Under the pieces are notes generated by a model. It did not search any database and was not told the origin of the DNA. It was given only the letters and a program-made list of their open reading frames with translations. The position numbers and the translations under genes were made by a program. Shown here in pieces: positions 1 through 64,000 of a stretch of 64,000 nt of DNA. How positions within the stretch are numbered: the stretch's first letter is position 1; the number at the start of each line of letters is the position of its first letter. Source of the stretch: a virus (taxonomy: Duplodnaviria > Heunggongvirae > Uroviricota > Caudoviricetes); the IMG/VR virus record IMGVR_UViG_3300031565_000009, one strand, 5' to 3'.

Positions 1-45
1 TCATTAACGGCCTCGATAGTCGCTTGGGCCTCTTCTCTCGTGAAA

Positions 46-252
46 TCACCTTGAGCCATTGGAGCCTCGGGGGTTTGTCTTTTTGCACTCTTCGCAGTAG
101 TGGCAGTCACCATCAACGAGCCAGCCGATGCTCTTCAGGTAGCAGGCGGCATTGCGCTCGTCCCAGCCCTTGCCGGCCGTGGCGGTCAACTGAACGATCT
201 CGACTTGATGGCAACCGTCGCAGGTCGCTTCAACGTAGGCATCGGACAACAT
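46..252 (-). CDS. small Cys-rich (Zn-ribbon-like) protein
   Basis: 68-aa ORF carrying CDGC...CHYCEEC. It lies downstream of promoter-like element 1. An alternative ATG at 323 in another frame gives ~50 aa. Confidence 0.25.
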   Translation of the reverse strand: MLSDAYVEATCDGCHQVEIVQLTATAGKGWDERNAACYLKSIGWLVDGDCHYCEECKKTNPRGSNGSR

Positions 253-343
253 AGAACAACTCGTAGAATCTCTTTTCGCGGGTCGATGTGCGCGTGGCCG
301 TAGTAGGGGTAGTAGTCGCGCATGGTCTCGTGAAACAGCACGC

Positions 344-390
344 CTCTATAAGAGTCGGGGTCAAAAGCACCTGGGTCGGGTCAACTTTTC
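344..390 (-). promoter_or_regulatory. phage promoter-like element copy 1 (TGACCC-N14-TTTTGACCCCGACTCTTATAGAG on minus strand)
   Basis: Plus strand reads ctctataagagtcggggtcaaaa...gggtcaac. Identical core to the copies at 5404, 11357, 14063, 22830 and 60165. Intergenic, downstream of the kinase stop. Confidence 0.55.
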
Positions 391-1043
391 CGCGAAGATT
401 TCGACCGGCGCTTGATATTGTTGGTCTGGATGGGCTCGATGTTGCCCATGCTCACTCCATGCCTCTCCAGTTCCTTTAGTGCTGGCCCCAGATCGTCGGA
501 CACAATATGCGTAAAAGGAACATGCCAGTCGTTCAAACACGTCTCAATGAAACGGTCCATCCCCACCGCCTGAACCAGATTCTCGTAACGGCCACCTTGT
601 TCGTAGGTGTCGGACTGGGCGCGATCCATGAGAAAATTGACAGAGGGGTATTCCTTCTCGAAACGCTTGGCGATCCGCCACAACTCGTTGGCCGCCTTCA
701 TCCGCTTGTGTAAGGCGTACATGCACTGCAAATAGACCGGCGAGTCCGTGACGATAATGTTCACTCCCGCCTGCAAGAGGCGGTCTTCCGTGTGCAACTG
801 CTGAGCGAACGTGTAAACGTAGTCGAACGACTGCATTTGCCTGCCAATGTAAGCCCAGTTCTTCACCCACTCCTGAACAAGTTCCGCCTGGAAACCCTGC
901 TGACGGAGCCAGCCGAACAGCAGGGCGGCCAAGGTGGATTTGCCTACACCAGGTCCACCGTAGATGTTGATCCGCATCATTCTCCCCTCAGTTGTTTCAT
1001 TGTCTGGAGGTAATGCGTTTCGCAGTTGCGGCAATTCCGGCAA
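381..1043 (-). CDS. P-loop NTPase / nucleotide or polynucleotide kinase-like
   Basis: Walker A INIYGGPGVGKSTLAALL resembles the T4 Pnk kinase domain and zeta-toxin/dNK P-loops. The likely true start is MMRINIY near 980; an ATGA overlaps the upstream radical-SAM stop. Confidence 0.5.
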   Translation of the reverse strand: MPELPQLRNALPPDNETTEGRMMRINIYGGPGVGKSTLAALLFGWLRQQGFQAELVQEWVKNWAYIGRQMQSFDYVYTFAQQLHTEDRLLQAGVNIIVTDSPVYLQCMYALHKRMKAANELWRIAKRFEKEYPSVNFLMDRAQSDTYEQGGRYENLVQAVGMDRFIETCLNDWHVPFTHIVSDDLGPALKELERHGVSMGNIEPIQTNNIKRRSKSSRKS

Positions 1044-1819
1044 TAGGCGCTGTCAAGGCTGCTGCACATGGACACCAGCCGATTGCCTGCGTATCGCCCC
1101 ATTACGGCCCGCATGAAACGTGGAGTCGCGCACCAGTAGGAATTGATGTGGCGGACCTTCCACTGGTAGCATTCATCTACCGGCAGCACGGTGGCCGTCT
1201 CGTCCACTTTCGGCTTCTCGGTGTAGTAGGCCATGAAGGTCAGGACTACGGGCACCTGCGCCGCCGTCCAAGCGAGCACTGCTTTGTCGATCAGATGCAA
1301 GTTGGTGCCTGATACCCGCAGACGAACGAACATCAGGTTCGAGGGTGCCCACCAGGACTCCCGATGATACTGTGGGTAATGATACTTCGCGCCGTCTTCC
1401 TCGTGTGGATTGGCCGTCAGAACAACGGGACCCGGGAAGTCGAAACGCGGCACGCTGGTGTTAAAGAAGAATCGCTTATACTGACGGGCTGTCTCGATCA
1501 CCAACTCACGCTGGTTGTTGGAGTCGTTGCCGCAATTCATGCGAACCAGCCCGTCGCCCACTTCCTCCGGGCTTGGAACCAGGGGCATTTGATCCAAGGG
1601 CACGTAGTATGCGCCCGGCCGGTTGAAGAAGCACTGGTTGCAGTCGAACGGGCAGGTGCCAGTTTGCGGAATGCAGTCCCAGAAGTCGGTGCCTTCCTGC
1701 TTGGGGTTTCGTTTCGTGCTCACGACTGATCCTCCGCAATCTGAAGGGCCTCCTCGACCGCCCCGCTTGGCGTATCCCCGTAACCACAGGAGGCATCGGG
1801 GATGATGGGAGCGCCGCAC
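977..1819 (-). CDS. radical SAM enzyme
   Basis: CPFDCNQC is a CxxxCxxC 4Fe-4S/AdoMet cluster motif near the N-terminus. The start is uncertain because it overlaps the upstream gene. Confidence 0.5.
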   Translation of the reverse strand: MRRSHHPRCLLWLRGYAKRGGRGGPSDCGGSVVSTKRNPKQEGTDFWDCIPQTGTCPFDCNQCFFNRPGAYYVPLDQMPLVPSPEEVGDGLVRMNCGNDSNNQRELVIETARQYKRFFFNTSVPRFDFPGPVVLTANPHEEDGAKYHYPQYHRESWWAPSNLMFVRLRVSGTNLHLIDKAVLAWTAAQVPVVLTFMAYYTEKPKVDETATVLPVDECYQWKVRHINSYWCATPRFMRAVMGRYAGNRLVSMCSSLDSAYCRNCRNCETHYLQTMKQLRGE

Positions 1820-2229
1820 TTATTGCAGTTCATGGCACCTTTCGCTAAAGCTGCCATGAAGCAAGGCTCACCGGCCATAGGTGAAAGCACGAAGTCATAG
1901 CCACGCGACACCATCTCGGTGACGCGCTGAAAGAGGCCGGGGTCGTAGATGCCCAGCGGACGAGGCGGGACGGGCTTGTTCTCTCGTGCGTACTGCTGCC
2001 CCTTGTCCGTGATGACGTGGACGATGGCCGTGGTCCCCGTGTCCGTGGGCCGGCGGTTGCCGGTCTTGCGGCAGAGGCCGTTCAATTCCAGGTCGCGGCG
2101 TCGGGTGGGGACATGATTCTTGCTGGCTCCAGTACGGGTAGCCAACTCGGAGTCAGTCAGGCCGTCGTCGCCGGCCTCGTAGAGCAGCTTCAGAAGGATG
2201 TTGCGGATTTTGGGTCGGTCAGCAATCAT
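1720..2229 (-). CDS. winged-helix DNA-binding protein with C-terminal Cys cluster
   Basis: N-terminus LLKLLYEAGDDGLTDSELATRTGASKNHV is an HTH-like segment. The C-terminus carries CNKCGAPIIPDASCGYG. Confidence 0.3.
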   Translation of the reverse strand: MIADRPKIRNILLKLLYEAGDDGLTDSELATRTGASKNHVPTRRRDLELNGLCRKTGNRRPTDTGTTAIVHVITDKGQQYARENKPVPPRPLGIYDPGLFQRVTEMVSRGYDFVLSPMAGEPCFMAALAKGAMNCNKCGAPIIPDASCGYGDTPSGAVEEALQIAEDQS

Positions 2230-2245
2230 GGGTGTTATCTCAGTG

Positions 2246-3157
2246 CTATCTCAAAAGGTGTTGGTTCTCGTTGATGATCTCCGCGATCTCCCGGAGGGCT
2301 CGCAGCGGATCGGCCTCGGTAACGATGCAGCCGGTGAGGCTGCCATAGTGCTCCTCCAGGCAATCGAGGAGAAGCTGCTTGATCTCGTCCTGGCGGGGAC
2401 CCCAGGGAAGGTCGGCCTTCTCATAGAGCCCTTCCAGGAACTTCTCTTTTGCGGCAAAGAAGTCCCTGATCTTCTGTTCGGAGACCTCACCTCGGCGGAT
2501 GGCCTTCAACTCTTCGGCATTGCGCCGCAGGTCCAGGTCGCCCGTGGTGAGAATCTGTTCGATCTCGTACATCAGGCGAACAAGGTGGTAGGCGAACTTC
2601 ACGTCAAAACCATACTGTTCCACCAGGGCGGTCCGCCTGCTGCCCGACTCTGGCGTCCTACCCATTTTCGATAGCTGGCTGTAGGCGTAGCCCTTAAAAC
2701 GGTGCCAGGCCCCCTTGTGCAGGAAGATATGCCGCTTCTCGCGGACCATCTCACCCACCTTCGTGGTGAATAGAACACAGTCGCGCGGCAGGAAGAGGCT
2801 GGCGACCATGTTGGGGTTGTTATCCATCGTGAGATGGAAGTAATGGACCACGTTGTAGATGTTCAGGTCATACTCCCGCCCCTTGCCACCCTGGGCGTCC
2901 TTGTCGAAGACGTGGTGCTTCTGGTAGCAGATGAATCGCTTCTTCTGCCGGCCGAAGCCTTCGATCTCGCCCGCAAGATGCGGGAAGATCATGTCCTTGG
3001 GCGGGATGCACCATCCCACGACATCGAAGTCGCTGGTATCCACGGCCAGGCCGTAGGCATTGGAGCCCTGCACACCCTCGAACTGGATGTTGTCCGGGAG
3101 CCAAGCGGGCGGCGTCAGTAGGCCGCGATCCGTGAGTTGTGAGGTGATGCTCGACAT
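2246..3157 (-). CDS. Pol-beta-superfamily nucleotidyltransferase (PF10127/RlaP-like, from memory)
   Basis: GSNAYGLAVDTSDFDVVG matches the GS...G...SDxD nucleotidyltransferase signature. Its stop abuts the start of the next gene at 3157. Confidence 0.5.
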   Translation of the reverse strand: MSSITSQLTDRGLLTPPAWLPDNIQFEGVQGSNAYGLAVDTSDFDVVGWCIPPKDMIFPHLAGEIEGFGRQKKRFICYQKHHVFDKDAQGGKGREYDLNIYNVVHYFHLTMDNNPNMVASLFLPRDCVLFTTKVGEMVREKRHIFLHKGAWHRFKGYAYSQLSKMGRTPESGSRRTALVEQYGFDVKFAYHLVRLMYEIEQILTTGDLDLRRNAEELKAIRRGEVSEQKIRDFFAAKEKFLEGLYEKADLPWGPRQDEIKQLLLDCLEEHYGSLTGCIVTEADPLRALREIAEIINENQHLLR

Positions 3158-3468
3158 CAGAGGCTCAGCATCTCGGGGAAAGCGGACTCAATGACGTGAG
3201 TTAGGAACTCGTCGCTGGCGGGCACCTCGAACATCCGCTCGGTGTAGCTGGTGTTGTATGTTTGCCAAAAGCCCGCCACCTGGGGTGGTTCTGTCTCGTA
3301 GATCACCAGTTGCTTTGCTGTCGTCTCGCGTGAGAGCACGCATAGCCACATCACGCCATTTTGACAATAGACGACGAACCCGAAGCCTTGGTAAACGGCG
3401 GTAAAGCCTCGGTCCTTCCAGACCCATTGAAGGTTCAGAGTGGCGAGCCGTGATTCAAGGGTGGTCAT
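3157..3468 (-). CDS. hypothetical protein
   Basis: 103-aa ORF tightly packed inside the ligase operon. Confidence 0.3.
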   Translation of the reverse strand: MTTLESRLATLNLQWVWKDRGFTAVYQGFGFVVYCQNGVMWLCVLSRETTAKQLVIYETEPPQVAGFWQTYNTSYTERMFEVPASDEFLTHVIESAFPEMLSL

Positions 3469-3485
3469 TGTTGTACTCCGGTAGT

Positions 3486-4001
3486 TTAGAACTCGTAGTC
3501 AAGTTGCTTGATGATCGCTGTGAACTTCTCGCGGACACGTTCCTTCCGGCGATGGTCATAGAACTCGCGGTAGTGCCGACCGTTTCGGAAGTGGCCAACA
3601 TTGCGGTGTGGCAGCGACGTGTGCGGCAGCCCGGCATCCTTGAGGAAGGCGGCCCAGTCGGCGTCCAGGTTCTCGAAGTGCAGGACGTGGGTTGCATACG
3701 GCAGGCCGAAGAAGAGCCCCTGCTGCACCAGGCGGTTAGTGTTGGTTATCCAGCCGTCAAACCATGTCTCGAATAGCGGGAACTTCGGTATTACGCTGTG
3801 GTAGTGGAAATACCAACTGACGACGGTATCCCACGGATTGCGAACAGTGGCCCCGATAATGCGCAGGCCAGTCAACCAGGGCTCGCGAATTTCGTGATGG
3901 TTGCCGCACTCCTCAAAGCCCAGTTCCATCAGACAGGCGGCGGCCGACTGGCTGCCCGTCTTCGGGTGAGCGATGAAGCCTATGTCATTGAGGAGGTACA
4001 T
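3486..4001 (-). CDS. sulfotransferase-like protein
   Basis: HPKTGSQS resembles the 5'-PSB motif PKSGTT. VRNPWDTVVSWYFHY resembles the 3'-PB motif RDPxDxxxSxY. Confidence 0.45.
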   Translation of the reverse strand: MYLLNDIGFIAHPKTGSQSAAACLMELGFEECGNHHEIREPWLTGLRIIGATVRNPWDTVVSWYFHYHSVIPKFPLFETWFDGWITNTNRLVQQGLFFGLPYATHVLHFENLDADWAAFLKDAGLPHTSLPHRNVGHFRNGRHYREFYDHRRKERVREKFTAIIKQLDYEF

Positions 4002-4046
4002 GGCGGCTCTTCAATGAGTGCAAAGCAGGAATGGTTGATCGACTCT

Positions 4047-4253
4047 TCACAGACAGCGTTTTCGGTCCCAGCCTGAGAAAACAATGCCCAAGGTTCCGAA
4101 GAACCAGGCGGTGGCGAACACAACGAGGCTTATAGCAGTGGGTATCAACCCACCACGAACACAGCCATCAGTAATGATGCCAACGCACGCCAGTCCCATG
4201 ATGAAGGTCAAAATGAACCAGGCTCTAAGCCCACACGGACAATTGGACTTCAC
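4047..4253 (-). CDS. small membrane protein (2 TM)
   Basis: 68 aa and hydrophobic. Its start overlaps the ligase stop (4250/4253). Confidence 0.3.
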   Translation of the reverse strand: MKSNCPCGLRAWFILTFIMGLACVGIITDGCVRGGLIPTAISLVVFATAWFFGTLGIVFSGWDRKRCL

Positions 4254-5377
4254 TCCATGCCCCTCCGTCGCCAGAATCTTGCTTCCTTCGGGATGCCGTC
4301 GTCGCTTAACTCGCGATACTTGAACGTCACGGTCTGGCCAACCTTAAACTGTTTCCCCTGGAAGCCTGTGGGCATATCTTCACCCGGGTGGAAGGTGGCG
4401 TGAGCCGACATCCATCCTTCGGCAAATTCTCGTTCGGCATCAGTGAGCCCGGACAGTTCGAGCCGCTTGCCCTGATAGTTGGTGATGAGCGCCCCGATCT
4501 TCCCCAAAAGCCGGCTGCCTTTGTTGGTCTTACGGCCGGAGGTGAAGCCCGTCACGGTCGCCTCGGCGTCACTGAAAGGCTTGTACTTCAAGAGCCCGCG
4601 ATGCCGCTTGGGTGTCCAGAGCGTCTTCGGGCCGCGAATCACGACACCCTCGCCGCCCTGGTCCAGCACCTTTTCCAGATAGGCTTCCACCTGATTGGCG
4701 GCCTCGACTGGCATGTCGATCAGCCTGGTCTGCGGGTGCATGTAGCACCGTGAGTCAGGATCGCAGTTATCCAGGGCCGTCTGCATGAATCGCAACTCGT
4801 CAGCGAAGACGGACCCAGGCGGCAGGTAGTGGAAGTCGCCTCGCTGCTTCCAGTCACGGCCAAAAACTTCAAGCCGTTGCCGGACCCAGTGCTCGATGGT
4901 GATGTAGTCGATGGGGACCACCATGTTGGCGTTCTTGATCTGCCCCGTCTGAAACACGGAAGCCAGCGGCGGGCTGGAATAGACGGCGAACGTGATCTGG
5001 TCAAAGCGGGGATCGGGCGTATCCCCGGCGCAAATCGAGCGGCAAAGCTGGAAGTTTCCGCGTCCGGCCCATAACTCACCGTCCAACGGACAAGCGGGAA
5101 GCTGGTTCAGGAACCACTCGGGGGCCATGATCGGGTTGCCGTAGCGGCTCCAGAGGCCCGTGGCGACCGGCTTGATCTTGGCTTTCCGCTTCCCAGTCTT
5201 CGGGTCGATGGTATTTGCATAGGGCACCCGCTCGGTCAGGAGGCCACGGGAAAGTCCGCCATCCCAAAAGCAGCGCGTGCCATCCAGCTTCTCTGAGATC
5301 AACCAGCCGGCTACGTCGCTCTTTTCCGGCTTGTAGTGGTTGGCCAGTTGCAGTAGTTCGCGTTTGGTGCTTGACAT
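4250..5377 (-). CDS. ATP-dependent DNA (or RNA) ligase
   Basis: Motif I is EKLDGTRC (KxDGxR). The size fits an adenylation domain plus OB domain. Promoter-like element 2 lies ~25 nt upstream of its ATG. Confidence 0.75.
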   Translation of the reverse strand: MSSTKRELLQLANHYKPEKSDVAGWLISEKLDGTRCFWDGGLSRGLLTERVPYANTIDPKTGKRKAKIKPVATGLWSRYGNPIMAPEWFLNQLPACPLDGELWAGRGNFQLCRSICAGDTPDPRFDQITFAVYSSPPLASVFQTGQIKNANMVVPIDYITIEHWVRQRLEVFGRDWKQRGDFHYLPPGSVFADELRFMQTALDNCDPDSRCYMHPQTRLIDMPVEAANQVEAYLEKVLDQGGEGVVIRGPKTLWTPKRHRGLLKYKPFSDAEATVTGFTSGRKTNKGSRLLGKIGALITNYQGKRLELSGLTDAEREFAEGWMSAHATFHPGEDMPTGFQGKQFKVGQTVTFKYRELSDDGIPKEARFWRRRGME

Positions 5378-5403
5378 GCCAGGGCTCCGGGGTGTAGATC
5401 GCT

Positions 5404-5450
5404 CTCTATAAGAGTCGGGGTCAAAACGGCTCCTGGTGGCTCACAGATTT
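5404..5450 (-). promoter_or_regulatory. phage promoter-like element copy 2
   Basis: Plus strand reads ctctataagagtcggggtcaaaacggctcctggtggctcaca. It lies between the HAD nucleotidase stop and the ligase start. Confidence 0.6.
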
Positions 5451-6013
5451 TTCAATCCCGTTAGATGTAGGAGACCGGCCGACAAATAAGGGCGTGGCTC
5501 TTGACCCCAGGCAGCATTCCAGGGCCTTGGGAATCGCAGAACCTCCCCACCCGCTGCCTCAAACTTGCGGCAGTTTTTCTCGTTGTCGTCGATTAGAAGA
5601 GCGCCACGCTGGGCTAGCTTCCACTTCCGGGGCGTGATGAAGAATTGTCGGTGTATCCACTTAGGCAGATGGACATGAATCCACTCCAGCTTGCCAGCCA
5701 GACAGTCAGGGTCCTTCGTGGGACTGGTAGCAATGTAGATTTCACGACCAACAGCGCGTTTACACGCCTTCAGCAGCCAACAACATTCGGCGGACCTGGG
5801 TGTTTCCGCCCAGACCTGCCGTGAGATTGCCTGCCAGAAGGTAGTGCGCGTGTACTTTCGACCTAGCATCCGGTTTGCTGCCAGCACGATGTCCAGCCTG
5901 CCCGGGTAAGTGCTGTAGTCATCCGCCGCAATGGGAGCACCGAGATGTTGGAGGATGTACGGTGCGAGCGTATTGAGAACATCATCAAGATCGAGATAGA
6001 TAGTGTGAATCAT
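5441..6013 (-). CDS. HAD-family 5'(3')-deoxyribonucleotidase-like phosphatase
   Basis: N-terminal IYLDLDDVL is the DxDx(V/T) HAD motif I of the NT5C type. The Pnkp 3'-phosphatase domain is also HAD-type. Confidence 0.5.
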   Translation of the reverse strand: MIHTIYLDLDDVLNTLAPYILQHLGAPIAADDYSTYPGRLDIVLAANRMLGRKYTRTTFWQAISRQVWAETPRSAECCWLLKACKRAVGREIYIATSPTKDPDCLAGKLEWIHVHLPKWIHRQFFITPRKWKLAQRGALLIDDNEKNCRKFEAAGGEVLRFPRPWNAAWGQEPRPYLSAGLLHLTGLKNL

Positions 6014-6642
6014 CGAAGTTGACTCAGTTTCCTTTCCACTTGTTTCTGGAGTCGTTTAGAGAGGCGGTAAACACTGCGGAGAGAAATCCCCGTCTCGCAG
6101 GCGATCTCTTCGTTGCTGTATCCTTCTTTGCGCATTTCCACAAAACGCCTCTCTCGGTCATCCTTGCAACAGGACATCAGCAAGTCTTCAGCGTCGATCC
6201 AGTCGATTTCCTGGTTGCTTCTGCCAAGTTCAGCAAGTGCCTCCTGCTGCGGCAATTTGCGGTCGGTTCCACGGGTGCGGTAGTGGGTGAAACGCGAGTA
6301 GTAGACCATCACCTCGGAGTCAACTACTTGTCCGAAAGCGTTGTTGATGGCAGCTATCAAGTAGCCTGAAGGCTTCTCGATGGTTGAATCGCGACACAGG
6401 GCTTCAACAGCCTCGATAAGGCAGAGGAAGCCTTGACCAACAAGATCGTTACGTAGATAGGACAGCCTCGGGGTATTGCGAAGGAAGCATTCAACCTTCG
6501 ACAGTACGAGAGGCATGTTGCTTTCGATCAAAGTCCGCTTGGCTGCTTCATCGCCCAAGCAGGCTCGTTGATGTAAATAAGTGTTGGTATCAATGTCTGA
6601 TGGTTCAGTCATTTGCGATACAAGAAGACTGTTGTAGGCCAC
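6010..6642 (-). CDS. sigma-70 family (ECF/FliA-like) sigma factor
   Basis: DLVGQGFLCLIEAVEAL resembles region 2.2. SNEEIACETGISLRSVYRLSKR resembles the region-4 HTH. Confidence 0.5.
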   Translation of the reverse strand: MAYNSLLVSQMTEPSDIDTNTYLHQRACLGDEAAKRTLIESNMPLVLSKVECFLRNTPRLSYLRNDLVGQGFLCLIEAVEALCRDSTIEKPSGYLIAAINNAFGQVVDSEVMVYYSRFTHYRTRGTDRKLPQQEALAELGRSNQEIDWIDAEDLLMSCCKDDRERRFVEMRKEGYSNEEIACETGISLRSVYRLSKRLQKQVERKLSQLR

Positions 6643-6651
6643 GTTGCCCTC

Positions 6652-7185
6652 CTAGTAGATGCGGTCAACGCGCCAGGCGCATTGTGGGAAGAAACTCTGC
6701 TCCTCGCAGGCTTCCAAACCGAAGGCATACTCGTAGCCGTTGGGATCATAGAGGAAGCCGTGATCGTAGGCGGCGGCATGGCCAACCATGCCGGTCATGG
6801 GCACACCACGGAGGCCGGTAACAACGCCACGACTTAGAAGAATCACGTCGCCGAAGGCACACTGGTTGTCGTCGCTCTCGGTTGTAACCACATAGTTCTC
6901 ATAGCCCGGCCTGGGTGGCGCGATCTGCGGGAACATCTCGCAGGGTGTGACAGCGTAGCCATAGTTCAAAGCGAGGCGAATCACCTCTTGGATATGCACG
7001 CCGCGCCAACACAGAGGTTCCGGGAGGCCGGGGAAAATCACGTCATGCCAACCTCTGAGTTGGGACAGGAGGCTTTCCACAGGCATGTCGAGAGCCATTG
7101 CGAATGAGGTTGGCAGGCAGAGACCTTGGGCTGGCATTACTTGCAATTGCATCAGCGCATACTCCCAGCGCAGTTGAAGTTTCAT
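6652..7185 (-). CDS. putative papain-like cysteine peptidase
   Basis: QGLCLPTSFAMAL supplies a candidate catalytic Cys. MVGHAAAYDHGFLYDPNG supplies a candidate His and Asp/Asn. Confidence 0.3.
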   Translation of the reverse strand: MKLQLRWEYALMQLQVMPAQGLCLPTSFAMALDMPVESLLSQLRGWHDVIFPGLPEPLCWRGVHIQEVIRLALNYGYAVTPCEMFPQIAPPRPGYENYVVTTESDDNQCAFGDVILLSRGVVTGLRGVPMTGMVGHAAAYDHGFLYDPNGYEYAFGLEACEEQSFFPQCAWRVDRIY

Positions 7186-7197
7186 GGACGGGGTGAG

Positions 7198-7656
7198 CTA
7201 TTGCTGTGCGCGATGCTCGCGCACTAGCTCGTCGATTAGCGCGTCAACGTCAGGTAATTCGCCCCAGGAGGGTTTCCAGTATTGCCGCCAGTTGGGCGGG
7301 GCGAACAACTTGTTGTATTCCTCTTGTGTGGCGGCGGTGAGAATCCAGATACAGACGCCCTTCTGCTCCCACTCGGGCCACTTCCGCTTTTGCTGCTTCG
7401 TGAACGAGTAGCGCTTTGGCTGCTTTACGTCGATCCAGCGATAGCTCCACTTCGGGTGATGGCAGTAAAGGTCAGGGATGCCCATCTGATAGGCGTTGCC
7501 AATCATCCGTTCAACAAGCCACCCACGAGCCTTCAGATACTCCACCACGTCTTGCTGGATGTACCATTCCGGCCCGTGCTTGGGCCGGCGGATTTTGCTC
7601 ATGGCATCTTCCAGGCCAGCCGCTTTGTGAGCCGGCGGAACATGCCTTGGTGCCAT
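7198..7656 (-). CDS. VRR-NUC domain nuclease
   Basis: VVEYLKARGWLVERMIGNAYQMGIPDLYC carries the GxPDL and K motifs of VRR-NUC. Confidence 0.55.
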   Translation of the reverse strand: MAPRHVPPAHKAAGLEDAMSKIRRPKHGPEWYIQQDVVEYLKARGWLVERMIGNAYQMGIPDLYCHHPKWSYRWIDVKQPKRYSFTKQQKRKWPEWEQKGVCIWILTAATQEEYNKLFAPPNWRQYWKPSWGELPDVDALIDELVREHRAQQ

Positions 7657-7897
7657 TCCCAGATGCGGAAGGCGTCACAGCGGTGCTGGCACTGGAGCCG
7701 AGCCAGCGTGCTGGCGACATAGGAACGCGCAACCTTGGCCGCCGAGGCGGCATCGTTGCCGATCACAGGCCGGCAGACGAGGCCCAAAAGCCACCACGGC
7801 CTGGTGATACACCAGTTGTACTTCGGGTAGTAGTTCCCAATATGCTCCCAGGAGCCGTCCGCGCATCGGGCCTCAATCTCATAGTGGTTGATGTAGC

Positions 7898-10402
7898 TCA
7901 TACCGGTGCCCTTATCTTCACTGTTCGTGAGCCGCCCTTCTTCTCAGCCCAATTGTCTTGTGCTTCATTCCATGTGAGGCCAATCAAAGGCACCTTTGAA
8001 CGAAAGGACTCAACAGCTATACCAACCGCCTCTGTAACCTTCTCCACGTAATCCGGGTGAGTCGCCACCATCAATTCATCGTGTACGTTGAAGGGGCCAA
8101 CATAGAGTGGGTGAACACCCACCGGCTGCAAGTCCCAGATCGCCCGTTGCACGCTCTTCGTGATCTGGGCACCCGGGCTCTGGATTTCATGGTTCGCGGC
8201 AGCCCGCATGTTGGCCGCCTGCATGGCGAAGGCTGCTCCATAGAGGGCCGACTGCGATGCGCCGCCGGCTGTCTGGACGCGATCACGCCGGACCACCTTG
8301 ATCTTCACGTCCTTCCAGTGCTTGGGCGGCTTGTTGGCCAAGTCGTAGAGGGCTTTGCAGATACGGTTTTCCAAAGTGAAATAGCGACGAAAGCCAAGGA
8401 AGGATTCCACGTAATTGGCCGGGTCCACCCAGACAACCTGTGTGCCGATACCCCCGGGCTGTCGCATTGAGCAGAATGCCTCAAACACCCGCCCTCGCCA
8501 CTTCTTGACACCCTTGTATCGCTTGCCGAAGGCGTCAATGGCATCACGAGCATCCTGTTCCCTGACGCCCAGCTTATTCATCAGCGTCGTGTGATCGCCG
8601 CCATAGAGGATGGCACCAAAGAAGCCTTGCTTGCCCTTCGTGTATAGATCATTCTCCATACCGGCTGTTGCCTTGATCTCCTCATAGGTGTAACCAGGAA
8701 AGAGGGCCATGCCAAAAAGAGCATGAATCTTCTTTCCTTGCTGCAACTCAGCACGCAAGGCGTCATCGTCGCACACGGCATCGGCAATCGTCACCTCGAA
8801 AGCATCGAAGTCGCCGCCACAGAGGGTGTAATTGTCCCAGGCCAGCGGAAACTGCTTGCGAACTTCCTTCGTGGCCTTAATACCCTGGGCGTTGAGGCCA
8901 TCTGACCCGCTCATGCGGGAGGAGAGCGCACCAATCACATTGAAGCTGGCATGAAACTTGCCAGCCAAAAGCAGCTTCTTATACAGTTCCACTTCCTTGG
9001 CAGCCGTCTTCACGTTGAGAATCTGCTTGCTTCGCACGGCCGCCGGATGTTTGCCCACAGGTACATCCCCCTCACCGTGACAGCGGGCACACTGCGGGTC
9101 CGACCCCTCGCAACGGGTGCAGGGTTCAGGCTCTCCGACGAGGCCCAGCCCGCCGCACTCCGGGCAGGGCGACGGCTTAATGTCGCTGCCCTCGGGTGGC
9201 GGGTCCAGAGTCACAACACTCTTGCCCTTGCAGACTGGGCACTGCTCACCGATCTCCCACTTGACAATGGCTTCGAGGTTGGTCTTCCTCGTGCTTTCTT
9301 CAAGGATCACCGCCTCGGTGTCATCACAGGCAGCCGTGATGTAGGCCCGCACCTCACTCGGCTTATTGATGTTGACCGGGCTGGCATCTACCCTAGCCTG
9401 AGCCTCGGCCAGCAGACCGTTCATACCAGCATGATTGATCTTGAAGCCGCGCCAGCGGATGCTGGCGACCATACAGGTGAGGATTGAGTCATCATCGCCG
9501 TGGGGCGGATCGCCGAAGTGATGATCGAGTGCCCGGGTGTAGACAATATCGTCGTTGGCGTACTCGCGGGCGTTCTCATGTGTGCGCCAGTGTTCAACGA
9601 ACCTGTGGATCACGCCGGGCCAGGCGTAACCTTTGACTCGCACCTCGCCTTTAGGAGTTTTGCCCCAGATGGCCCAATCCTTCTCCGGCGTGGAGATGGC
9701 CAGGGCGGTAGGGGCGTAGCCCAACTCAATAGGTCGCCAATCCGTAGGTGGTTCCACATCCTTGTAGTGAAACTTGGGCTTCAACTTCAGAACATGCTCA
9801 GCCAAAAACTTCAAGCCGCCGGCCGGGTTGAACCGAAGCACCACGTCCTTGAAATCCGGGTCGATGTCGCCATAGCGGTCATGGCGGTCAAAGACCTGCC
9901 ACTTGGGAGCCTCTGGATCGCTGGACTTGGCAAAGTAGATGTTGTCCAGTTCGATCCGTTTTTCCAACTCGGCCGCCAGAGCATAAGCTAGTGCGATGGG
10001 CACCCGCTTGATGCGGACATCATTGCGGCTCATAAGCGATTGCATCGGACCCTTGCGGCTGTGCATCAGCAAGTCAAGGGCGCTGTACGGCTTGACGCAG
10101 GGGCCATTTTGCGCGGCCGGCTCCAGCATAGCGATCTCGTTGACGTGCTCGATGGGTAGCCACTCGGGATCGCAGAGCCGGAGAATGGTGTAGAGTTTCG
10201 TGATATGGAACCAATCGAACGAGAGGTTGAAGCCCACAACGATATTCTCACAGAACCACTCGATCAGAACCAATGTCTCTCGCACTGTCTGATGCCACAC
10301 CTCATACAAATGAATGGGTCCATCTTCTAGCGCGTATTGCAGGAGAACCGGCATCCCATGCAGCCCACACGTCTCAGAATCAAGGTAGACTTTTCTAGGC
10401 AT
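7898..10402 (-). CDS. family A DNA polymerase with 3'-5' exonuclease
   Basis: YLDSETCGL is the Exo I motif. DFDAFEVTIA matches motif A and NVHDELMV matches motif C. An insertion carries four CxxC pairs. The likely start is MPRKVYLDSE at 10402; the ORF track extends to 10570. Confidence 0.7.
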   Translation of the reverse strand: MPRKVYLDSETCGLHGMPVLLQYALEDGPIHLYEVWHQTVRETLVLIEWFCENIVVGFNLSFDWFHITKLYTILRLCDPEWLPIEHVNEIAMLEPAAQNGPCVKPYSALDLLMHSRKGPMQSLMSRNDVRIKRVPIALAYALAAELEKRIELDNIYFAKSSDPEAPKWQVFDRHDRYGDIDPDFKDVVLRFNPAGGLKFLAEHVLKLKPKFHYKDVEPPTDWRPIELGYAPTALAISTPEKDWAIWGKTPKGEVRVKGYAWPGVIHRFVEHWRTHENAREYANDDIVYTRALDHHFGDPPHGDDDSILTCMVASIRWRGFKINHAGMNGLLAEAQARVDASPVNINKPSEVRAYITAACDDTEAVILEESTRKTNLEAIVKWEIGEQCPVCKGKSVVTLDPPPEGSDIKPSPCPECGGLGLVGEPEPCTRCEGSDPQCARCHGEGDVPVGKHPAAVRSKQILNVKTAAKEVELYKKLLLAGKFHASFNVIGALSSRMSGSDGLNAQGIKATKEVRKQFPLAWDNYTLCGGDFDAFEVTIADAVCDDDALRAELQQGKKIHALFGMALFPGYTYEEIKATAGMENDLYTKGKQGFFGAILYGGDHTTLMNKLGVREQDARDAIDAFGKRYKGVKKWRGRVFEAFCSMRQPGGIGTQVVWVDPANYVESFLGFRRYFTLENRICKALYDLANKPPKHWKDVKIKVVRRDRVQTAGGASQSALYGAAFAMQAANMRAAANHEIQSPGAQITKSVQRAIWDLQPVGVHPLYVGPFNVHDELMVATHPDYVEKVTEAVGIAVESFRSKVPLIGLTWNEAQDNWAEKKGGSRTVKIRAPV

Positions 10403-10913
10403 GATAAAGCTGGTCGTCGTACTCACCAATGAACCGCAGGATTTCCCGCTCGTCTTGAACGACCCGCCGGGCATTTTCCGCGCCGCTGGCATCAACTTCG
10501 GCACAACACTCGCACAGCACCTCCAGGGCAATGGCGTAAGTCTTCCAGTGGTCTCTCGCGTAGGTAGCAAACATCAAGGCGACCGTTGAAGCGGCCGTCT
10601 GGTTGACAAGCTGCGAAGCCAGGACATCCCAACTTTCCGAAACTTTCTCTGCTTGCGTACAAAGATTGACAAGCTGCGGAGCCAGGACATCCCAACTTTC
10701 CGTAACTTTCTCTGCTTGCATACAAAGATTGCAGGCCGCCTCCTGAAGAGACAGATTGGCCTCCTGACAAATGGTCAACTCCATCTGGCAAGAAGCCAAA
10801 GCCATTCGATATTGCTCAATCTCGCGCCGTTTGCGTGCAAACAGGAGGAGGAAGTAGATGCCGCACAAAGTCACAAGTGTGCAGGCGCAGATTGTGAGCA
10901 CAGTTGTCATCAT
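10395..10913 (-). CDS. coiled-coil protein with 21-aa tandem repeat and N-terminal TM
   Basis: CTQAEKVSESWDVLASQLVN is repeated. It is encoded by a 63-bp tandem duplication. Confidence 0.35.
   Translation of the reverse strand: MMTTVLTICACTLVTLCGIYFLLLFARKRREIEQYRMALASCQMELTICQEANLSLQEAACNLCMQAEKVTESWDVLAPQLVNLCTQAEKVSESWDVLASQLVNQTAASTVALMFATYARDHWKTYAIALEVLCECCAEVDASGAENARRVVQDEREILRFIGEYDDQLYHA
10605..10730. repeat. 63-bp tandem duplication (2 copies)
   Basis: gacaagctgcg(a/g)agccaggacatcccaactttccg(a/t)aactttctctgcttgc(g/a)tacaaagatt occurs twice in succession. Confidence 0.8.
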
Positions 10914-10949
10914 AGGGGTTTCTCCATCGGGTAGATAAGGGCAACGACG

Positions 10950-11348
10950 TTAGAACACGTCGAGATGCCATTCTTTGCCACGCACCGATGCGGACAGGAC
11001 TACGCCCGTCTCGAACACCGCGTTGCGGAATACAATGACAAGTCGCCTGGCAGGGCCGATCCATGCCTGCCGCTTGTCATCACGGTCGAGAGCACTGAAT
11101 GAGTGATCCAGCAAACCGACCGTGGCCGTATGAAGTCGCGGATCGGTTCCCGAAACTTCAACATACTGCCTAGTGGGATCGACGATTACCAACTCGTAGA
11201 TGCCGTTGTCGGTCTCGATCAGAATCGTGTCACCAACATGCCGCTGGCGAATGTCGATGCCTTGCTTCGAGTGGTCAATAACGGATTGCAGTGGCGGTGT
11301 GACGGCCTCTCCCTGAGCGTCGTCGTAGGGCTCGAAGTTGTCGTGCAT
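10950..11348 (-). CDS. hypothetical protein
   Basis: ORF starting at MHDNFEPYDD, ~10 nt downstream of promoter-like element 3. The track's upstream ATG at 11378 lies inside the element. Confidence 0.3.
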   Translation of the reverse strand: MHDNFEPYDDAQGEAVTPPLQSVIDHSKQGIDIRQRHVGDTILIETDNGIYELVIVDPTRQYVEVSGTDPRLHTATVGLLDHSFSALDRDDKRQAWIGPARRLVIVFRNAVFETGVVLSASVRGKEWHLDVF

Positions 11349-11356
11349 GTTAGGTC

Positions 11357-11402
11357 CCTCTACAAGAGTCGGGGTCAATTTGCCGCTGGGTGGGTCACTT
11401 TC
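11357..11402 (-). promoter_or_regulatory. phage promoter-like element copy 3 (variant CTCTTGTAGAG)
   Basis: Plus strand reads ctctacaagagtcggggtcaatttgccgctgggtgggtcac. Confidence 0.5.
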
Positions 11403-12208
11403 TCCATATCAGCGGTCAATTCCTCATTCGTGATATGACCGGCACACCATGCCCCCACCCTTGTTGGGAGGCCCGTGATGCCCAATTCCAACATCTTGGA
11501 GACCATCTGATTGATCTCCTCGCGGTTCCGCACGCGGTTGATCCGCTTGGCCGACTTCTGAAAGGGGCGAAAGCCTTTTCGCCGCCCCGGCTTCCGCTCT
11601 CGGTGAGACCGCACTAACTCCTCGGCAGCCCTGATCTGGGCTTCCTTGCCCTCTTCGATACGATCCAGAATCTCGATGTCCGCCCGCCGCAGCAGGCCGG
11701 CGGCCACCATCGTTTGGATTTCTTCCGGCAGTTGCAGGAGGCGAAGCCGTATGTAGGCCCAATAGTAGGGCCGCTGCAACTCGGTCTTGACCTTTATGAT
11801 GGAGGCCCCTTCCGGGAAGAGGCGCTGAATCGCACGAGCCTCTTCGAGAATGTTCAGGTCTTTCCTCTCCAGATTCTCCAGGAAGTTCAGCTTGTGTGCT
11901 TCCCAGTCAGAGAGATTGGCACGAATGTTGGCTGGAATGGTTTCCCAATCCAGGAAGGTCATAATCGCCTTGAAACGGCGATGGCCCGCAAGAAGCCGGT
12001 ATTCATAGTCCGGCCGCTGGTCCCACGGCTGAACGATCACCGGGTACGCGAGGCCATCCTTCCCAATGCTGTCGGCCAGTTCCTTCACGCTATCCAGAGT
12101 AAAGGCGCTACGACAGTTGAAGTCTGGGTCGTAGTAGATCAGGCTTGAATGGATGGCGAACGTGTCGTACTGCTCAAGACGTTCCATGAAGGCCCTCCAA
12201 GCGATCAA
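11375..12208 (-). CDS. ParB-like nuclease domain protein
   Basis: YRLLAGHRRFKAIM is a ParB/Srx N-terminal domain motif. Confidence 0.5.
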   Translation of the reverse strand: MIAWRAFMERLEQYDTFAIHSSLIYYDPDFNCRSAFTLDSVKELADSIGKDGLAYPVIVQPWDQRPDYEYRLLAGHRRFKAIMTFLDWETIPANIRANLSDWEAHKLNFLENLERKDLNILEEARAIQRLFPEGASIIKVKTELQRPYYWAYIRLRLLQLPEEIQTMVAAGLLRRADIEILDRIEEGKEAQIRAAEELVRSHRERKPGRRKGFRPFQKSAKRINRVRNREEINQMVSKMLELGITGLPTRVGAWCAGHITNEELTADMEKVTHPAAN

Positions 12209-12467
12209 GGATCAGCTTGCCGAAATCAGCAAGGAAGCTGCCGGCGCAGCCACAGGCGAACAGCACGAACAGGTTGACACTGACCAGAACCAGACCCAGC
12301 GCCACGCCGCACCAGAAGCCGCAACACTGATAGCACTCAAACAGGCCATGATGCAGCTTCGCGGGCAGTCGATTCTTGGCCCACTCGTCCACGGAGTCCA
12401 TGATCTCAGAGTCCACCATGATATGAGTCATGCCGACGACACCGAGAATAAAGAGGATCAGATTCAT
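12174..12467 (-). CDS. small membrane protein
   Basis: Hydrophobic ORF. The likely start is MNLILFILGVV, abutting the metallophosphoesterase stop. Confidence 0.25.
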   Translation of the reverse strand: MNLILFILGVVGMTHIMVDSEIMDSVDEWAKNRLPAKLHHGLFECYQCCGFWCGVALGLVLVSVNLFVLFACGCAGSFLADFGKLILDRLEGLHGTS

Positions 12468-13462
12468 ATCGGTAGCCTCGTCATATTGGAAACCGCACAG
12501 CCATTGATCCAATCGAAGACCCCAACCGCCCCCTGAGCGGGCTCGATGCAAAAAAAGCTGTTGACTCGCTCGGCCCAGGTGCCTGTGTTGTAAAGCCGGA
12601 GACCGACATGCCCCGCACGATGCGTGTGACCTGAGACAATGAAGTAGCCGGGATAAAGAGATGCGAGCCGGCGATTCATGGTTTTGAAGCGATCCGCCCG
12701 ACCCAGAAGTCGATAGACGACACTCAACACCCGCTCCATGCGGCCCACAACAGCCTCTTCAACCATTTGGTACTTATTGACCCACGGCGAGCCGTTTCGG
12801 TCTTCCCAGATGCCCGAATAGATGGCCGAGATGCGGCCCTTGCCCGGCGTGTCGCTGGCACAGTACGGGTCGGCTTGGTGGCCGTGGATGAACTTGAATC
12901 TCTGACCGCCGATGATCTCCTCGTGCTCCATCACCATCCGGTCGAAGAAGGTGTGGCGGAACATAGTGCTGTTGCAGAAATAAAGCAGGTCGGCGTCATG
13001 GTTGCCCAAGACATAGCGGACTCCCATTTCGGCCAGCCGGTCCAGGAGCCAAAGGTGCTTCATAATCACCTTGCTCACGTTGGCCTGCCAAAACTCGAAC
13101 AGGTCGCCCAAGATAATCAGGCGGCCCTTCTGCTCCTCCACGTAGTCGAGAAAGGCCAGAAATTGTTTCATCTTGTCGCCGACCGCAAAGTTGTCTCGCG
13201 GCCCGCCATCGCCAAGATGCAGGTCGCTCACGCAGTAGATCGGGCACCGGCTCCCTCGCGGCTCGGTCCATTTCTTCTCTGGCTTCGTGGCGAAGGTGGC
13301 TGCCTGCGGGCACGAGAGATGATCTATCATGACACTAAGGTCTCCAGGATGACGATCGAAATCAAACCATTCGCAGCACGCCACACGAAGCGAGCGCTTT
13401 ACAACATCAAGGTCTGTGTCTTCGGGCATGGCTTTGAGAAGCATGGTAACTTGCAGGTCCAT
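12464..13462 (-). CDS. calcineurin-like metallophosphoesterase
   Basis: Motifs VSDLHLGDGG, LGDLFEFW, GNHD and GHTH. Confidence 0.65.
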   Translation of the reverse strand: MDLQVTMLLKAMPEDTDLDVVKRSLRVACCEWFDFDRHPGDLSVMIDHLSCPQAATFATKPEKKWTEPRGSRCPIYCVSDLHLGDGGPRDNFAVGDKMKQFLAFLDYVEEQKGRLIILGDLFEFWQANVSKVIMKHLWLLDRLAEMGVRYVLGNHDADLLYFCNSTMFRHTFFDRMVMEHEEIIGGQRFKFIHGHQADPYCASDTPGKGRISAIYSGIWEDRNGSPWVNKYQMVEEAVVGRMERVLSVVYRLLGRADRFKTMNRRLASLYPGYFIVSGHTHRAGHVGLRLYNTGTWAERVNSFFCIEPAQGAVGVFDWINGCAVSNMTRLPI

Positions 13463-13481
13463 GAGGGTACTCGCAGAGAAG

Positions 13482-13554
13482 AGCCGGCGATCGGACTTGA
13501 ACCGACAACCGGCTGATTACAAATCAGCAGCCCTGCCAATTGGGCTACGCCGGC
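13482..13554 (-). tRNA. tRNA-Thr(UGU)
   Basis: Folds canonically by hand: acceptor GCCGGCG/CGCCGGC, D-arm GCCC-AATTGGCA-GGGC, anticodon loop TTTGTAA, T-arm GTCGG-TTCAAGT-CCGAT. Confidence 0.75.
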
Positions 13555-13558
13555 AAGA

Positions 13559-13632
13559 GTTGCGGGGCGGGGATCGAACCCGCGACCTTCAGATTATAGG
13601 CCTGACAAGCTACCGACTGCTCCACCCCGCAA
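13559..13632 (-). tRNA. tRNA-like, noncanonical (possible anticodon UAU, or a pseudo-tRNA)
   Basis: Canonical T-arm GCGGG-TTCGATC-CCCGC and D-arm GAGC-AGTCGGTA-GCTT. One extra nucleotide between the acceptor and D stems. Anticodon loop CCUAUAA has C at position 33. Confidence 0.4.
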
Positions 13633-13633
13633 G

Positions 13634-13705
13634 CTGTAGCGGCAGGACTCGAACCTGCAACCATCGGATTAACAGTCCGGTGCGCTACCGTTGCGCCACG
13701 CTACA
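13634..13705 (-). tRNA. tRNA-Asn(GUU)
   Basis: Acceptor TGTAGCG/CGCTACA, D-arm GCGC-AACGGTA-GCGC, anticodon loop CTGTTAA, T-arm GCAGG-TTCGAGT-CCTGC. Confidence 0.7.
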
Positions 13706-13721
13706 GTGACTTCCGTGTGTG

Positions 13722-14033
<312 letters not shown>

Positions 14034-14062
14034 GAAAGTCTCCTGATGGAAAAGGGATAGGT

Positions 14063-14110
14063 CTCTACAGTAGTCGGGGTCAAAACCGTCCCAGCCGGCT
14101 CACGAATTTT
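14063..14110 (-). promoter_or_regulatory. phage promoter-like element copy 4 (variant CTACTGTAGAG)
   Basis: Plus strand reads ctctacagtagtcggggtcaaaaccgtcccagccggctcacg. Confidence 0.5.
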
Positions 14111-14187
14111 GGTCGGGCGGCTTCTCTGGTTCGCAACAAGGCCATCCGATTCAGCCTTCTCGTCTAATCCAGAGACCGGCTACCCGC

Positions 14188-14391
14188 TCATGGTTTGTCG
14201 ATTCTCTCGGTAGTAAAGTCGAACATGAGAGTGTCGCGCTCATTTAGCTCGAAGTGTTCTGGAATCAGGACACGAACGGTCACGCCACCCTTGGGCCGCC
14301 TTCCGATCACGTAGTAGTGGTTCACCAGTCGCGGCTCGCAACCGCGCTGGTGAACCGTAATCTTCAGGCGGTATCGCTCGTCACTAAACAT
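14188..14391 (-). CDS. hypothetical small protein
   Basis: 67 aa, tightly packed with its neighbours. Confidence 0.25.
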   Translation of the reverse strand: MFSDERYRLKITVHQRGCEPRLVNHYYVIGRRPKGGVTVRVLIPEHFELNERDTLMFDFTTERIDKP

Positions 14392-14587
14392 GCTTCAGCA
14401 CATCCGCTGCATCATGCAGGTTGAAGTGCAATTCGTCGTCCGTGACGAACTCGACACGGCAGAGTGGAAACACGATGCGAACTACATCGTCTTCGTAGGT
14501 CGTAATGATCTTGTTGGTCAACTCAAAACTCTCGATGCACTCTCCATCCCGCCAGTGTTCGACAATGAACTTACTGTCTAGCATCAT
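14384..14587 (-). CDS. hypothetical small protein
   Basis: 67 aa, overlapping the stop and start of its neighbours. Confidence 0.25.
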   Translation of the reverse strand: MMLDSKFIVEHWRDGECIESFELTNKIITTYEDDVVRIVFPLCRVEFVTDDELHFNLHDAADVLKHV

Positions 14588-14599
14588 CTGACCCCTTCC

Positions 14600-14803
14600 T
14601 TACAGATGAGCCGGCCTCCCCGTGCGGTGGGCAATGGCGAGGGCCTGCTGGCGGGCCTTTTCCTTCGCCCGTTCGCGGCTGGCTTTGTTGCCCGACACAT
14701 AGGTGTACTTCGCACCGGTTGTGCCGTATTGGTAAGCCAGCTTACCGTTCTTCATGGTTCTGTGAATAGGCATGTCTAAACTCCCAAAATGCGGCGCGTC
14801 CAC
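14600..14803 (-). CDS. hypothetical small protein
   Basis: 67 aa containing KNGKLAYQYGTTGAKYTYV. Confidence 0.25.
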   Translation of the reverse strand: MDAPHFGSLDMPIHRTMKNGKLAYQYGTTGAKYTYVSGNKASRERAKEKARQQALAIAHRTGRPAHL

Positions 14804-15519
14804 TCCGCGCCAAAATACGATCTTGCAAATGTCCGAAGCGACTCAGCGTCAGGTGCATCGCGCAACCGCCTCAATGAATCAGGGCCGGCTAATGAGACCA
14901 CCCGCTCCAATTGCCAGCGAATAAAGGCCCGCATTTGTGCATCATTGGAGCCGGACACCATCGGCACACAGATCGCGTAGACCGACATCTCCAACGCATA
15001 ATCAACGGTTTCGTGCCGTCTTCGGATGCCAAGTTGCTGGCGGGCTTCAGCCCCATTCGTGTAGGCAACCCACTCGCCAAACACGTAAGTAGGCTGACTG
15101 TTCCAAGACACTCTCGCCTGCACGAGGTATGTATGATAAATCTTGCCACGCAAACTTCGTGGCACGAATGCTGCCACAGCAGAAAGGGTCGTTGGCGGCT
15201 CTGGCATCAAGACCGCTCGATTCTGCAAGACGTAGAATCCTGGACAGTGATACTTACTTCGTAGCAGACCGGCGATGCCTTGAGTGCCCTCATGGACCCA
15301 GCCCACTTTGTCTGCCTCCCGGTATGGGTTGCCAGACCATAAGTGCGACTCAATGTCTGTCACCACCGGCCCAAGATTGCCTGGGTTCCAGGTTGGCGAA
15401 TAAGTGGTCCAAGTCGGCTGCGGATACGATGTCGGTAGCAGGGGAAGGTCGCAGGAAAACTGCGTCAGTGCTATTACACACAGGATGACCGTTGACAGAA
15501 GCCGAACATGATTACGCAT
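14776..15519 (-). CDS. secreted or lipo-protein, function unknown
   Basis: N-terminal signal peptide MRNHVRLLSTVILCVIALTQFSC. Confidence 0.35.
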   Translation of the reverse strand: MRNHVRLLSTVILCVIALTQFSCDLPLLPTSYPQPTWTTYSPTWNPGNLGPVVTDIESHLWSGNPYREADKVGWVHEGTQGIAGLLRSKYHCPGFYVLQNRAVLMPEPPTTLSAVAAFVPRSLRGKIYHTYLVQARVSWNSQPTYVFGEWVAYTNGAEARQQLGIRRRHETVDYALEMSVYAICVPMVSGSNDAQMRAFIRWQLERVVSLAGPDSLRRLRDAPDAESLRTFARSYFGAEWTRRILGV

Positions 15520-15582
15520 GGTCTACCTCCAATGAGAAGAACCCTGCCGGGGCCTTATGGCGTGTCCGGCAGGGAGGAAGTG

Positions 15583-16893
15583 TTATTCCAGCGGCCCTAC
15601 ATCCCGGCCGCCGTCAATCACGTAGCGCTTGGGTCCGCCCCGCTCCTTCGGGCCTCGTAGCTTCACGTTCAGCCGCCACGTAACTCCATGCTTGGGATTG
15701 ACACCATGAAACCACTGTGCCGGCTCCCGATAGCCGCTGAGCGAGTTGAACGCGAACGGGTCCGTGGCGGTCCAAGCACCATTGACCATCATCTCGCCGT
15801 CAATGTCCGATAACGTGGCTGCATCGTGATGGTGGCCAACACAAAAGTAGCGGCATCGCTTGCCGCCGGCCGCCGCTCCCAGGGCGATCAATCCCTTTTG
15901 CCGGCGAACCATGCCGTACCAAGGGATGCCCAGATTGGAGCGCACATCGTCACCGTGACTGATATTGAAGCCAACACCGTTGATATCGATGTTCGCGCTC
16001 CACGCATCGGGAATCATAAAGCTGACGTTGTGCAGCCCCTTGCAGTACAGCCGGGCGACCTCGGCCACAAGGTAGTCCCAGTTGTCATTCGCCCCAAGAT
16101 AGTCCTTCTTCGGCGTTCGCCGGCCGTGATTGCCGGACAGATAGAGGATGTTCACCTGCTCGAAATGGCATGCCAAATCGCGGTACATCAAGGCGTGTAG
16201 TTGCCCGATGGCCAGACAATTGCGAAACTGGTTGCGGTAGTAACTCCGCTCGGCAGCCTTATGAATCTCCCCGCTGGTGTGATCGCCGTAGGCTAGCACC
16301 CACAAAACTGGAAAATAGAACTTCGGAGCCAGGGTGTCTTGCGTCCACTCGATTACCGTATCCACGTATCGCTCGCCACGGGCACAACTGATCGGGAAAT
16401 TGTACTCCTCCAGACCGCCTACCATCCCGGGCGTGATGACCTGATCGTGGTGTCCGTCCGAAAGGTGCATGGCACAATGCTCAACAATCTGTGCCTTGCG
16501 TCGGTACTCAAAGGCCGGCGGCAAGGGGTCGATGGGCTTCACCCGCTCGTCCATCTCGTGAGCCACCGCCTTGAAGAGGCCGGTAAGTTTCGCCCCCGCC
16601 TTGACTCGCCGTCGCTCGCGGTTCAATTCATCGTGCAAGTGAACAATGTCGGCTTCCAACTCCATGATCCGCTCATTGGTCGGATCGTAATCTTTCTTCA
16701 TCGGCTGGCCGCCCGGCTTCTTCGGGACCGGATTGTAGCCCTCCGGCCACGACACATCCCTGTGAGTCCGACCCGTTGCAATATCACTGATGGTAGAACG
16801 GCTGACACCATACCGCTTAGCGATCTCAGGCTGCGTCGTCCCCTCTGCGATATTGGCCTTGATTCCGGCGGCCTTTTTCTTCGTTAGTTTCAT
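15583..16893 (-). CDS. HTH DNA-binding domain fused to a metallophosphoesterase
   Basis: N-terminus EIAKRYGVSRSTISDIATG is an HTH. C-terminal motifs MIPDAWSANID, YLSGNHG and GHHHDAA. Confidence 0.5.
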   Translation of the reverse strand: MKLTKKKAAGIKANIAEGTTQPEIAKRYGVSRSTISDIATGRTHRDVSWPEGYNPVPKKPGGQPMKKDYDPTNERIMELEADIVHLHDELNRERRRVKAGAKLTGLFKAVAHEMDERVKPIDPLPPAFEYRRKAQIVEHCAMHLSDGHHDQVITPGMVGGLEEYNFPISCARGERYVDTVIEWTQDTLAPKFYFPVLWVLAYGDHTSGEIHKAAERSYYRNQFRNCLAIGQLHALMYRDLACHFEQVNILYLSGNHGRRTPKKDYLGANDNWDYLVAEVARLYCKGLHNVSFMIPDAWSANIDINGVGFNISHGDDVRSNLGIPWYGMVRRQKGLIALGAAAGGKRCRYFCVGHHHDAATLSDIDGEMMVNGAWTATDPFAFNSLSGYREPAQWFHGVNPKHGVTWRLNVKLRGPKERGGPKRYVIDGGRDVGPLE

Positions 16894-17068
16894 GGTGTAT
16901 CCTCATAGTTATTGATGTCGGAGAGCAGCCCACAGAGCAGAATGCTGCCTGAAGCGGGACCACAACACCACGCCACAACAGACTGTGCGAAATGCTCCGA
17001 GAGCAAGCTGGAGTCCAAAGTCAAGGCCCGCGCCGCCCGTGCATAGACTGAGATTGTAGAGGGCATCA

Positions 17069-17782
17069 TTACCCACAAGACGCCACCCCCTCGATCCAAA
17101 GCACTTCCTTCGAGTACCCCTTGCGCTTTAGTCCTGGTGTAGCCAAACAAGTATGAAATGCGCGAAAAGGAAGCCATGTCGCCCCCTCAGCTTCACACAC
17201 TATTACTTGCCCTCTGCGACTGCGGCACCAATCTGCCAACACAGAGTAATCAACATTGTGATAACGATACGCACACCCCGCTTTACAGTTATAGGGTGGA
17301 TCAATGAACCATGTTGCTTGTCGATTAGCTGCAAATTTGTAATCGACATTTCGTACATGCCAATGACGAATCTTCTCAACCTGATCGGCAATTCGACAGC
17401 GAATCACTTCACCCCAGAAACTATTAGGACGGCGACCAGAGCGCATCCATGCCGAGGGTGTTACACGAGGGGCGCTTGCGGCTGCATTCAGCCAAAAGCC
17501 GATCAGCCACTTGGCCTCCTGTGGAATATGCAGGGCTTCAGTCGATTCGACCTTAATAGGCAGCCGCAGAATCTCGGCCTTTGTTACACGAATGAGATAG
17601 TCCCATACGCCTGCAATAATTGGGTCTGCGTCATAGAGTGACACTTCATGCTGCGGATACCGAAGCGAATAGCCAGCACTGCCTGCAAAGGGCTCTACAA
17701 TCTTCTTATAAGCGGGCACGGGATAGCGCGGAGCAATCCGATACTTTCCGCCATAAAAATAGAAGAAAGGCTTACAGGACAT
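17069..17782 (-). CDS. Dam-like N6-adenine DNA methyltransferase (D12 class)
   Basis: N-terminus FYFYGGKYRIAP, then EPFAGSAGY (FxGxG) followed by WFIDPPY (DPPY). ATG at 17782 with GGAGGTGG SD. Overlaps the upstream methyltransferase stop by 11 nt, so the two are translationally coupled. Confidence 0.7.
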   Translation of the reverse strand: MSCKPFFYFYGGKYRIAPRYPVPAYKKIVEPFAGSAGYSLRYPQHEVSLYDADPIIAGVWDYLIRVTKAEILRLPIKVESTEALHIPQEAKWLIGFWLNAAASAPRVTPSAWMRSGRRPNSFWGEVIRCRIADQVEKIRHWHVRNVDYKFAANRQATWFIDPPYNCKAGCAYRYHNVDYSVLADWCRSRRGQVIVCEAEGATWLPFRAFHTCLATPGLKRKGYSKEVLWIEGVASCG

Positions 17783-18497
17783 TAGCCACCTCCTCGCAGC
17801 GGGCATCCGCCGACAAGGCGTCTGCCTCAATAGCCTCGCAGCCGGTGAAACGGCGGCCCAACTTCAAGGCCATAATCCCCGTTGTGCCATAGCCGCAAAA
17901 TGGGTCTGCCACCATGTCGTTAGGATTCGAGTGTGCCTGAATCAGGCGGGCCACCAGCGGCTCAGGCTTCTGGCAGTACCGTTTCGGCCGGAACAATTCC
18001 GTAATGTCGGTCCAGACGTTTGTGACCCGCTTGTACTCGGACTTCGCCGGATACTTCGGATTCATGGAAGGACAGGTTCGCTTCTCTCCCAGGTACGGAA
18101 TGTTGAAGGTGAACTCGTCAGAACAGGTGAGCCAGATCATCTCCTCGCGGGTGAAAAGATAGTCACGCTTCTTTCCATAGGCCCGGCGCTTGCCCCAAGT
18201 GATCCAGTTGCGATAGATGTAGGTTCCCTCCAGCCGTTCAATCAACTTGAATAGCGGATGCTGACCGTGGCGGCCGATGCCGCCGAAAAAGACCAGGGAC
18301 CCCGTTGTCTTCAGTTTCGGGCGGGCCGCCTCGAAGATGCCCGCCAACCAGGCAACAAAATCGTCTAGGCTAGACCACTGGTTGTCCCAAGAGTCCTTAA
18401 CAATGCCATAGTAAGGCGGGTCCGTCAGCAGAAGGTCCACTGACTGATCGGGTAGCCCATTACAGAACGCAAGCGCATCGGTAGCATGGACGTGCAT
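17772..18497 (-). CDS. N6/N4 DNA methyltransferase (beta-class, DPPY before FxGxG)
   Basis: LLLTDPPYYGIV, then DPFCGYGTTG. Confidence 0.7.
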   Translation of the reverse strand: MHVHATDALAFCNGLPDQSVDLLLTDPPYYGIVKDSWDNQWSSLDDFVAWLAGIFEAARPKLKTTGSLVFFGGIGRHGQHPLFKLIERLEGTYIYRNWITWGKRRAYGKKRDYLFTREEMIWLTCSDEFTFNIPYLGEKRTCPSMNPKYPAKSEYKRVTNVWTDITELFRPKRYCQKPEPLVARLIQAHSNPNDMVADPFCGYGTTGIMALKLGRRFTGCEAIEADALSADARCEEVANVL

Positions 18498-18560
18498 GGG
18501 ATTCCCTAAAGAAGAGCCAGGTGGCGCTGCCCCGACGCCACCTGGCCAGTGAATCGCCGA

Positions 18561-19634
18561 TCAGGTGGTATGAAGAACACGGAAGGGGCGCACGATCTCC
18601 CCCATGTCGCTTTCAGCCGGAATCTGCGCAGGCAGTGGGATGCCGATACTGGGACTCGGCCCTTCGATGCGGGGCTCTTCATCGCCCGGCTCTTCGGGCA
18701 CTACGATAGGCTCTTCATCGCCCGGCTCTTCGGGCACTACGATAGGCTCTTCATCGCCCGGCTCTTCGGGCACTACGATAGGCTCTTCATCGCCCGGCTC
18801 TTCGGGCACTACGATAGGCTCTTCATCGCCTGGACCAATGGAGATGATGATCTGCATCGGGTTTTGGTAGTCCGTCGCCGTGCCATCATCCACAGGCAGT
18901 TTGGCTCGCGCTTCCTCATTCGGCATGGAAACACTTAGGTCCAAAGCCCACAAGACGCCCATCTTCTTAGCCCAAGGGATAATCCGTCGCATGGGAATGA
19001 TGAAGTTCAGTCCAGGACCAACGCCACGGGTCAACAGACCGATGCACTCATGTGTCTCGTCGAGGTAGACACCGCCGCCGGATGATCCGGGATAGCCCAT
19101 GCAGCTTGTCTGGTCGAAGACCTTGCCCATAATGTCCCGTTCGGTCTGTGACAGAACGCCAAAACTCAGCGAATCATAGAGGCCCATAGTGCAGCCGACG
19201 TGAACCAGCTTCACGCCGATTTCAGGGATTTCGTCCTTCAAGTAGAACTTCGCCGAACGAATGACAGGTGCCCAATTGTCCTGCAAAATCTCCAACAGCG
19301 CCAGGTCTTCGCCGCTGTCCGGGGCGCTGTAGGCAATCACCTTGGCCTCAATCCGGCCGGAGCCAATCAGGCGGCCTTTGTCGCGATACTCGAAATAGAT
19401 GATCGAATTGTCGAACTTGCCGTCGTGACGAAGCGATTCGACAACATGCCCGGCCGTCCAGACAAAGGTGCGGGTCCGCTCGCCGTCGGCGCGTGTCACC
19501 AGCACACCGGTGCCACAGCCACGGCCGATCTCCACGCGCACACTCACACTCAGCAGATCATCGTACTTGCCCGCAAGGGCGTCCGACGCCAGTACCAACA
19601 CGGCAACTAGCGAGAAAATCAGTGCTCGAATCAC
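18561..19634 (-). CDS. secreted trypsin-like (S1) serine protease with C-terminal acidic Pro-rich repeats
   Basis: Signal peptide MIRALIFSLVAVLVLASDALA. TAGHVV supplies His and GYPGSSGGGVY the Ser motif. PGDEEPIVVPEE is repeated five times. Confidence 0.55.
   Translation of the reverse strand: MIRALIFSLVAVLVLASDALAGKYDDLLSVSVRVEIGRGCGTGVLVTRADGERTRTFVWTAGHVVESLRHDGKFDNSIIYFEYRDKGRLIGSGRIEAKVIAYSAPDSGEDLALLEILQDNWAPVIRSAKFYLKDEIPEIGVKLVHVGCTMGLYDSLSFGVLSQTERDIMGKVFDQTSCMGYPGSSGGGVYLDETHECIGLLTRGVGPGLNFIIPMRRIIPWAKKMGVLWALDLSVSMPNEEARAKLPVDDGTATDYQNPMQIIISIGPGDEEPIVVPEEPGDEEPIVVPEEPGDEEPIVVPEEPGDEEPIVVPEEPGDEEPRIEGPSPSIGIPLPAQIPAESDMGEIVRPFRVLHTT
18675..18840. repeat. 36-bp tandem repeat, ~4.6 copies
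   Basis: ctcttcatcgcccggctcttcgggcactacgatagg iterated. It encodes the PGDEEPIVVPEE repeat. Confidence 0.85.
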
Positions 19635-19732
19635 GGTTGTCTCTCCAGGTGTTAGGGAATGGTGTTAGGGAATGGTGAAGGTCAAATTGGTAGACTGCTA
19701 CTTCACATGACAATCGGTGGGTGCCGTAGGTA

Positions 19733-21721
19733 TTAAACCGCTTCCTCCTCGATCTGAAGCCCATCATCCGTGCCCTTGGGCTCGTCCCACTTCACGCCAC
19801 CCATGATTTCGCCCATCGTCATTAGCTCCAGCTTGCGATTGGCGCAGATGATCTCGATCACCCGCTCGTCGCTCGGTAAATGAATCAGGTCCACGATGAC
19901 ACAGCCGAGGTTTTCATCCATGCCCTTACGGTGGATTCGGTCTTCACTTTGGATGCGGTACTCGGGCTTATGACTGTTGGACCAGTAGACCGCCATGCGG
20001 GACTCAACAAGCGTTAGGCTCATACCCCCGGACTCGGGATGGGCGACAAAGGCGACACGCGGATGCTTCTCCATGTCGGCCCAGTAGTCCAGCGGCTCCT
20101 CGCCCGTGACAACGGCACCCTCATGGGTGGTGACCTTGAAGCCACGGCCGTCGCACCGCACCACGTCCCATCCCTGGCTCTGGCACAGTTTCGTCACGCG
20201 ATCCACGCTGCCGGTGAAGCTGGCAAAGATCACGATGCGGCCGACTTCCTCGCACTCCTCCAGGAGCAGCATCAGAGCGGCATCCTTGGGGCACGGCACC
20301 TCACGGGTTTCGCGCACGTACTTGGGCACCTCGCGACTGCCACCGCACAGCGGACAGACGGCCTCGCGCTCGACCAGCCGTTCCTTCGTCTCGGGATCGA
20401 GCAGGTCGATCACCTCGTAGGTCTTCTCTTCATCCAGCGGGTCAACCCATTCGCGGACCTTGCCCTTGATACAGTGCTTGCAGCGGGTGGTGCCGTCCTT
20501 GATCTCGCGATACTGGAAGCCGTCGCTCAATTCCCGCAGCAGGGTCATACCCGTGATGGTGTTCTGGGCCGACTGCACAACCACCTGGGCCACCCGCAGG
20601 GTGCTCGGCGTCGGCTTGCAAAAGACCTTGCGATACCGCTTGTCCGGCAGGTTGAGGCAATCCTTCTTGTGCTTGATGATGGCGAGGCCCTTCAGGCGCT
20701 CGTACATGAAGGCAACCTCGTTCTTCGAGGGCTGGTAGACGTGGAAGTCATCAGGGTCTTCACACAACTCCGAGTGGCAGTCGTCGTCTTCCCACCCTCC
20801 GCAGATTTCGCACTTTGCCTCGTTGTCCTTCCAGCCGATCCGCTTGTTGAAGGCGACTCCACTGTCAAATTCCTGCTTGACCATGAAGGCCAGCCGTTGC
20901 TCCAGCGCTCGTGGACTTCCTTCCTTGAGAAAGCCCGGCCAAACGATCTCGCACTGCGCCCACCAGTCGATAGGCGACTTGGGGCTCGGCGTGCCGGACA
21001 TGAGGATCACGTAGCCCTCGTGCCCGTACTTCTCGCGGATCAGGTCGGCCAACATCTGCGCGGCCTTCGTCCGCTGCGCGGTCGCCGTCTTCAGTCTCGA
21101 CGACTCGTCACAGATCACGCCCCGCACAACCGGAGTGCCCGGGGTCCATTCATCCATCCGGCGGACCAGACCCTCGTAGGTCATAAACTCGACATTGAAG
21201 GCGCTGGCGGGGAAGTTCCACTTGCGGAACTCCCGCTTGATGTTCGGGATGCTCGTCTTCGGGCCGACCCACCACCACGTCGGGATGCCGGAGCGCTCGA
21301 TCACCTCCTGGGCCGCCAGCGTCTTGCCTGTGCCCATTTCGGCAGCAAATATCTGATAGTGGTAGGTGAGGCCCGCGTCCGACAGGTCACACTGGTGTGC
21401 CATCAGCGGGCGCTCATACTTGCGTTGCACAACCGGCCGGTCAAACCAGGCGTAGACGTTCTCGCCCATGAGATAGCCGAGACTGAAGCTGTTCCGCTGA
21501 CAGTCTTCGATGGACCAAATCTTCTTCGGGTTCGGCTCCTCGAATCCGTGCCACTTCGAGCCCTTCATGCTCTTGATTTCATCCTTCAGAGCGAAAGGAC
21601 TCTTGAGGAAAAAGATGCGCCCGTCCTTTCGCTCGATCAAGGCCGTGGACTGGACCAAGGTGCCCTTGGGGGTTCGGTGTCGCAGCTTGACTTGTTTGAT
21701 CTCAGGCATCGAAACTCTCAA
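19733..21721 (-). CDS. SNF2-family helicase
   Basis: Motif I AEMGTGKT, motif II ICDESSRLK, motif VI QSEDRIHRKGM. Zn-ribbon inserts CEICGG...CHSELC and CKHC...CPLCGG. Confidence 0.65.
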   Translation of the reverse strand: MRVSMPEIKQVKLRHRTPKGTLVQSTALIERKDGRIFFLKSPFALKDEIKSMKGSKWHGFEEPNPKKIWSIEDCQRNSFSLGYLMGENVYAWFDRPVVQRKYERPLMAHQCDLSDAGLTYHYQIFAAEMGTGKTLAAQEVIERSGIPTWWWVGPKTSIPNIKREFRKWNFPASAFNVEFMTYEGLVRRMDEWTPGTPVVRGVICDESSRLKTATAQRTKAAQMLADLIREKYGHEGYVILMSGTPSPKSPIDWWAQCEIVWPGFLKEGSPRALEQRLAFMVKQEFDSGVAFNKRIGWKDNEAKCEICGGWEDDDCHSELCEDPDDFHVYQPSKNEVAFMYERLKGLAIIKHKKDCLNLPDKRYRKVFCKPTPSTLRVAQVVVQSAQNTITGMTLLRELSDGFQYREIKDGTTRCKHCIKGKVREWVDPLDEEKTYEVIDLLDPETKERLVEREAVCPLCGGSREVPKYVRETREVPCPKDAALMLLLEECEEVGRIVIFASFTGSVDRVTKLCQSQGWDVVRCDGRGFKVTTHEGAVVTGEEPLDYWADMEKHPRVAFVAHPESGGMSLTLVESRMAVYWSNSHKPEYRIQSEDRIHRKGMDENLGCVIVDLIHLPSDERVIEIICANRKLELMTMGEIMGGVKWDEPKGTDDGLQIEEEAV

Positions 21722-21888
21722 TCACAGTGGCAGCATAGTGGAGGGATTCAGCATTACGATGGGGTGAAACAGTGAGACCTTGGCCGCGAAGCCCAGGGCT
21801 TCAAGGTATTTCCGCTCCATTGCGTCGGCCTTCGACCAAAGGCCCGCTGCAATCGCGACAGCACACTGTTTACACGGTGCATCGTCCA

Positions 21889-22119
21889 TCAGATCACGCC
21901 GAACAGCTTCAAGAGTCCGAGAATCACGCCGCCGATCACACTGACTGTCAGGGCCGTGACGACCAAACCGATGACGAGATTGACGAGAAGAATCTTCCAG
22001 TAGGTCCGTTTGACGTGGTGCATCACCTTGCCGAAGTGATCGGCAGCATTGGTGGCCCCATCAAACGAGACACGAAGAGACTCAAAGGATTCAAGCAGGT
22101 CTTTACCAGTGCGGTTCAT
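21889..22119 (-). CDS. small tail-anchored membrane protein
   Basis: C-terminal TM segment LLVNLVIGLVVTALTVSVIGGVILGLL. Confidence 0.3.
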   Translation of the reverse strand: MNRTGKDLLESFESLRVSFDGATNAADHFGKVMHHVKRTYWKILLVNLVIGLVVTALTVSVIGGVILGLLKLFGVI

Positions 22120-22649
22120 CGTTTTCTCTTGTCTTCGAGGAGGAAGGTTACGTGGTCCGGGGCGTCACGCATGTTGAAGTCTGCCCATACGTCCAGCCCC
22201 TCAGCGGAGAACAGGTGGTGAATCTTGTTGAAGCAGTGGCGAACGCTTGCCTCGACTTCGAGCGACGACCCCGACTTGACGGCATCACGCCATTGACCCA
22301 GGGTGCCCGAGACCACGGCTACCTGGACGCCGCGAGCCAGCGTGTCGGCCGTGACAAACGGCATCCCCGCGCAGCACTCCAGGATGTCGAGCATGTCCCG
22401 CTCGTCCGCCACGATCAGGGCCGAAAACGAGACGTGCGTGAGCAACTTGGGCGGCAGGCCAACAGAAGCCTTCTGATCGCGCAGGGCCGCCAGGCAGCTT
22501 AGGAACCGCTCGGCATCTGCAAGATCGCGGGGCGACTGATCCGAGGCGGCGCATAAGCTGTAGCCAAGCACCTCGTAGCTCACGCCGAGGAACCTTTGGA
22601 AGTCAATCGCCGGGCGGTTGATAAGCAAGACCTCAGGATTCATCATCAC
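22116..22649 (-). CDS. hypothetical protein
   Basis: 177-aa ORF, the first gene downstream of promoter-like element 5. Confidence 0.3.
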   Translation of the reverse strand: MMMNPEVLLINRPAIDFQRFLGVSYEVLGYSLCAASDQSPRDLADAERFLSCLAALRDQKASVGLPPKLLTHVSFSALIVADERDMLDILECCAGMPFVTADTLARGVQVAVVSGTLGQWRDAVKSGSSLEVEASVRHCFNKIHHLFSAEGLDVWADFNMRDAPDHVTFLLEDKRKR

Positions 22650-22829
22650 TCACTTGGGAGAAGAGACGCCGCCAGGTGTCGAACCTGGAATCGCGGACGC
22701 TAGCCCACGAGTCTTCACTGCCGCCCTCGAAGGGCCGAATTGTGTGCTCGTCTAGCTCGGCGTGGCCCCGGGCCACGGCGTCAGAGAACGCCCGCCCGAA
22801 GCATCAAAGCGTTGGGCGGGCGGATTGTG

Positions 22830-22878
22830 CTCTATAAGAGTCGGGGTCAAAAATGCCCTGGAAGGGTCACACTTTTTC
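22830..22878 (-). promoter_or_regulatory. phage promoter-like element copy 5
   Basis: Plus strand reads ctctataagagtcggggtcaaaaatgccctggaagggtcaca. A GC hairpin in the 5' leader follows, at 22788-22822. Confidence 0.55.
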
Positions 22879-23671
22879 AGCGAGCCCGCCCCGAACCGTC
22901 TTCCTGGACCTTCTCGACGCCATCGGTCTTGATGGTCAGAAACTTCTGAATCTCGCGGACGATGGCCTCGGGCTTCGGCAGCTTTGTGAACGGCTGCCCG
23001 CACTTCGTCGTGACGGGAACGTGCCAGGAATACGATCCCTTCTCAACCAGCTTGCTCTTCAGGGTCATGGAGATCGGGCCGTGCGCCTGAAGCCCCGTCA
23101 CGTCGCCACGCTCGGCCATCGCGTCGATGGCAGCCTGGGTGAGCGGAAGAAACGAGAAAATCCGTTTCGCCTCAGCGCGGTTCGACTTCGTGCCGCAGAA
23201 GAACTCCAGGAAACGGCCGGTGCTCTTCTCGTAGACGAGGAAGCTGGGGCCGTACATGCAGTGCGATTCCTTCTCGCCTGCCTGCACCTGGATGCGCTGG
23301 AACTCCGCGCTCTTCACGTCGTAGACGGCGATCACGGCGTCGGTATCGCTCATGTCGAGCGCCTTCGGCCGGCGGGCCAGCACGAGCAGGTCGATGCTGT
23401 CACCCAGGTCGATCACTTCCTCGCCTTCGGGGATGCCGTAGTGGCCGGGGCGGACAAGACCGCGATTGACAGCCTTGCCCTTCGTGTAGAGTTGCAGCCG
23501 CCCGAGAAAGTCGGACGACTTGGCGATCTCGGCGAAGTCCTCGTCGGTGCCGATCTGCACGGAGGGAAGCTGGTCCAGGTTGACGACAACGAGAGCGGTT
23601 TCAGGGGTCTCGGGATTCTTGGTCCCGGGGTTCTTGGTCTCGGGGTTCTTGGCGGTTTGCTTCTTGGCCAT
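22877..23671 (-). CDS. hypothetical protein (Lys/Pro-rich N-terminus)
   Basis: 264-aa ORF adjacent to the ParB-like gene. No motif recognised. Confidence 0.3.
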   Translation of the reverse strand: MAKKQTAKNPETKNPGTKNPETPETALVVVNLDQLPSVQIGTDEDFAEIAKSSDFLGRLQLYTKGKAVNRGLVRPGHYGIPEGEEVIDLGDSIDLLVLARRPKALDMSDTDAVIAVYDVKSAEFQRIQVQAGEKESHCMYGPSFLVYEKSTGRFLEFFCGTKSNRAEAKRIFSFLPLTQAAIDAMAERGDVTGLQAHGPISMTLKSKLVEKGSYSWHVPVTTKCGQPFTKLPKPEAIVREIQKFLTIKTDGVEKVQEDGSGRAR

Positions 23672-23763
23672 AGATGCCTCACACAGGAGTAGAAGTGAAA
23701 ATGGGAACAGAAGTAGAAACAGTCACAGATACGAAGCCTCTGAGCAGGCGGTGTGACAAGAAC

Positions 23764-24699
23764 TCAGGCTTCATCAGGTGGCTTAAACAGCTTCGTCTGC
23801 ATCCGCCTCAATGCAGCCTCGCGCTGCTGCTCGACGCTTTCCTTGTCGAGGTGCAGCGCCCATTGCAGTGCGAGATACCAGCCGTCCACGGGCGTCTTGC
23901 AGCCGGCAGCCGTTATGAGCAACGCGCCAGAATGGCGGTTATTCAATTCATCCTCCAACTCGCGGACTTTCCTCGCGTAGGCCACGACCTGGAAGTCATC
24001 TCCGAACATGGCTTCCAGCTTCCCCTGCCGCACCGCCTCCATGAACTGCTTGATGAACGCCGCCGCAATGCGGCGGAACTCACTGGCGGGCAGGGTCTTC
24101 GCCTGGTCCACGAACTGGCGGCGGAACCGGCCGGGAATCTTCGCCAGCATGTAGGCCGAGGTGATCGGTATCTCGCTCCGATCCACGGCCTTCTGCTGCT
24201 CTTCGGACAATCTCAGGAGCCCCAGCATGTCCCGCAGCCACGACGGCCGCTTCTTGACGATCTGGGACAACTCGGCCAGCGTCATGTCCCTGCCATCTAT
24301 AGCGCCATCTAGTGTGCGGCGGTGGGCCATGATCCTTTTCAACTGGCGGGCGAACTCGATTGGCGTTGTCTCCGGGCGAACGGCATTGGCCTGAATTTGC
24401 AACGCCAGCACGTCGTCATCCGTGAGATGGTGCTTGACGACACACGGGATCGAAGATCGCCGCAGGTCGCGGGCGACATGATAGCGGTAGTTGCCGTCCA
24501 CCGGCTCGTACTTTCCCGGCGCGTGCGGCGCGGGACGAACACAGATGGAGTTGAGGAAACCGTGCTCCGCAACCGAGTCCCGCAGTTCCAAGTAGTCGGC
24601 CGAGACCTTGTTTACTACCCGCAGCAGCAGCCGAGGCTCGACAATCTCGTCGGTCGGGATGTCGCGGAACTCGTCTTGCATTCCCCCTCCTGTTGTCAC
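23764..24699 (-). CDS. ParB-like nuclease domain protein
   Basis: YEPVDGNYRYHVARDL resembles the ParB N-terminal DGhHR motif. Confidence 0.45.
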   Translation of the reverse strand: MTTGGGMQDEFRDIPTDEIVEPRLLLRVVNKVSADYLELRDSVAEHGFLNSICVRPAPHAPGKYEPVDGNYRYHVARDLRRSSIPCVVKHHLTDDDVLALQIQANAVRPETTPIEFARQLKRIMAHRRTLDGAIDGRDMTLAELSQIVKKRPSWLRDMLGLLRLSEEQQKAVDRSEIPITSAYMLAKIPGRFRRQFVDQAKTLPASEFRRIAAAFIKQFMEAVRQGKLEAMFGDDFQVVAYARKVRELEDELNNRHSGALLITAAGCKTPVDGWYLALQWALHLDKESVEQQREAALRRMQTKLFKPPDEA

Positions 24700-24768
24700 G
24701 TTCGGATCGCACTCCCTGCTGTCACCCTGCTGTCACGTTCAAAGGCAATAATCGCCTTCACAACTACA

Positions 24769-24907
24769 ACGGATGAGCAAAGCGCCGTGTTTTTGCCAAC
24801 AATCCCGCGCGAATCTCGAAATTGCGCCGGGCGGCACAGGGCGGCGCAAAGCAGAAGAGAATCCCGCGAGATTTTTGGCAATTTCGAGGGCAAATGCTCA
24901 TCCGTTA
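24769..24907. promoter_or_regulatory. divergent control region with nested palindromes and direct repeats
   Basis: Perfect 12-bp inverted repeat AACGGATGAGCA (24769) / TGCTCATCCGTT (24896). Inner repeats AATCCCGCG and CTCGAAATTGC / GCAATTTCGAG. Upstream direct repeats CTG(T/C)TGTCAC at 24710-24740. Confidence 0.45.
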
Positions 24908-24930
24908 TGGAAGAGCGCTGCTTCTTCGCG

Positions 24931-24955
24931 CCGACTCTTACACGACTGCCGCCAG
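24931..24955 (+). promoter_or_regulatory. degenerate copy of the phage promoter core (GCCGACTCTTACACGAC) upstream of the primase-helicase gene
   Basis: Shares CCGACTCTTA with the six full elements. It faces the downstream rightward operon. Confidence 0.3.
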
Positions 24956-24982
24956 TAAGGGCGTTTACACGCTCTTCATCTC

Positions 24983-27796
24983 TTGACGCGGCATCAACAC
25001 GGGCTCGCTGTCGTAGGAACACCCATGCCAAAAGTCACCGAAGCCATCGCCCGTTTTCTCACAGCCAAACTGGAGGATCACCCCGGGCGTGACTTGCTCG
25101 AACGCTACCTGTCCCACGGCGGCCCCCAGACCCTCGAAACCCAGATGAACGTGGCGGCCGGCGACGGGGAGCCCGTGGAAGGGAAGCGGACGACCTGGAC
25201 CAACGGCATCGACTCCTGGTTCAACATCAGAATCCCGCGCAACGCCAACGCCGACCCGGAGTGGAACGACTACGAGTTGCGCTACGCGCCAGAGATGCAC
25301 GCCGAGGGCATCGGCAGCACGGGCTGGGATTGGAAGGCCCGCAGGTCGCGCTGGATCGGCTTCGACTTCGACAGCATCACCGGCCACGCCCGGGGCGTCG
25401 GGATCACCGACGAGGAGTTGCACCGGGTCTTCGAGGCCGCCAAGGCGATCCCCTACGTCGAGACCCGGCGCAGCACCGGCGGCAAGGGGTGGCACCTCTA
25501 CGTCTACTTCGACGAAGCGGGCATCCCCACGGCCAACCACACGGAGCACGCCGCCTTGGCCCGCTGTGTGCTAGGGATGATGTCCAGTGAGGCCGGCTTC
25601 GACTTCGCCGCCGCCGTGGACTGCTGCGGCGGGGTCATGTGGTTCTGGCACCGGAAGATGACGCCCGAGAACCAGGGCCTCGCCCTGGTGAAGGGTGCGA
25701 CGAAGGCGCTGGCTATAGCAGACCTACCCACCAACTGGCGGGACCACATCGAAGTCGTAACCCGCAAACGCGCCAAAATCCGCATAAGCGGGGTCCCCGA
25801 AGAGAGCCAAGACCCCTTCGAGGCCATCGCCTCGGCCCGGCGGATCATCCCCCTGGACGAGCGCCACAAGGCCGCCATCCAGGCCCTCCAGGAATCCGGC
25901 TTCTCCACCATCTGGGTCGCCGACCACCATCTGCTCCAGACCCACACCTGCGCCTTGCAGGAGTTGATGCAGGAGCACCGAAGCGAACTGGGCCTGATCG
26001 GGCCATTCAGCACCAACAGCCAGGGGAAAGACAAAGGGACACCCAACTGCTTCCTCTTCCCCATGCTTAGCGGTAGCTGGAAGGTCTACCGCTTCTCCCA
26101 GGGCATCGCCGAAGCCAACACCTGGACCCAGGACGGGGACGGGTGGACGACCTGCTATTTCAATCGCATCCCCGATCTGGCGACCGCCTGTAAGGCCAGC
26201 GGCGGCGTGGAAGACCCGGAGAAGAACGAGTGGGTCTTCGGCCACGCCGACAAGGCCATCGAAGCAGCGGCGGCAATGGGCCAGGAGATCAAGATCGACC
26301 CCTCCCTGCTGGACCGCGAGGCGCGACTGAAGCTGCACCGCGACGGCAGGCTGATCGTCTCCCTGACGAAGGAAGAGAACGACACCCAAGCCCAGATGCC
26401 CGGGTGGCTGGGTAAGAAGGACAAGTGGATTCGCAAGTTCGAGAAGAAACTGCAAGACAACCCGGACGAGGAGTTGGGCGTCAACGACTTTGACGCCGTT
26501 CTGCGAACCTTGGTGACGCCCGACGGCGATTCTGCCGGCTGGGTCTGTCGGCTTGAGAACTCTGGCTGGTCACGACAACCCTTCAGCCACGTCAAGATAT
26601 TCCTTCAGCACCTCGGCATGGACAAGAACACGGCCGAGGGGATTATGGGCGGGGCCGTCAAGCGGGCCTGGACCCTGGTGAACCTGCCATTCCGCGAGGA
26701 GTACCCGGGTGGCCGGCAGTGGAACCTCGGTGCCCCGCAGTTCGCCTTCCAGCCGGCGGAACTCGGCGACGACGAAGCGCCGCGCCACCCCCACTGGGAC
26801 CTGATCCTCAATCATATCGGACGCGACCTGGACACGCCGCTCAGGGAACTTGCCTGGGCGCAGCGGGCGGGCATCAAGATCGGCGGCCAGTTCCTCATGA
26901 CCTGGATCGCCTGCATGGTGCGGGAGCCCTTCGAGCAGTTGCCCTACCTGTTCACCTACGGTTCTGAAAACTGCGGGAAGTCGATCTTCCACGAAGCCAT
27001 TGCACTCTTGCTGACCAAAGGCGTGGTCCCGGCCGACCGGGCGCTGGCCAGCCGCAACGACTTCAACGGCGAGTTGGCCAACGCCATCCTCTGTGTCGTG
27101 GAGGAGCGGGACCTGTCTAAGGCGGACAGCGCCAACGCCCGGCTCAAGGAATGGGTGACGTGCAAGATGCTCTCGATCCGCAAGATGCGCACCGACAGCT
27201 ACACGCAACCCAACACGACTCACTGGTTCCAGGCGGCCAATCAGCAGAGTTTCTGCCCAGTGTTTAGAAATGACACGCGCATCATCGTGATGAACGTGCC
27301 CGACCTGCTACCAGAGCAGGAGATTTTCAAGCCGATCCTCCTCGAAAGGTTGCGCGAGGAGGCAACCCACTTCATGTACTCCCTAATGAAGATGGATTTG
27401 CCCCCGGTTCTGGGACGCCTGCGGCTGCCGGTCATCACCACCGCCAACAAGCTGCTCTCCGAGGAGTTGAACTGCAACGACCTGGACGAGTTTCTGATGG
27501 ACTGCTGCTTCTGGGCTCCCGGTCGCAAGATTCTGTTCAAGGACTTCTATGACAAGTTTCTCGATTGGTTGCCCTCTGAGAAGAAGATGCTCTGGTCCCG
27601 GATCAAGACGACCCGAGCGCTGCCGAACAAGTACCCCACCTGGCGCGGCACCGCCAACAAGGTGTTCATCGGCAACCTCTCATTCGAGGAAGTCACACCC
27701 TCAGCCGACGCGAAGCCCATCATCGTGAGAGATGGCAAAGTCGTGGAGAACGGCAAGGACAGCGGCAAGGACAGCGGCAAGGAGGGAGGTAAGTAG
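24983..27796 (+). CDS. primase-polymerase / D5-SF3 helicase (P4 alpha-like)
   Basis: N-terminus YVETRRSTGGKGWHLYVYFD is prim-pol-like. C-terminal Walker A YGSENCGKSIFHEAI. 937 aa. Ends with a GKDSGKDSGKEGGK repeat. Confidence 0.7.
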   Translation: MTRHQHGLAVVGTPMPKVTEAIARFLTAKLEDHPGRDLLERYLSHGGPQTLETQMNVAAGDGEPVEGKRTTWTNGIDSWFNIRIPRNANADPEWNDYELRYAPEMHAEGIGSTGWDWKARRSRWIGFDFDSITGHARGVGITDEELHRVFEAAKAIPYVETRRSTGGKGWHLYVYFDEAGIPTANHTEHAALARCVLGMMSSEAGFDFAAAVDCCGGVMWFWHRKMTPENQGLALVKGATKALAIADLPTNWRDHIEVVTRKRAKIRISGVPEESQDPFEAIASARRIIPLDERHKAAIQALQESGFSTIWVADHHLLQTHTCALQELMQEHRSELGLIGPFSTNSQGKDKGTPNCFLFPMLSGSWKVYRFSQGIAEANTWTQDGDGWTTCYFNRIPDLATACKASGGVEDPEKNEWVFGHADKAIEAAAAMGQEIKIDPSLLDREARLKLHRDGRLIVSLTKEENDTQAQMPGWLGKKDKWIRKFEKKLQDNPDEELGVNDFDAVLRTLVTPDGDSAGWVCRLENSGWSRQPFSHVKIFLQHLGMDKNTAEGIMGGAVKRAWTLVNLPFREEYPGGRQWNLGAPQFAFQPAELGDDEAPRHPHWDLILNHIGRDLDTPLRELAWAQRAGIKIGGQFLMTWIACMVREPFEQLPYLFTYGSENCGKSIFHEAIALLLTKGVVPADRALASRNDFNGELANAILCVVEERDLSKADSANARLKEWVTCKMLSIRKMRTDSYTQPNTTHWFQAANQQSFCPVFRNDTRIIVMNVPDLLPEQEIFKPILLERLREEATHFMYSLMKMDLPPVLGRLRLPVITTANKLLSEELNCNDLDEFLMDCCFWAPGRKILFKDFYDKFLDWLPSEKKMLWSRIKTTRALPNKYPTWRGTANKVFIGNLSFEEVTPSADAKPIIVRDGKVVENGKDSGKDSGKEGGK

Positions 27797-27977
27797 CCAT
27801 AAGAGTCAAAGTCTACCGCTACTCTGCGCCCATCACCCGCTCGATTCTCCGCGCCTCGTGTGTGGCAGAAATCGAAACCAATAAGTACCCCGGCCGCCTC
27901 GCCGAATGTCTTGAAGATCAAGAAGACTTTGCCCGCAAGCACGGAGGCGACTTCATCGAGTTTGACGACAACGAGTT

Positions 27978-28667
27978 TTGACATCCAGGATGAATGACAT
28001 CATGAGCAATACCACACGCACTCTTTTCATCGGCCTCGGACACTACTCTCGCACCGGAAAAGACACCTTCGCCAACTACCTTGCTGCTGCCCTCCGCAAG
28101 CGTGCTCCCCACCTTCACGTACTCAAGCGCCCACTCGCCTGGAAATTGAAGCAGATCACCTACGAGTTGTATGCCTGGGCCGGGATGCAGCCGCCAGAAC
28201 ACTATGAGACGAGAGAAGGCGAGAAGGACCGTGACGTAGTGCTATCGGCCCTTGACATGACGCCCGTACAACTCTGGGTTTCTTTCGGCACGAAAGCCGT
28301 TCGCGAACAGGTCTATCCGGCGACGTGGCTCGATTACCTGCTGAAGACGAGGCATGATGCCAACGTGATTATCATCCCCGACTGCCGCTTCCCCAACGAG
28401 GTTGATGCCATCAAAGCAGAAGGCGGCCTAGCAATCAAGATCGTCCGCCCAGGTTACGGGCCGCGCAAGACCGTGGCCGACCGGGCGCTGCTGGGATACC
28501 AAGGCTGGAACTACGTGCTCGGCGACCGGGGATCAATGAAATCCCTCAGCGATACAGCATGGAACTTCGCGGAGTGGATCGCAGGGGATGCGCCGAGACC
28601 AGTGCAGACGCCGGAGGCCCGTGAGGCGGCCCTGGCCGTCGAGACCATTGAACCCTGGGAGGAGTAG
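27978..28667 (+). CDS. dNMP kinase (T4 gp1-like)
   Basis: LFIGLGHYSRTGKDTFANYL resembles the T4 dNMP kinase P-loop G..SGKDT. Confidence 0.5.
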   Translation: MTSRMNDIMSNTTRTLFIGLGHYSRTGKDTFANYLAAALRKRAPHLHVLKRPLAWKLKQITYELYAWAGMQPPEHYETREGEKDRDVVLSALDMTPVQLWVSFGTKAVREQVYPATWLDYLLKTRHDANVIIIPDCRFPNEVDAIKAEGGLAIKIVRPGYGPRKTVADRALLGYQGWNYVLGDRGSMKSLSDTAWNFAEWIAGDAPRPVQTPEAREAALAVETIEPWEE

Positions 28668-28669
28668 CC

Positions 28670-29290
28670 GTGGGCAAAATCTATCCTGGCATGGTTCACA
28701 TCAATGGCAACCTGCTGGCGGCCATCGACTTCGAGACAACGGGACGCCGGCCGGGCTACCATGAGATCATCCAAATCGCCGTTCTTCCGCTGGACTCCGA
28801 AATCCGGCCGCTGGCTTCCGTGCGTCCATTCTACACGAACATCCGACCGCAGCACCCCAAGCGGCAAGAGACAGACGCGGGACGAGTCCACCACCTCGAC
28901 ATGGAAAACCTGCTTATTCACGCACCAGAGGCCAGCCGAGTCGCTGATTTGCTTGTCGAATGGTTCCAACGATTGGAGCTACCACAAAGCCGGGTCGTCG
29001 TGCCGCTAGTGCAGAACTGGGCTTTCGAGTCAGCTTTCCTCAAGGCATGGCTCGGGCCGGACATGGTGGACATGATATTCCACAGCCACGCCCGAGACCC
29101 GATGCTTCTGGCCGTGATGATGAACGACATCGCCGCCTTCCGTGGCGAGGAGTTGCCCTTCAATCGCGTTGGGCTGGGCTCACTCTGCAATCGGCTGGGC
29201 GTCACGAATACGAACCCGCACGATGCCCTAGCCGACTGTATGGCGACGGCCGAAGTCTACCGGGCAATGCTGACCCTGAATCTCGTCTGA
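28670..29290 (+). CDS. DnaQ-like DEDDh 3'-5' exonuclease
   Basis: AAIDFETTG is the Exo I motif. HDALADCMATAEVY is the Exo III motif. Confidence 0.65.
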   Translation: MGKIYPGMVHINGNLLAAIDFETTGRRPGYHEIIQIAVLPLDSEIRPLASVRPFYTNIRPQHPKRQETDAGRVHHLDMENLLIHAPEASRVADLLVEWFQRLELPQSRVVVPLVQNWAFESAFLKAWLGPDMVDMIFHSHARDPMLLAVMMNDIAAFRGEELPFNRVGLGSLCNRLGVTNTNPHDALADCMATAEVYRAMLTLNLV

Positions 29291-29310
29291 ATCTCGTCTG
29301 AGGTGCGCTA

Positions 29311-30465
29311 ATGGGACAAGTCTGGACACGCGCTGACTGGAACGACATCATCCAGCGGATCAATGATCTGGCCCAGGACCCCGACGCCGGCTGCGACCCG
29401 GTGGCAACCTTGCCGGAGGTAGACCCAGAGCATATTTGGACAAACACAGACATCCAGCAGGTCCGCGACAAGCTGACGGAAATCTGTGACGAGAACTTGT
29501 TCTCGGCCGAACTCCGACTTTGGGCACAAGAGATCATCGACGAGATTGAAGCGGCCATCGCCAACGGATGGTGTGGCTGTGAAGATTGCATACCGGAATG
29601 CTCCAACGCCTACGGAGCCGCGGTAAGCTATTTAGGTTCCTATGTGATTGAAGCTTGCCTCGACTGTGGCCCATGCGACAATCCAACTTGCACCGACAAT
29701 TGCACCACTGAATGCCGTCAAGCCGCCACCGCAGCCGGGAACCAAGCAAACACAAAGATCGGCCAATGGGCCGATGCCTGGTCCGCCTATTGCACCTTGG
29801 CAGATGCCGTCGTAGTCGTCCAACAACAGTTGGACGACTTGGAAGCAGAACTCGTTATACTTGAACAAGCCCGCGATGAAGCCTGCGCACATGGCACCCC
29901 CGAGGAGTGTGCAGCGGCACAGGCGGCCGTCGATGCCAAACAGGCGGAAGTAGATGCCAAGCAAGCCGAATTAGACCAGAAGACCCAGGAACGTGACGAC
30001 AAGTTGACTGAGGCTGACGGTTACGAAACAGAGGCAGAAACCAAAGCAGCCGAAAGCCTCAGCCTTTCGAACCTTTGCGTTCCCGATGGTGTGCTTATCT
30101 ACTACTCTTCACTAGCCAGTAGCGCCCTGTGGGCTGATTATGATTGCAACCAGCTTGGCCCAACATGCTTAGGACGCGACCCACGCCGATGCCGGGTATG
30201 GTGGCATGTCCAAAAACGCACTACGACTCACTTTTACAGCGGAGGTACATTTGAGGGAACTTGGGCAACCGTCATTGGCGGTGGCTACACACGACAGGGT
30301 TCACCCTATGTGACCAGTCTTCCAGGCTGCGGAGGGCTATCAAGCTATGCTTGTTCATCTTGTGGGCCGGCTGCTTGCCAGAGCGGCTGCGCTGCCTGGC
30401 TGACCCATGAATTGCGTCTGATCCAAGACTATCCTGATCCGCTCGGAGAGGAATGCTGTGACTAA
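29311..30465 (+). CDS. Cys-rich protein with central coiled coil
   Basis: About 30 Cys (CGCEDCIPEC, CLDCGPCDNPTCTDNCTTEC) plus an EAELVILEQAR...QAEVDAKQAELDQK coiled coil. No signal peptide. Confidence 0.4.
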   Translation: MGQVWTRADWNDIIQRINDLAQDPDAGCDPVATLPEVDPEHIWTNTDIQQVRDKLTEICDENLFSAELRLWAQEIIDEIEAAIANGWCGCEDCIPECSNAYGAAVSYLGSYVIEACLDCGPCDNPTCTDNCTTECRQAATAAGNQANTKIGQWADAWSAYCTLADAVVVVQQQLDDLEAELVILEQARDEACAHGTPEECAAAQAAVDAKQAEVDAKQAELDQKTQERDDKLTEADGYETEAETKAAESLSLSNLCVPDGVLIYYSSLASSALWADYDCNQLGPTCLGRDPRRCRVWWHVQKRTTTHFYSGGTFEGTWATVIGGGYTRQGSPYVTSLPGCGGLSSYACSSCGPAACQSGCAAWLTHELRLIQDYPDPLGEECCD

Positions 30466-31225
30466 AATCCTAGCCATCAAGGACGACGGGACATTGCTCC
30501 TCAACGGACTCAATGTCCGCATTCCAACCTACTGGAAGGCGACCGATACGTCCGGCATCTACGAATGCCAGTTGCCAGGGTGCAAGTATCGGCGATTCTC
30601 CTACAGGATCAAGAACCATGAGTTAGCGGTGAAACTACACTGCTTTCTCCAGCAAAGAAGCTGCATCCACGAGGAGTGCCAATCGTGTCCACTAGCGACC
30701 CCCGACACGAGCGTGCGAAAGAAGATCGAGATGGAAATCGACAATGGTGACGGCACAAAGACAACCACCCAGATCGTGATGTGTGTTGATCCAAACACGG
30801 ACCCCCGCCTCCAGACCCTCGGCACCTGGATACCGACACACGATACCGAGACGAAAGCACGGCCCGTGGCCCGGCCCGATCTACAAGCCATCCAGGATAC
30901 CTTATCCCCATTCAAAGCCGGCCGGGACCGCAAGTTTCGCATCGAAGAAGACGGCATGATCGTCTATGAGAAGGAAGAGGGCGAGTGGGAGACGCCCAAG
31001 GACATCAACGGCTACCGCAGGGACCCGAATAACCCCTGGCGATTCATCCCCCTCTGGCCGCCCTGTGTCATGCGGCACCAGATCGGCATCCGCTATGCCA
31101 ACTGCGGCTGCATCAACGTCATCATGCGATGCAACCACCCGGAACATCCCAAGTACGTGGATCGAATCGGGCATGAGGATTGCCAAGCCTGCCCGCTTCG
31201 GATAGCCAGCAAGTCGGAGAACTGA
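30458..31225 (+). CDS. Cys/His-rich protein
   Basis: ATGA overlap with the previous gene. Contains CQLPGCKY, CIHEECQSCP, CGCINVIMRCNHPEHP and HEDCQACP. Confidence 0.35.
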   Translation: MTKILAIKDDGTLLLNGLNVRIPTYWKATDTSGIYECQLPGCKYRRFSYRIKNHELAVKLHCFLQQRSCIHEECQSCPLATPDTSVRKKIEMEIDNGDGTKTTTQIVMCVDPNTDPRLQTLGTWIPTHDTETKARPVARPDLQAIQDTLSPFKAGRDRKFRIEEDGMIVYEKEEGEWETPKDINGYRRDPNNPWRFIPLWPPCVMRHQIGIRYANCGCINVIMRCNHPEHPKYVDRIGHEDCQACPLRIASKSEN

Positions 31226-31228
31226 GTA

Positions 31229-31723
31229 ATGCCCTGCGACGACTGCCCAGAGAAGCAACACCTATCAGAACATCTGCCCGGAGCCGTCTACATCGCCTAC
31301 GGCGGCGGGCCGCCGTCCGCCCCCTTTGCCACCGTGGCCCGAGCGATCCCGCCAGCCGACGAGCGGGTCGTGACCCTCTATGGCACGCCCACGGTGAATC
31401 CGAACGGGACAATCTCGTACCCAAACATCCATAAAGAAGGGCCGGAGCCCCCAGTTCCCACAGGGTACGAATGTGTACCCGGTGACAACTGGACACTCCG
31501 GCCCGTATGGGCTTCGTGCATGTTCCGCCTTCTTCGCGTCCGATTCATTGAAGACGGATCGTTGAACATTGCGGGCCTCTGCACGCACCCCGGCTCCGGC
31601 ATCAAGGCCCAGGAGCCCCTGGACCCGGATTACTGCAAGCACTGTAGCCTGCGTGCGCCGATCCCTGCCCCTAGTAAGTCTGCACGGTCGGCAGGCCGCT
31701 CCGGTGGCCTTCCGCGTTCGTGA
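31229..31723 (+). CDS. Cys-containing protein
   Basis: Starts MPCDDCPEKQH. Third gene of a coupled triad. Confidence 0.3.
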   Translation: MPCDDCPEKQHLSEHLPGAVYIAYGGGPPSAPFATVARAIPPADERVVTLYGTPTVNPNGTISYPNIHKEGPEPPVPTGYECVPGDNWTLRPVWASCMFRLLRVRFIEDGSLNIAGLCTHPGSGIKAQEPLDPDYCKHCSLRAPIPAPSKSARSAGRSGGLPRS

Positions 31724-32300
31724 CGATCTTGTAGACCCGGCAGTCAGCAAAGTCCACCACCTTGCAGCGCCGCACGGAGACGCCGAAGGGGCGAAGTTCC
31801 TTCTGCACCGCCTCGGTCAACGTGTTCTCAAACTGGTCGTTCCCGATCATGTCCATGATCTCCTGGAACGAGTGTTTGGCAATCACAGCGGTCACGGCCG
31901 CCTGAGTAATATCGTTGATCGTGGTGTCCACATCCCAATTCATCCGTCCGATGGCATGAATGACATCCCTGATCTTGTAGACTACGACACAGCCCACGAC
32001 GACCTTCTTCAGGTCCTTCGTGGTAAGCACCTGGATGGGTAGAGCGAGCGTCTGGCGAGCAGTGACAATCACCTCAATATCCGTAGTCAGGGGCCAGTAA
32101 AAATGGAGCCCCGAGGCCATTGCCACAACCTTCTTGCCGCGCTTCCACTTTACGCCACCGTGGGTCGCCCTGACAATGACGATCCTCGGAAAAAACTTCA
32201 GCAGAGCATCAAAAATCTGCCCAAGCCAAGCGAAAGCGGTTTCCATAAAATCTCCAGGTAACAGAAATAAAACGCCCAGGCCGAATGTCGGCCTGGGCAT
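31671..32300 (-). CDS. SPFH/band-7 (stomatin/prohibitin-like) domain protein
   Basis: N-terminal hydrophobic segment, then LHFYWPLTTDIEVI...LTTKDLKKVVVGCVVVYKIRDV, an SPFH-like pattern. Confidence 0.45.
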   Translation of the reverse strand: MPRPTFGLGVLFLLPGDFMETAFAWLGQIFDALLKFFPRIVIVRATHGGVKWKRGKKVVAMASGLHFYWPLTTDIEVIVTARQTLALPIQVLTTKDLKKVVVGCVVVYKIRDVIHAIGRMNWDVDTTINDITQAAVTAVIAKHSFQEIMDMIGNDQFENTLTEAVQKELRPFGVSVRRCKVVDFADCRVYKIVTNAEGHRSGLPTVQTY

Positions 32301-32334
32301 ATTTGTTGCGCCACAGACCCGGTGTGGCTACTTC

Positions 32335-32506
32335 TTCTTCTGGCCAAGCCTCTTCAGTGTGCGGGCCAAGTTGACCTGCCTTTGCGTAGTCTTATCCCGA
32401 TGCGGAGCACGCATAAACTCGGTGAGAGTCATGCCTGCGGCCTTCGCCTTTCGTGTCAGCGCACCAGGGTGTTTGATCGCGCCCTGAATCCACTTCTTTG
32501 CCATGT
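32335..32506 (-). CDS. small basic protein (not in ORF track, <60 aa)
   Basis: Hand-translated: MAKKWIQGAIKHPGALTRKAKAAGMTLTEFMRAPHRDKTTQRQVNLARTLKRLGQKKK. Confidence 0.25.
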
Positions 32507-32592
32507 TGGCACCTCATTGATTGAAGGTGATAGCCGGCGGTACAGACCGCCGACCTGATGACAGATAAAGAAACGATTGCACCCGCAAAGGG

Positions 32593-35394
32593 CTAATCTT
32601 GCAGAAACGCAGTACCGGCCCCATAGACGCTTTGCTCGGAGTCGTACTTGAAGTCGAACTCGGCCCCTTCCGGGTGATCTGTGTCAGCCACCAACGCATC
32701 TGTCTTAATGAGAAGCCGATTACTCTCATTGATGCCACGGAAGATCGAGGTAAACTTCGCAGAACGGCCATTCTGCTCTCGGGAGTCAATGATGACCGTC
32801 TTGGCAATGTCGATGCTGATGCCACCTTTCAATGGCGGCAAGTTTGCCGAAGGAGACGGGTTCGCCAAGTGCAATCGCAGATGCAAGCGAGGCTTCGGCG
32901 CATGCGCCAACTCCCCATAAATGCTGGGATTGATGACGATTTGCGGCGTGAAACCCTGATCCGTAATGATTGGGTCGCCATAGTCACTGTGGGCACGAAA
33001 GGCAATGTTCGGGCCTCCGACCCACACGATGCCGCCAGACTCGATACCGTCGATATAGCCAATAGGCAACTCGCCCGTGGCACCCTGCCCGACACCGCCA
33101 CCTCCGGCATCACCAGTGTTGATGTCTGCCTGGGACGGCCATGTCTCGTCAACACGAAGCGTGGACGGCCAGTAATACCGACTCTTTTCCATTTCGCCCG
33201 CCTTGACGGGCACGAGGCAATCGAAGTCAATCAGATTCGCATCCGAGTCATAGTTCGCCTGAAGCACGATGGCCTTGACGGCTTCATTCGCCACGTACCC
33301 GCCGGAGAAATTCAGGTTCACGCAATCGAACGTCTCCAGGTCCAGCTTGTTGAGAAAGGTCTTGAATCTGATCTTCTTCCAAGTGCAGGACTTGCGAATC
33401 AGCCAGAACGTCGCGCACTTCAGGATAATGTCAGGCTGGTTGTAACAGTACCAATCGTACTCCTCCTCATGCGTCCCGTATCGAGTGATGTTGTGACGCA
33501 GAATCATCCACTTCTCGCTGCTGTCCCGCTCCTGGTCCGTCTCCCCGGGTGCCCAACTGATGCGCCACTTCACCTTCATCTTCGTGATAAGGTCTTCCGT
33601 GCGGGTCAGGTCCACCTCGACGCCGCTCTCGGCATCCAGGTCGCTCACCGTCACGGTATCATCCACTGCCGGCTCCTCCGGCAGGTACTTGATATAGAAC
33701 ACCCCGTTGCTGATCCAGAGCGCACAGCGGGCTTGATAGGCCATCTCCTGAAGCACGTCAATGGTGTTTTTCCGCTCCAGGATCGGGAAGTTCATGGGGA
33801 ACTGCGTCAGCTTCGTCCGCACGTAATCAAACAAAGTGCTGTCCCAGGTCAGGTCCGTCCAGCCAGCAATCAGGTACTTCATTATGTCAATAGTGTTGGG
33901 ACCAACACTTGACTGGAACGTCACGTACACGTCATCGCCCCACCCCTGCTCCGCAATGGACGAAAGCGGCTTGTTTAGAACAACCTGCACGGCCGCGATC
34001 GTGCCATAGGTAACATTCTGCACCGTGTAGAGATCAGTTGGCACATTCACTAGTCGGCGATAGCCCTCGAACTGCTTGTACGCCTTCACGGCCAGCACGG
34101 TGCCGGGCACAATGGAAACAATGTAAGTGATCGGCTCGCCGCTATAGATGCGCACCGTCGATCCAGGCTCGGCCCAGAACTGCTGAATGATCGGATCATC
34201 CGAAATTGTGGTGCCACGGCCGCCCGTGGAGACAATGAACCCGTAGTGGCGACACTCGCAAGTGTTGTAGACATCACCGCACCCGCAGGGCACGTCGATT
34301 CGATAGTCAAAAGGCGCAACCTGCCCGCTGCCTTGATCGTAAGGGCATGGATCATCACGGTCATCGGCCTCATTGGCGGCCTGCTCCTCGCCATCCGGCC
34401 AATATCGGCTCTGAATGTAAAACAACGAGCCAGAGAAGTAACCCGTGAACAGGCCGCCATTGATCTCCAGTATGAGAGTGGTTCCTTGCGGGAAGTCTTC
34501 CCCACCGAGGATATGCGCAGGGTTGGCCCCTAGACCCTGGTTTCTGGCCTCCGTCACCTGCGACTGCCGGGAGTACGTGGCGCACTTCGACTGCTGTAAG
34601 GAGCCAGACACCGCCTGGGATCGCTGAGAGTACAAGTCGTTGATCTGATCGAGGATGGCGGCAGCCCGCGCGTTGTCCACGCGGTCCCAGCAATACTTAC
34701 CGCACCATAGGGTGCTGATCTGCGCCGAGATTTGCGCTAAGGTCATGCCCAAGCCCGAATCCGTATTGAGACCGTTGCTGAACAAGGGCACGGCGTTGTG
34801 CAGGTCCACGCCCGCCAGAATCCCGATACCATCAAGCGTAGTCCCCGTAATGGCATGATTGACCTGAAGGGCAGGGCAATCCCGCACTGTGCCGAAGATC
34901 ATCGGCCACGGTTTGCCCACCATGTCGGCGGGCAAGAGTGGGAACTGACCCTCCTCGGCCGAGAATCCGACTTCTCTGTCTTCAAGCTGAGAGATGATGG
35001 TAAACCTGATGGTTCGCTCTCGCTCGCTCCAAGTAATCGGGGAACTGATCTTGCCGGAAAACAGGAGAAACTTGTCGGCCAAATCGAGGCCGGCAAAATA
35101 CTGATACACGCGGGCGTCCCGCTTGTGGATGTCCACACCATTGAAAATGGTCTTGATCGTGCCTTCCGTGTCATCCAGCGTCACGTCAAGAGATTGCGAC
35201 GAATTGCTGGCCGAGACAGCAACCACGTTGTCCAAGTCGCCCACTTCAAGAATGCGGCCGGGTATCGCGCCCACCGTCCGGTCGGCATAAGAGGCCGTCC
35301 GGCCGGAGACCCAATCCACCTCAATAATCGTGATGGGCTCATTGCCGTATTGCTGCGCCAACTTGGCCAGGGCGGCTGCTGAAATCGTGCGCAT
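32593..35394 (-). CDS. tail fiber / host-specificity (J-like) protein
   Basis: 933 aa, the last gene of the tail module. Confidence 0.45.
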   Translation of the reverse strand: MRTISAAALAKLAQQYGNEPITIIEVDWVSGRTASYADRTVGAIPGRILEVGDLDNVVAVSASNSSQSLDVTLDDTEGTIKTIFNGVDIHKRDARVYQYFAGLDLADKFLLFSGKISSPITWSERERTIRFTIISQLEDREVGFSAEEGQFPLLPADMVGKPWPMIFGTVRDCPALQVNHAITGTTLDGIGILAGVDLHNAVPLFSNGLNTDSGLGMTLAQISAQISTLWCGKYCWDRVDNARAAAILDQINDLYSQRSQAVSGSLQQSKCATYSRQSQVTEARNQGLGANPAHILGGEDFPQGTTLILEINGGLFTGYFSGSLFYIQSRYWPDGEEQAANEADDRDDPCPYDQGSGQVAPFDYRIDVPCGCGDVYNTCECRHYGFIVSTGGRGTTISDDPIIQQFWAEPGSTVRIYSGEPITYIVSIVPGTVLAVKAYKQFEGYRRLVNVPTDLYTVQNVTYGTIAAVQVVLNKPLSSIAEQGWGDDVYVTFQSSVGPNTIDIMKYLIAGWTDLTWDSTLFDYVRTKLTQFPMNFPILERKNTIDVLQEMAYQARCALWISNGVFYIKYLPEEPAVDDTVTVSDLDAESGVEVDLTRTEDLITKMKVKWRISWAPGETDQERDSSEKWMILRHNITRYGTHEEEYDWYCYNQPDIILKCATFWLIRKSCTWKKIRFKTFLNKLDLETFDCVNLNFSGGYVANEAVKAIVLQANYDSDANLIDFDCLVPVKAGEMEKSRYYWPSTLRVDETWPSQADINTGDAGGGGVGQGATGELPIGYIDGIESGGIVWVGGPNIAFRAHSDYGDPIITDQGFTPQIVINPSIYGELAHAPKPRLHLRLHLANPSPSANLPPLKGGISIDIAKTVIIDSREQNGRSAKFTSIFRGINESNRLLIKTDALVADTDHPEGAEFDFKYDSEQSVYGAGTAFLQD

Positions 35395-35798
35395 TACAAC
35401 TCCTCCCCCTCGAACTCGATCTCGACTGTCTGAAGTTCGCCTCGCGGCATCGGGTCGATGGCGGGTGCTGCCTTCTGCTGAGACTCAAACTCGAAGGGAT
35501 TACTCGTGAAATGCCCCAGCCAAATTCGTCCGCGATGGTCGGTGATACGAATCTTGGAGGCGAAGTAGGACAACAGGAAGGCCCGGACCTCCAGGGCCTT
35601 GGTGCGACTCAATCGGAAGGTCCAGTACATCTTTCGTCGATCGCGGCGTTTCACGTAGGTATACCGCGTGCCGTCCATCGCCGTTCTCCGCGACACCGAA
35701 CTCAGCAGCGCCTCCTGATCGGAGAACAGCGGATTCGGTAGTCGGGAGAGAGTTTGCAGAGCAGGGAATGGTGCCTCCATGATGAAGGACATGGCCAC
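35394..35798 (-). CDS. tail/baseplate assembly protein
   Basis: 134 aa with a start/stop overlap. Sits between the large tail proteins. Confidence 0.3.
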   Translation of the reverse strand: MAMSFIMEAPFPALQTLSRLPNPLFSDQEALLSSVSRRTAMDGTRYTYVKRRDRRKMYWTFRLSRTKALEVRAFLLSYFASKIRITDHRGRIWLGHFTSNPFEFESQQKAAPAIDPMPRGELQTVEIEFEGEEL

Positions 35799-35804
35799 CT
35801 CCGG

Positions 35805-37697
35805 TTATGGACTGTACGTGGTTAGCTCACCCTCGAACTCGAAGCTGACCGAGTAGCCCCACTTCCCATCGTGAACCGCCGGGTCTGTGGTGTTGACGAT
35901 CACTCCTTTCCAGTATCGCTGCTCCCAATCGAGCAGGCCGATCTCCAGACCGAGGTGGTCTTCCATGAACACCAGGAGGCCGGCCACCTCATCCCAGGAA
36001 AGCCCCTCGAATTGGACGGCAAGCGACTGAATCTTGGGCCAAATGGGGTCCGCGAATACCACCAGGGTTCCACCCCGGGTCTCACGGCTGATCCGATTCA
36101 TCTGCAACCGATCACGATTCCCAAACTGGGGAGCCCGCAGAATCAGCGTGTCATCAAATGGCCCCACCACCGGGTAGACCAACGTGAACCTGTCCGTGAC
36201 ACCGGGTATCGGCAACTCCACGCCAGCCAACTCGCCCGGAGGCGGCGTCGGACCACCCGTACCGCCACCAACAAAGGGATGATAGGTACACTCGACATCG
36301 GCATACGGGTTGTACCACAAGCTGGCCTCGCCCAGTGTGAGGGTATCCACAACCGTCAGGATGCGGGCAATGTGATAGACAGCCGAATCGCTAAGGCTGA
36401 GGGAATCCACAAACAACTTGGACAGAACCGGCGTAGCAGTCTCCGTGAGCGACAGGACATCCACACTGATAGGCGTCAAGCTGCTCCAGGCCAGGTCGGT
36501 AAGTGCCAGGGTATCTTCCGCCACCCCGGGCAAGGCGTCTGCACGAATGCGGATGCCCGTGGCATGATCGCCCAGGCTCAGGTTGTCCACAACCGGAAAT
36601 GACTCACCCCGCAAGACAAAGGCCACCGCCAAATCCTGCAATCCAATCAAGTAGTCATAGAACTCCCCTGAGACTGGATCGTATTCCTGATACACCGCCT
36701 GGAGATCGTCTTCGGCCGAACAGTAGCGCGGGCCGGTGACAAAGGCCGTATCATGCAGGTAAAGGAGTGCATCACCAGTGCCGCGATTATAGGTGCCTCC
36801 ACAATCAGCCGTATCACTCAGGTCCACTAACGACGAGGTAGCCCCGACATGATTCGTCACCACCGTCGCATTGTCCGAAAGCGAGAGGGTGTCCAGCCCA
36901 AACAAGGATGTTACCCCCACTGCCTCGTCGCTAAGACTCAGGGTATCAGACACCCCATAAATGAGGGCCGCTGTCTCCGTCAACGACAGCGTATCAGTTG
37001 CAATGCCGATCTTCGGACGGATGCCTTGGGCAGTGTCCGATATACTGAAAGTATCAGTGGCCCGCCTATAGAATACCCCATCCACCTCGGCGACATCCGT
37101 AATCGACAGGGTGTCTTCACCGCGATTGAACACCTCCTCGGCAGCATCCGCCAGTGACAGCGTGTCCTGTGCTGAACGGGCGTAGACCGCCAGATATGAT
37201 CCCGTATCCGAAAGACTCAGAGTGTCAGCGATAGTATAGATGCGCTCTACAACGGCGTACTCCATCAACACCAGTGAATCATACACCGGCTTAACTACTT
37301 CGGATGTCGCCGTATCAATGATTGATGCGAGGCTATCGAAGCCCTGACACCGCCACACAAAGTCCACATCTATGCTATCAGACAGATCGAGTACATCAGT
37401 CGGTGCGCGAACAAAAATGGCCTCGCGCGATGCCGCATCACTCGCAGCAATCGTATCCGACACCTCAACAAGGCCGGGCAACAGTATCACACTGGCTTCA
37501 TCGCTAATTACCAGTGAATCATTCACTGGTATCACTACCAACCCGCCAACTGCCAACTCTGACAATGCTAACGTGTCTGTCGCCGCCGTCTCAATGCCGA
37601 GTGACCAAAGCACCTCTACGTACTGCTGCGACATACGCGCAGTACCGTCGCCTGTGCCCAGCACTTCAACGAATTGTCGAGTGGCACGGGCAACCAT
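35805..37697 (-). CDS. tail tip/baseplate protein with DTLSLSD-type degenerate repeats
   Basis: 630 aa with (S/T)DTLSL(S/T)D heptad-like repeats repeated more than 15 times, consistent with a beta-helix-like domain. Confidence 0.4.
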   Translation of the reverse strand: MVARATRQFVEVLGTGDGTARMSQQYVEVLWSLGIETAATDTLALSELAVGGLVVIPVNDSLVISDEASVILLPGLVEVSDTIAASDAASREAIFVRAPTDVLDLSDSIDVDFVWRCQGFDSLASIIDTATSEVVKPVYDSLVLMEYAVVERIYTIADTLSLSDTGSYLAVYARSAQDTLSLADAAEEVFNRGEDTLSITDVAEVDGVFYRRATDTFSISDTAQGIRPKIGIATDTLSLTETAALIYGVSDTLSLSDEAVGVTSLFGLDTLSLSDNATVVTNHVGATSSLVDLSDTADCGGTYNRGTGDALLYLHDTAFVTGPRYCSAEDDLQAVYQEYDPVSGEFYDYLIGLQDLAVAFVLRGESFPVVDNLSLGDHATGIRIRADALPGVAEDTLALTDLAWSSLTPISVDVLSLTETATPVLSKLFVDSLSLSDSAVYHIARILTVVDTLTLGEASLWYNPYADVECTYHPFVGGGTGGPTPPPGELAGVELPIPGVTDRFTLVYPVVGPFDDTLILRAPQFGNRDRLQMNRISRETRGGTLVVFADPIWPKIQSLAVQFEGLSWDEVAGLLVFMEDHLGLEIGLLDWEQRYWKGVIVNTTDPAVHDGKWGYSVSFEFEGELTTYSP

Positions 37698-37698
37698 C

Positions 37699-38730
37699 TT
37701 ATCCCACCTTTACACCAAATTGCGCTGCATTGACTCCGCTGACAGTCCAGGCGGCAGCAGTATCAGGGTCAAGTTCGACGATCCGGCGATAATCGGCATA
37801 CGAGGCGGCCAAAGCCTGGCCTGCATCGTCTGAATCCGTCGTGCCTGAATGACACGTTGTTTTCAAGTCGAATGACGTGGCATCCGTGATTCGGGCTTGC
37901 GTGTTCACTTGCAGACCCTTGATTCCCCCCGTTACGTATTGGAGGGAGGCATAATCATACAAGTCTTTGTGGTCTGAGATGTCATCCTCGACATACTCAG
38001 CGTCATCGTTGCACTCGGCCTCGTCCACAAGAGCATAGTGGTCCGTACCGGAACTCGGTGTCCACTGCGTCGTGCCACCATCTGCATCGGGAAAAATGGC
38101 CTCGACACGGCAGTTCCCAAGAAAGTCGTTGTTCTGCGAGCCCGTGCTATCCAGGAAGTAGAGATCGTCAAAAGTTGGAATACTTCCAGTTGCACAGTAA
38201 AGCTGAAAGCAGTTGTGGTAATCGTGGCTGCCTGCTTTCGTGTTGACACCTGACCCACTCAAAACAGCGGAACCATCAACTCGCAACTCGTAGCTGCCTG
38301 TCGTCGCATTGCACGTCACCTTGAACTCGACGTAATACCAAGTTGCTGCCACCAATCCTAAACCGGACGTAATGGCGAGTTGCGTGACCCCCCGTCTGAC
38401 TTCCAACTCCCCTCCTGTTGTAATCCTCACAGTCATGCCTTGAGTAGCATCGTCAAACAACATGATGAAATCAGCCGCCGTGGGGATGGTGGTGAATTGG
38501 ACCGCTGCGCCCAGCACCACGGTAGCATTCGTCGTCAAGTTCACAGAACGGATGCGCTGCCCATTACTCGTCAACTGCAAGCCATAGCCAGCAAAGCGCC
38601 CAGCTTCGACATCCAAGAAGGATTCCGTGTCAACGGTGGCATACTTTCTGGCAACAATTCCAGAAGGTGCGGGTACACCCCCAACAGTAGTCCCGAATCC
38701 CTCGAAACCTTCAATCCAGAGCATTGCCAT
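37699..38730 (-). CDS. tail tip protein
   Basis: 343 aa, adjacent to the repeat protein. Confidence 0.35.
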   Translation of the reverse strand: MAMLWIEGFEGFGTTVGGVPAPSGIVARKYATVDTESFLDVEAGRFAGYGLQLTSNGQRIRSVNLTTNATVVLGAAVQFTTIPTAADFIMLFDDATQGMTVRITTGGELEVRRGVTQLAITSGLGLVAATWYYVEFKVTCNATTGSYELRVDGSAVLSGSGVNTKAGSHDYHNCFQLYCATGSIPTFDDLYFLDSTGSQNNDFLGNCRVEAIFPDADGGTTQWTPSSGTDHYALVDEAECNDDAEYVEDDISDHKDLYDYASLQYVTGGIKGLQVNTQARITDATSFDLKTTCHSGTTDSDDAGQALAASYADYRRIVELDPDTAAAWTVSGVNAAQFGVKVG

Positions 38731-38805
38731 CGCTGCACCTCAACAGAAATAGGCCGGGTCGGGGCCGAGAGACCCCGGCCCGGCCTTGGCGAGGGAGAGT
38801 TTCCG

Positions 38806-39405
38806 TTACGAATTGACGGTATACGTGACCTTCAACTGGTCGTTGTTGGCAACGGTCACATACCCACCACTGAAGGCGGTCGCCGCCCAGAGAGTGTTGC
38901 CGGCAGTCGCATCACCCTTCGTGGCGGCCTGGGTGCCGGCGGCCAGGAAGAGCCCGTAGACCGCACCCGAGCCAGTGATATTGTAGACCACCGGCGTGCT
39001 GTTGGTGATCGAGCCAGCCGCCGCAGCGTCTTCGGTCCACTCACCACGAGTGGACTCGCTGTACGTCGTGAACTCGTCCCAGCCATTGGTTGTGCCGATC
39101 CCTTCGTAGGTATTCCCCGCGACCGGGGGCGTGACACCGGCATTGTCGATCAGGCCGATGTACCACGTCGCCAAGGCCGAGACGGCATGGAACATCACGT
39201 CCAACAGCTTCGTCTTGCCTTCGGTCACAATGACGTTCGGAACGATATAGCGGCCGATCACCTTGCCGTCACGCAGGTGCTCGACCACGAACTTGCCGCG
39301 AAGCGGCAGCTTGTCGGACAGGCAGTGGGTGGCGGCGGCGGCGGCGGCGGCGGGAACCAACTCGCAGTGAGCCCGTTCACGCAGATTCAAAAAAGAACAA
39401 GTCAT
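38806..39405 (-). CDS. tail protein downstream of the tape measure (Dit-like position)
   Basis: 199 aa. A (GCC)7 run encodes poly-Ala near the N-terminus. Confidence 0.3.
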   Translation of the reverse strand: MTCSFLNLRERAHCELVPAAAAAAATHCLSDKLPLRGKFVVEHLRDGKVIGRYIVPNVIVTEGKTKLLDVMFHAVSALATWYIGLIDNAGVTPPVAGNTYEGIGTTNGWDEFTTYSESTRGEWTEDAAAAGSITNSTPVVYNITGSGAVYGLFLAAGTQAATKGDATAGNTLWAATAFSGGYVTVANNDQLKVTYTVNS

Positions 39406-39421
39406 GGTTTCTCCTCAGTCA

Positions 39422-42400
39422 CTACAGGGTTGAAGTGCCACGCCGCAATTCACGTCGAAGTTCAGCGGCGATGGACCGAGCCGTTTGGCGGCTGGTTCCG
39501 CCGCCGTTCACTGACACATTGATGTCGCCGACGTTCGTGACGCTGCCACCTTCGCTACGGAAGACAGGCTGGACGCCAGCGTTCATGGCAACAAGCTGCG
39601 ATGCGAACTTCCTTGTGGACGCAGCATTCATCACAAATTCGCCCGGCGAGAGCATCGCCGGGATCACATCCGTGCCAACTACGCCGCCGGCCGCCAGATA
39701 CCGCACGGGGCCACCCTTGGCCGCCGTAAAATCGGCCGAAGATGGAACGCGCACATTCAGCGATGCTATCGCCAACGATTGCATGGCACCGGCGGCCTGG
39801 CCGATCTGGCTGACCAGCCTGCTCATATCCGTATTGGCCACCTGAGCAAGGTTATTAGCGGCCGCGCCAGCACTGAGGGCGGCCTGATCCGTCGCGCCGC
39901 GTGTCTGCCTGGCCGCCTCCTCAGCGGCCTTCAATGCCTCCTGGATTCCGGGAATCTCCTGACGGGCTCGGGTAGCTTCAGCCTTCAGAGCCTTGACGCC
40001 ACCCTTCAAATCCATTGCTCGCACAGCTTGATCGGCCGCCGTTTCCGCTTCACCTATGAACTCTTGCAGTGCCGCGCGGCTTTTCACGTCAGGCTTAATC
40101 GTTTCGAGATACTTCTTGTAGGCATCATTGAGAGCCTGAAACTGTTTCTCGTCGATCTTGGCCCCAGGCACAGTGAACTTCTCGGCTGCGGAAACAAAGG
40201 TCAGGATGACATCCGACACCGCCTTGTACTTCTCGGGGAAGTTCGACCGCATCAGCCTGTCGTTCAAGACCTTGGCTTCCTTCGTGCCAGATTCCTTCAC
40301 CCATCTCGACAGCACATTGCGGGCATCTTCCTGTTTCTTGGAAATCACATTCGTGGTTTCCTTCAAGGCATCGCCCAACTGTCGATATTTGGTGATAACC
40401 TGCTCTGACTGCCGCAACTGATGCGAGAAGTAGCTAACCGACTCTTCCGCAGACATGCCCTCCGTCTCTTTCGCAAGTTGCGGGCTGATTTCCTTCACCC
40501 GCTCGATCAATATGCGAAACGGGCCAACACCCTTTTCGATGTCCTGGCGAAACTGAGCGAAGGTTCGCTCTTCTGCGAATATCCGCTTCACCTCGACATC
40601 ACTGACGCCACCCTCCACCACGGTCGATATGCGCTGTTGCAGCTTATCCAGTCCAAGAAAATCGGAGATACTTACCTGCTTGCCGCCCAACCAGTCCTTT
40701 TGCAGTTTGGCCAGGTTTTCGCGCAGCGCCTTCTGCTGCTCCTCCAATTGCTTGGGCGTCTTCGCCCCTTGCTTATTGAACGCCTGGAGTGCGTCGAGAA
40801 TAGCCTTCATCGACACCTTCATGCGATTCGCACGAGCCTGCTCCTCGGCAGCCGTTTTGGCGGCCTCTTGAGTCTGCTTCGCCTGCAATGCTTGAAGCTG
40901 CCGTTCGGCATTGATCTTCTGTCGGTAGACGCCCAGCACGTTGCGATGGGCATCTTCCTGCAACAGCACGCTCTTTGTGCTGCTGGCAATCGACTGGGCC
41001 TCCTGAGCCGCCGCTTCTGCACGCTGCTGTACCGCCAGGGCGGCCTGAATCTGCTCCTCGGTCTTGGCCCCGGAAAAAGCATCGGCCGCTTCACGTGCCA
41101 ACTGGCGGCTTCGCCGCATGTACTCATTCGCCCGCTGGCCGGCGTCAGCCTGCTGCGCACGAAACTTGAAAACGGCGTCCGAATACTGCGCCTCGCCCTG
41201 AAGCTGGCGCTGCTGCGACTGCTGTACCGCTCGCAAGGCTTCATTGGCCGCCCGGCGGTAGGCGCTAACAACCCGCCCCTGCGAGGAGACCATCGACTGC
41301 AACGTCGCGCGATCACTCTCAATGATCTCTTTGTTCTTGTCTTTCAGTTCATCGAGGGCATGAAAGTAATTACGCCGAATCACGGCGGCGCGATTCTCCC
41401 AATTCTTATTGGACTCACGAAGCGCCGCCAACTCCGCTTCACGAACCTTTCGATGCTTCTCCTCCTCGTCCTTGATGAACTCCAAAGTCGCCTGACGTTG
41501 CTCCGACGCCATCTTGCGAATGTCGGCAACCGCCTGAGCCGAGGCATACGCGGAGGCCCCCGCAAACAGCGTGACGGCGGCCGTGACTCCGGCAAACGCC
41601 AGCCCGAGAGGACCGAGCGAAATGTTTGCAACCGCAAACCCCACCCCAAGCGCGATGAAGGCCGCCGCCGCCGGAACGGCCGCCGCCGCAAGGGCCTGGA
41701 TAATCGACGCCAGGTTGTCGGCACCGCCGGCAAACTGGATGATCGCGTTGAGCACTTGAATAATGGCCGATCCCAACTCCTCGGTGAGTGTGACCTTGAC
41801 CTTGTTGAGCGAAGCAGTCAGCTTCTCGGCGTCCGTGCTGCGAAACTCCTCGAAGACTTTATTCAGAGACTCCGGCGTAGACTCAGCCATCGCCTCCAAT
41901 GCCTTGTGAACTTGTTCCGCACCACTCTGGCTGAGTCGCAATTCGGCGACCATGCCACGGATATTAGGGATACTCTTGGCAATCTTCGACCCCATGTTGT
42001 CCGCAGCATTAGCGACCGCCTCAATCGCGCCCTGGAAACCCTTAGCCGCAATAAGCTGATCGGGCGAGCCGAAACCCAACTCCCGGACGACCCGCTTCAA
42101 ATCTTCCGAAGGCTTCAAGAACTGCACCATGACCGACCGCAGGCTAGTCATAGTCTTGTGGGCGTTCATACCACCGATGGTCATAGCCACGATGGCGGCG
42201 TTCAACTCGTCCAGACTTATGCCCAACTGGGACGCAAATGGGATTGCCGCACCGATGGTGTCCGCCAGTTCCTTCCCACGGATTCGCCCCAGGCGGATCG
42301 TATTGAAGAACTTCGCGGCCACAGCCTCGGCCTCACTGGAGGCCATGCCGTAAGCATTCAGCGTCCCCGTGACTAACAGGATCGAGTCCTGGAGGTCCAT

Positions 42401-43162
42401 TGCCCCAACGCGAGCCAATTTCATAGAGGCGGCCATCACATTCGCCCGCTCACTCACCGTGGCGAACTGGTTCGAGATCGACTGATACAAGCCCTCCGAG
42501 ACCTGGGGCAGGGGGATGTTGAAGTTCTTAGAAAACTCGGCCGCCTCACGGCTCAGGCTGGTGAAGTCGCGACCAATAGTTGGGGCGATAGTGCGGATTT
42601 CCGCGATGGCCTGCTGAAACTCAATGGCGGATCGGGTGGCCTCTTTCAAGGCATCCCGAATGCTGGACATGGCGCGAACAATAAGCTGCGTTGTTACCAC
42701 CCGAGCCAACGTCTCGAAGCTGACCACAAACTTGTGGGTATGTTGCGTAGCATTACTGGTGGCATTGCCGGCATTAGTCATACCGCCGGCAATCTTCTGA
42801 CCAGCCTGCTGCCCAGCCTGACCAACCTTGGCCATTGCCCGGGCTGCCTGTTGCGCCTGCGACTGAAAGCCGGGCGGCAGCCAAAGCTGCGAGGCCGGAG
42901 TCTGGGCGGGGGCTGCCGCAGCCGGGGCCGCAGCCGGGGCTGCGCCGGCACCCTGCATCGCGCCCGCCACGCGGGTCGCCGCTGAGGCCAAACCACGCAT
43001 GGTGGCAAGGGCTGCGGCAGCGCGGCCATTCCAGGCATCAAGCGAGGCACCGAACGTATTGAACGAGGCCCTGGCCGCCTTCAATGCCTCATCGAGGCGA
43101 TTGAGGGCCGACAAGGCTTCGCTCACATCGAAGCCTAGTTTGTTGATAATCTCGTCGGCCAT
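39422..43162 (-). CDS. tail tape measure protein
   Basis: 1246 aa, Ala/Gln-rich and alpha-helical or coiled-coil throughout. Canonical position after the chaperones. Confidence 0.75.
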   Translation of the reverse strand: MADEIINKLGFDVSEALSALNRLDEALKAARASFNTFGASLDAWNGRAAAALATMRGLASAATRVAGAMQGAGAAPAAAPAAAAPAQTPASQLWLPPGFQSQAQQAARAMAKVGQAGQQAGQKIAGGMTNAGNATSNATQHTHKFVVSFETLARVVTTQLIVRAMSSIRDALKEATRSAIEFQQAIAEIRTIAPTIGRDFTSLSREAAEFSKNFNIPLPQVSEGLYQSISNQFATVSERANVMAASMKLARVGAMDLQDSILLVTGTLNAYGMASSEAEAVAAKFFNTIRLGRIRGKELADTIGAAIPFASQLGISLDELNAAIVAMTIGGMNAHKTMTSLRSVMVQFLKPSEDLKRVVRELGFGSPDQLIAAKGFQGAIEAVANAADNMGSKIAKSIPNIRGMVAELRLSQSGAEQVHKALEAMAESTPESLNKVFEEFRSTDAEKLTASLNKVKVTLTEELGSAIIQVLNAIIQFAGGADNLASIIQALAAAAVPAAAAFIALGVGFAVANISLGPLGLAFAGVTAAVTLFAGASAYASAQAVADIRKMASEQRQATLEFIKDEEEKHRKVREAELAALRESNKNWENRAAVIRRNYFHALDELKDKNKEIIESDRATLQSMVSSQGRVVSAYRRAANEALRAVQQSQQRQLQGEAQYSDAVFKFRAQQADAGQRANEYMRRSRQLAREAADAFSGAKTEEQIQAALAVQQRAEAAAQEAQSIASSTKSVLLQEDAHRNVLGVYRQKINAERQLQALQAKQTQEAAKTAAEEQARANRMKVSMKAILDALQAFNKQGAKTPKQLEEQQKALRENLAKLQKDWLGGKQVSISDFLGLDKLQQRISTVVEGGVSDVEVKRIFAEERTFAQFRQDIEKGVGPFRILIERVKEISPQLAKETEGMSAEESVSYFSHQLRQSEQVITKYRQLGDALKETTNVISKKQEDARNVLSRWVKESGTKEAKVLNDRLMRSNFPEKYKAVSDVILTFVSAAEKFTVPGAKIDEKQFQALNDAYKKYLETIKPDVKSRAALQEFIGEAETAADQAVRAMDLKGGVKALKAEATRARQEIPGIQEALKAAEEAARQTRGATDQAALSAGAAANNLAQVANTDMSRLVSQIGQAAGAMQSLAIASLNVRVPSSADFTAAKGGPVRYLAAGGVVGTDVIPAMLSPGEFVMNAASTRKFASQLVAMNAGVQPVFRSEGGSVTNVGDINVSVNGGGTSRQTARSIAAELRRELRRGTSTL

Positions 43163-43170
43163 TCGTCACC

Positions 43171-43679
43171 TCACTTGATCCGCTGCGCCCTGACAAAGGG
43201 CGCAACCGCCGGCAGCTTGACCTTCTCCGCAAACCGCTGAAACGCATCGGTCCCCTTGACCTGAAACATATAGGGGCCTTCCTTCCAGACCCGGTAGAAG
43301 AGCGTTGGGTCCGGCTCGATGTTGGCGTTGTGGTACTCGTTCCAGATCAGCCAGGGAAGCGTCGTGCCGTAGCCGAAGGTGTAAAGACCCTTATTGATGT
43401 CGGCAACCACTTCGCCGCTGCTCTGCGAGACACCCTGGGCCGTGCGGTTGATAGCCGGGGGCGTGATGTCGATGGCGTAGTTGATCTCCTGTGCCAGCTT
43501 CAGGAAGGTCGCCCTTGATGCTCCGCTCCAGACCGGAATCTCGCGCAGCACCGTATCCAGCCATTCCATCGTGGCCTGGGCAATTGCCTCGCCCATATCA
43601 CGGTGCAGTTCCTTCCTGTAGGCCATGATGTTAATGGCCGGCAAAGCAAAGGTGCGCGTAAACTTCATGGTCAGGAGCC
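43171..43679 (-). CDS. tail assembly protein (T-position ORF)
   Basis: The plausible start is MKFTRTFALPAIN at 43679. The track ORF extends to 44100 in an R/W-rich, probably non-coding frame. Confidence 0.3.
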
Positions 43680-43864
43680 TCGCCGTCGTCGGGGTGGCCG
43701 TGCGGATGGCGGCAGCGTTGCCTCGGAGGGCTTCCTTGCCCCCATAAGTTGAGCCTCCCGCTCGGACTCGTCGTAACTCGCCGTCTGATCGAAGGCGACG
43801 ATCAACGCCTGGGTCTCCAACCCGCACTCGTCCCACGACTGGCGCACGCCGGGTGGGCGAATGC

Positions 43865-44467
43865 CTAGTCTTGCGCAGGCTTTCCAGATGGAGTGTTCGC
43901 CAGTGCGGTAAGTTGGCCAGAGAACTCGGGCGGCATCGGACCCTGACCAGCAAGAAAAACCTCGCGAGCCTTTTGCAGCTTCGCTTCATCCAGCGCGTTG
44001 GCCTCCATGACCAGCGCCAGCACGCGGTTGCACTCGATCTGGGTGAGGCCGCCATCCAGCAGGTCTTTCTCCCAGTTGGCCCAGGTCCGCTGGTCGTCAA
44101 GTTTCACCATGTCCCATTCGATCTCGCTCGGCTGGAGTGAGCGGGTCACAATGTAGCCGAGGCGCTTCTTCGACCAGGCGGCCAGAATTTGCTGGTAGGT
44201 CGGGTCCTCCGCGTTGGCAACCCAGCCATCCTTCGTCAGCTTTCCGGGTGGCTTGGGCTGAGGGCAAAGGGCTTCAAATTCGTCTGTGTCCTTCAGGCCG
44301 CGAGCCCGAAACACGATCTTGTCTTCGCCGCGCGGCAGGACCAGCACGACTTCATTGCACAGGGTCTTGGGGTCGATTCCACCAATCTTCATGTTCTTTC
44401 TCCACTCGCTAGGAAAAGAAAACGGCGGGCGGCTGGCTACAACGCCGGCCGCCCGCCGGTCGATCAA
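43865..44467 (-). CDS. tail assembly chaperone (G-like position)
   Basis: 200 aa immediately upstream of the tape measure. The likely start is MKIGGIDPKTL. Confidence 0.4.
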   Translation of the reverse strand: MIDRRAAGVVASRPPFSFPSEWRKNMKIGGIDPKTLCNEVVLVLPRGEDKIVFRARGLKDTDEFEALCPQPKPPGKLTKDGWVANAEDPTYQQILAAWSKKRLGYIVTRSLQPSEIEWDMVKLDDQRTWANWEKDLLDGGLTQIECNRVLALVMEANALDEAKLQKAREVFLAGQGPMPPEFSGQLTALANTPSGKPAQD

Positions 44468-44545
44468 AACAGCTAGTCTTCAAGACTAGCCAAACCGCCC
44501 TCAAAAGAGGCGGGGAGTCGTCTTTACTGCCGCAAGCCACCGCGC

Positions 44546-44983
44546 TTAGATGCGGTTGACAATCGGCTCGATCACGTTGCACTTGCCGGTGATCGAGATC
44601 GTGGCGTCCTTCAGATTGATCTCGGCCGTCTCATGTCGGAAATCGGGAAACTGCGTGGTCTCGTCCTGGTTGGTGCCGCAGGGGACGTTGTGCTCCACCT
44701 CCATGTCCACGGCATACGGCTCGCACTGGTCTGCGGCAGAACTGAACCAGCCGGCCGCTGCACCCTTCTGCTTCAGGGCGTCGAGCGGACTGATGTTCTC
44801 GTTGGTGCCGGTCGTGATATGCTCGTAGACGCACTCGATGCGCACGTCCATCGGGACTTCATCGCCCTCCCGCACCGTGTCCAGGTCGCCCCGGTCGAGC
44901 AGATAGTCGTAGGACTTATGCTCAGTGTAAGTGAGGTTGCCGTCGCCGATCTTGATCTCCAACTGCTGGGGCAGGAAGGTGAT
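44546..44983. repeat. direct repeat copy 1 (~438 bp, ~192 bp perfect)
   Basis: About 90% identical to 45611-46048. The stretch 44792-44983 is 100% identical to 45856-46048. Confidence 0.85.
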
Positions 44984-45559
44984 CGGATCATCCTCCGACG
45001 GGACATCGCCAGCGGGAATCACGGGGGCGAAGGTCAACTCCCAAGTCGTCGCACCCTCGCGATCCACCACGACCGAAATCACCGGAGTGGTGCCGATCAG
45101 TTCCCCATCATCCGCCGTCACGGCCCCAACATTCGTCGCGGCCAACGTGCCAGTGAACTCAATTCGATAGGGGCCTCCATCAATGCCAGTCACCGCGACA
45201 TTGCCGGTCCCAATGGTGGAAAGCACTTCCAAAGCAGCATCAACTGCTGAAGCTGGCGCATCATAGGCAAGGGCAGTCGTGGTTTGACCGCCAAATGACA
45301 GGGTAAAGGTGCCGCCCGTGGCCCCCGTTATGGTCACGGTCACAACCTCGTTCGAGTTGACAGCCGTGATCGTATATTCAGTAATGCTCACCTCGAAGTG
45401 AGCACCCACCGGGACAATCGTGACGCCGTTCGTAAGGCCGGTCAGCGTGTCGATCTCCATCGTTGATTCACCCTGCGCGGGTGTATCGTCAACCAGAGCC
45501 GATCCGCCAAACCCATCCTTCAGGCGAACTATGCAATCACGCAGTTCGATTCGTGCCAT
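44546..45559 (-). CDS. major tail protein paralog A (337 aa)
   Basis: MTP position. Shares its N-terminal 16 aa and C-terminal ~147 aa with paralog B. A unique T/G/V-rich middle domain looks Ig-like. Confidence 0.45.
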   Translation of the reverse strand: MARIELRDCIVRLKDGFGGSALVDDTPAQGESTMEIDTLTGLTNGVTIVPVGAHFEVSITEYTITAVNSNEVVTVTITGATGGTFTLSFGGQTTTALAYDAPASAVDAALEVLSTIGTGNVAVTGIDGGPYRIEFTGTLAATNVGAVTADDGELIGTTPVISVVVDREGATTWELTFAPVIPAGDVPSEDDPITFLPQQLEIKIGDGNLTYTEHKSYDYLLDRGDLDTVREGDEVPMDVRIECVYEHITTGTNENISPLDALKQKGAAAGWFSSAADQCEPYAVDMEVEHNVPCGTNQDETTQFPDFRHETAEINLKDATISITGKCNVIEPIVNRI

Positions 45560-45610
45560 TGTCTAAGGGTTCCTTTCTTGACACAGGGTCATTGTGCCGC
45601 AAGTCGTTGC

Positions 45611-46048
45611 TTAGATGCGGTTGACAATCGGCTCGGTCGCGTTGCTCTTGCCGGTAATCGAGATCGTGGCATCCTTCAGGTTGATCTCGGCTGTCTCGTG
45701 CCGGAAATCCGGAAACTGCGTGGTCTCGTCCTGGTTCGTGCCACAGGGGACGTTGTGCTCCACCTCCACGTCCACGGAATACGGCTCGCATTGGTCTGCG
45801 GCAGCACTGACCCATTCCGTTGCCTTGCCCTTCTGCTTCAGGGCGTCGAGCAGACTGATGTTCTCGTTGGTGCCGGTCGTGATATGCTCGTAGACGCACT
45901 CGATGCGCACGTCCATCGGGACTTCATCGCCCTCCCGCACCGTGTCCAGGTCGCCCCGGTCGAGCAGATAGTCGTAGGACTTATGCTCAGTGTAAGTGAG
46001 GTTGCCGTCGCCGATCTTGATCTCCAACTGCTGGGGCAGGAAGGTGAT
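45611..46048. repeat. direct repeat copy 2
   Basis: Partner of 44546-44983. The intergenic leaders are also similar. Confidence 0.85.
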
Positions 46049-46348
46049 TACGGCTTCATCAGCAAGAGCGCTGGCCAAAGCCGGCGTGAAGACGATGTTC
46101 GTCGTCGGGCTGGTGTCAGTTGGCGTGCGTGCCGTGACCACATGAATCGGCGTGTCGGTTTCACCTGCCACGGTAAACCGCGCCCCAATCGGCACCAAAT
46201 CAGGGTCAACTGTATTCAGCACAATGGAGTCGATGTCAAACTCAGTGTCGTTCGGGGCCGGCGGTGTCGTCGGTTCATTGACGGCGGCCGAACCACTCAA
46301 ACCGTCCTTCAGACGGACGGTGCAATCTCGCAATTCGATGCGTGCCAT
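45611..46348 (-). CDS. major tail protein paralog B (245 aa)
   Basis: Same termini as paralog A with a shorter, distinct middle segment. Confidence 0.45.
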   Translation of the reverse strand: MARIELRDCTVRLKDGLSGSAAVNEPTTPPAPNDTEFDIDSIVLNTVDPDLVPIGARFTVAGETDTPIHVVTARTPTDTSPTTNIVFTPALASALADEAVITFLPQQLEIKIGDGNLTYTEHKSYDYLLDRGDLDTVREGDEVPMDVRIECVYEHITTGTNENISLLDALKQKGKATEWVSAAADQCEPYSVDVEVEHNVPCGTNQDETTQFPDFRHETAEINLKDATISITGKSNATEPIVNRI

Positions 46349-46363
46349 GTCGTCTATCTCCTG

Positions 46364-46870
46364 TTAGGTATCTTCGTTGTCGGATAGCTCCATCACATAC
46401 TTGGCGTCAATCATTGACTGCCTCAGCCCGTCTGTTTCGTTGACCTGGCCGAAGTGAAAAACCTTCACGGCGTCCTGACGGCCAGACAACGGTGACAAGC
46501 ACCCAACCAGGGTCTCGTCGTCGCCTGATTGGCTTCCATACCGATAGATGGCGATGGCCGCATCCATAGCTGATTGAAAGATGCCAGCTAACTGCGTAAA
46601 CGTGTAACGATTCCTCGTGTCCGGCCCGTCGAATCGACTCGACAGCAGAACATTCGCGTCCACTTTCAGTACCCAGTAGTTGTGGCTCAACTCACGAACG
46701 GAAGGCCCCGTGATCCTGATCTCCACACGGTCTGCGGCCTCCATGAACTGGCTGGACCGTTCATCAAGCCCCTCCACCATGACGGCTACGTCATTCGCTT
46801 GGGCAACCTTCTTCAAATAGTCAGCCAGCGAGGCGAAAATCCACCGTGCCCAATTCGGGTTCGCAGGCAT
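46364..46870 (-). CDS. tail terminator / neck protein (positional)
   Basis: 168 aa, immediately upstream of the major tail proteins. Confidence 0.3.
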   Translation of the reverse strand: MPANPNWARWIFASLADYLKKVAQANDVAVMVEGLDERSSQFMEAADRVEIRITGPSVRELSHNYWVLKVDANVLLSSRFDGPDTRNRYTFTQLAGIFQSAMDAAIAIYRYGSQSGDDETLVGCLSPLSGRQDAVKVFHFGQVNETDGLRQSMIDAKYVMELSDNEDT

Positions 46871-46872
46871 GA

Positions 46873-47445
46873 TTACACCTCCCCTTGGCTGTCGGAGGTG
46901 AGGTTGAGGGTGTCTGCCTCCACGCAGGTGAGCACGCGAAGCGGGCGGGCTATCTCCTCCAAATCCACGCTGTCCGCCCCATCGAGGTATTGAATCAGCG
47001 TGCTGTCATCAAAGGTCTCGCCAATCAGCTTCTTCGCTATAACGGAATAGGCTGATGCAAACTCGTAGTCGTCGATGGTCTCCACGGCATACTTGCAACC
47101 GTCATAGACCAGAAAATCGTCCTTCTCCAAAGTCAATTGTCCCGTGTCGCGCCGGTCAATGATGAATGTCCGTTTCCCACTGTCGTACCAGCCGCCCATC
47201 ACTACCTGCTTGTTGGCGGAAATAAGCGAGATCGTTCGCTCGGCCTCCCGATTGATCCGCGCCGGCAGAATGATCGCCCGTTTCACACGTTTGGCCAGGC
47301 AGCGGGCCGTGGACTCTCCCGTCTTCGCATCCGTGTCCCGCGACAGGACATGAAACACAGTGATCGTGCCGCCATATTGGCGCTTTAAGGAATAGAGTGC
47401 CACCTGCATCTGACGATTCAGGAAGTATTGATTGTGAGCAGTCAT
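46873..47445 (-). CDS. head-tail connector protein (positional)
   Basis: 190 aa between the capsid and tail genes. Confidence 0.3.
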   Translation of the reverse strand: MTAHNQYFLNRQMQVALYSLKRQYGGTITVFHVLSRDTDAKTGESTARCLAKRVKRAIILPARINREAERTISLISANKQVVMGGWYDSGKRTFIIDRRDTGQLTLEKDDFLVYDGCKYAVETIDDYEFASAYSVIAKKLIGETFDDSTLIQYLDGADSVDLEEIARPLRVLTCVEADTLNLTSDSQGEV

Positions 47446-47466
47446 GGCAACACTATCGTGTGAAGG

Positions 47467-47826
47467 TTACTCTTTCGCACAATCCCCATCCCGCGGGCTG
47501 TTAGCTTTATGAGACCACCGTTGGTCCATCGCATATTCCAGCCGGCGCATGATAAGGCTGTTCTTCGCAACGACTTTCATGCACTTGGCCACCAGGGGCA
47601 GTAACACCTTACGTTGTCCATCCTCCAGCTTGCTGATGCGGGCCAGCAGATGTTTCTCCCGGACCCAGCCCTGCCAAAGGAAGAACGCCACAATCAGGAC
47701 AAGCGGCCCGTACTGTCGCAACAGAATCAACACGTCAGTGAAATCCAGCATGGTATGCCTCCATTCATAACGGGCGGTGATAGAGAAGATCGCCCACCGG
47801 GGATTGCTCCCCGGTGGGCAGATCAT
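47467..47826 (-). CDS. small membrane-spanning protein
   Basis: Probable start MLDFTDVLILLRQYGPLVLIVAFFLWQGW. One TM segment. Confidence 0.2.
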   Translation of the reverse strand: MICPPGSNPRWAIFSITARYEWRHTMLDFTDVLILLRQYGPLVLIVAFFLWQGWVREKHLLARISKLEDGQRKVLLPLVAKCMKVVAKNSLIMRRLEYAMDQRWSHKANSPRDGDCAKE

Positions 47827-47862
47827 TGTTACCCGACGTTGCGGGGATGCCCGTTCAAAGGC

Positions 47863-49359
47863 TTACCCCAAGAGCACGACGCACAGGTTCTCGTCGAGAA
47901 CCGCGACACCGGCGAGGATGTCCAGGTTGACGACGGTGCCGCCCGCGTTGATGTCGTACTGCATCGAGACCCGCATGGCGATGTCGTTGTAGACGCCGAC
48001 GTGCGAGAGCACACCCATCGCATTACTCGGCACAGCCAGGGGCCGGGTGACGAGGGCGAGGGCGTCCCGATGGAACGCCATATTCAGCGAGCCGGCCGGG
48101 CCGGGGTACGCTTTGTCTTCGTTCGTCAGGAGGATGTCCAGCGGCCGGTCAAGAATCACGCTCTGCTCACCAGCGGCCGACAGCCACGACTCGATCACGG
48201 TGTAGACCCTGCGGCCTGCGCCCGTGCCGAAGGCAACCAGTTGGCCGATCTGCGGAGCGACGGTCCAACCGTCCAACACGACGGCCTCACTGTAGCCAGC
48301 CGCATAGGAACCGTTCACGTCGCACGAAGCATAGCGCGTGACCACGGCGTCTTCCGGGACGGCGTACTTCAGGGCCTCACTCAGGGTGATGCCCGTGGTG
48401 TCCGAGGTGGCCGTGACGGCAGTGGCATAGGTCGGCTGATCGTTGCCGGCCACGTTGACATACTCGCCAACAAGGACCACGACGCCCGTGAAGCCGTCCA
48501 CGGTCAGTTCGGTCACTGTGCCGGCGGGATAGCCGCCGGTGTTGTTGATCGCACCAGCGTTCGTGTCACACGAGCCCACAGCGGGGCTGTTGACATTCTG
48601 GTCCATATAGGTCTCGAAGCCGAGGATGCGGCCGAGGGTGGCGTTCTCCAACGCCGTGCCGCCGTCACCTCGCTCGTTGGCCTTGATGAACAAGTCGTTC
48701 TTCAGCAGCGCGGTCTCGCTGGCCGGGGCCAGAACGAGGTTGCGGCCGTTGACCGGGGCCTTGTTCACGTTCAGGATTTCGCGGGCCTCCAGCACGTAGT
48801 CCTTACTGTTGCTGCTGAGAAGGTTGCCGAGCCGGCCACAACGCTTCGCCAAAGTGCCGAAGTAGGCGTGGACGCGACCCAAAACGGAACGATCCACGCC
48901 ACGGGCGATAGTCTGCATCCCGGGACGGAGGTAGATGTCCACCAACTCCTGGAAGGACTTGCTGGCCTCACCATCCTTGATCGTGAAGCTGTTGTAGAAC
49001 CACTGGTCCAACGGTACGCGGACATTGGTGGAATTGGCATTCTGCTGAACCAGCGCGGTGCCGTCCTTTTTGCGGCTGATCTTGAACTCGCCGGGCCGGC
49101 GGGTGTTCACCACGTCGCCGAAGTCCTTGATCTCGTTCTCGAAGTCCCGGTGGACGAGGTTGGCGATGACCATGTTCTCTTCGAGGATGGCCAGACCCTC
49201 GTTGGCCCACAGTTCCGGGATGTAGGCGTCATTGTCGTTGTCGAAGCAAGCGACCTGAGCCAGGGACAGGTACAAATTGATCTTCATGAATGTTCCTTTC
49301 GGTTTGTCTGGGAACAAAAAGGGCCGCTCACAAGCGGCCATGCCTGAGAGGCCGCACAC
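47863..49359 (-). CDS. major capsid protein
   Basis: 498 aa directly downstream of a scaffold-like gene. N-terminus NDNDAYIPELWANEGLAILEEN is typical of major capsid proteins. Confidence 0.55.
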   Translation of the reverse strand: MCGLSGMAACERPFLFPDKPKGTFMKINLYLSLAQVACFDNDNDAYIPELWANEGLAILEENMVIANLVHRDFENEIKDFGDVVNTRRPGEFKISRKKDGTALVQQNANSTNVRVPLDQWFYNSFTIKDGEASKSFQELVDIYLRPGMQTIARGVDRSVLGRVHAYFGTLAKRCGRLGNLLSSNSKDYVLEAREILNVNKAPVNGRNLVLAPASETALLKNDLFIKANERGDGGTALENATLGRILGFETYMDQNVNSPAVGSCDTNAGAINNTGGYPAGTVTELTVDGFTGVVVLVGEYVNVAGNDQPTYATAVTATSDTTGITLSEALKYAVPEDAVVTRYASCDVNGSYAAGYSEAVVLDGWTVAPQIGQLVAFGTGAGRRVYTVIESWLSAAGEQSVILDRPLDILLTNEDKAYPGPAGSLNMAFHRDALALVTRPLAVPSNAMGVLSHVGVYNDIAMRVSMQYDINAGGTVVNLDILAGVAVLDENLCVVLLG

Positions 49360-49420
49360 GCGGCCCTTATATGGTGGAGACCACTACAGTGTGGCCTCGA
49401 CAGAACAAACCCCTGGATGA

Positions 49421-50368
49421 CTAGCGGTGGCCCTTGATGGGCCGCAATCCCAGAAGTTCAGGGTTCTTCTCGCGAATTTCCCGGTATTGCTGCGGAGTCA
49501 ATTTCCGCACGTCCACCCGGCCGCTTTGACCCGGCAGTAGGCCGCCGGTCGCCGACCCCGACCCGATCCCGCTGACCACGCCGGCTTTGAAGAGGTTGCC
49601 GTACTGTTCGGGCAACTCTTTCATCCGCTTCACGGCCTCTTCGGGAGTCCGAGTCATCATCACCTGTTCGCCCGTTTTGGGGTCCACGTCGGGCATTTCG
49701 ACCATAACCTTGTAGTGGCCATTAGGCCGCTTCGTGGTCGGGTCCATCTCTTCCATCATCTTCGTCATCGGCTTCAAGAGCGTGACGATCTGGCCGGGGC
49801 TGAAGGCATCGTTCTTGATCCCGGCATCTTGCAGACTCCGCTGGACAGTCGAGTCTCGATACAACGATTCCCAGGTCGTAGCCTTCTTCTCGGCATCGGT
49901 GAGTTTCACCTGATACGACTGCTCCAACTCCTGCTTCTCCAAGGCCGCCTGGGCTTCCTTGCTCCGCAACTGTCCCTGGACCGCCGACAAGTTCTCCTGC
50001 AACGCCTTCCGCTCGGCCTCCGTCAGATTCTTGCTGCTCAGCACCTCCTGCAAGCGCGTCTCCATCGTCTTCAACTGGGCTTGATGCTTGCGACGGTCTT
50101 CCGCCAACATTTTGTTGACATCATCCTGAGTGAACGATTTGCCGGCAGCCGCAGCCGCAGCCGCAGCCGCAACCTCTTCAGCAGCGGCCTTTTCGGCGGC
50201 GGCCTTCGCAGCAGCAGCGGCAGCAGCAGCAGCAGCGGCATCTTCACCATCAAAGCAAGCAAACTGCGCACGCGACAGAAGAAGATCAAACAATTTCATC
50301 AGTAGACCTCGATACCCGCCAAGAAATGCACAAAGGCCATAACGGTCGCGTAGACGGTCTGGCGACAC
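49421..50368 (-). CDS. scaffolding protein
   Basis: Ala/Glu/Lys-rich coiled coil with poly-Ala runs. Immediately upstream of the capsid gene. Confidence 0.5.
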   Translation of the reverse strand: MSPDRLRDRYGLCAFLGGYRGLLMKLFDLLLSRAQFACFDGEDAAAAAAAAAAAKAAAEKAAAEEVAAAAAAAAAGKSFTQDDVNKMLAEDRRKHQAQLKTMETRLQEVLSSKNLTEAERKALQENLSAVQGQLRSKEAQAALEKQELEQSYQVKLTDAEKKATTWESLYRDSTVQRSLQDAGIKNDAFSPGQIVTLLKPMTKMMEEMDPTTKRPNGHYKVMVEMPDVDPKTGEQVMMTRTPEEAVKRMKELPEQYGNLFKAGVVSGIGSGSATGGLLPGQSGRVDVRKLTPQQYREIREKNPELLGLRPIKGHR

Positions 50369-50430
50369 TGGCCCGCCCGGCTTAGAAGCCCGCCGGTGGG
50401 GTGGCCGAACACTCGGCCAAGCAGCAAGGG

Positions 50431-50952
50431 TTAAGAAACCCGTGACAGCCTCATGGCATCATCGTCCCGAAGGAACGGCTTGAGTAGACGCCAAGCAAGA
50501 GCATTCGGTATGAGATTTACGAGGTGTTCAATGGGCACCTGACTCCGTTCGTAACTCGTGCGGACGCTGCCATAGCCCATCGACGTGACGGCCAGCGACT
50601 CCAATTCCAGTTCCGGGTCCTTGTTGTCAAGAAGGCTGTGCGCGATCTCATAAGACGCCCGGCAAATGTCTTCCGGCACTATCGTGTCTGTGCCGCGAGG
50701 AAACTCGTTTGCCTGTTGTGCCTCGGCTGCCTGAATCTCCTCAACTGTGGCTTTCGAGTTGGACTGCAAGAGCGTGTAAACGGTGCTCTTGTAGCCCTTG
50801 AAGTTGAGTTGGTCGATCAGGCGTCGGGCGGCGATCAGCGCCTTCTGGCGATCCGTCGTCGAAGCCGCCGTCCAAGCAAACTCGTGCAGCCGCATGGCAA
50901 AGTATTCAATCGCTTCCTCGACCGTACCATAAAAGGTGTTATTGATCGCCAT
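50431..50952 (-). CDS. gp6-like head-tail connector / head protein
   Basis: 173 aa. EEAIEYFAMRLHEF...QKALIAARRLIDQL pattern. Confidence 0.25.
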   Translation of the reverse strand: MAINNTFYGTVEEAIEYFAMRLHEFAWTAASTTDRQKALIAARRLIDQLNFKGYKSTVYTLLQSNSKATVEEIQAAEAQQANEFPRGTDTIVPEDICRASYEIAHSLLDNKDPELELESLAVTSMGYGSVRTSYERSQVPIEHLVNLIPNALAWRLLKPFLRDDDAMRLSRVS

Positions 50953-50964
50953 GCGTCACCTCAA

Positions 50965-51678
50965 CTACACGTTAGCAGCGGCAACAATCGCATCGCAGAT
51001 GTCATCGTTGCCTTCGGTGATAGTGATCTCAAGGGCAACCGCCTTAATCGTCTCAGCACTCAGACGACGTTCTCCAGGAGATGCAAGTGCGACCAATGCC
51101 GAAGGAGTGACGCTTTCTGCCGGCACTGTACCAGAGAGAATCCCCATCTGGATCAGAATGGCGTATCCAAGACGATCTGCTTGACCCTCTGTCGTGGCCG
51201 TGATCGCACCACCAGAGCCGCCGCCAGTCAACAGGGCGTCATCCATCACGACCAGATCGTGGTTGGCTTCATCAACCGACGCGCCGTCAAACGTCAGCGT
51301 GACCGGAGTTGTAGTAAGAGGGCCGCCAGCGACCGAGATGTCGCCGTTCGTCCAACCAACAATACTCGCCGACGTTGCAGCCGTGTCAATCGCGCCTTCG
51401 ATAGTTGCAGCGTTGGCATCAAAAGCAATGGCCGCCGTCGTGAAGGTCTCGCCACTTGCCAAGGTAAACGCCAACGTGAAAGTGCCACCACTGACGGTTC
51501 CCTCATAGATGGCAATCGACTGAACCTCGTCGGTTGCCTGCAAAGCCGCCGGTAGATCGAAATCTCCAGCATCTTGAATGGCCTTCAGTTCCCGATACTC
51601 GCGCCGATCAAGCGCGTGAATCGGAAGTGTCGTGTCAATCGTCACTGATGCAGCAAGAAAATCCGCAATTACGCCCAT
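50965..51678 (-). CDS. Thr/Ala/Gly-rich head protein (decoration-like)
   Basis: 237 aa of low-complexity, beta-rich composition. Confidence 0.25.
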   Translation of the reverse strand: MGVIADFLAASVTIDTTLPIHALDRREYRELKAIQDAGDFDLPAALQATDEVQSIAIYEGTVSGGTFTLAFTLASGETFTTAAIAFDANAATIEGAIDTAATSASIVGWTNGDISVAGGPLTTTPVTLTFDGASVDEANHDLVVMDDALLTGGGSGGAITATTEGQADRLGYAILIQMGILSGTVPAESVTPSALVALASPGERRLSAETIKAVALEITITEGNDDICDAIVAAANV

Positions 51679-51728
51679 CCCGATTCCTCCTCTTGAAGTT
51701 AATCTGTTGGTGTACCGTCCGCGTCACT

Positions 51729-52010
51729 CTACTGGGCAATCCACGAGTAGTCACTGTCGGCAGCCTCACCGACGACCCACACCTTGGAAAGATCGTCGAT
51801 GCAAATCATTGGGCTCTGCTCGCCGGCCACCAGCTTAAAGCCGGTGCCCGCCGTAACACCCGAATGGGCTCCGATGACAAGCGACTTTGTGCCGGCACGG
51901 ACAACGACGCCTTTTGCAAGAGCCTTGCAACTATGCAGCACAGCCGGAGTCGTACCGACCGATCCGCCACCGACGTATAACTCTTCAATAGCCGTTTTGA
52001 TGATGTCCAT
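51729..52010 (-). CDS. small head protein
   Basis: 93 aa between the portal and head genes. Confidence 0.25.
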   Translation of the reverse strand: MDIIKTAIEELYVGGGSVGTTPAVLHSCKALAKGVVVRAGTKSLVIGAHSGVTAGTGFKLVAGEQSPMICIDDLSKVWVVGEAADSDYSWIAQ

Positions 52011-52012
52011 GC

Positions 52013-53851
52013 TTATTCCTCCACCTTCGTGTCCTTGCCCGCGCCGCGAACACGGCTTGCGGGGGTGTCACTCAGGTCAGTGATTCTGCTCAGTTCTTTT
52101 TCTGCCTTGCCAGCATTGGCCGGATCGGCAGAGAGATCGGCAACGCCGCGCGACGCAGGGTCGCCACTAGCACCTTTGTTCGCCGATTGACTCTCAGCAA
52201 TTCTCTTGATCCGGGCCACATGATCCTCGCGGGCCGTAAGATATTCCTCTGCACTGAAGCCAAGGGCCATCGACGCCGTTTTCTCGCCGACCAGGCCATT
52301 TTCCTTAGCCGTGTTGATAATGTCGGGGTCGCTCGTCGTGTATGGGGCCTCGTCGATTTCCTTCTCAATCATGGCAATCGTGTCAACATGAACCTTACCC
52401 GCAAGCAAGGATGCCACAATCATCTTGGCCAGTTCACGCTTCACGGTGCGGCCAGGCACGGCAAACATCAAGTCGGACAGCTTGCTCGATTCCTCGATCC
52501 GGTCCTTGTCCGTCTTCAGGCTGTACTGGTCCGGGTACTTGATCGTCGCCACCCGGCGTTTGGTCAGTTGTCGTTCCTCGTAGGCGGCCCAATGTTCGGC
52601 CACTTGCTGCTCAGCGCCTTGCAGAACGAGGCCGATGTACGACAGCCCGGCCTCCAGACCCTCGCTGTCCTTCGCCTTCGACTCAGCGGATGCTCGGGCC
52701 GAGAGGTTCGTCACGGCCAGATTTATCAGCTTGCGGATGTCCGCTTCCAGCTTGCCCTGCAACTCCAGGCTCGCTCGCAACGGCTCGGCGGACGGATTGA
52801 TGAAATCGGGCGGATTCATGCCCTTGTCGTAAGCCCGGCCGTGGGTTACGCCGACCTTGATGTCCGTGTCGGCCGAGCCCTGTCCGCCGGTGCTCGCCGT
52901 GCCATCTGCATTGGCGGCCGGTTTCAGGTGCGAACCGACCGCACGTAGGTCCCGCTGCTCGACATAGAATGGGAAGTTGGCCTTCAAGGCATAGTACACG
53001 TCGCTCGAACCGAGGTTCAGCATCGCGATCTGATGGTAGCACACGTCCTTCAGGAGTGAGTCACCGATGTCCAGCATCACGAAGGGGATGCGCGTCAGTT
53101 GCAGTTCAATCGGGCCGGAGGACACACCATCGGGGCCAATCTGGTTGCCTTCCAGATCGTAAAACTGAAGATTAACCCGACCCGTATCCTGGTCGATCCA
53201 CAACAAGCGGTAGCGCTGCGTAGTCAGGTTGGGAAGCATGGTCGTCTGATTGTATTCCAGCGTGGTGTCACGCAGGAGCACGGACCTAAACTCGCTCGGC
53301 TCTTCCGCCTTAGCGCACGACCAGTTCAAAATGTCTTCGATGTCGTACTTGTAGAGGTACGGCCGCGCGTCGGGAACATCCTTCAGGGTCGGCACGTCGG
53401 GGACAACAGGGGCGTCCACGTAGACGCCAACGCGCCCCATAATCAGCAACTCCGTGAGCAACTTCACACCGAAGAAGGCATCCATCGTCGAACCACGACG
53501 ATCCACGCCCAAGTCCAGGCCAGTGAGCGCCCGCTGATAGCTCTCCGAGCCGCCGCGCCGCACAATATCCCGCATCCTCTGAAAGATGCTGTTCCGCACG
53601 TCGTTCAGGGCAGCCTTAGCGAAGTTAGGGATCGGCGTGATCTTCTTCCGGGAGTTGAAGTCCGTCTGATCCTCGCGAGCGGTAAACTTCTCCAGATAAG
53701 CATCACGGAACTCTCCGCCGCCACGGTAAGTTCTGCGCCACAGCAGCCAGTCGTTCGTGCCATTAAACAGAGCCGGATGGCGACTGTCAATGATGCGACT
53801 CGGTGTTCTGGTCACAGTTACATCTCCGCAAGTACCGAGCGGCTGCTTCAA
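52013..53851 (-). CDS. portal protein
   Basis: 612 aa immediately downstream of TerL. Confidence 0.5.
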   Translation of the reverse strand: MKQPLGTCGDVTVTRTPSRIIDSRHPALFNGTNDWLLWRRTYRGGGEFRDAYLEKFTAREDQTDFNSRKKITPIPNFAKAALNDVRNSIFQRMRDIVRRGGSESYQRALTGLDLGVDRRGSTMDAFFGVKLLTELLIMGRVGVYVDAPVVPDVPTLKDVPDARPYLYKYDIEDILNWSCAKAEEPSEFRSVLLRDTTLEYNQTTMLPNLTTQRYRLLWIDQDTGRVNLQFYDLEGNQIGPDGVSSGPIELQLTRIPFVMLDIGDSLLKDVCYHQIAMLNLGSSDVYYALKANFPFYVEQRDLRAVGSHLKPAANADGTASTGGQGSADTDIKVGVTHGRAYDKGMNPPDFINPSAEPLRASLELQGKLEADIRKLINLAVTNLSARASAESKAKDSEGLEAGLSYIGLVLQGAEQQVAEHWAAYEERQLTKRRVATIKYPDQYSLKTDKDRIEESSKLSDLMFAVPGRTVKRELAKMIVASLLAGKVHVDTIAMIEKEIDEAPYTTSDPDIINTAKENGLVGEKTASMALGFSAEEYLTAREDHVARIKRIAESQSANKGASGDPASRGVADLSADPANAGKAEKELSRITDLSDTPASRVRGAGKDTKVEE

Positions 53852-53923
53852 GCTGCTCTGGTCTATCGTTAAAGTAACCTAAGCCCTGGTTACACTGCGT
53901 ACAAAGCAAACCACGCAGTTGAA

Positions 53924-55591
53924 TCAGAGGAACTTGCTGATGTTCTCGCCAGTGGTCATGGACGCTGCCAGAGGTAGAGCCATTTCCGCGTAAGTAAGCG
54001 AGTGGGCGTAGTGGTCGGGTCCCGTTGCCACGTAGACCATCTTGTAGTTACCCTTGTCGTCCTTCTCAAAGGTCCGCACAAGGTTCTTCAGATGTTCGCG
54101 GTACTCCAACGAGATGTCGCGCGGCAACTGAATGCGAGGCGGCTTCGCCTTAAAACGCCCCAGAGAGCATGACAGCCAATTGGTGCGATCCACCTGGGCA
54201 ATCGGAGCGTTATCCTGCTCCTCGATGGACATTTCCTTTGCAGTCTGGCCACGGCGATACCGGGTCAACCAGACGTAGCCCCAGAAACGACGAGCGAAGC
54301 GGCGAGCCTCATTGATGTTCGGGTCAGCATCGACGACGCAGGCGAGAACCTGCCACTCACGCATCAACTCGTCAAGGTATTTCCAGTCTTCCTCGCCAAA
54401 ACGGCCAAACCAAAGCACCTTCCCCCGCGCCACCGCATTGATGTCGCGGTCCATACGATCCAGCGACCACTCCGCCACCGTAATGTAGCCAACCTTACCC
54501 TGGTCCACACCCATCGTTATCAGCTTCTCGCGACCGATTGCGGGTCGAGGATCGTTGATAGTGTAATTGCTGACAGCGGCATCAATCATGTCATCCGTGA
54601 TCTGAGCGTGGTCGCCGAGAAAGGGGAGACCCAACTTTGAATTATGAAACTCTTTATTGGCCGCCTCGTCTCCCAGGCCGCGATGGTAGGACACGACCAA
54701 TTCAGCAGGCGAGACCGTGTAGGAGTACATCTGGCTGATATGAAGGCCGCGAATAACTGGATTCGCCTGCTCGTTCATCACTTTCCAGATGGCACTGCTT
54801 AGCCACTCGGGCTTCGCCGCGTGCTCCAGTCGGCCCTGGCATTCCTTGCACTTCAGGAACGACTCGCTGCATCGCGGGTCCAAGACCGTTTCACCGATGA
54901 TCTCGATGCAGTCCGGCCAAACCAGTTCTGTCCACCGACCGCAGCGTGGGCACTTGAAAACAAAGTGCTCCTGGGTCGAGGTGAGGAACAGCTTATGGAT
55001 TCCATAATTCGGAATCGTCGGCGTCGAAATGGCCCAGACATGCTTTTCTAACTGGCCACTGAGTCGTTCCAACGCCAGCCAGATTTGTTTCTGATCCATC
55101 TCGTCCACCTCGTCCAGGATCAGGTCCGAGACGGGAATGGACTTCAAGTTGCTATCACCGCGCGAGCCACGAATGTAGAGCGAGTTGGCCGCCGTCCGCT
55201 TCAAGTTGACCGTATCAGTGTCCTTGAAGATCAATTTCAGATAAGGACTCAAGTTGAGGGCCGCATTGAAGCGGGCCTTACTGAAGTCGCCAGCATTCAG
55301 TGCGGTTGGCAGCACGTAGAGCACGTCACGTCGCAGCCAGTCGAGCACATACAGCGCCCGATTGATCGCCACCTCGGTCACGCCCAACTGTGCGCCCTTC
55401 ATCACGTAGTTGAAGAGCGCATTCGAGTCCAGAATGTCCTTGACCCAGGGGTGATACTTCCAACCATACGAACCTGGAAACGGCTGCCCCATGATGCGCC
55501 GCTTCGCTGACCACCGCGAACAACTGGTCAGCGTTCGAGTCTGGCCACTGTCACAAACCGACGTGACAAATGCGTCGTTTAGCTGGTTCAT
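53924..55591 (-). CDS. terminase large subunit
   Basis: ATPase N-terminus. LILDEVDEMD is Walker B. A Zn ribbon CPRCGRW precedes the C-terminal nuclease region GVDQGKVGYITVAEW. Confidence 0.7.
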   Translation of the reverse strand: MNQLNDAFVTSVCDSGQTRTLTSCSRWSAKRRIMGQPFPGSYGWKYHPWVKDILDSNALFNYVMKGAQLGVTEVAINRALYVLDWLRRDVLYVLPTALNAGDFSKARFNAALNLSPYLKLIFKDTDTVNLKRTAANSLYIRGSRGDSNLKSIPVSDLILDEVDEMDQKQIWLALERLSGQLEKHVWAISTPTIPNYGIHKLFLTSTQEHFVFKCPRCGRWTELVWPDCIEIIGETVLDPRCSESFLKCKECQGRLEHAAKPEWLSSAIWKVMNEQANPVIRGLHISQMYSYTVSPAELVVSYHRGLGDEAANKEFHNSKLGLPFLGDHAQITDDMIDAAVSNYTINDPRPAIGREKLITMGVDQGKVGYITVAEWSLDRMDRDINAVARGKVLWFGRFGEEDWKYLDELMREWQVLACVVDADPNINEARRFARRFWGYVWLTRYRRGQTAKEMSIEEQDNAPIAQVDRTNWLSCSLGRFKAKPPRIQLPRDISLEYREHLKNLVRTFEKDDKGNYKMVYVATGPDHYAHSLTYAEMALPLAASMTTGENISKFL

Positions 55592-55615
55592 GGTTCATGT
55601 CGGTTTTCAGGATCA

Positions 55616-56104
55616 CTAGCCCTTGGGGTACTTGCGGCGCATCGGATACTTCGGCTTCACGGCGGGCTCCGGCTTCACGGCGGGCTCCAGTTCCACGGTG
55701 GGCTCCGGCTCGGCGGCGGGCTCCGGCTCGGCGGCGGGCTCCGGCTCGGCGGCGGGCTCCGGCTCGGCGGCGGGCTCCGGCTCGGCGGCGGGCTCCGGCT
55801 CGGCGGCGGGCTCCGGCTCGGCGGTGGGCTCCGGCTCGGCGGCGGGCTCCGGCTCGCGGATCACAATCGGCTGCATGTGTGGGTCCACCTGTCCGCTACA
55901 AAAGCAGAACTCGGCATACACCCCGCAGTGCCGTTCCTCGACACCCTCGGGAAGCCTCACGTTGTACTGCCGAAGGGTGTCATCGCAAGTTACGTTGACA
56001 GGCCCCTTGGGCGTTTCCACCGTGAGTCGGACAAGGGGATGATTGCTACTTTGGGGAACCGGCACTAGCATGGATTCGTTCCTCTCGTATTTGAATGATC
56101 TCAC
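55616..56104 (-). CDS. Pro/Glu repeat protein upstream of TerL (possible TerS-position protein)
   Basis: (PEPAAE)n run of ~13 units. Confidence 0.35.
   Translation of the reverse strand: MRSFKYERNESMLVPVPQSSNHPLVRLTVETPKGPVNVTCDDTLRQYNVRLPEGVEERHCGVYAEFCFCSGQVDPHMQPIVIREPEPAAEPEPTAEPEPAAEPEPAAEPEPAAEPEPAAEPEPAAEPEPAAEPEPTVELEPAVKPEPAVKPKYPMRRKYPKG
55660..55860. repeat. 18-bp tandem repeat, ~10 copies
   Basis: gcgggctccggctcggcg iterated. Confidence 0.85.
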
Positions 56105-56345
56105 CCAACCGGGTATGCAGGCGCTTCAGCTTCGGAAGCACATCACCCGGCACGTCCATTGCCACATACCCGCCCAACATCCCAGTCGTGATGCCGGCTG
56201 CGTAGATGGCGTACTGCCACAACTTCTCGGCCTCGACACCAAACGAGGGCAGCGTGGCAGGCTGCGGTTGCAGTTGCGGTAGCGGCAACCCGTCTTTCGT
56301 CTCCGGGCAATTCCGGCATCGTCGCGGGTTGCGGGTTGCCATACG

Positions 56346-56813
56346 TTACCTCTGTCGAATACGTTCCAGAACGTCGTTCGCCTGGTTCGTCCGCAACAAT
56401 GGCTGTTGGCACTCGAAGTAGATATAGGTCGGAACGGCAGTCACACTGTACCGCCGGATTGCCGTTGGATTCGCGTCGATGTCGATCCGTATCACGCGCA
56501 CTCCGGCGGCCTCGATCTGGTCCACAAGCGGTGCCTGCCGGTGACAGGGACCGCACCAGGAAGCCGTAAAGGCGATCATCACCGGCTTCTGATTCGGACA
56601 GCACTTGGGCGGCGCTGGTGACGATGGCGGCATCGGTTGACAGCCGGCCAGGAGACCCAGACAAAGGGCAGCCAGACAAAAGAGCCTTCGTGTCATGTTG
56701 TCATTCCTCGTGGTATTCGGTTCTCCAATCGCTCGCGCCGCGCGGAAACGATTGGAGAACCGGCCCCAAGCGCGTACGACCGCGACCGGGACCGGGGCTC
56801 GGTGATCTAGCAA
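56346..56813 (-). CDS. thioredoxin-family lipoprotein
   Basis: Lipobox LLAGC. IAFTASWCGPCHRQAP carries the WCGPC active site. Confidence 0.6.
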   Translation of the reverse strand: MLDHRAPVPVAVVRAWGRFSNRFRAARAIGEPNTTRNDNMTRRLFCLAALCLGLLAGCQPMPPSSPAPPKCCPNQKPVMIAFTASWCGPCHRQAPLVDQIEAAGVRVIRIDIDANPTAIRRYSVTAVPTYIYFECQQPLLRTNQANDVLERIRQR

Positions 56814-56831
56814 TGCTGTTGTCAGAGGGGC

Positions 56832-57254
56832 TTACGCCTTGACAGCAACCGCCGGGGCGGGAGCCGACTGGACGGAACTGGGATCAGTCGGCTTCGTGGC
56901 ATCGGTCAGCTTGGCAGCGATCAGGGCTCGGCCGGATTCACACGTCAGCTTCGCGGCCAAGACCTTCTCGAAAACGGTGTCAAACTCGGCAATCACACTC
57001 TGCTCGCCAGACAGGAACAAGTCGGCAAGGCTTTTCATCTTCTCGGCCATGCCGCTGTAGTCCCCGACGCTGTAGTCGATCAGGAAAGCGGGAATCTTCG
57101 AGAGACCATACGCCGTCAAGGCGGCGGCCAGCTTTGCAGCGCCGCGCCGACGATCCTCGACCACGGTGTCCTTCTGGAAGAGCCACTTCGCGGACAACCA
57201 GGCGAGCACGGCGACCAGAGCGAGCACGATGACCTGCAAGAGGGAAACGACCAT
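56832..57254 (-). CDS. N-terminal-TM membrane protein (holin-candidate position)
   Basis: N-terminus MVVSLLQVIVLALVAVLAWLSAKWLF forms a TM segment. Confidence 0.3.
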   Translation of the reverse strand: MVVSLLQVIVLALVAVLAWLSAKWLFQKDTVVEDRRRGAAKLAAALTAYGLSKIPAFLIDYSVGDYSGMAEKMKSLADLFLSGEQSVIAEFDTVFEKVLAAKLTCESGRALIAAKLTDATKPTDPSSVQSAPAPAVAVKA

Positions 57255-57327
57255 TGCTGTACCTCACTATTGGAGAAGGTTTGTTCAGAACGATTGCCAC
57301 AACAACGTGGCGGGAATCAGGGATGGG

Positions 57328-58008
57328 TTACTTCTGCTTGTAAGTCTCACGCCACTTCTGCACAACACCCACGAAGCCTCCGGCCAACATGCCCAGAAGC
57401 ATGGCCCACCACGCGGGTAGGAGCGACTGAGCGGGAGAGATGTTGGGCGGCCCGGGGTCCGGGTTGATCGGCTGAGGCGGGGGATCAGGGTTCGGGTTCG
57501 GATCAGGAGTCGGGCCGGGACTGGGGCAGAGGCGACTTTCCATCCGTCGCCGCCACGGCAGAAGCGGCCGGCAGCCCTGAGCAGTCTGAACGTCGGCGGC
57601 AATCGCAGCATAAAGGGCGTCCGGCGACATAGGAATCTGGAGAGCCGATGCCTCGTAGACCACGACGCCTTTGCCATCCTGCACGCGGACGGTCGGCAAC
57701 CCTTTGATATTAGAGGCGTACCGCTCGCTAAAGATCGCCGTATTCGTTCGGATCGAACAGAAGTGGACCTGATCCTTCAGATGCTTCAGATTGGGATTCG
57801 TCTCGAACCAGCCGAGCACTTCCTGGTATCTCTGGTTGGTGACATCGCCGACAACAGAGATGTACCACTTATTCTGGTCCTGGGGAAAGTTGACCACGCG
57901 CTCTTCGACGAGCACGCCGTTGACAACATCCTGCGTGGCAAAGGTCGGAGCGACAAGCCCGACAAGCATTACCAACGCAAGACACAAACACAGCACGGAA
58001 CGATTCAT
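57328..58008 (-). CDS. secreted protein with Pro-rich linker and C-terminal TM anchor
   Basis: Signal peptide ending ...VAPTFA. C-terminal region PGPTPDPNPNPDPPPQPINPDPGPP is followed by a TM segment. Confidence 0.35.
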   Translation of the reverse strand: MNRSVLCLCLALVMLVGLVAPTFATQDVVNGVLVEERVVNFPQDQNKWYISVVGDVTNQRYQEVLGWFETNPNLKHLKDQVHFCSIRTNTAIFSERYASNIKGLPTVRVQDGKGVVVYEASALQIPMSPDALYAAIAADVQTAQGCRPLLPWRRRMESRLCPSPGPTPDPNPNPDPPPQPINPDPGPPNISPAQSLLPAWWAMLLGMLAGGFVGVVQKWRETYKQK

Positions 58009-58051
58009 CTGCTTACCTCGCTTGTAAAGAAGATGGTGACTTGTTTCGCAA

Positions 58052-58636
58052 CTACTGAGGCAGAGGGGCCGCCGGAGTGTAGATCGGCGTCAGCGCCCAA
58101 CCGTAAGATGCCTTCCACTCGGCAATCAAAGTCTCACGCGGAACCCAGATGTAGTTGGACGTTGCATTGTTATCAAGAAGAGCAGCCCACTTGTCGTCCA
58201 GGTGAACGAGGCAGACCATGTGTTTGCCGCCCATGACAGTGATGGCAGCGCCTCTCCGTGTGCGACAGGCCCATTCCAGAAAGGAGACATCTCCGCCCGT
58301 CGTGAGGGCGTATCGGAGTCCAATCTTCTCAGCCAACTGCATCCAGTGTTCGGGCCGCTCGCCGTTACCGTAATTCTGTCGAATCCAGTTGGCCGTGACG
58401 TAGCGCCCCTGCCACCGCAGGAGCGAGATGGTCGAGGCCCAAACGCAGGACGCTTCGCCTTTGTTGCCGATCCAATTCTTTTGCCGCAGGACTTCGGGAA
58501 GATTGACCGTGGGGCGCTCCTCGTTGACCACGGGCGCAAGATGTGGGGGATCGAATGGATTCAAATCAATCCGAAACTTGAGATCACAGCCGGTGCAGCA
58601 AAGCAAAAGCACCAACACGAAGAGTAATCGCTTCAT
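58052..58636 (-). CDS. lipoprotein papain-like (CHAP/C39-like) peptidase
   Basis: Lipobox LLCCTGC. GEASCVWAS supplies a candidate Cys and HMVCLVHLDD a candidate His/Asp. Confidence 0.4.
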   Translation of the reverse strand: MKRLLFVLVLLLCCTGCDLKFRIDLNPFDPPHLAPVVNEERPTVNLPEVLRQKNWIGNKGEASCVWASTISLLRWQGRYVTANWIRQNYGNGERPEHWMQLAEKIGLRYALTTGGDVSFLEWACRTRRGAAITVMGGKHMVCLVHLDDKWAALLDNNATSNYIWVPRETLIAEWKASYGWALTPIYTPAAPLPQ

Positions 58637-59229
58637 TTGAGTCTCCGGGCTTTGCCAAGGATGCCATCACCTCGAAGATGACGGGCCAGCCTATTCGGAT
58701 TCCAGCGGCTCACATTGTCCATTGGATGCAATCCGACGTAGGTGTAGGCGGCAGCAATCCATTCGCTGCAAAAGATGGTCGTTAGGTTTTGTTCGCGAAA
58801 AAGTGATTCGATCCAGGAGAAGCCGACCCCGGCGCTACGAAACGCGCCCATCTCGTCGTAAGGCGTCCCGATGGTGCCCATCAGAAACTCGATGAAGCGT
58901 TCATCCTCCCAAGCGTAAAGCGGTCGGTAAAGCGGATAGTGCCAAACAGCACCATGATACAATTTGATGATTCGTTCGAGGTGATGGGCTTGAGTCCCGG
59001 CGATGGGCTTGCCAGTAATCTCACAGGGATGGTTGCCATCAAGGGTCGTGGATTCAAAAATCAGCAGGCGCTTGTCCGGCGTGTTCGCCATCACGCCGAC
59101 GTGGCTCAAGTCCCACAGTGGAATGCCATAGGTGGCAATGTTGACGCCAGCGCTGATCCAGTTGTAACCGCTGAAGCCGATGATGTCGCCAGCTTTAATC
59201 ACGCTGGAATCAAGGTATTTCTTGGCCAT
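58633..59229 (-). CDS. permuted papain-fold (NlpC/P60 or C92-like) peptidase, endolysin candidate
   Basis: His in SHVGVM precedes Cys in IFCSEWIAAAY. Confidence 0.35.
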   Translation of the reverse strand: MAKKYLDSSVIKAGDIIGFSGYNWISAGVNIATYGIPLWDLSHVGVMANTPDKRLLIFESTTLDGNHPCEITGKPIAGTQAHHLERIIKLYHGAVWHYPLYRPLYAWEDERFIEFLMGTIGTPYDEMGAFRSAGVGFSWIESLFREQNLTTIFCSEWIAAAYTYVGLHPMDNVSRWNPNRLARHLRGDGILGKARRLK

Positions 59230-59479
59230 GACTCCCCCCAGCCTTGCGGCTCTTCTCCCGAACCGGCACGACAGGACGGATCAACTCAAAGTAGGGCCTA
59301 TGCCCCATACAGCCGTAACGCTCTTGATCCCGCGCCCAGCAATCCTCACAGCGAGTTTCACAGGGGTCACGAATGATGCGGCCGCACGCGCAGAATCGTG
59401 GTATATTCACACGCGCCTCAATCAGGAGAAAGCGGCTCTCGCCATCACAAGACTGCCACAGCAAGGACTGTTCCTGCAC
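59210..59479 (-). CDS. small Zn-finger protein
   Basis: CACGRIIRDPCETRCEDCW. Confidence 0.25.
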   Translation of the reverse strand: MQEQSLLWQSCDGESRFLLIEARVNIPRFCACGRIIRDPCETRCEDCWARDQERYGCMGHRPYFELIRPVVPVREKSRKAGGSHGQEIP

Positions 59480-59492
59480 GATGGCAGATCAG

Positions 59493-60125
59493 CTACAGGG
59501 GCGGCCCGGACAGAAGTTTCATGCCCCGAGCAGGCTCTTCATTCTGAGCGCTCTTGGCGCAGACAAGGAAGCGATGGAATATCTCGTCTGCCACCATCTC
59601 ATAACGCTCAATGCCCTCTTCTTTCAGCACCTCGATAACGATTTCGCCCAATTGATTGGCTAGACGGATGGCCGTCTCTTTTGACATGAGCAAACCGAGG
59701 TTTTGTTCAAGAACATGGGCCGACTTGACGAGCCGTTCAACAGTCAGAAGAAGCTGGTTCAGTGGGGCACAGGAAGCCAGCATGTCGTTCTTGCCCTCGA
59801 TGCTGTTCAGCCTCTCCTCGATCAGCATCCGGGTGATAGCAATCTCGTCCCGAAGCGACTTCACTTTTTCGTGGTCACTCAACGCGGCCAGACGTTGGCG
59901 GTATTCGGCTTTCGTGAGGAGGTACTGCCGGCGCTCACGTTGTAGACTCTGATCCACCCCGCCGCAGGCAGCGCAATACTCAGACCCGGACTCCGCATAA
60001 TTGCTGCACTGCCCGTCGCGGGCATTGCCCTTGCAGCGTCGGGGATCAGCCGGATCATCAACTTGCTTCATCGCGCACCCTAATGCCAAAGAGACAACTC
60101 CTCCTCTATCTATAAGGATGAGCAA
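59493..60125 (-). CDS. first late-operon protein (N-terminal Zn ribbon plus helical C-terminus)
   Basis: CKGNARDGQCSNYAESGSEYCAACGG. The likely start is a TTG near 60089 or the ATG at 60071, downstream of the GAGGAGGAG SD. Confidence 0.3.
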   Translation of the reverse strand: MLILIDRGGVVSLALGCAMKQVDDPADPRRCKGNARDGQCSNYAESGSEYCAACGGVDQSLQRERRQYLLTKAEYRQRLAALSDHEKVKSLRDEIAITRMLIEERLNSIEGKNDMLASCAPLNQLLLTVERLVKSAHVLEQNLGLLMSKETAIRLANQLGEIVIEVLKEEGIERYEMVADEIFHRFLVCAKSAQNEEPARGMKLLSGPPL

Positions 60126-60140
60126 ACACGGTCAATTTTG
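60105..60140 (-). promoter_or_regulatory. sigma70-like late promoter TTGACC-N15-TATAGAT, followed by the GAGGAGGAG SD
   Basis: Minus strand reads TTGACCGTGTTTGCTCATCCTTATAGATAGAGGAGGAG. Confidence 0.35.
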
Positions 60141-60164
60141 CCAGAAAACCGAAAAATGCAGAAA

Positions 60165-60214
60165 AAGTCCCGCATGACCCTCCGTAAGCCTTTTTGACCC
60201 CGACTCTTATAGAG
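60165..60214 (+). promoter_or_regulatory. phage promoter-like element copy 6 (plus orientation)
   Basis: catgaccc-N14-tttttgaccccgactcttatagagg. Drives the rightward genes beginning at 60272. Confidence 0.55.
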
Positions 60215-60271
60215 GCCGGCAGTTTCCTGGCCGACGACATCCACAGACCTCAAGTTGGGAGCGTTTACACG

Positions 60272-60508
60272 ATGCGACAGTACATAATCCTCTACCGACG
60301 CGGCACTGGAAAATGGGGTCGCCTGACCCCCGGCGTCCACCAAAGGCTCTACGACAAACCCGAAATCGACGCGGCAGTTGCCTTCTTGCGCAACAACCTC
60401 GCCGCTGAAGGTGTGGCCGTGCGCCTGGGAGAAGAGTCCTTCAACATCATGGTCACAGCAGAGCCCAAGACCAAGAACACCTTCGGCTTCGAGGAGGAAG
60501 GATGCTGA
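60272..60508 (+). CDS. hypothetical protein
   Basis: The track ORF 60194-60508 begins inside the promoter element. The plausible start is MRQYIILYRRG. Confidence 0.3.
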   Translation: MRQYIILYRRGTGKWGRLTPGVHQRLYDKPEIDAAVAFLRNNLAAEGVAVRLGEESFNIMVTAEPKTKNTFGFEEEGC

Positions 60509-61032
60509 TCCACCGCCAACGACCGTATCAGCCGAAGCCGCGTTGGCGGTGGCCGGACGGAAAACCGAAGCCCAAACTGACGGCAATCCACCTGCCCCAC
60601 TTCCGAGTCCACCACACGGACCTGGAAAAGTACCTGGAGACCGTCTACCGGATGCGGGACTTCCGCTTCTTCAAAGCGACAGGATTCACGCCAGGGCTGA
60701 TCCCGGAATACAGAGTCTCCGGCAACCTACCCCCAGCCTGGGAGTCAAAGAACAAGGCCGAACGTATTCGCAGCGGCCAGCGGACCAGTGACATGCTGCT
60801 GATCCTCAACGTGCTCTGCCTGGATGGCTTCATCCCGGCGGGCCACTACCTGATCGACACGAAGCCAAAGCCCAAGCCCATCGAAATCTACCGAGCCTTG
60901 TTAGAGAGGCACCGTGATCCGCTGGCCCGTGAATGCGTGCAGTTCCGAGAGAAGCACAGAACCACGCCCGGTTTTTCCAAACAGGCGGCCGTATTCGACA
61001 ACGCCGTAGTTGAGTGGATAAAGAGCCAGTAA
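60502..61032 (+). CDS. hypothetical protein (Lys/Pro-rich)
   Basis: 176 aa, overlapping start. Followed by a terminator. Confidence 0.3.
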   Translation: MLIHRQRPYQPKPRWRWPDGKPKPKLTAIHLPHFRVHHTDLEKYLETVYRMRDFRFFKATGFTPGLIPEYRVSGNLPPAWESKNKAERIRSGQRTSDMLLILNVLCLDGFIPAGHYLIDTKPKPKPIEIYRALLERHRDPLARECVQFREKHRTTPGFSKQAAVFDNAVVEWIKSQ

Positions 61033-61037
61033 TGAAC

Positions 61038-61071
61038 AAAGCCCAGGGCGGCATCTGCTGCCCCGGGCTTT
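61038..61071. terminator. bidirectional intrinsic terminator-like palindrome
   Basis: AAAGCCCAGGGCGGCA-TC-TGCTGCCCCGGGCTTT lies between convergent genes. Confidence 0.45.
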
Positions 61072-61088
61072 GCTTAATGCCAAAGTGG

Positions 61089-61394
61089 TTACTTCTTCCG
61101 CTTTGTCTTCTTCTTCGGCTCCTTTTTCGCTGCCGTCTTCATCTCGACAACGATAGACCGAGCCTCAATAAGAAGCGCGGACATGGCATTCTGCCACGCC
61201 TGGGCATCAGGCAAACCCAAGGAGGCCGCCGCCAGTGCCGCGCTAAACATGATCTTCACCGTGCTGCCGCGATTTGGACGGGGCAGGCTGATTTCCGCAA
61301 AAATCACCATTCCGCCAAGGGCCTTGTGCCCTGCAAACGGCCTGACGGTCAACCGCACGCCCCAATTGAACACCTCCCTTTGTATCAGACTCAT
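61089..61394 (-). CDS. hypothetical protein with Lys-rich C-terminus
   Basis: The likely start is MSLIQREV. The track's N-terminal extension overlaps the next gene. Confidence 0.2.
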   Translation of the reverse strand: MSLIQREVFNWGVRLTVRPFAGHKALGGMVIFAEISLPRPNRGSTVKIMFSAALAAASLGLPDAQAWQNAMSALLIEARSIVVEMKTAAKKEPKKKTKRKK

Positions 61395-61407
61395 TTTCAA
61401 CCTCCAT

Positions 61408-61686
61408 TCAATACTCACTTGGCAAAAGAATGCACGTTGAGGATCGGTCAGCCTCCGTGATAACCCATATCTTAACACCTTTCGCCGTGTGGTAAACACT
61501 GAAAATCCTGGCCCCATCCCTGAGAGCCTGGTCGTTGGCCATCGCATCCTCGACACAGCAGTTGCCCCAGTCCCCCACAACATGCCGGTCCAGAAACACG
61601 GTCGGAGACTGGCCAGCCCTCTGAAGTTCCTCCAAGACTCCCGGTGTGGCTACCAACTGGCCCAACGAAAACAAGGGTTCAGCCAT
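61408..61686 (-). CDS. hypothetical protein
   Basis: 92 aa, MAEPLFSLGQLVATPGVLEEL. Confidence 0.25.
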   Translation of the reverse strand: MAEPLFSLGQLVATPGVLEELQRAGQSPTVFLDRHVVGDWGNCCVEDAMANDQALRDGARIFSVYHTAKGVKIWVITEADRSSTCILLPSEY

Positions 61687-61852
61687 CGCGCCTCCTCAAT
61701 CGAAACTCGAAACAGGTAAATCACGACCCGGTACTTGTGCTGCCACAGTACGGATGCCGTGTGATGGGTGTAGTAGAGACATAGCCCGGGCTGATCCTCC
61801 AACCTGGCAAGTCGCCGCTCAATCTCGACAATCATCTTAGCACGCTTCCCCA

Positions 61853-62437
61853 TCAATGGTCAATCCGCACAATGCCTCCAACCTTGCACAATTCGCAGCG
61901 GCAGGGCGGCGACGTATGCTCACCTTGCGGGTCACCACTCGCGCAGCCGTGCCAGCGCCCGCGATCCTCGGCACCCATCAACCGGCCGCCGATCTCGCTC
62001 TCCGGCCGGCCCGAATAGAGGATGCGTTCCACATATCGCTCAAAGCTGGCCAAGACCTCCTCGTCCGACATGCCAGTGTCGAACGTCCAGTGCGAAAACC
62101 AGCCGTCGCACCAAACATCCCGGTGGACCAGCTTCACCTCAATGGTCAGATCAGCCGGCTTGAGAAGGTTCTTCTTCTCGACGTATTGGGGCCACCAGTC
62201 GCGGGCCTCCTCGTCCTTGATCGACTCAGGATCGCGCTCCTCGCGTTCCATCATATACCAGCCAGCGCCGTTCCAGAAGCGACCTTCCGGTAGTAGCGGC
62301 AGACTGGGACGATGGATACGATTCTCAGCCCCAGGCGGATAGTCTTCCGACCAACGGACACGAATGTCGTAGATCGAATAGACCTTCTCGCCTTCATGCA
62401 GGTCCGCCAGGACCGCTTCATCACTCGTCGTGCTCAT
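61853..62437 (-). CDS. hypothetical protein
   Basis: 194 aa, Trp-rich with C-terminal CRCELC. Confidence 0.25.
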   Translation of the reverse strand: MSTTSDEAVLADLHEGEKVYSIYDIRVRWSEDYPPGAENRIHRPSLPLLPEGRFWNGAGWYMMEREERDPESIKDEEARDWWPQYVEKKNLLKPADLTIEVKLVHRDVWCDGWFSHWTFDTGMSDEEVLASFERYVERILYSGRPESEIGGRLMGAEDRGRWHGCASGDPQGEHTSPPCRCELCKVGGIVRIDH

Positions 62438-62750
62438 AGACCGCTTTCAGCATGGGATTCAGGATCGTCTGGGAATCATCATGGTGCCAGACGTAGTTGA
62501 ACAAACGCGGACGCCTCCTACCTGTACGCAAAACCTCAATATACTGATTCACGCCAGGCTGTGTGGGGACAAACTGCCGCCGCCTCTGCACCGGCGTCAG
62601 CAGACGGCTATCGAAGCCGAAGCCGCGCACGGTGTCCGAGTCGATACCCTGATCCTGGGCCTTCACCCACAGGTCCAAGACCGCAAGCAAATAGGCCCGC
62701 TCTTTCTCGCAAGCCGTAATCCGGTCAATCACTTCTTGTACAGTGCTCAC
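62421..62750 (-). CDS. hypothetical protein
   Basis: 109-aa ORF. Confidence 0.2.
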   Translation of the reverse strand: MSTVQEVIDRITACEKERAYLLAVLDLWVKAQDQGIDSDTVRGFGFDSRLLTPVQRRRQFVPTQPGVNQYIEVLRTGRRRPRLFNYVWHHDDSQTILNPMLKAVYEHDE

Positions 62751-63157
62751 GTTCCCTCTTTCCGCATGACGGTGATGCCGCGAACCACAGAATCGCGAAG
62801 GAAAAACGGCTCACCCCAGTGGAGGGCACGGAACGGAATCGAAGCGGTCGCCGTCATAGGTGTTCCCGCCGGCGCTCTCGGGTCCAGCGGCTTCAACGAT
62901 ACCTGGATCGGCAAACCCTCGACGCCCATCTTCTTGAACAAGTCGCCCATGTACTTCTGGAAACTGGCCGGGGTAGTCCCCTCGGCCGCCGCCGCCCGAG
63001 CGGCATCGCGCGAGATGTTGGTCATCATCTGCGTCACGCGGATGTAGCCGCCGTACTCGATCATGCCCAGCAGCAGAAAGAAGAACAACGGGGCAACAAG
63101 GGCAAATTCCACAGCCGCTACACCATGCCGATCAGTTCGTTTCATGCAAATAGCCAT
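62747..63157 (-). CDS. TadE/TadG-like Flp-pilus assembly protein
   Basis: GVAAVEFALVAPLFFFLLLGMIEYG is the classic TadE N-terminal domain. Confidence 0.55.
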   Translation of the reverse strand: MAICMKRTDRHGVAAVEFALVAPLFFFLLLGMIEYGGYIRVTQMMTNISRDAARAAAAEGTTPASFQKYMGDLFKKMGVEGLPIQVSLKPLDPRAPAGTPMTATASIPFRALHWGEPFFLRDSVVRGITVMRKEGT

Positions 63158-63216
63158 CCAGTTAGAAGTGTTCCCGATTCAAGGATACCACAATTTGGGC
63201 GCAAGTCAAGTTGGCA

Positions 63217-63927
63217 TCAGGCCATGATCTCGACGATCATACGGAAGGCGAAGTCCTGTAAGTCGCGGGAGCCATCCCGGGCCTTTGTAACCCAGTGGAC
63301 GCACTCTTCGAGGGCCGTCTGCAACAGAGGCTTGCTGCGGGCGCTGGCCTGATCGTCGGCAATGAAGACGCCCTCCTCGTCGCAGAAGCCATACTTACGA
63401 CTGCCACCATTCATCACGTCACAGAACAGGCCAACCGGCGGCTTATCCACACCCTCGTTGAGGCCGCACAGAGTCAGCCAGCCCCAGACTTCATCCACGG
63501 CGGCCTGAGCCATGTCGTTGGCCGGCAGCTTCTCCTGGCCGTTCTTCTCGTTCTCAGTGAGAACCTGATTGACCGTCCTGATACCGAACCGCTCGGCCAC
63601 ATCCACGAAGGTCGATGACCGCACAGGCTTGGCAGTGTATCCCTTCCGCTCCACGAAGTCCACGAAGGGGGCCGAGGGGCCACAGAGCACGGCGTCGGCA
63701 GCCACGGCCTGCCACGCCTGCTGCCACTGCTGCTTCTGCTCGTCCTTGGGCGTCTGCCATGAGGGCAGGACGTAATAGGAGTCCAGGCGTTCCTCGTAGA
63801 CCGGCTTCTGCTCCACCATCGCCCGCATGACGGGGATCAACTCCTGGGAAGTAGCCTTCTGGTAGAGCCGGCATACGGCGGCCTTGATCTCGTAGTCGCT
63901 GCTGTTGCGGGACTCGTCGATCCGCAA
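63217..63927 (-). CDS. hypothetical protein (possibly 5'-truncated by the window end)
   Basis: 236-aa ORF with no recognised motif. Confidence 0.25.
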   Translation of the reverse strand: MRIDESRNSSDYEIKAAVCRLYQKATSQELIPVMRAMVEQKPVYEERLDSYYVLPSWQTPKDEQKQQWQQAWQAVAADAVLCGPSAPFVDFVERKGYTAKPVRSSTFVDVAERFGIRTVNQVLTENEKNGQEKLPANDMAQAAVDEVWGWLTLCGLNEGVDKPPVGLFCDVMNGGSRKYGFCDEEGVFIADDQASARSKPLLQTALEECVHWVTKARDGSRDLQDFAFRMIVEIMA

Positions 63928-64000
63928 CTCGCTGGGCTTGAAGTTGTAGTCGTAGACCGAGGCTTCATCGGAATCCTCGATCTCTCGGACGAAGACGCCA

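Follow-up and report, generated by a model that had tools for sequence, protein, structure and literature searches.

The five minus-strand genes at positions 56,346-59,229 of the window (the entire 64,000-nt stretch of viral DNA analysed here) may constitute a co-transcribed, late-expressed module with which uncultured tailed phages and prophages of Planctomycetota breach the host envelope for lysis. We consider this the best reading, with a probability of about 0.5. The first-pass annotation had listed five open reading frames in the order A, B, C, D, E, and their coordinates bear this out; its gene list up to TerL is otherwise incomplete, as it overlooked two small genes, F and G, between E and TerL (Table 1). 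No description of this five-gene module was found in the literature.

Table 1. Coordinates of the five-gene block and adjoining features in the window.
Feature	Position	Strand	Description	Basis or remark
TerL	53924..55591	-	gpA-type TerL	Pfam GpA_ATPase 1.2e-27; phrog_675 1.1e-90
G	55616..56071	-	151-aa protein; an 18-nt tandem repeat encodes its PEPAAE repeats	variable gene, next to TerL on its upstream side
F	56046..56342	-	98-aa soluble protein with invariant RRCxNCP motif	gene call, homologues
E	56346..56696	-	116-aa predicted lipoprotein thioredoxin	LLAGC lipobox, Pro-rich tether, minimal Trx fold, WCGPC, cis-Pro (VPT)
Two-hairpin element (D-E intergenic)	56702..56794	-	ends at the ribosome-binding site of E	RNAalifold: 22 pairs, 8 with compensatory changes
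D	56832..57254	-	140-aa protein; TM at extreme N-terminus, helical domain, Ala/Pro-rich tail	TM prediction, homologues
C	57328..58008	-	226-aa protein	signal peptide, ~125-aa periplasmic domain, Pro-rich linker, C-terminal TM
B	58052..58636	-	194-aa predicted lipoprotein with C39-like papain-fold cysteine peptidase domain	start overlaps A stop by 4 nt (ATGA)
A	58633..59229	-	198-aa cytoplasmic permuted NlpC/P60 (YiiX/TseH-type) cysteine hydrolase; candidate endolysin	fold match
Small Cys-rich (Zn-ribbon-like) ORF	59210..59479	-	upstream of A, overlaps A start	conserved in ~28 related loci

All five genes are co-directional with TerL and closely packed. The A/B overlap is followed by gaps of 43 nt (B-C), 73 nt (C-D) and 135 nt (D-E), and 3 nt separate E from F. 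Downstream of TerL, the portal, scaffold, major head and tail genes continue in the same operon direction. Across 92 distinct loci, A was found in 68/68, C in 89/89, D in 88/89 and E in 77/89, and A-B-C-D is always kept together as a unit in the more than 90 Planctomycetota phages and prophages that carry it. Conservation of the block is at least that of TerL and portal, with E its least conserved member. Three of the five proteins (B, C and E) have export signals in their sequences and are therefore not virion parts.

The block is a portable unit that occurs in two phage backbones, in both of which it has the orientation of the virion genes. In the window and most of its relatives, it lies directly upstream of the gpA-type TerL. 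In a second set of loci (group 2), it follows the tail genes (a tail-fibre-like gene and genes of 1400-1640 aa). Directly 3' of the cassette, group-2 loci carry a conserved holin-like protein of 91-108 aa with two TMDs and a charged tail, followed in some loci by a short Cys-rich lipoprotein; a tyrosine integrase comes next. This holin-like protein has no homologue in the window; one relative (L067) contains a two-TM ORF of 85 aa between A and B.

The host phylum is Planctomycetota in 11/11 close genomic matches, some of which lie on contigs of 0.2-1.07 Mb. Members of this lineage are frequent, numbering more than 110 viral contigs and prophages from several planctomycete orders. None has been cultured, and the closest TerL of an isolated phage shares 27% identity.

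Several lines of evidence support the lysis reading. The position upstream of a gpA-type TerL is that of the lambda S-R-Rz cassette; A-D co-occur strictly, tightly packed and co-oriented with the virion genes; the block is portable and adjoins a conserved two-TMD holin-like gene in group 2; A and B have folds common to wall-degrading hydrolases; and no other muralytic candidate appears. The export signals on three of the five proteins, the Planctomycetota host with its reportedly disulfide-stabilised envelope (PMC3035269) and the general involvement of periplasmic disulfide chemistry in spanin function (PMC6139136) count in favour as well. As to other muralytic candidates, the original observation that no glycosidase or amidase-type endolysin is recognisable holds: no muramidase, amidase or other muralytic domain beyond A and B was detected in a search that covered ~84 kb of the phage, with ~3-9 kb outside it and with Pfam/PHROG detection that is weak for this lineage, so that an endolysin could have escaped recognition. 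The lysis cassette first proposed for these genes thus gains comparative support from the portable block, the holin-like neighbour in group 2 and the hydrolase folds, but its holin component could not be identified in the window.

The closest functional parallel would be the lambda cassette (holin S, endolysin R, spanins Rz/Rz1), which likewise lies directly upstream of a gpA-type terminase, is co-oriented with virion genes, combines a cytoplasmic hydrolase with membrane proteins and a lipoprotein, and is portable between backbones. The present block differs in having two papain-type cysteine hydrolases instead of a glycosidase or amidase, no recognisable holin in the window, a thioredoxin domain on its lipoprotein and an additional stalked periplasmic protein, C. 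Its lysis role is also putative. Mycobacteriophages use multi-enzyme lysis by LysA and LysB, a set that is similarly fitted to an atypical envelope and that includes more than one hydrolase as well as papain-type peptidase domains. Those enzymes are unrelated in sequence to A and B, and the LysA/LysB system has no redox component.

Conservation of A and B equal to or above that of TerL is unusual for lysis genes and weakens the lysis reading, as does the integrase-adjacent position in group 2, which is also typical for cargo genes. These observations would fit a block that serves not in lysis but in altering the host envelope while the phage infects or resides as a prophage; it might, for instance, exclude superinfecting phages, process receptors or pili, or hydrolyse the wall at entry. 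Accessory genes use both of the genomic positions seen here, distant A-like genes reside in virion or replication modules, and the phage's TadE-like pseudopilin and exported trypsin-like protease would also suit such a role. Cargo genes are rarely lineage-universal, however, and A-D are present in essentially all complete loci (D in 88/89). The tight packing and co-orientation with virion genes, together with the holin-like gene adjoining in group 2, likewise argue against remodelling; exported proteins are not packageable into virions, and PADLOC matched 0/8 proteins to known defence systems. Envelope remodelling is accordingly regarded as rather unlikely.

Within the lysis reading, the hydrolytic steps would fall to A and B, to both of which structure prediction was applied. 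The first-pass annotation had described A as a permuted papain-fold peptidase. Consistent with this, A adopts a circularly permuted papain fold in which the catalytic His is N-terminal to the Cys. The fold matches the YiiX/YaeF enzymes (MEROPS C92; PDB 2if6, 3kw0) and the Vibrio cholerae T6SS effector TseH (6v98), deposited as a cysteine hydrolase and described as a wall-degrading effector, although sequence identity to these proteins is just 9-21%. The window protein does not match Pfam C92 (PF05708), for which 2/21 homologues give an E of ~0.016, below threshold; single-sequence and profile searches of PDB sequences returned nothing for A, B or C. Residues 22-40 of A were considered as a SAR (signal-anchor-release) domain and rejected, as they form the standard YiiX-fold helix between the GD strand and the His strand. 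As a permuted NlpC/P60 amidase or endopeptidase made in the cytoplasm, A would reach the wall only once the cytoplasmic membrane is breached. The lysis reading is weakened at this step because the YiiX class has, to our knowledge, no established substrate, and because distant A relatives (phrog_1128) are located in unrelated contexts, in head/tail or replication modules. A lipid-directed activity has been proposed for the class.

B was likewise correctly described as a lipoprotein with a C39-like peptidase domain: it contains a lipobox signal peptide and a papain-like fold with a Cys...His...Asp triad. The predicted active site is of papain type (Cys64/His139/Asp155), and the lipobox G-C is invariant in a 25-sequence alignment; for B and E alike, the lipobox was defined as a signal peptide ending [LVI][ASTVI][GAS]C. 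The fold matches those of C39-like peptidases and of the pseudomurein endoisopeptidase PeiR, and viral structural neighbours are annotated mostly as lysozyme, endolysin or peptidase. Identity to C39-like peptidases and to the prophage pseudomurein endoisopeptidases PeiW/PeiP/PeiR is 9-20%. Unlike these enzymes, B is a lipoprotein, lacks wall-binding repeats and has no Pfam C39 or C71 match; a search of B and 25 homologues against Pfam as a whole also returned no match. Following Sec export and lipidation, B would be pre-positioned in the periplasm, where its papain-type site may cleave peptide or protein links, either in the wall or in outer-membrane tethers.

The C39 fold matches, and a JGI annotation that names one B homologue for a double-glycine peptidase domain, could alternatively be taken to indicate that B and E mature a secreted disulfide-containing peptide or bacteriocin. 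This is highly improbable: neither an ABC transporter nor a small GG-leader peptide gene was found near the block, B is a free-standing lipoprotein that does not match Pfam C39, and the block occurs strictly in association with phage virion genes.

The membrane steps of lysis may be supplied jointly by C and D, in a holin-like and/or spanin-like manner. The signal peptide, Pro-rich linker and C-terminal TM anchor originally assigned to C were each found in its sequence. The signal peptide is cleavable, the conserved domain of ~125 aa has no fold match, the linker spans ~40 aa and a K/R-rich tail follows the TM. This architecture is identical in all 543 representative clusters of the family recovered by a single-sequence search. 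C would thus be anchored in the inner membrane and carry its periplasmic domain at the end of a long Pro-rich stalk. Searches against Pfam, PDB and PHROG gave no match, apart from single-member matches at noise level to the Pfam families Thioredoxin_7 and DUF6436. The possibility that C is a degenerate thioredoxin fold is unsupported, as hhalign of C against E aligns only the RY..LPT motif with a probability of 2%.

D begins with a TM at residue 1 and continues into a helical domain, as had been noted for this protein, which makes it a candidate for a holin or an i-spanin-like component. Neither a holin homologue nor a small protein of the usual multi-TMD kind is found in or beside the window cassette, leaving D, with one TMD, as the sole candidate. 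In 50/50 homologues of D, no K/R residue precedes the TM and the C-terminal flank is K/R-rich. These flanking charges predict an N-out/C-in topology, a poor fit to the N-in/C-out topology of an i-spanin, a type II membrane protein whose helical domain is periplasmic. Both the missing holin and this misfit count against the lysis reading.

The order of D and E nevertheless invites comparison with spanins such as lambda Rz/Rz1 and T4 PseT.3/PseT.2, in which a helical protein with an N-terminal TM precedes a Cys-containing lipoprotein and which depend on periplasmic disulfide chemistry. D could be the inner-membrane and E the outer-membrane component of a two-component spanin, with the Trx fold of E catalysing the formation or isomerisation of the intermolecular disulfides required by spanins. 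The arrangement would be of the 'separated' type, a TM protein gene followed by a lipoprotein gene, which is present 3' of D in 77/89 loci. D is helical with no conserved Cys and E has several, and the commonest spanin pattern is zero Cys in the i-spanin and Cys in the o-spanin, disulfides being near-universal in spanins and periplasmic disulfide chemistry a general trait of their function (PMC6139136). A short Cys-rich lipoprotein (CPDGRCP) after D in E-less group-2 cassettes is also in keeping with this proposal, as is a weak match of the E lipobox region to the NCBIfam P2 Rz1-like LysC model; the latter, however, is confined to the signal peptide and under the cut-off. The predicted topology of D is opposite to that of an i-spanin, placing its C-terminal domain in the cytoplasm. 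Further, known o-spanins do not resemble the folded 80-aa thioredoxin domain of E, 13% of cassettes lack the lipoprotein, and seven group-1 cassettes without E have no substitute lipoprotein ORF in or after D. A search for an embedded Rz1-like lipoprotein inside D of E-less cassettes found none. Taken in aggregate, these points make a D-E spanin distinctly unlikely.

E itself is a lipoprotein thioredoxin with WCGPC, as first described, matching Pfam PF00085 at 46.2 bits against a cut-off of 23.5 (E 4.9e-12). The long ORF extends from 56813, and the gene call and lipoprotein N-terminus begin at the ATG at 56696. Among 53 homologues, the CxxC motif is present in 53/53, the lipobox Cys in 92% and two further Cys in ~73%, and the V-P-T loop aligns with I-P-T of TrxC. 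The dipeptide within CxxC varies freely across the family (GP, AP, VP, QP, PA, SA, GA, RP, LP). The nearest PDB sequences are classical cytoplasmic-type thioredoxins (E ~1e-14), from which E appears to descend. The membrane-tethered periplasmic thioredoxins TlpA, ResA and CcmG share with E an exported, tethered Trx fold with W-C-x-x-C; E differs from them in being closest to the cytoplasmic type, N-terminally truncated and phage-encoded, with no DsbD/CcdA partner known here. A periplasmic reductase requires an electron donor, and the module contains no gene for thioredoxin reductase or DsbD/CcdA.

In the proposed mechanism, E would be an accessory lipid-tethered periplasmic thiol-disulfide oxidoreductase that manages the cysteines of exported module proteins, either keeping the catalytic thiol of B reduced or isomerising disulfides. 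The former task would be akin to that of DsbG and DsbC, which protect catalytic cysteines of periplasmic enzymes. A role in reducing disulfide cross-links of host Pro/Cys-rich envelope proteins ranks lower in this mechanism. The first-pass annotation had raised both possibilities; service to the exported peptidases is at least as likely as envelope-disulfide reduction. The latter is doubtful because E is absent from 12/89 otherwise complete cassettes, is the least conserved member, has cytoplasmic-type nearest relatives and lacks an electron source. The presence of E also does not track the CX5C pair of B, whose Cys pattern does not differ between cassettes that have E and those that lack it. 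This dispensability, together with the missing electron donor, further weakens the reading of all five genes as a lysis module.

An alternative is that A-D form the lysis or envelope module and that E is a moron-like accessory insert with its own regulatory element, acting not as a lysis effector but as a periplasmic redox helper for the folding of exported phage proteins or as a lysogen-benefit gene. E is the sole sporadic member (77/89) and the least conserved, with identities of 28-60%, its CxxC dipeptide is variable, and the Cys pattern of B is independent of it. Debarbieux and Beckwith (1998) reportedly found that classical thioredoxin, when exported in E. coli, works as a periplasmic oxidant, a precedent for such a function. 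In addition, a conserved two-hairpin element lies exactly at the upstream border of E. Its covariance model (R1) scores 72.6 bits, with one copy in the window; in ~38/84 related loci a single copy lies on the coding strand, immediately 3' of D. The element is absent from the group-2 loci searched and from all searched E-less cassettes except L160, and it has no match in Rfam. On the other hand, the hairpins have no T-run, no promoter is recognisable, E is co-oriented with the next gene 3 nt away, and its constant slot directly after D in both genomic contexts points to a functional tie to the module. We therefore hold the accessory-insert explanation to be possible but doubtful.

The SDS-resistant envelope of planctomycetes has been reported to consist of Pro/Cys-rich protein stabilised by disulfides (PMC3035269). 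A Planctomycetota host with such an envelope agrees with the first-pass guess about Cys-rich envelopes. E could then be a true lysis effector, a 'reductive lysin' that breaks envelope disulfides while the two papain-type hydrolases cut peptide bonds, or, as a variant, a thioredoxin-fold o-spanin catalysing its own disulfide exchange. This is improbable on present evidence. If it were true, phage exit from Planctomycetota would depend on redox chemistry and not on a muramidase, and a redox component would be added to the known phage lysis repertoire.

Whether disulfide-linked Pro/Cys-rich protein or thin peptidoglycan is the stress-bearing layer of planctomycetes has been debated for decades, and we know of almost nothing on how phages exit from these bacteria. 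A lysis kit that lacks a glycosidase and combines two cysteine hydrolases with an exported thioredoxin would lend itself to probing this envelope, as the substrates of A, B and E would reveal which bonds hold it together. Such a kit would also bring the first assigned function for a phage protein of the YiiX class, which is poorly understood, and provide enzymes for opening hard-to-lyse planctomycete cells.

The late promoter that had been placed ahead of the cassette was not recovered, as no sigma-70-like promoter was found upstream of A. A cos site 45 nt upstream of A, suggested by contig ends, was rejected: the ends coincide with the start codon of a 203-aa version of A, indicating provirus trimming at a gene boundary. 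B, C, D, F and a ~200-aa protein encoded upstream of A in the same direction have zero matches in Pfam, PHROGs and NCBIfam. F is present in 60/89 loci, outside the conserved core; its assignment as a holin was rejected because its hydrophobic stretch is not conserved. The TadE-like pseudopilin and the exported trypsin-like protease are encoded by the same phage. In one homologue (P0050), the Zn-ribbon-like ORF is fused to A.

The interval from 55.6 to 60.1 kb is a tightly spaced series of minus-strand genes ending in a gpA-type large terminase (TerL), after which come the portal, scaffold, major head, adaptor, tail and tape-measure genes. ORFs and protein features bear out the five genes that the first-pass annotation had described at 56346-59229: A, a permuted NlpC/P60 (YiiX/TseH-type) cysteine hydrolase; B, a C39-like lipoprotein; C, a stalked periplasmic protein with a C-terminal TM segment; D, an N-terminal-TM protein; and E, a lipoprotein thioredoxin. 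A and B share an ATGA overlap, the remaining gaps within the block are 43, 73 and 135 nt, and E starts at the ATG preceding MTRRLFCLAALCLGLLAGC, with GAGGAA as ribosome-binding site. The stated gene order was also correct, except that two small genes between E and TerL, F and G, had been overlooked. F and the ~200-aa protein encoded upstream of A are candidates for the small terminase subunit. The PEPAAE repeats of G are encoded by an 18-nt tandem repeat (window 55660-55856; 10.9 copies, 93% matches).

Features of the block, its surroundings and related loci (window coordinates unless a locus is named; identity is between the window and the prophage L004)
Feature	Position	Strand	Remarks	Identity
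~200-aa Cys4-plus-helical protein	59493-60089	minus	upstream of A, co-directional	
Zn-ribbon-like small Cys-motif ORF	59210-59479	minus	upstream of A, co-directional; conserved; fused to A in the homologue P0050	
A	58633-59229	minus	198 aa	77%
B	58052-58636	minus	194 aa	64%
C	57328-58008	minus	226 aa	53%
D	56832-57254	minus	140 aa	37%
Two-hairpin element	56702-56794	minus	conserved; D-E intergenic; ends at E's ribosome-binding site	
E	56346-56696	minus	116 aa	44%
F	56046-56342	minus	small Cys-motif protein, RRCxNCP motif invariant; upstream of TerL	
G	55616-56071	minus	PEPAAE-repeat protein; variable gene directly upstream of TerL	
TerL, gpA-type	53924-55591	minus	Pfam GpA_ATPase 1.2e-27; phrog_675 1.1e-90	65%
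Portal				64%
HNH-AP2 insert, examples	L019:2903-3391; L029:6999-7481; L055:1214-1702; L071:239-727			
Group-2 holin-like gene	L133:2620-2895; L143:8521-8829; L128:8215-8541; L070:1968-2243			
Two-hairpin element in relatives, examples	L011:3991-4088; L025:10859-10954			

A late promoter had been placed ahead of this series; a sigma-70 scan finds no site upstream of A, and its matches are no more frequent than in shuffled sequence. The phage encodes an ECF-type sigma factor (window 6010-6642, minus strand; weak Sigma70_ECF and Sigma70_r4_2 matches). It is a possible driver of late transcription, a role that would account for the absence of a sigma-70-like late promoter.

The conservation of the block was assessed in 92 distinct B-bearing loci, scanned with one HMM per family and counted where flanking sequence sufficed. 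This gave 68/68 for A, 89/89 for C, 88/89 for D, 77/89 for E and 60/89 for F. Two genomic contexts recur. In group 1, which comprises the window and most loci, the order is the ~200-aa gene, the Zn-ribbon ORF, A-B-C-D-E, optional F and G, TerL and portal. In group 2 (L070, L128, L133, L136, L138, L139, L141, L143 and L170-172), no gpA-type TerL lies near the block, and upstream are a tail-fibre-like gene, three unknown genes and a gene for a 1400-1640-aa protein. Directly downstream is the gene for a conserved protein of 91-108 aa, whose two TM segments and charged C-terminal helix give it a holin-like architecture. E is replaced in some group-2 loci by a Cys-rich lipoprotein (CPDGRCP; ~40 aa mature), and a tyrosine integrase gene follows the holin-like gene or this lipoprotein. 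Both positions of the block are classically used by phages for lysis genes.

Within the block, the A-B junction is a site of insertion. A free-standing HNH-AP2 homing endonuclease of about 160 aa lies there in many relatives, and L061-L064 and L068 have a different insert of ~165-230 aa at this position. Homing endonucleases typically target highly conserved genes. A T5-family spanin pair is split by a comparable insertion (PMC6139136). In one group-1 locus, L067, A and B are separated by an 85-aa ORF with two TM segments.

The search for another lysis system covered about 84 kb (the window and about 10 kb on each side) through precomputed Pfam hits for called genes, together with PHROG scans of 20 further window proteins and a hydropathy scan of the window. 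No glycosidase, amidase or transglycosylase is found by Pfam over the 84 kb or by PHROG in those 20 proteins, in agreement with the first pass, which had recognised no glycosidase or amidase. Small membrane proteins are encoded elsewhere in the window (12174-12551, 21889-22119 and 47467-47751) and outside it (a PQ-loop protein and a DUF2061 protein); none adjoins a hydrolase gene. The canonical holin-endolysin pair that would have spoken against a lysis cassette was likewise not found elsewhere in the 84 kb by Pfam, PHROG or hydropathy.

Taken in aggregate, these data make a lysis-type or envelope-breaching module the most economical reading of the block, with a probability of roughly one half. 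This is because the block is universal in the lineage and packed with the late genes; because it travels as a whole between two classical lysis-gene positions, in one of which a holin-like gene is adjacent; and because it contains the only hydrolase folds resembling wall-degrading enzymes in the approximately 84 kb covered. Three of the five products carry export signals, which excludes these three as components of the virion. The parts belong to known fold families; what is new is their combination and the exported thioredoxin.

The two hydrolases retain their putative catalytic machinery. In an alignment of 21 homologues of A, His43, Glu59/Ser60 and Cys154 (in FCSE) are invariant; the relationship to Pfam C92 is barely visible to sequence profiles (E-value 0.016, in 2/21 homologues), and the hydropathy scan detects no export signal in A. 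In B, the lipobox G-C, Cys64 (GSCxWA), His139 and Asp155 are all invariant. Its best neighbours among viral models are annotated as lysozyme, endolysin, peptidase or tail-associated hydrolase, with weak scores: one match has an E-value below 1e-3, and TM-scores are 0.38-0.46.

C begins with an SPase-I type signal peptide, followed by a conserved ~125-aa domain (motifs LPxD, WF, RYA, LPTVR and LPWRR), a ~40-aa Pro-rich linker, a C-terminal TM segment and a K/R-rich 14-aa tail. The predicted topology is a periplasmic head, a stalk and an inner-membrane anchor. This architecture holds throughout a family of 543 clusters at 50% identity, for which PDB sequence, Pfam and PHROG searches detect no relative of known fold. 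D opens with a TM segment at residue 1, continues into a helical domain and ends in an Ala/Pro-rich tail; no Cys is conserved among its homologues. As all 50 of 50 homologues lack K/R ahead of the TM segment and have a K/R-rich C-flank, the positive-inside rule, applied to these sequences, argues against an i-spanin topology for D.

The first-pass reading of the block as a lysis cassette is partly supported. No holin is identifiable in the window, which also has no homologue of the group-2 holin-like family. This, together with the ambiguous topology of D, holds the estimate down, as does the conservation of A and B, which is unusually high for lysis genes. Further reasons for restraint are that the YiiX class has, to our knowledge, no known substrate, and that profile methods are insensitive for this lineage.

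E comprises a lipoprotein signal, a Pro-rich tether and a minimal thioredoxin fold, and matches Pfam PF00085 above the gathering score. Among sequences of solved structure, it is closest to classical thioredoxins such as M. tuberculosis TrxC (E-value about 1e-14), with TlpA, ResA and DsbE farther away; E descends from a classical thioredoxin. CxxC is kept in all homologues, with a variable inner dipeptide (GP, AP, VP, QP, PA, SA, GA, RP or LP). About 73% of homologues also share a Cys ahead of strand 1 and another in the β4-β5 turn, which suggests a structural disulfide, as expected of an exported protein. In L064 (7503-9521) and L068 (6720-8735), the E ORF continues in frame, with no stop codon, into the gpA-type TerL; this could reflect a fusion, an internal TerL start or recoding.

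E is the fastest-evolving member of the module and appears to be its one dispensable member, being missing from 12/89 cassettes, where B shows no compensating change. In a rival view, E is an accessory gene of the moron type. Consistent with this, the conserved two-hairpin element marks its upstream border and is absent from the searched cassettes without E, except L160. The element, with compensatory changes in 8/22 pairs, is present in one copy in the window and once per locus, directly 3' of D, in about 38/84 relatives; it has no Rfam match and is absent from the group-2 loci searched. Because the 5' arm of hairpin 2 is also complementary to the Shine-Dalgarno region of E, the element may tune E translation.

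If E instead serves the module, three roles are conceivable. The preferred one would be as keeper or isomerase of cysteines in the exported module proteins. Precedents are the protection of catalytic cysteines in periplasmic L,D-transpeptidases by DsbG and the activation of P1 Lyz through disulfide isomerisation. Ranked lower, and about level with each other, are a putative thioredoxin-fold o-spanin partnering D and a candidate reductase of envelope cross-links. For the former, periplasmic disulfide dependence is near-universal among spanins, the commonest arrangement being a Cys-free i-spanin paired with a Cys-containing o-spanin (PMC6139136). The latter bears on the earlier proposal that envelope disulfide reduction is part of lysis, an attractive but minor possibility that we consider improbable. 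Four features of E weigh against such action on the host: its absence from some cassettes, its fast evolution, its descent from a classical thioredoxin, a kind of protein that Debarbieux and Beckwith reportedly found in 1998 to act as an oxidant when exported in E. coli, and the lack of an electron donor gene in the module.

The Cys-rich-envelope host guessed in that proposal fits the host phylum. Every one of the 11 close genomic matches of A comes from a Planctomycetota MAG (Thermoguttaceae, Pirellulales, Planctomycetaceae and Planctomycetia), and a passage in PMC3035269, citing Liesack et al. 1986, describes planctomycete envelopes as resistant to 10% SDS, almost all protein, Pro- and Cys-rich, and disulfide-stabilised. 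Several of these matches sit within contigs of 0.19-1.07 Mb and are therefore prophages. Peptidoglycan was found in planctomycetes later than the protein envelope. Several metagenomes, among them JGI 3300031578 and ENA ERZ27256808, contain this phage, on contigs as long as 87-93 kb, and more than 110 related loci are present in IMG/VR. The lineage is uncultured, since the best TerL match among isolated phages has only 27% identity.

The phage also carries DNA polymerase A, a DUF5906 primase-helicase, ParB, SNF2, methylases, a ligase and the ECF sigma factor. An exported trypsin-like serine protease (window 18561-19634, minus strand; Pfam Trypsin_2, N-terminal hydrophobic segment) is a candidate third phage-encoded exported protease, and bears on a proteinaceous envelope; its gene holds a 36-nt repeat in 4.4 perfect copies (18673-18830). 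A TadE-like pseudopilin (62747-63145, minus strand; precomputed Pfam PF07811) might disturb host Tad pili or make use of them. Finally, a 216-nt tract at 13741-13956 has strict 3-nt periodicity (72 copies, consensus TCG) and reads as poly-Val, poly-Thr or acidic low-complexity sequence, depending on strand and frame.
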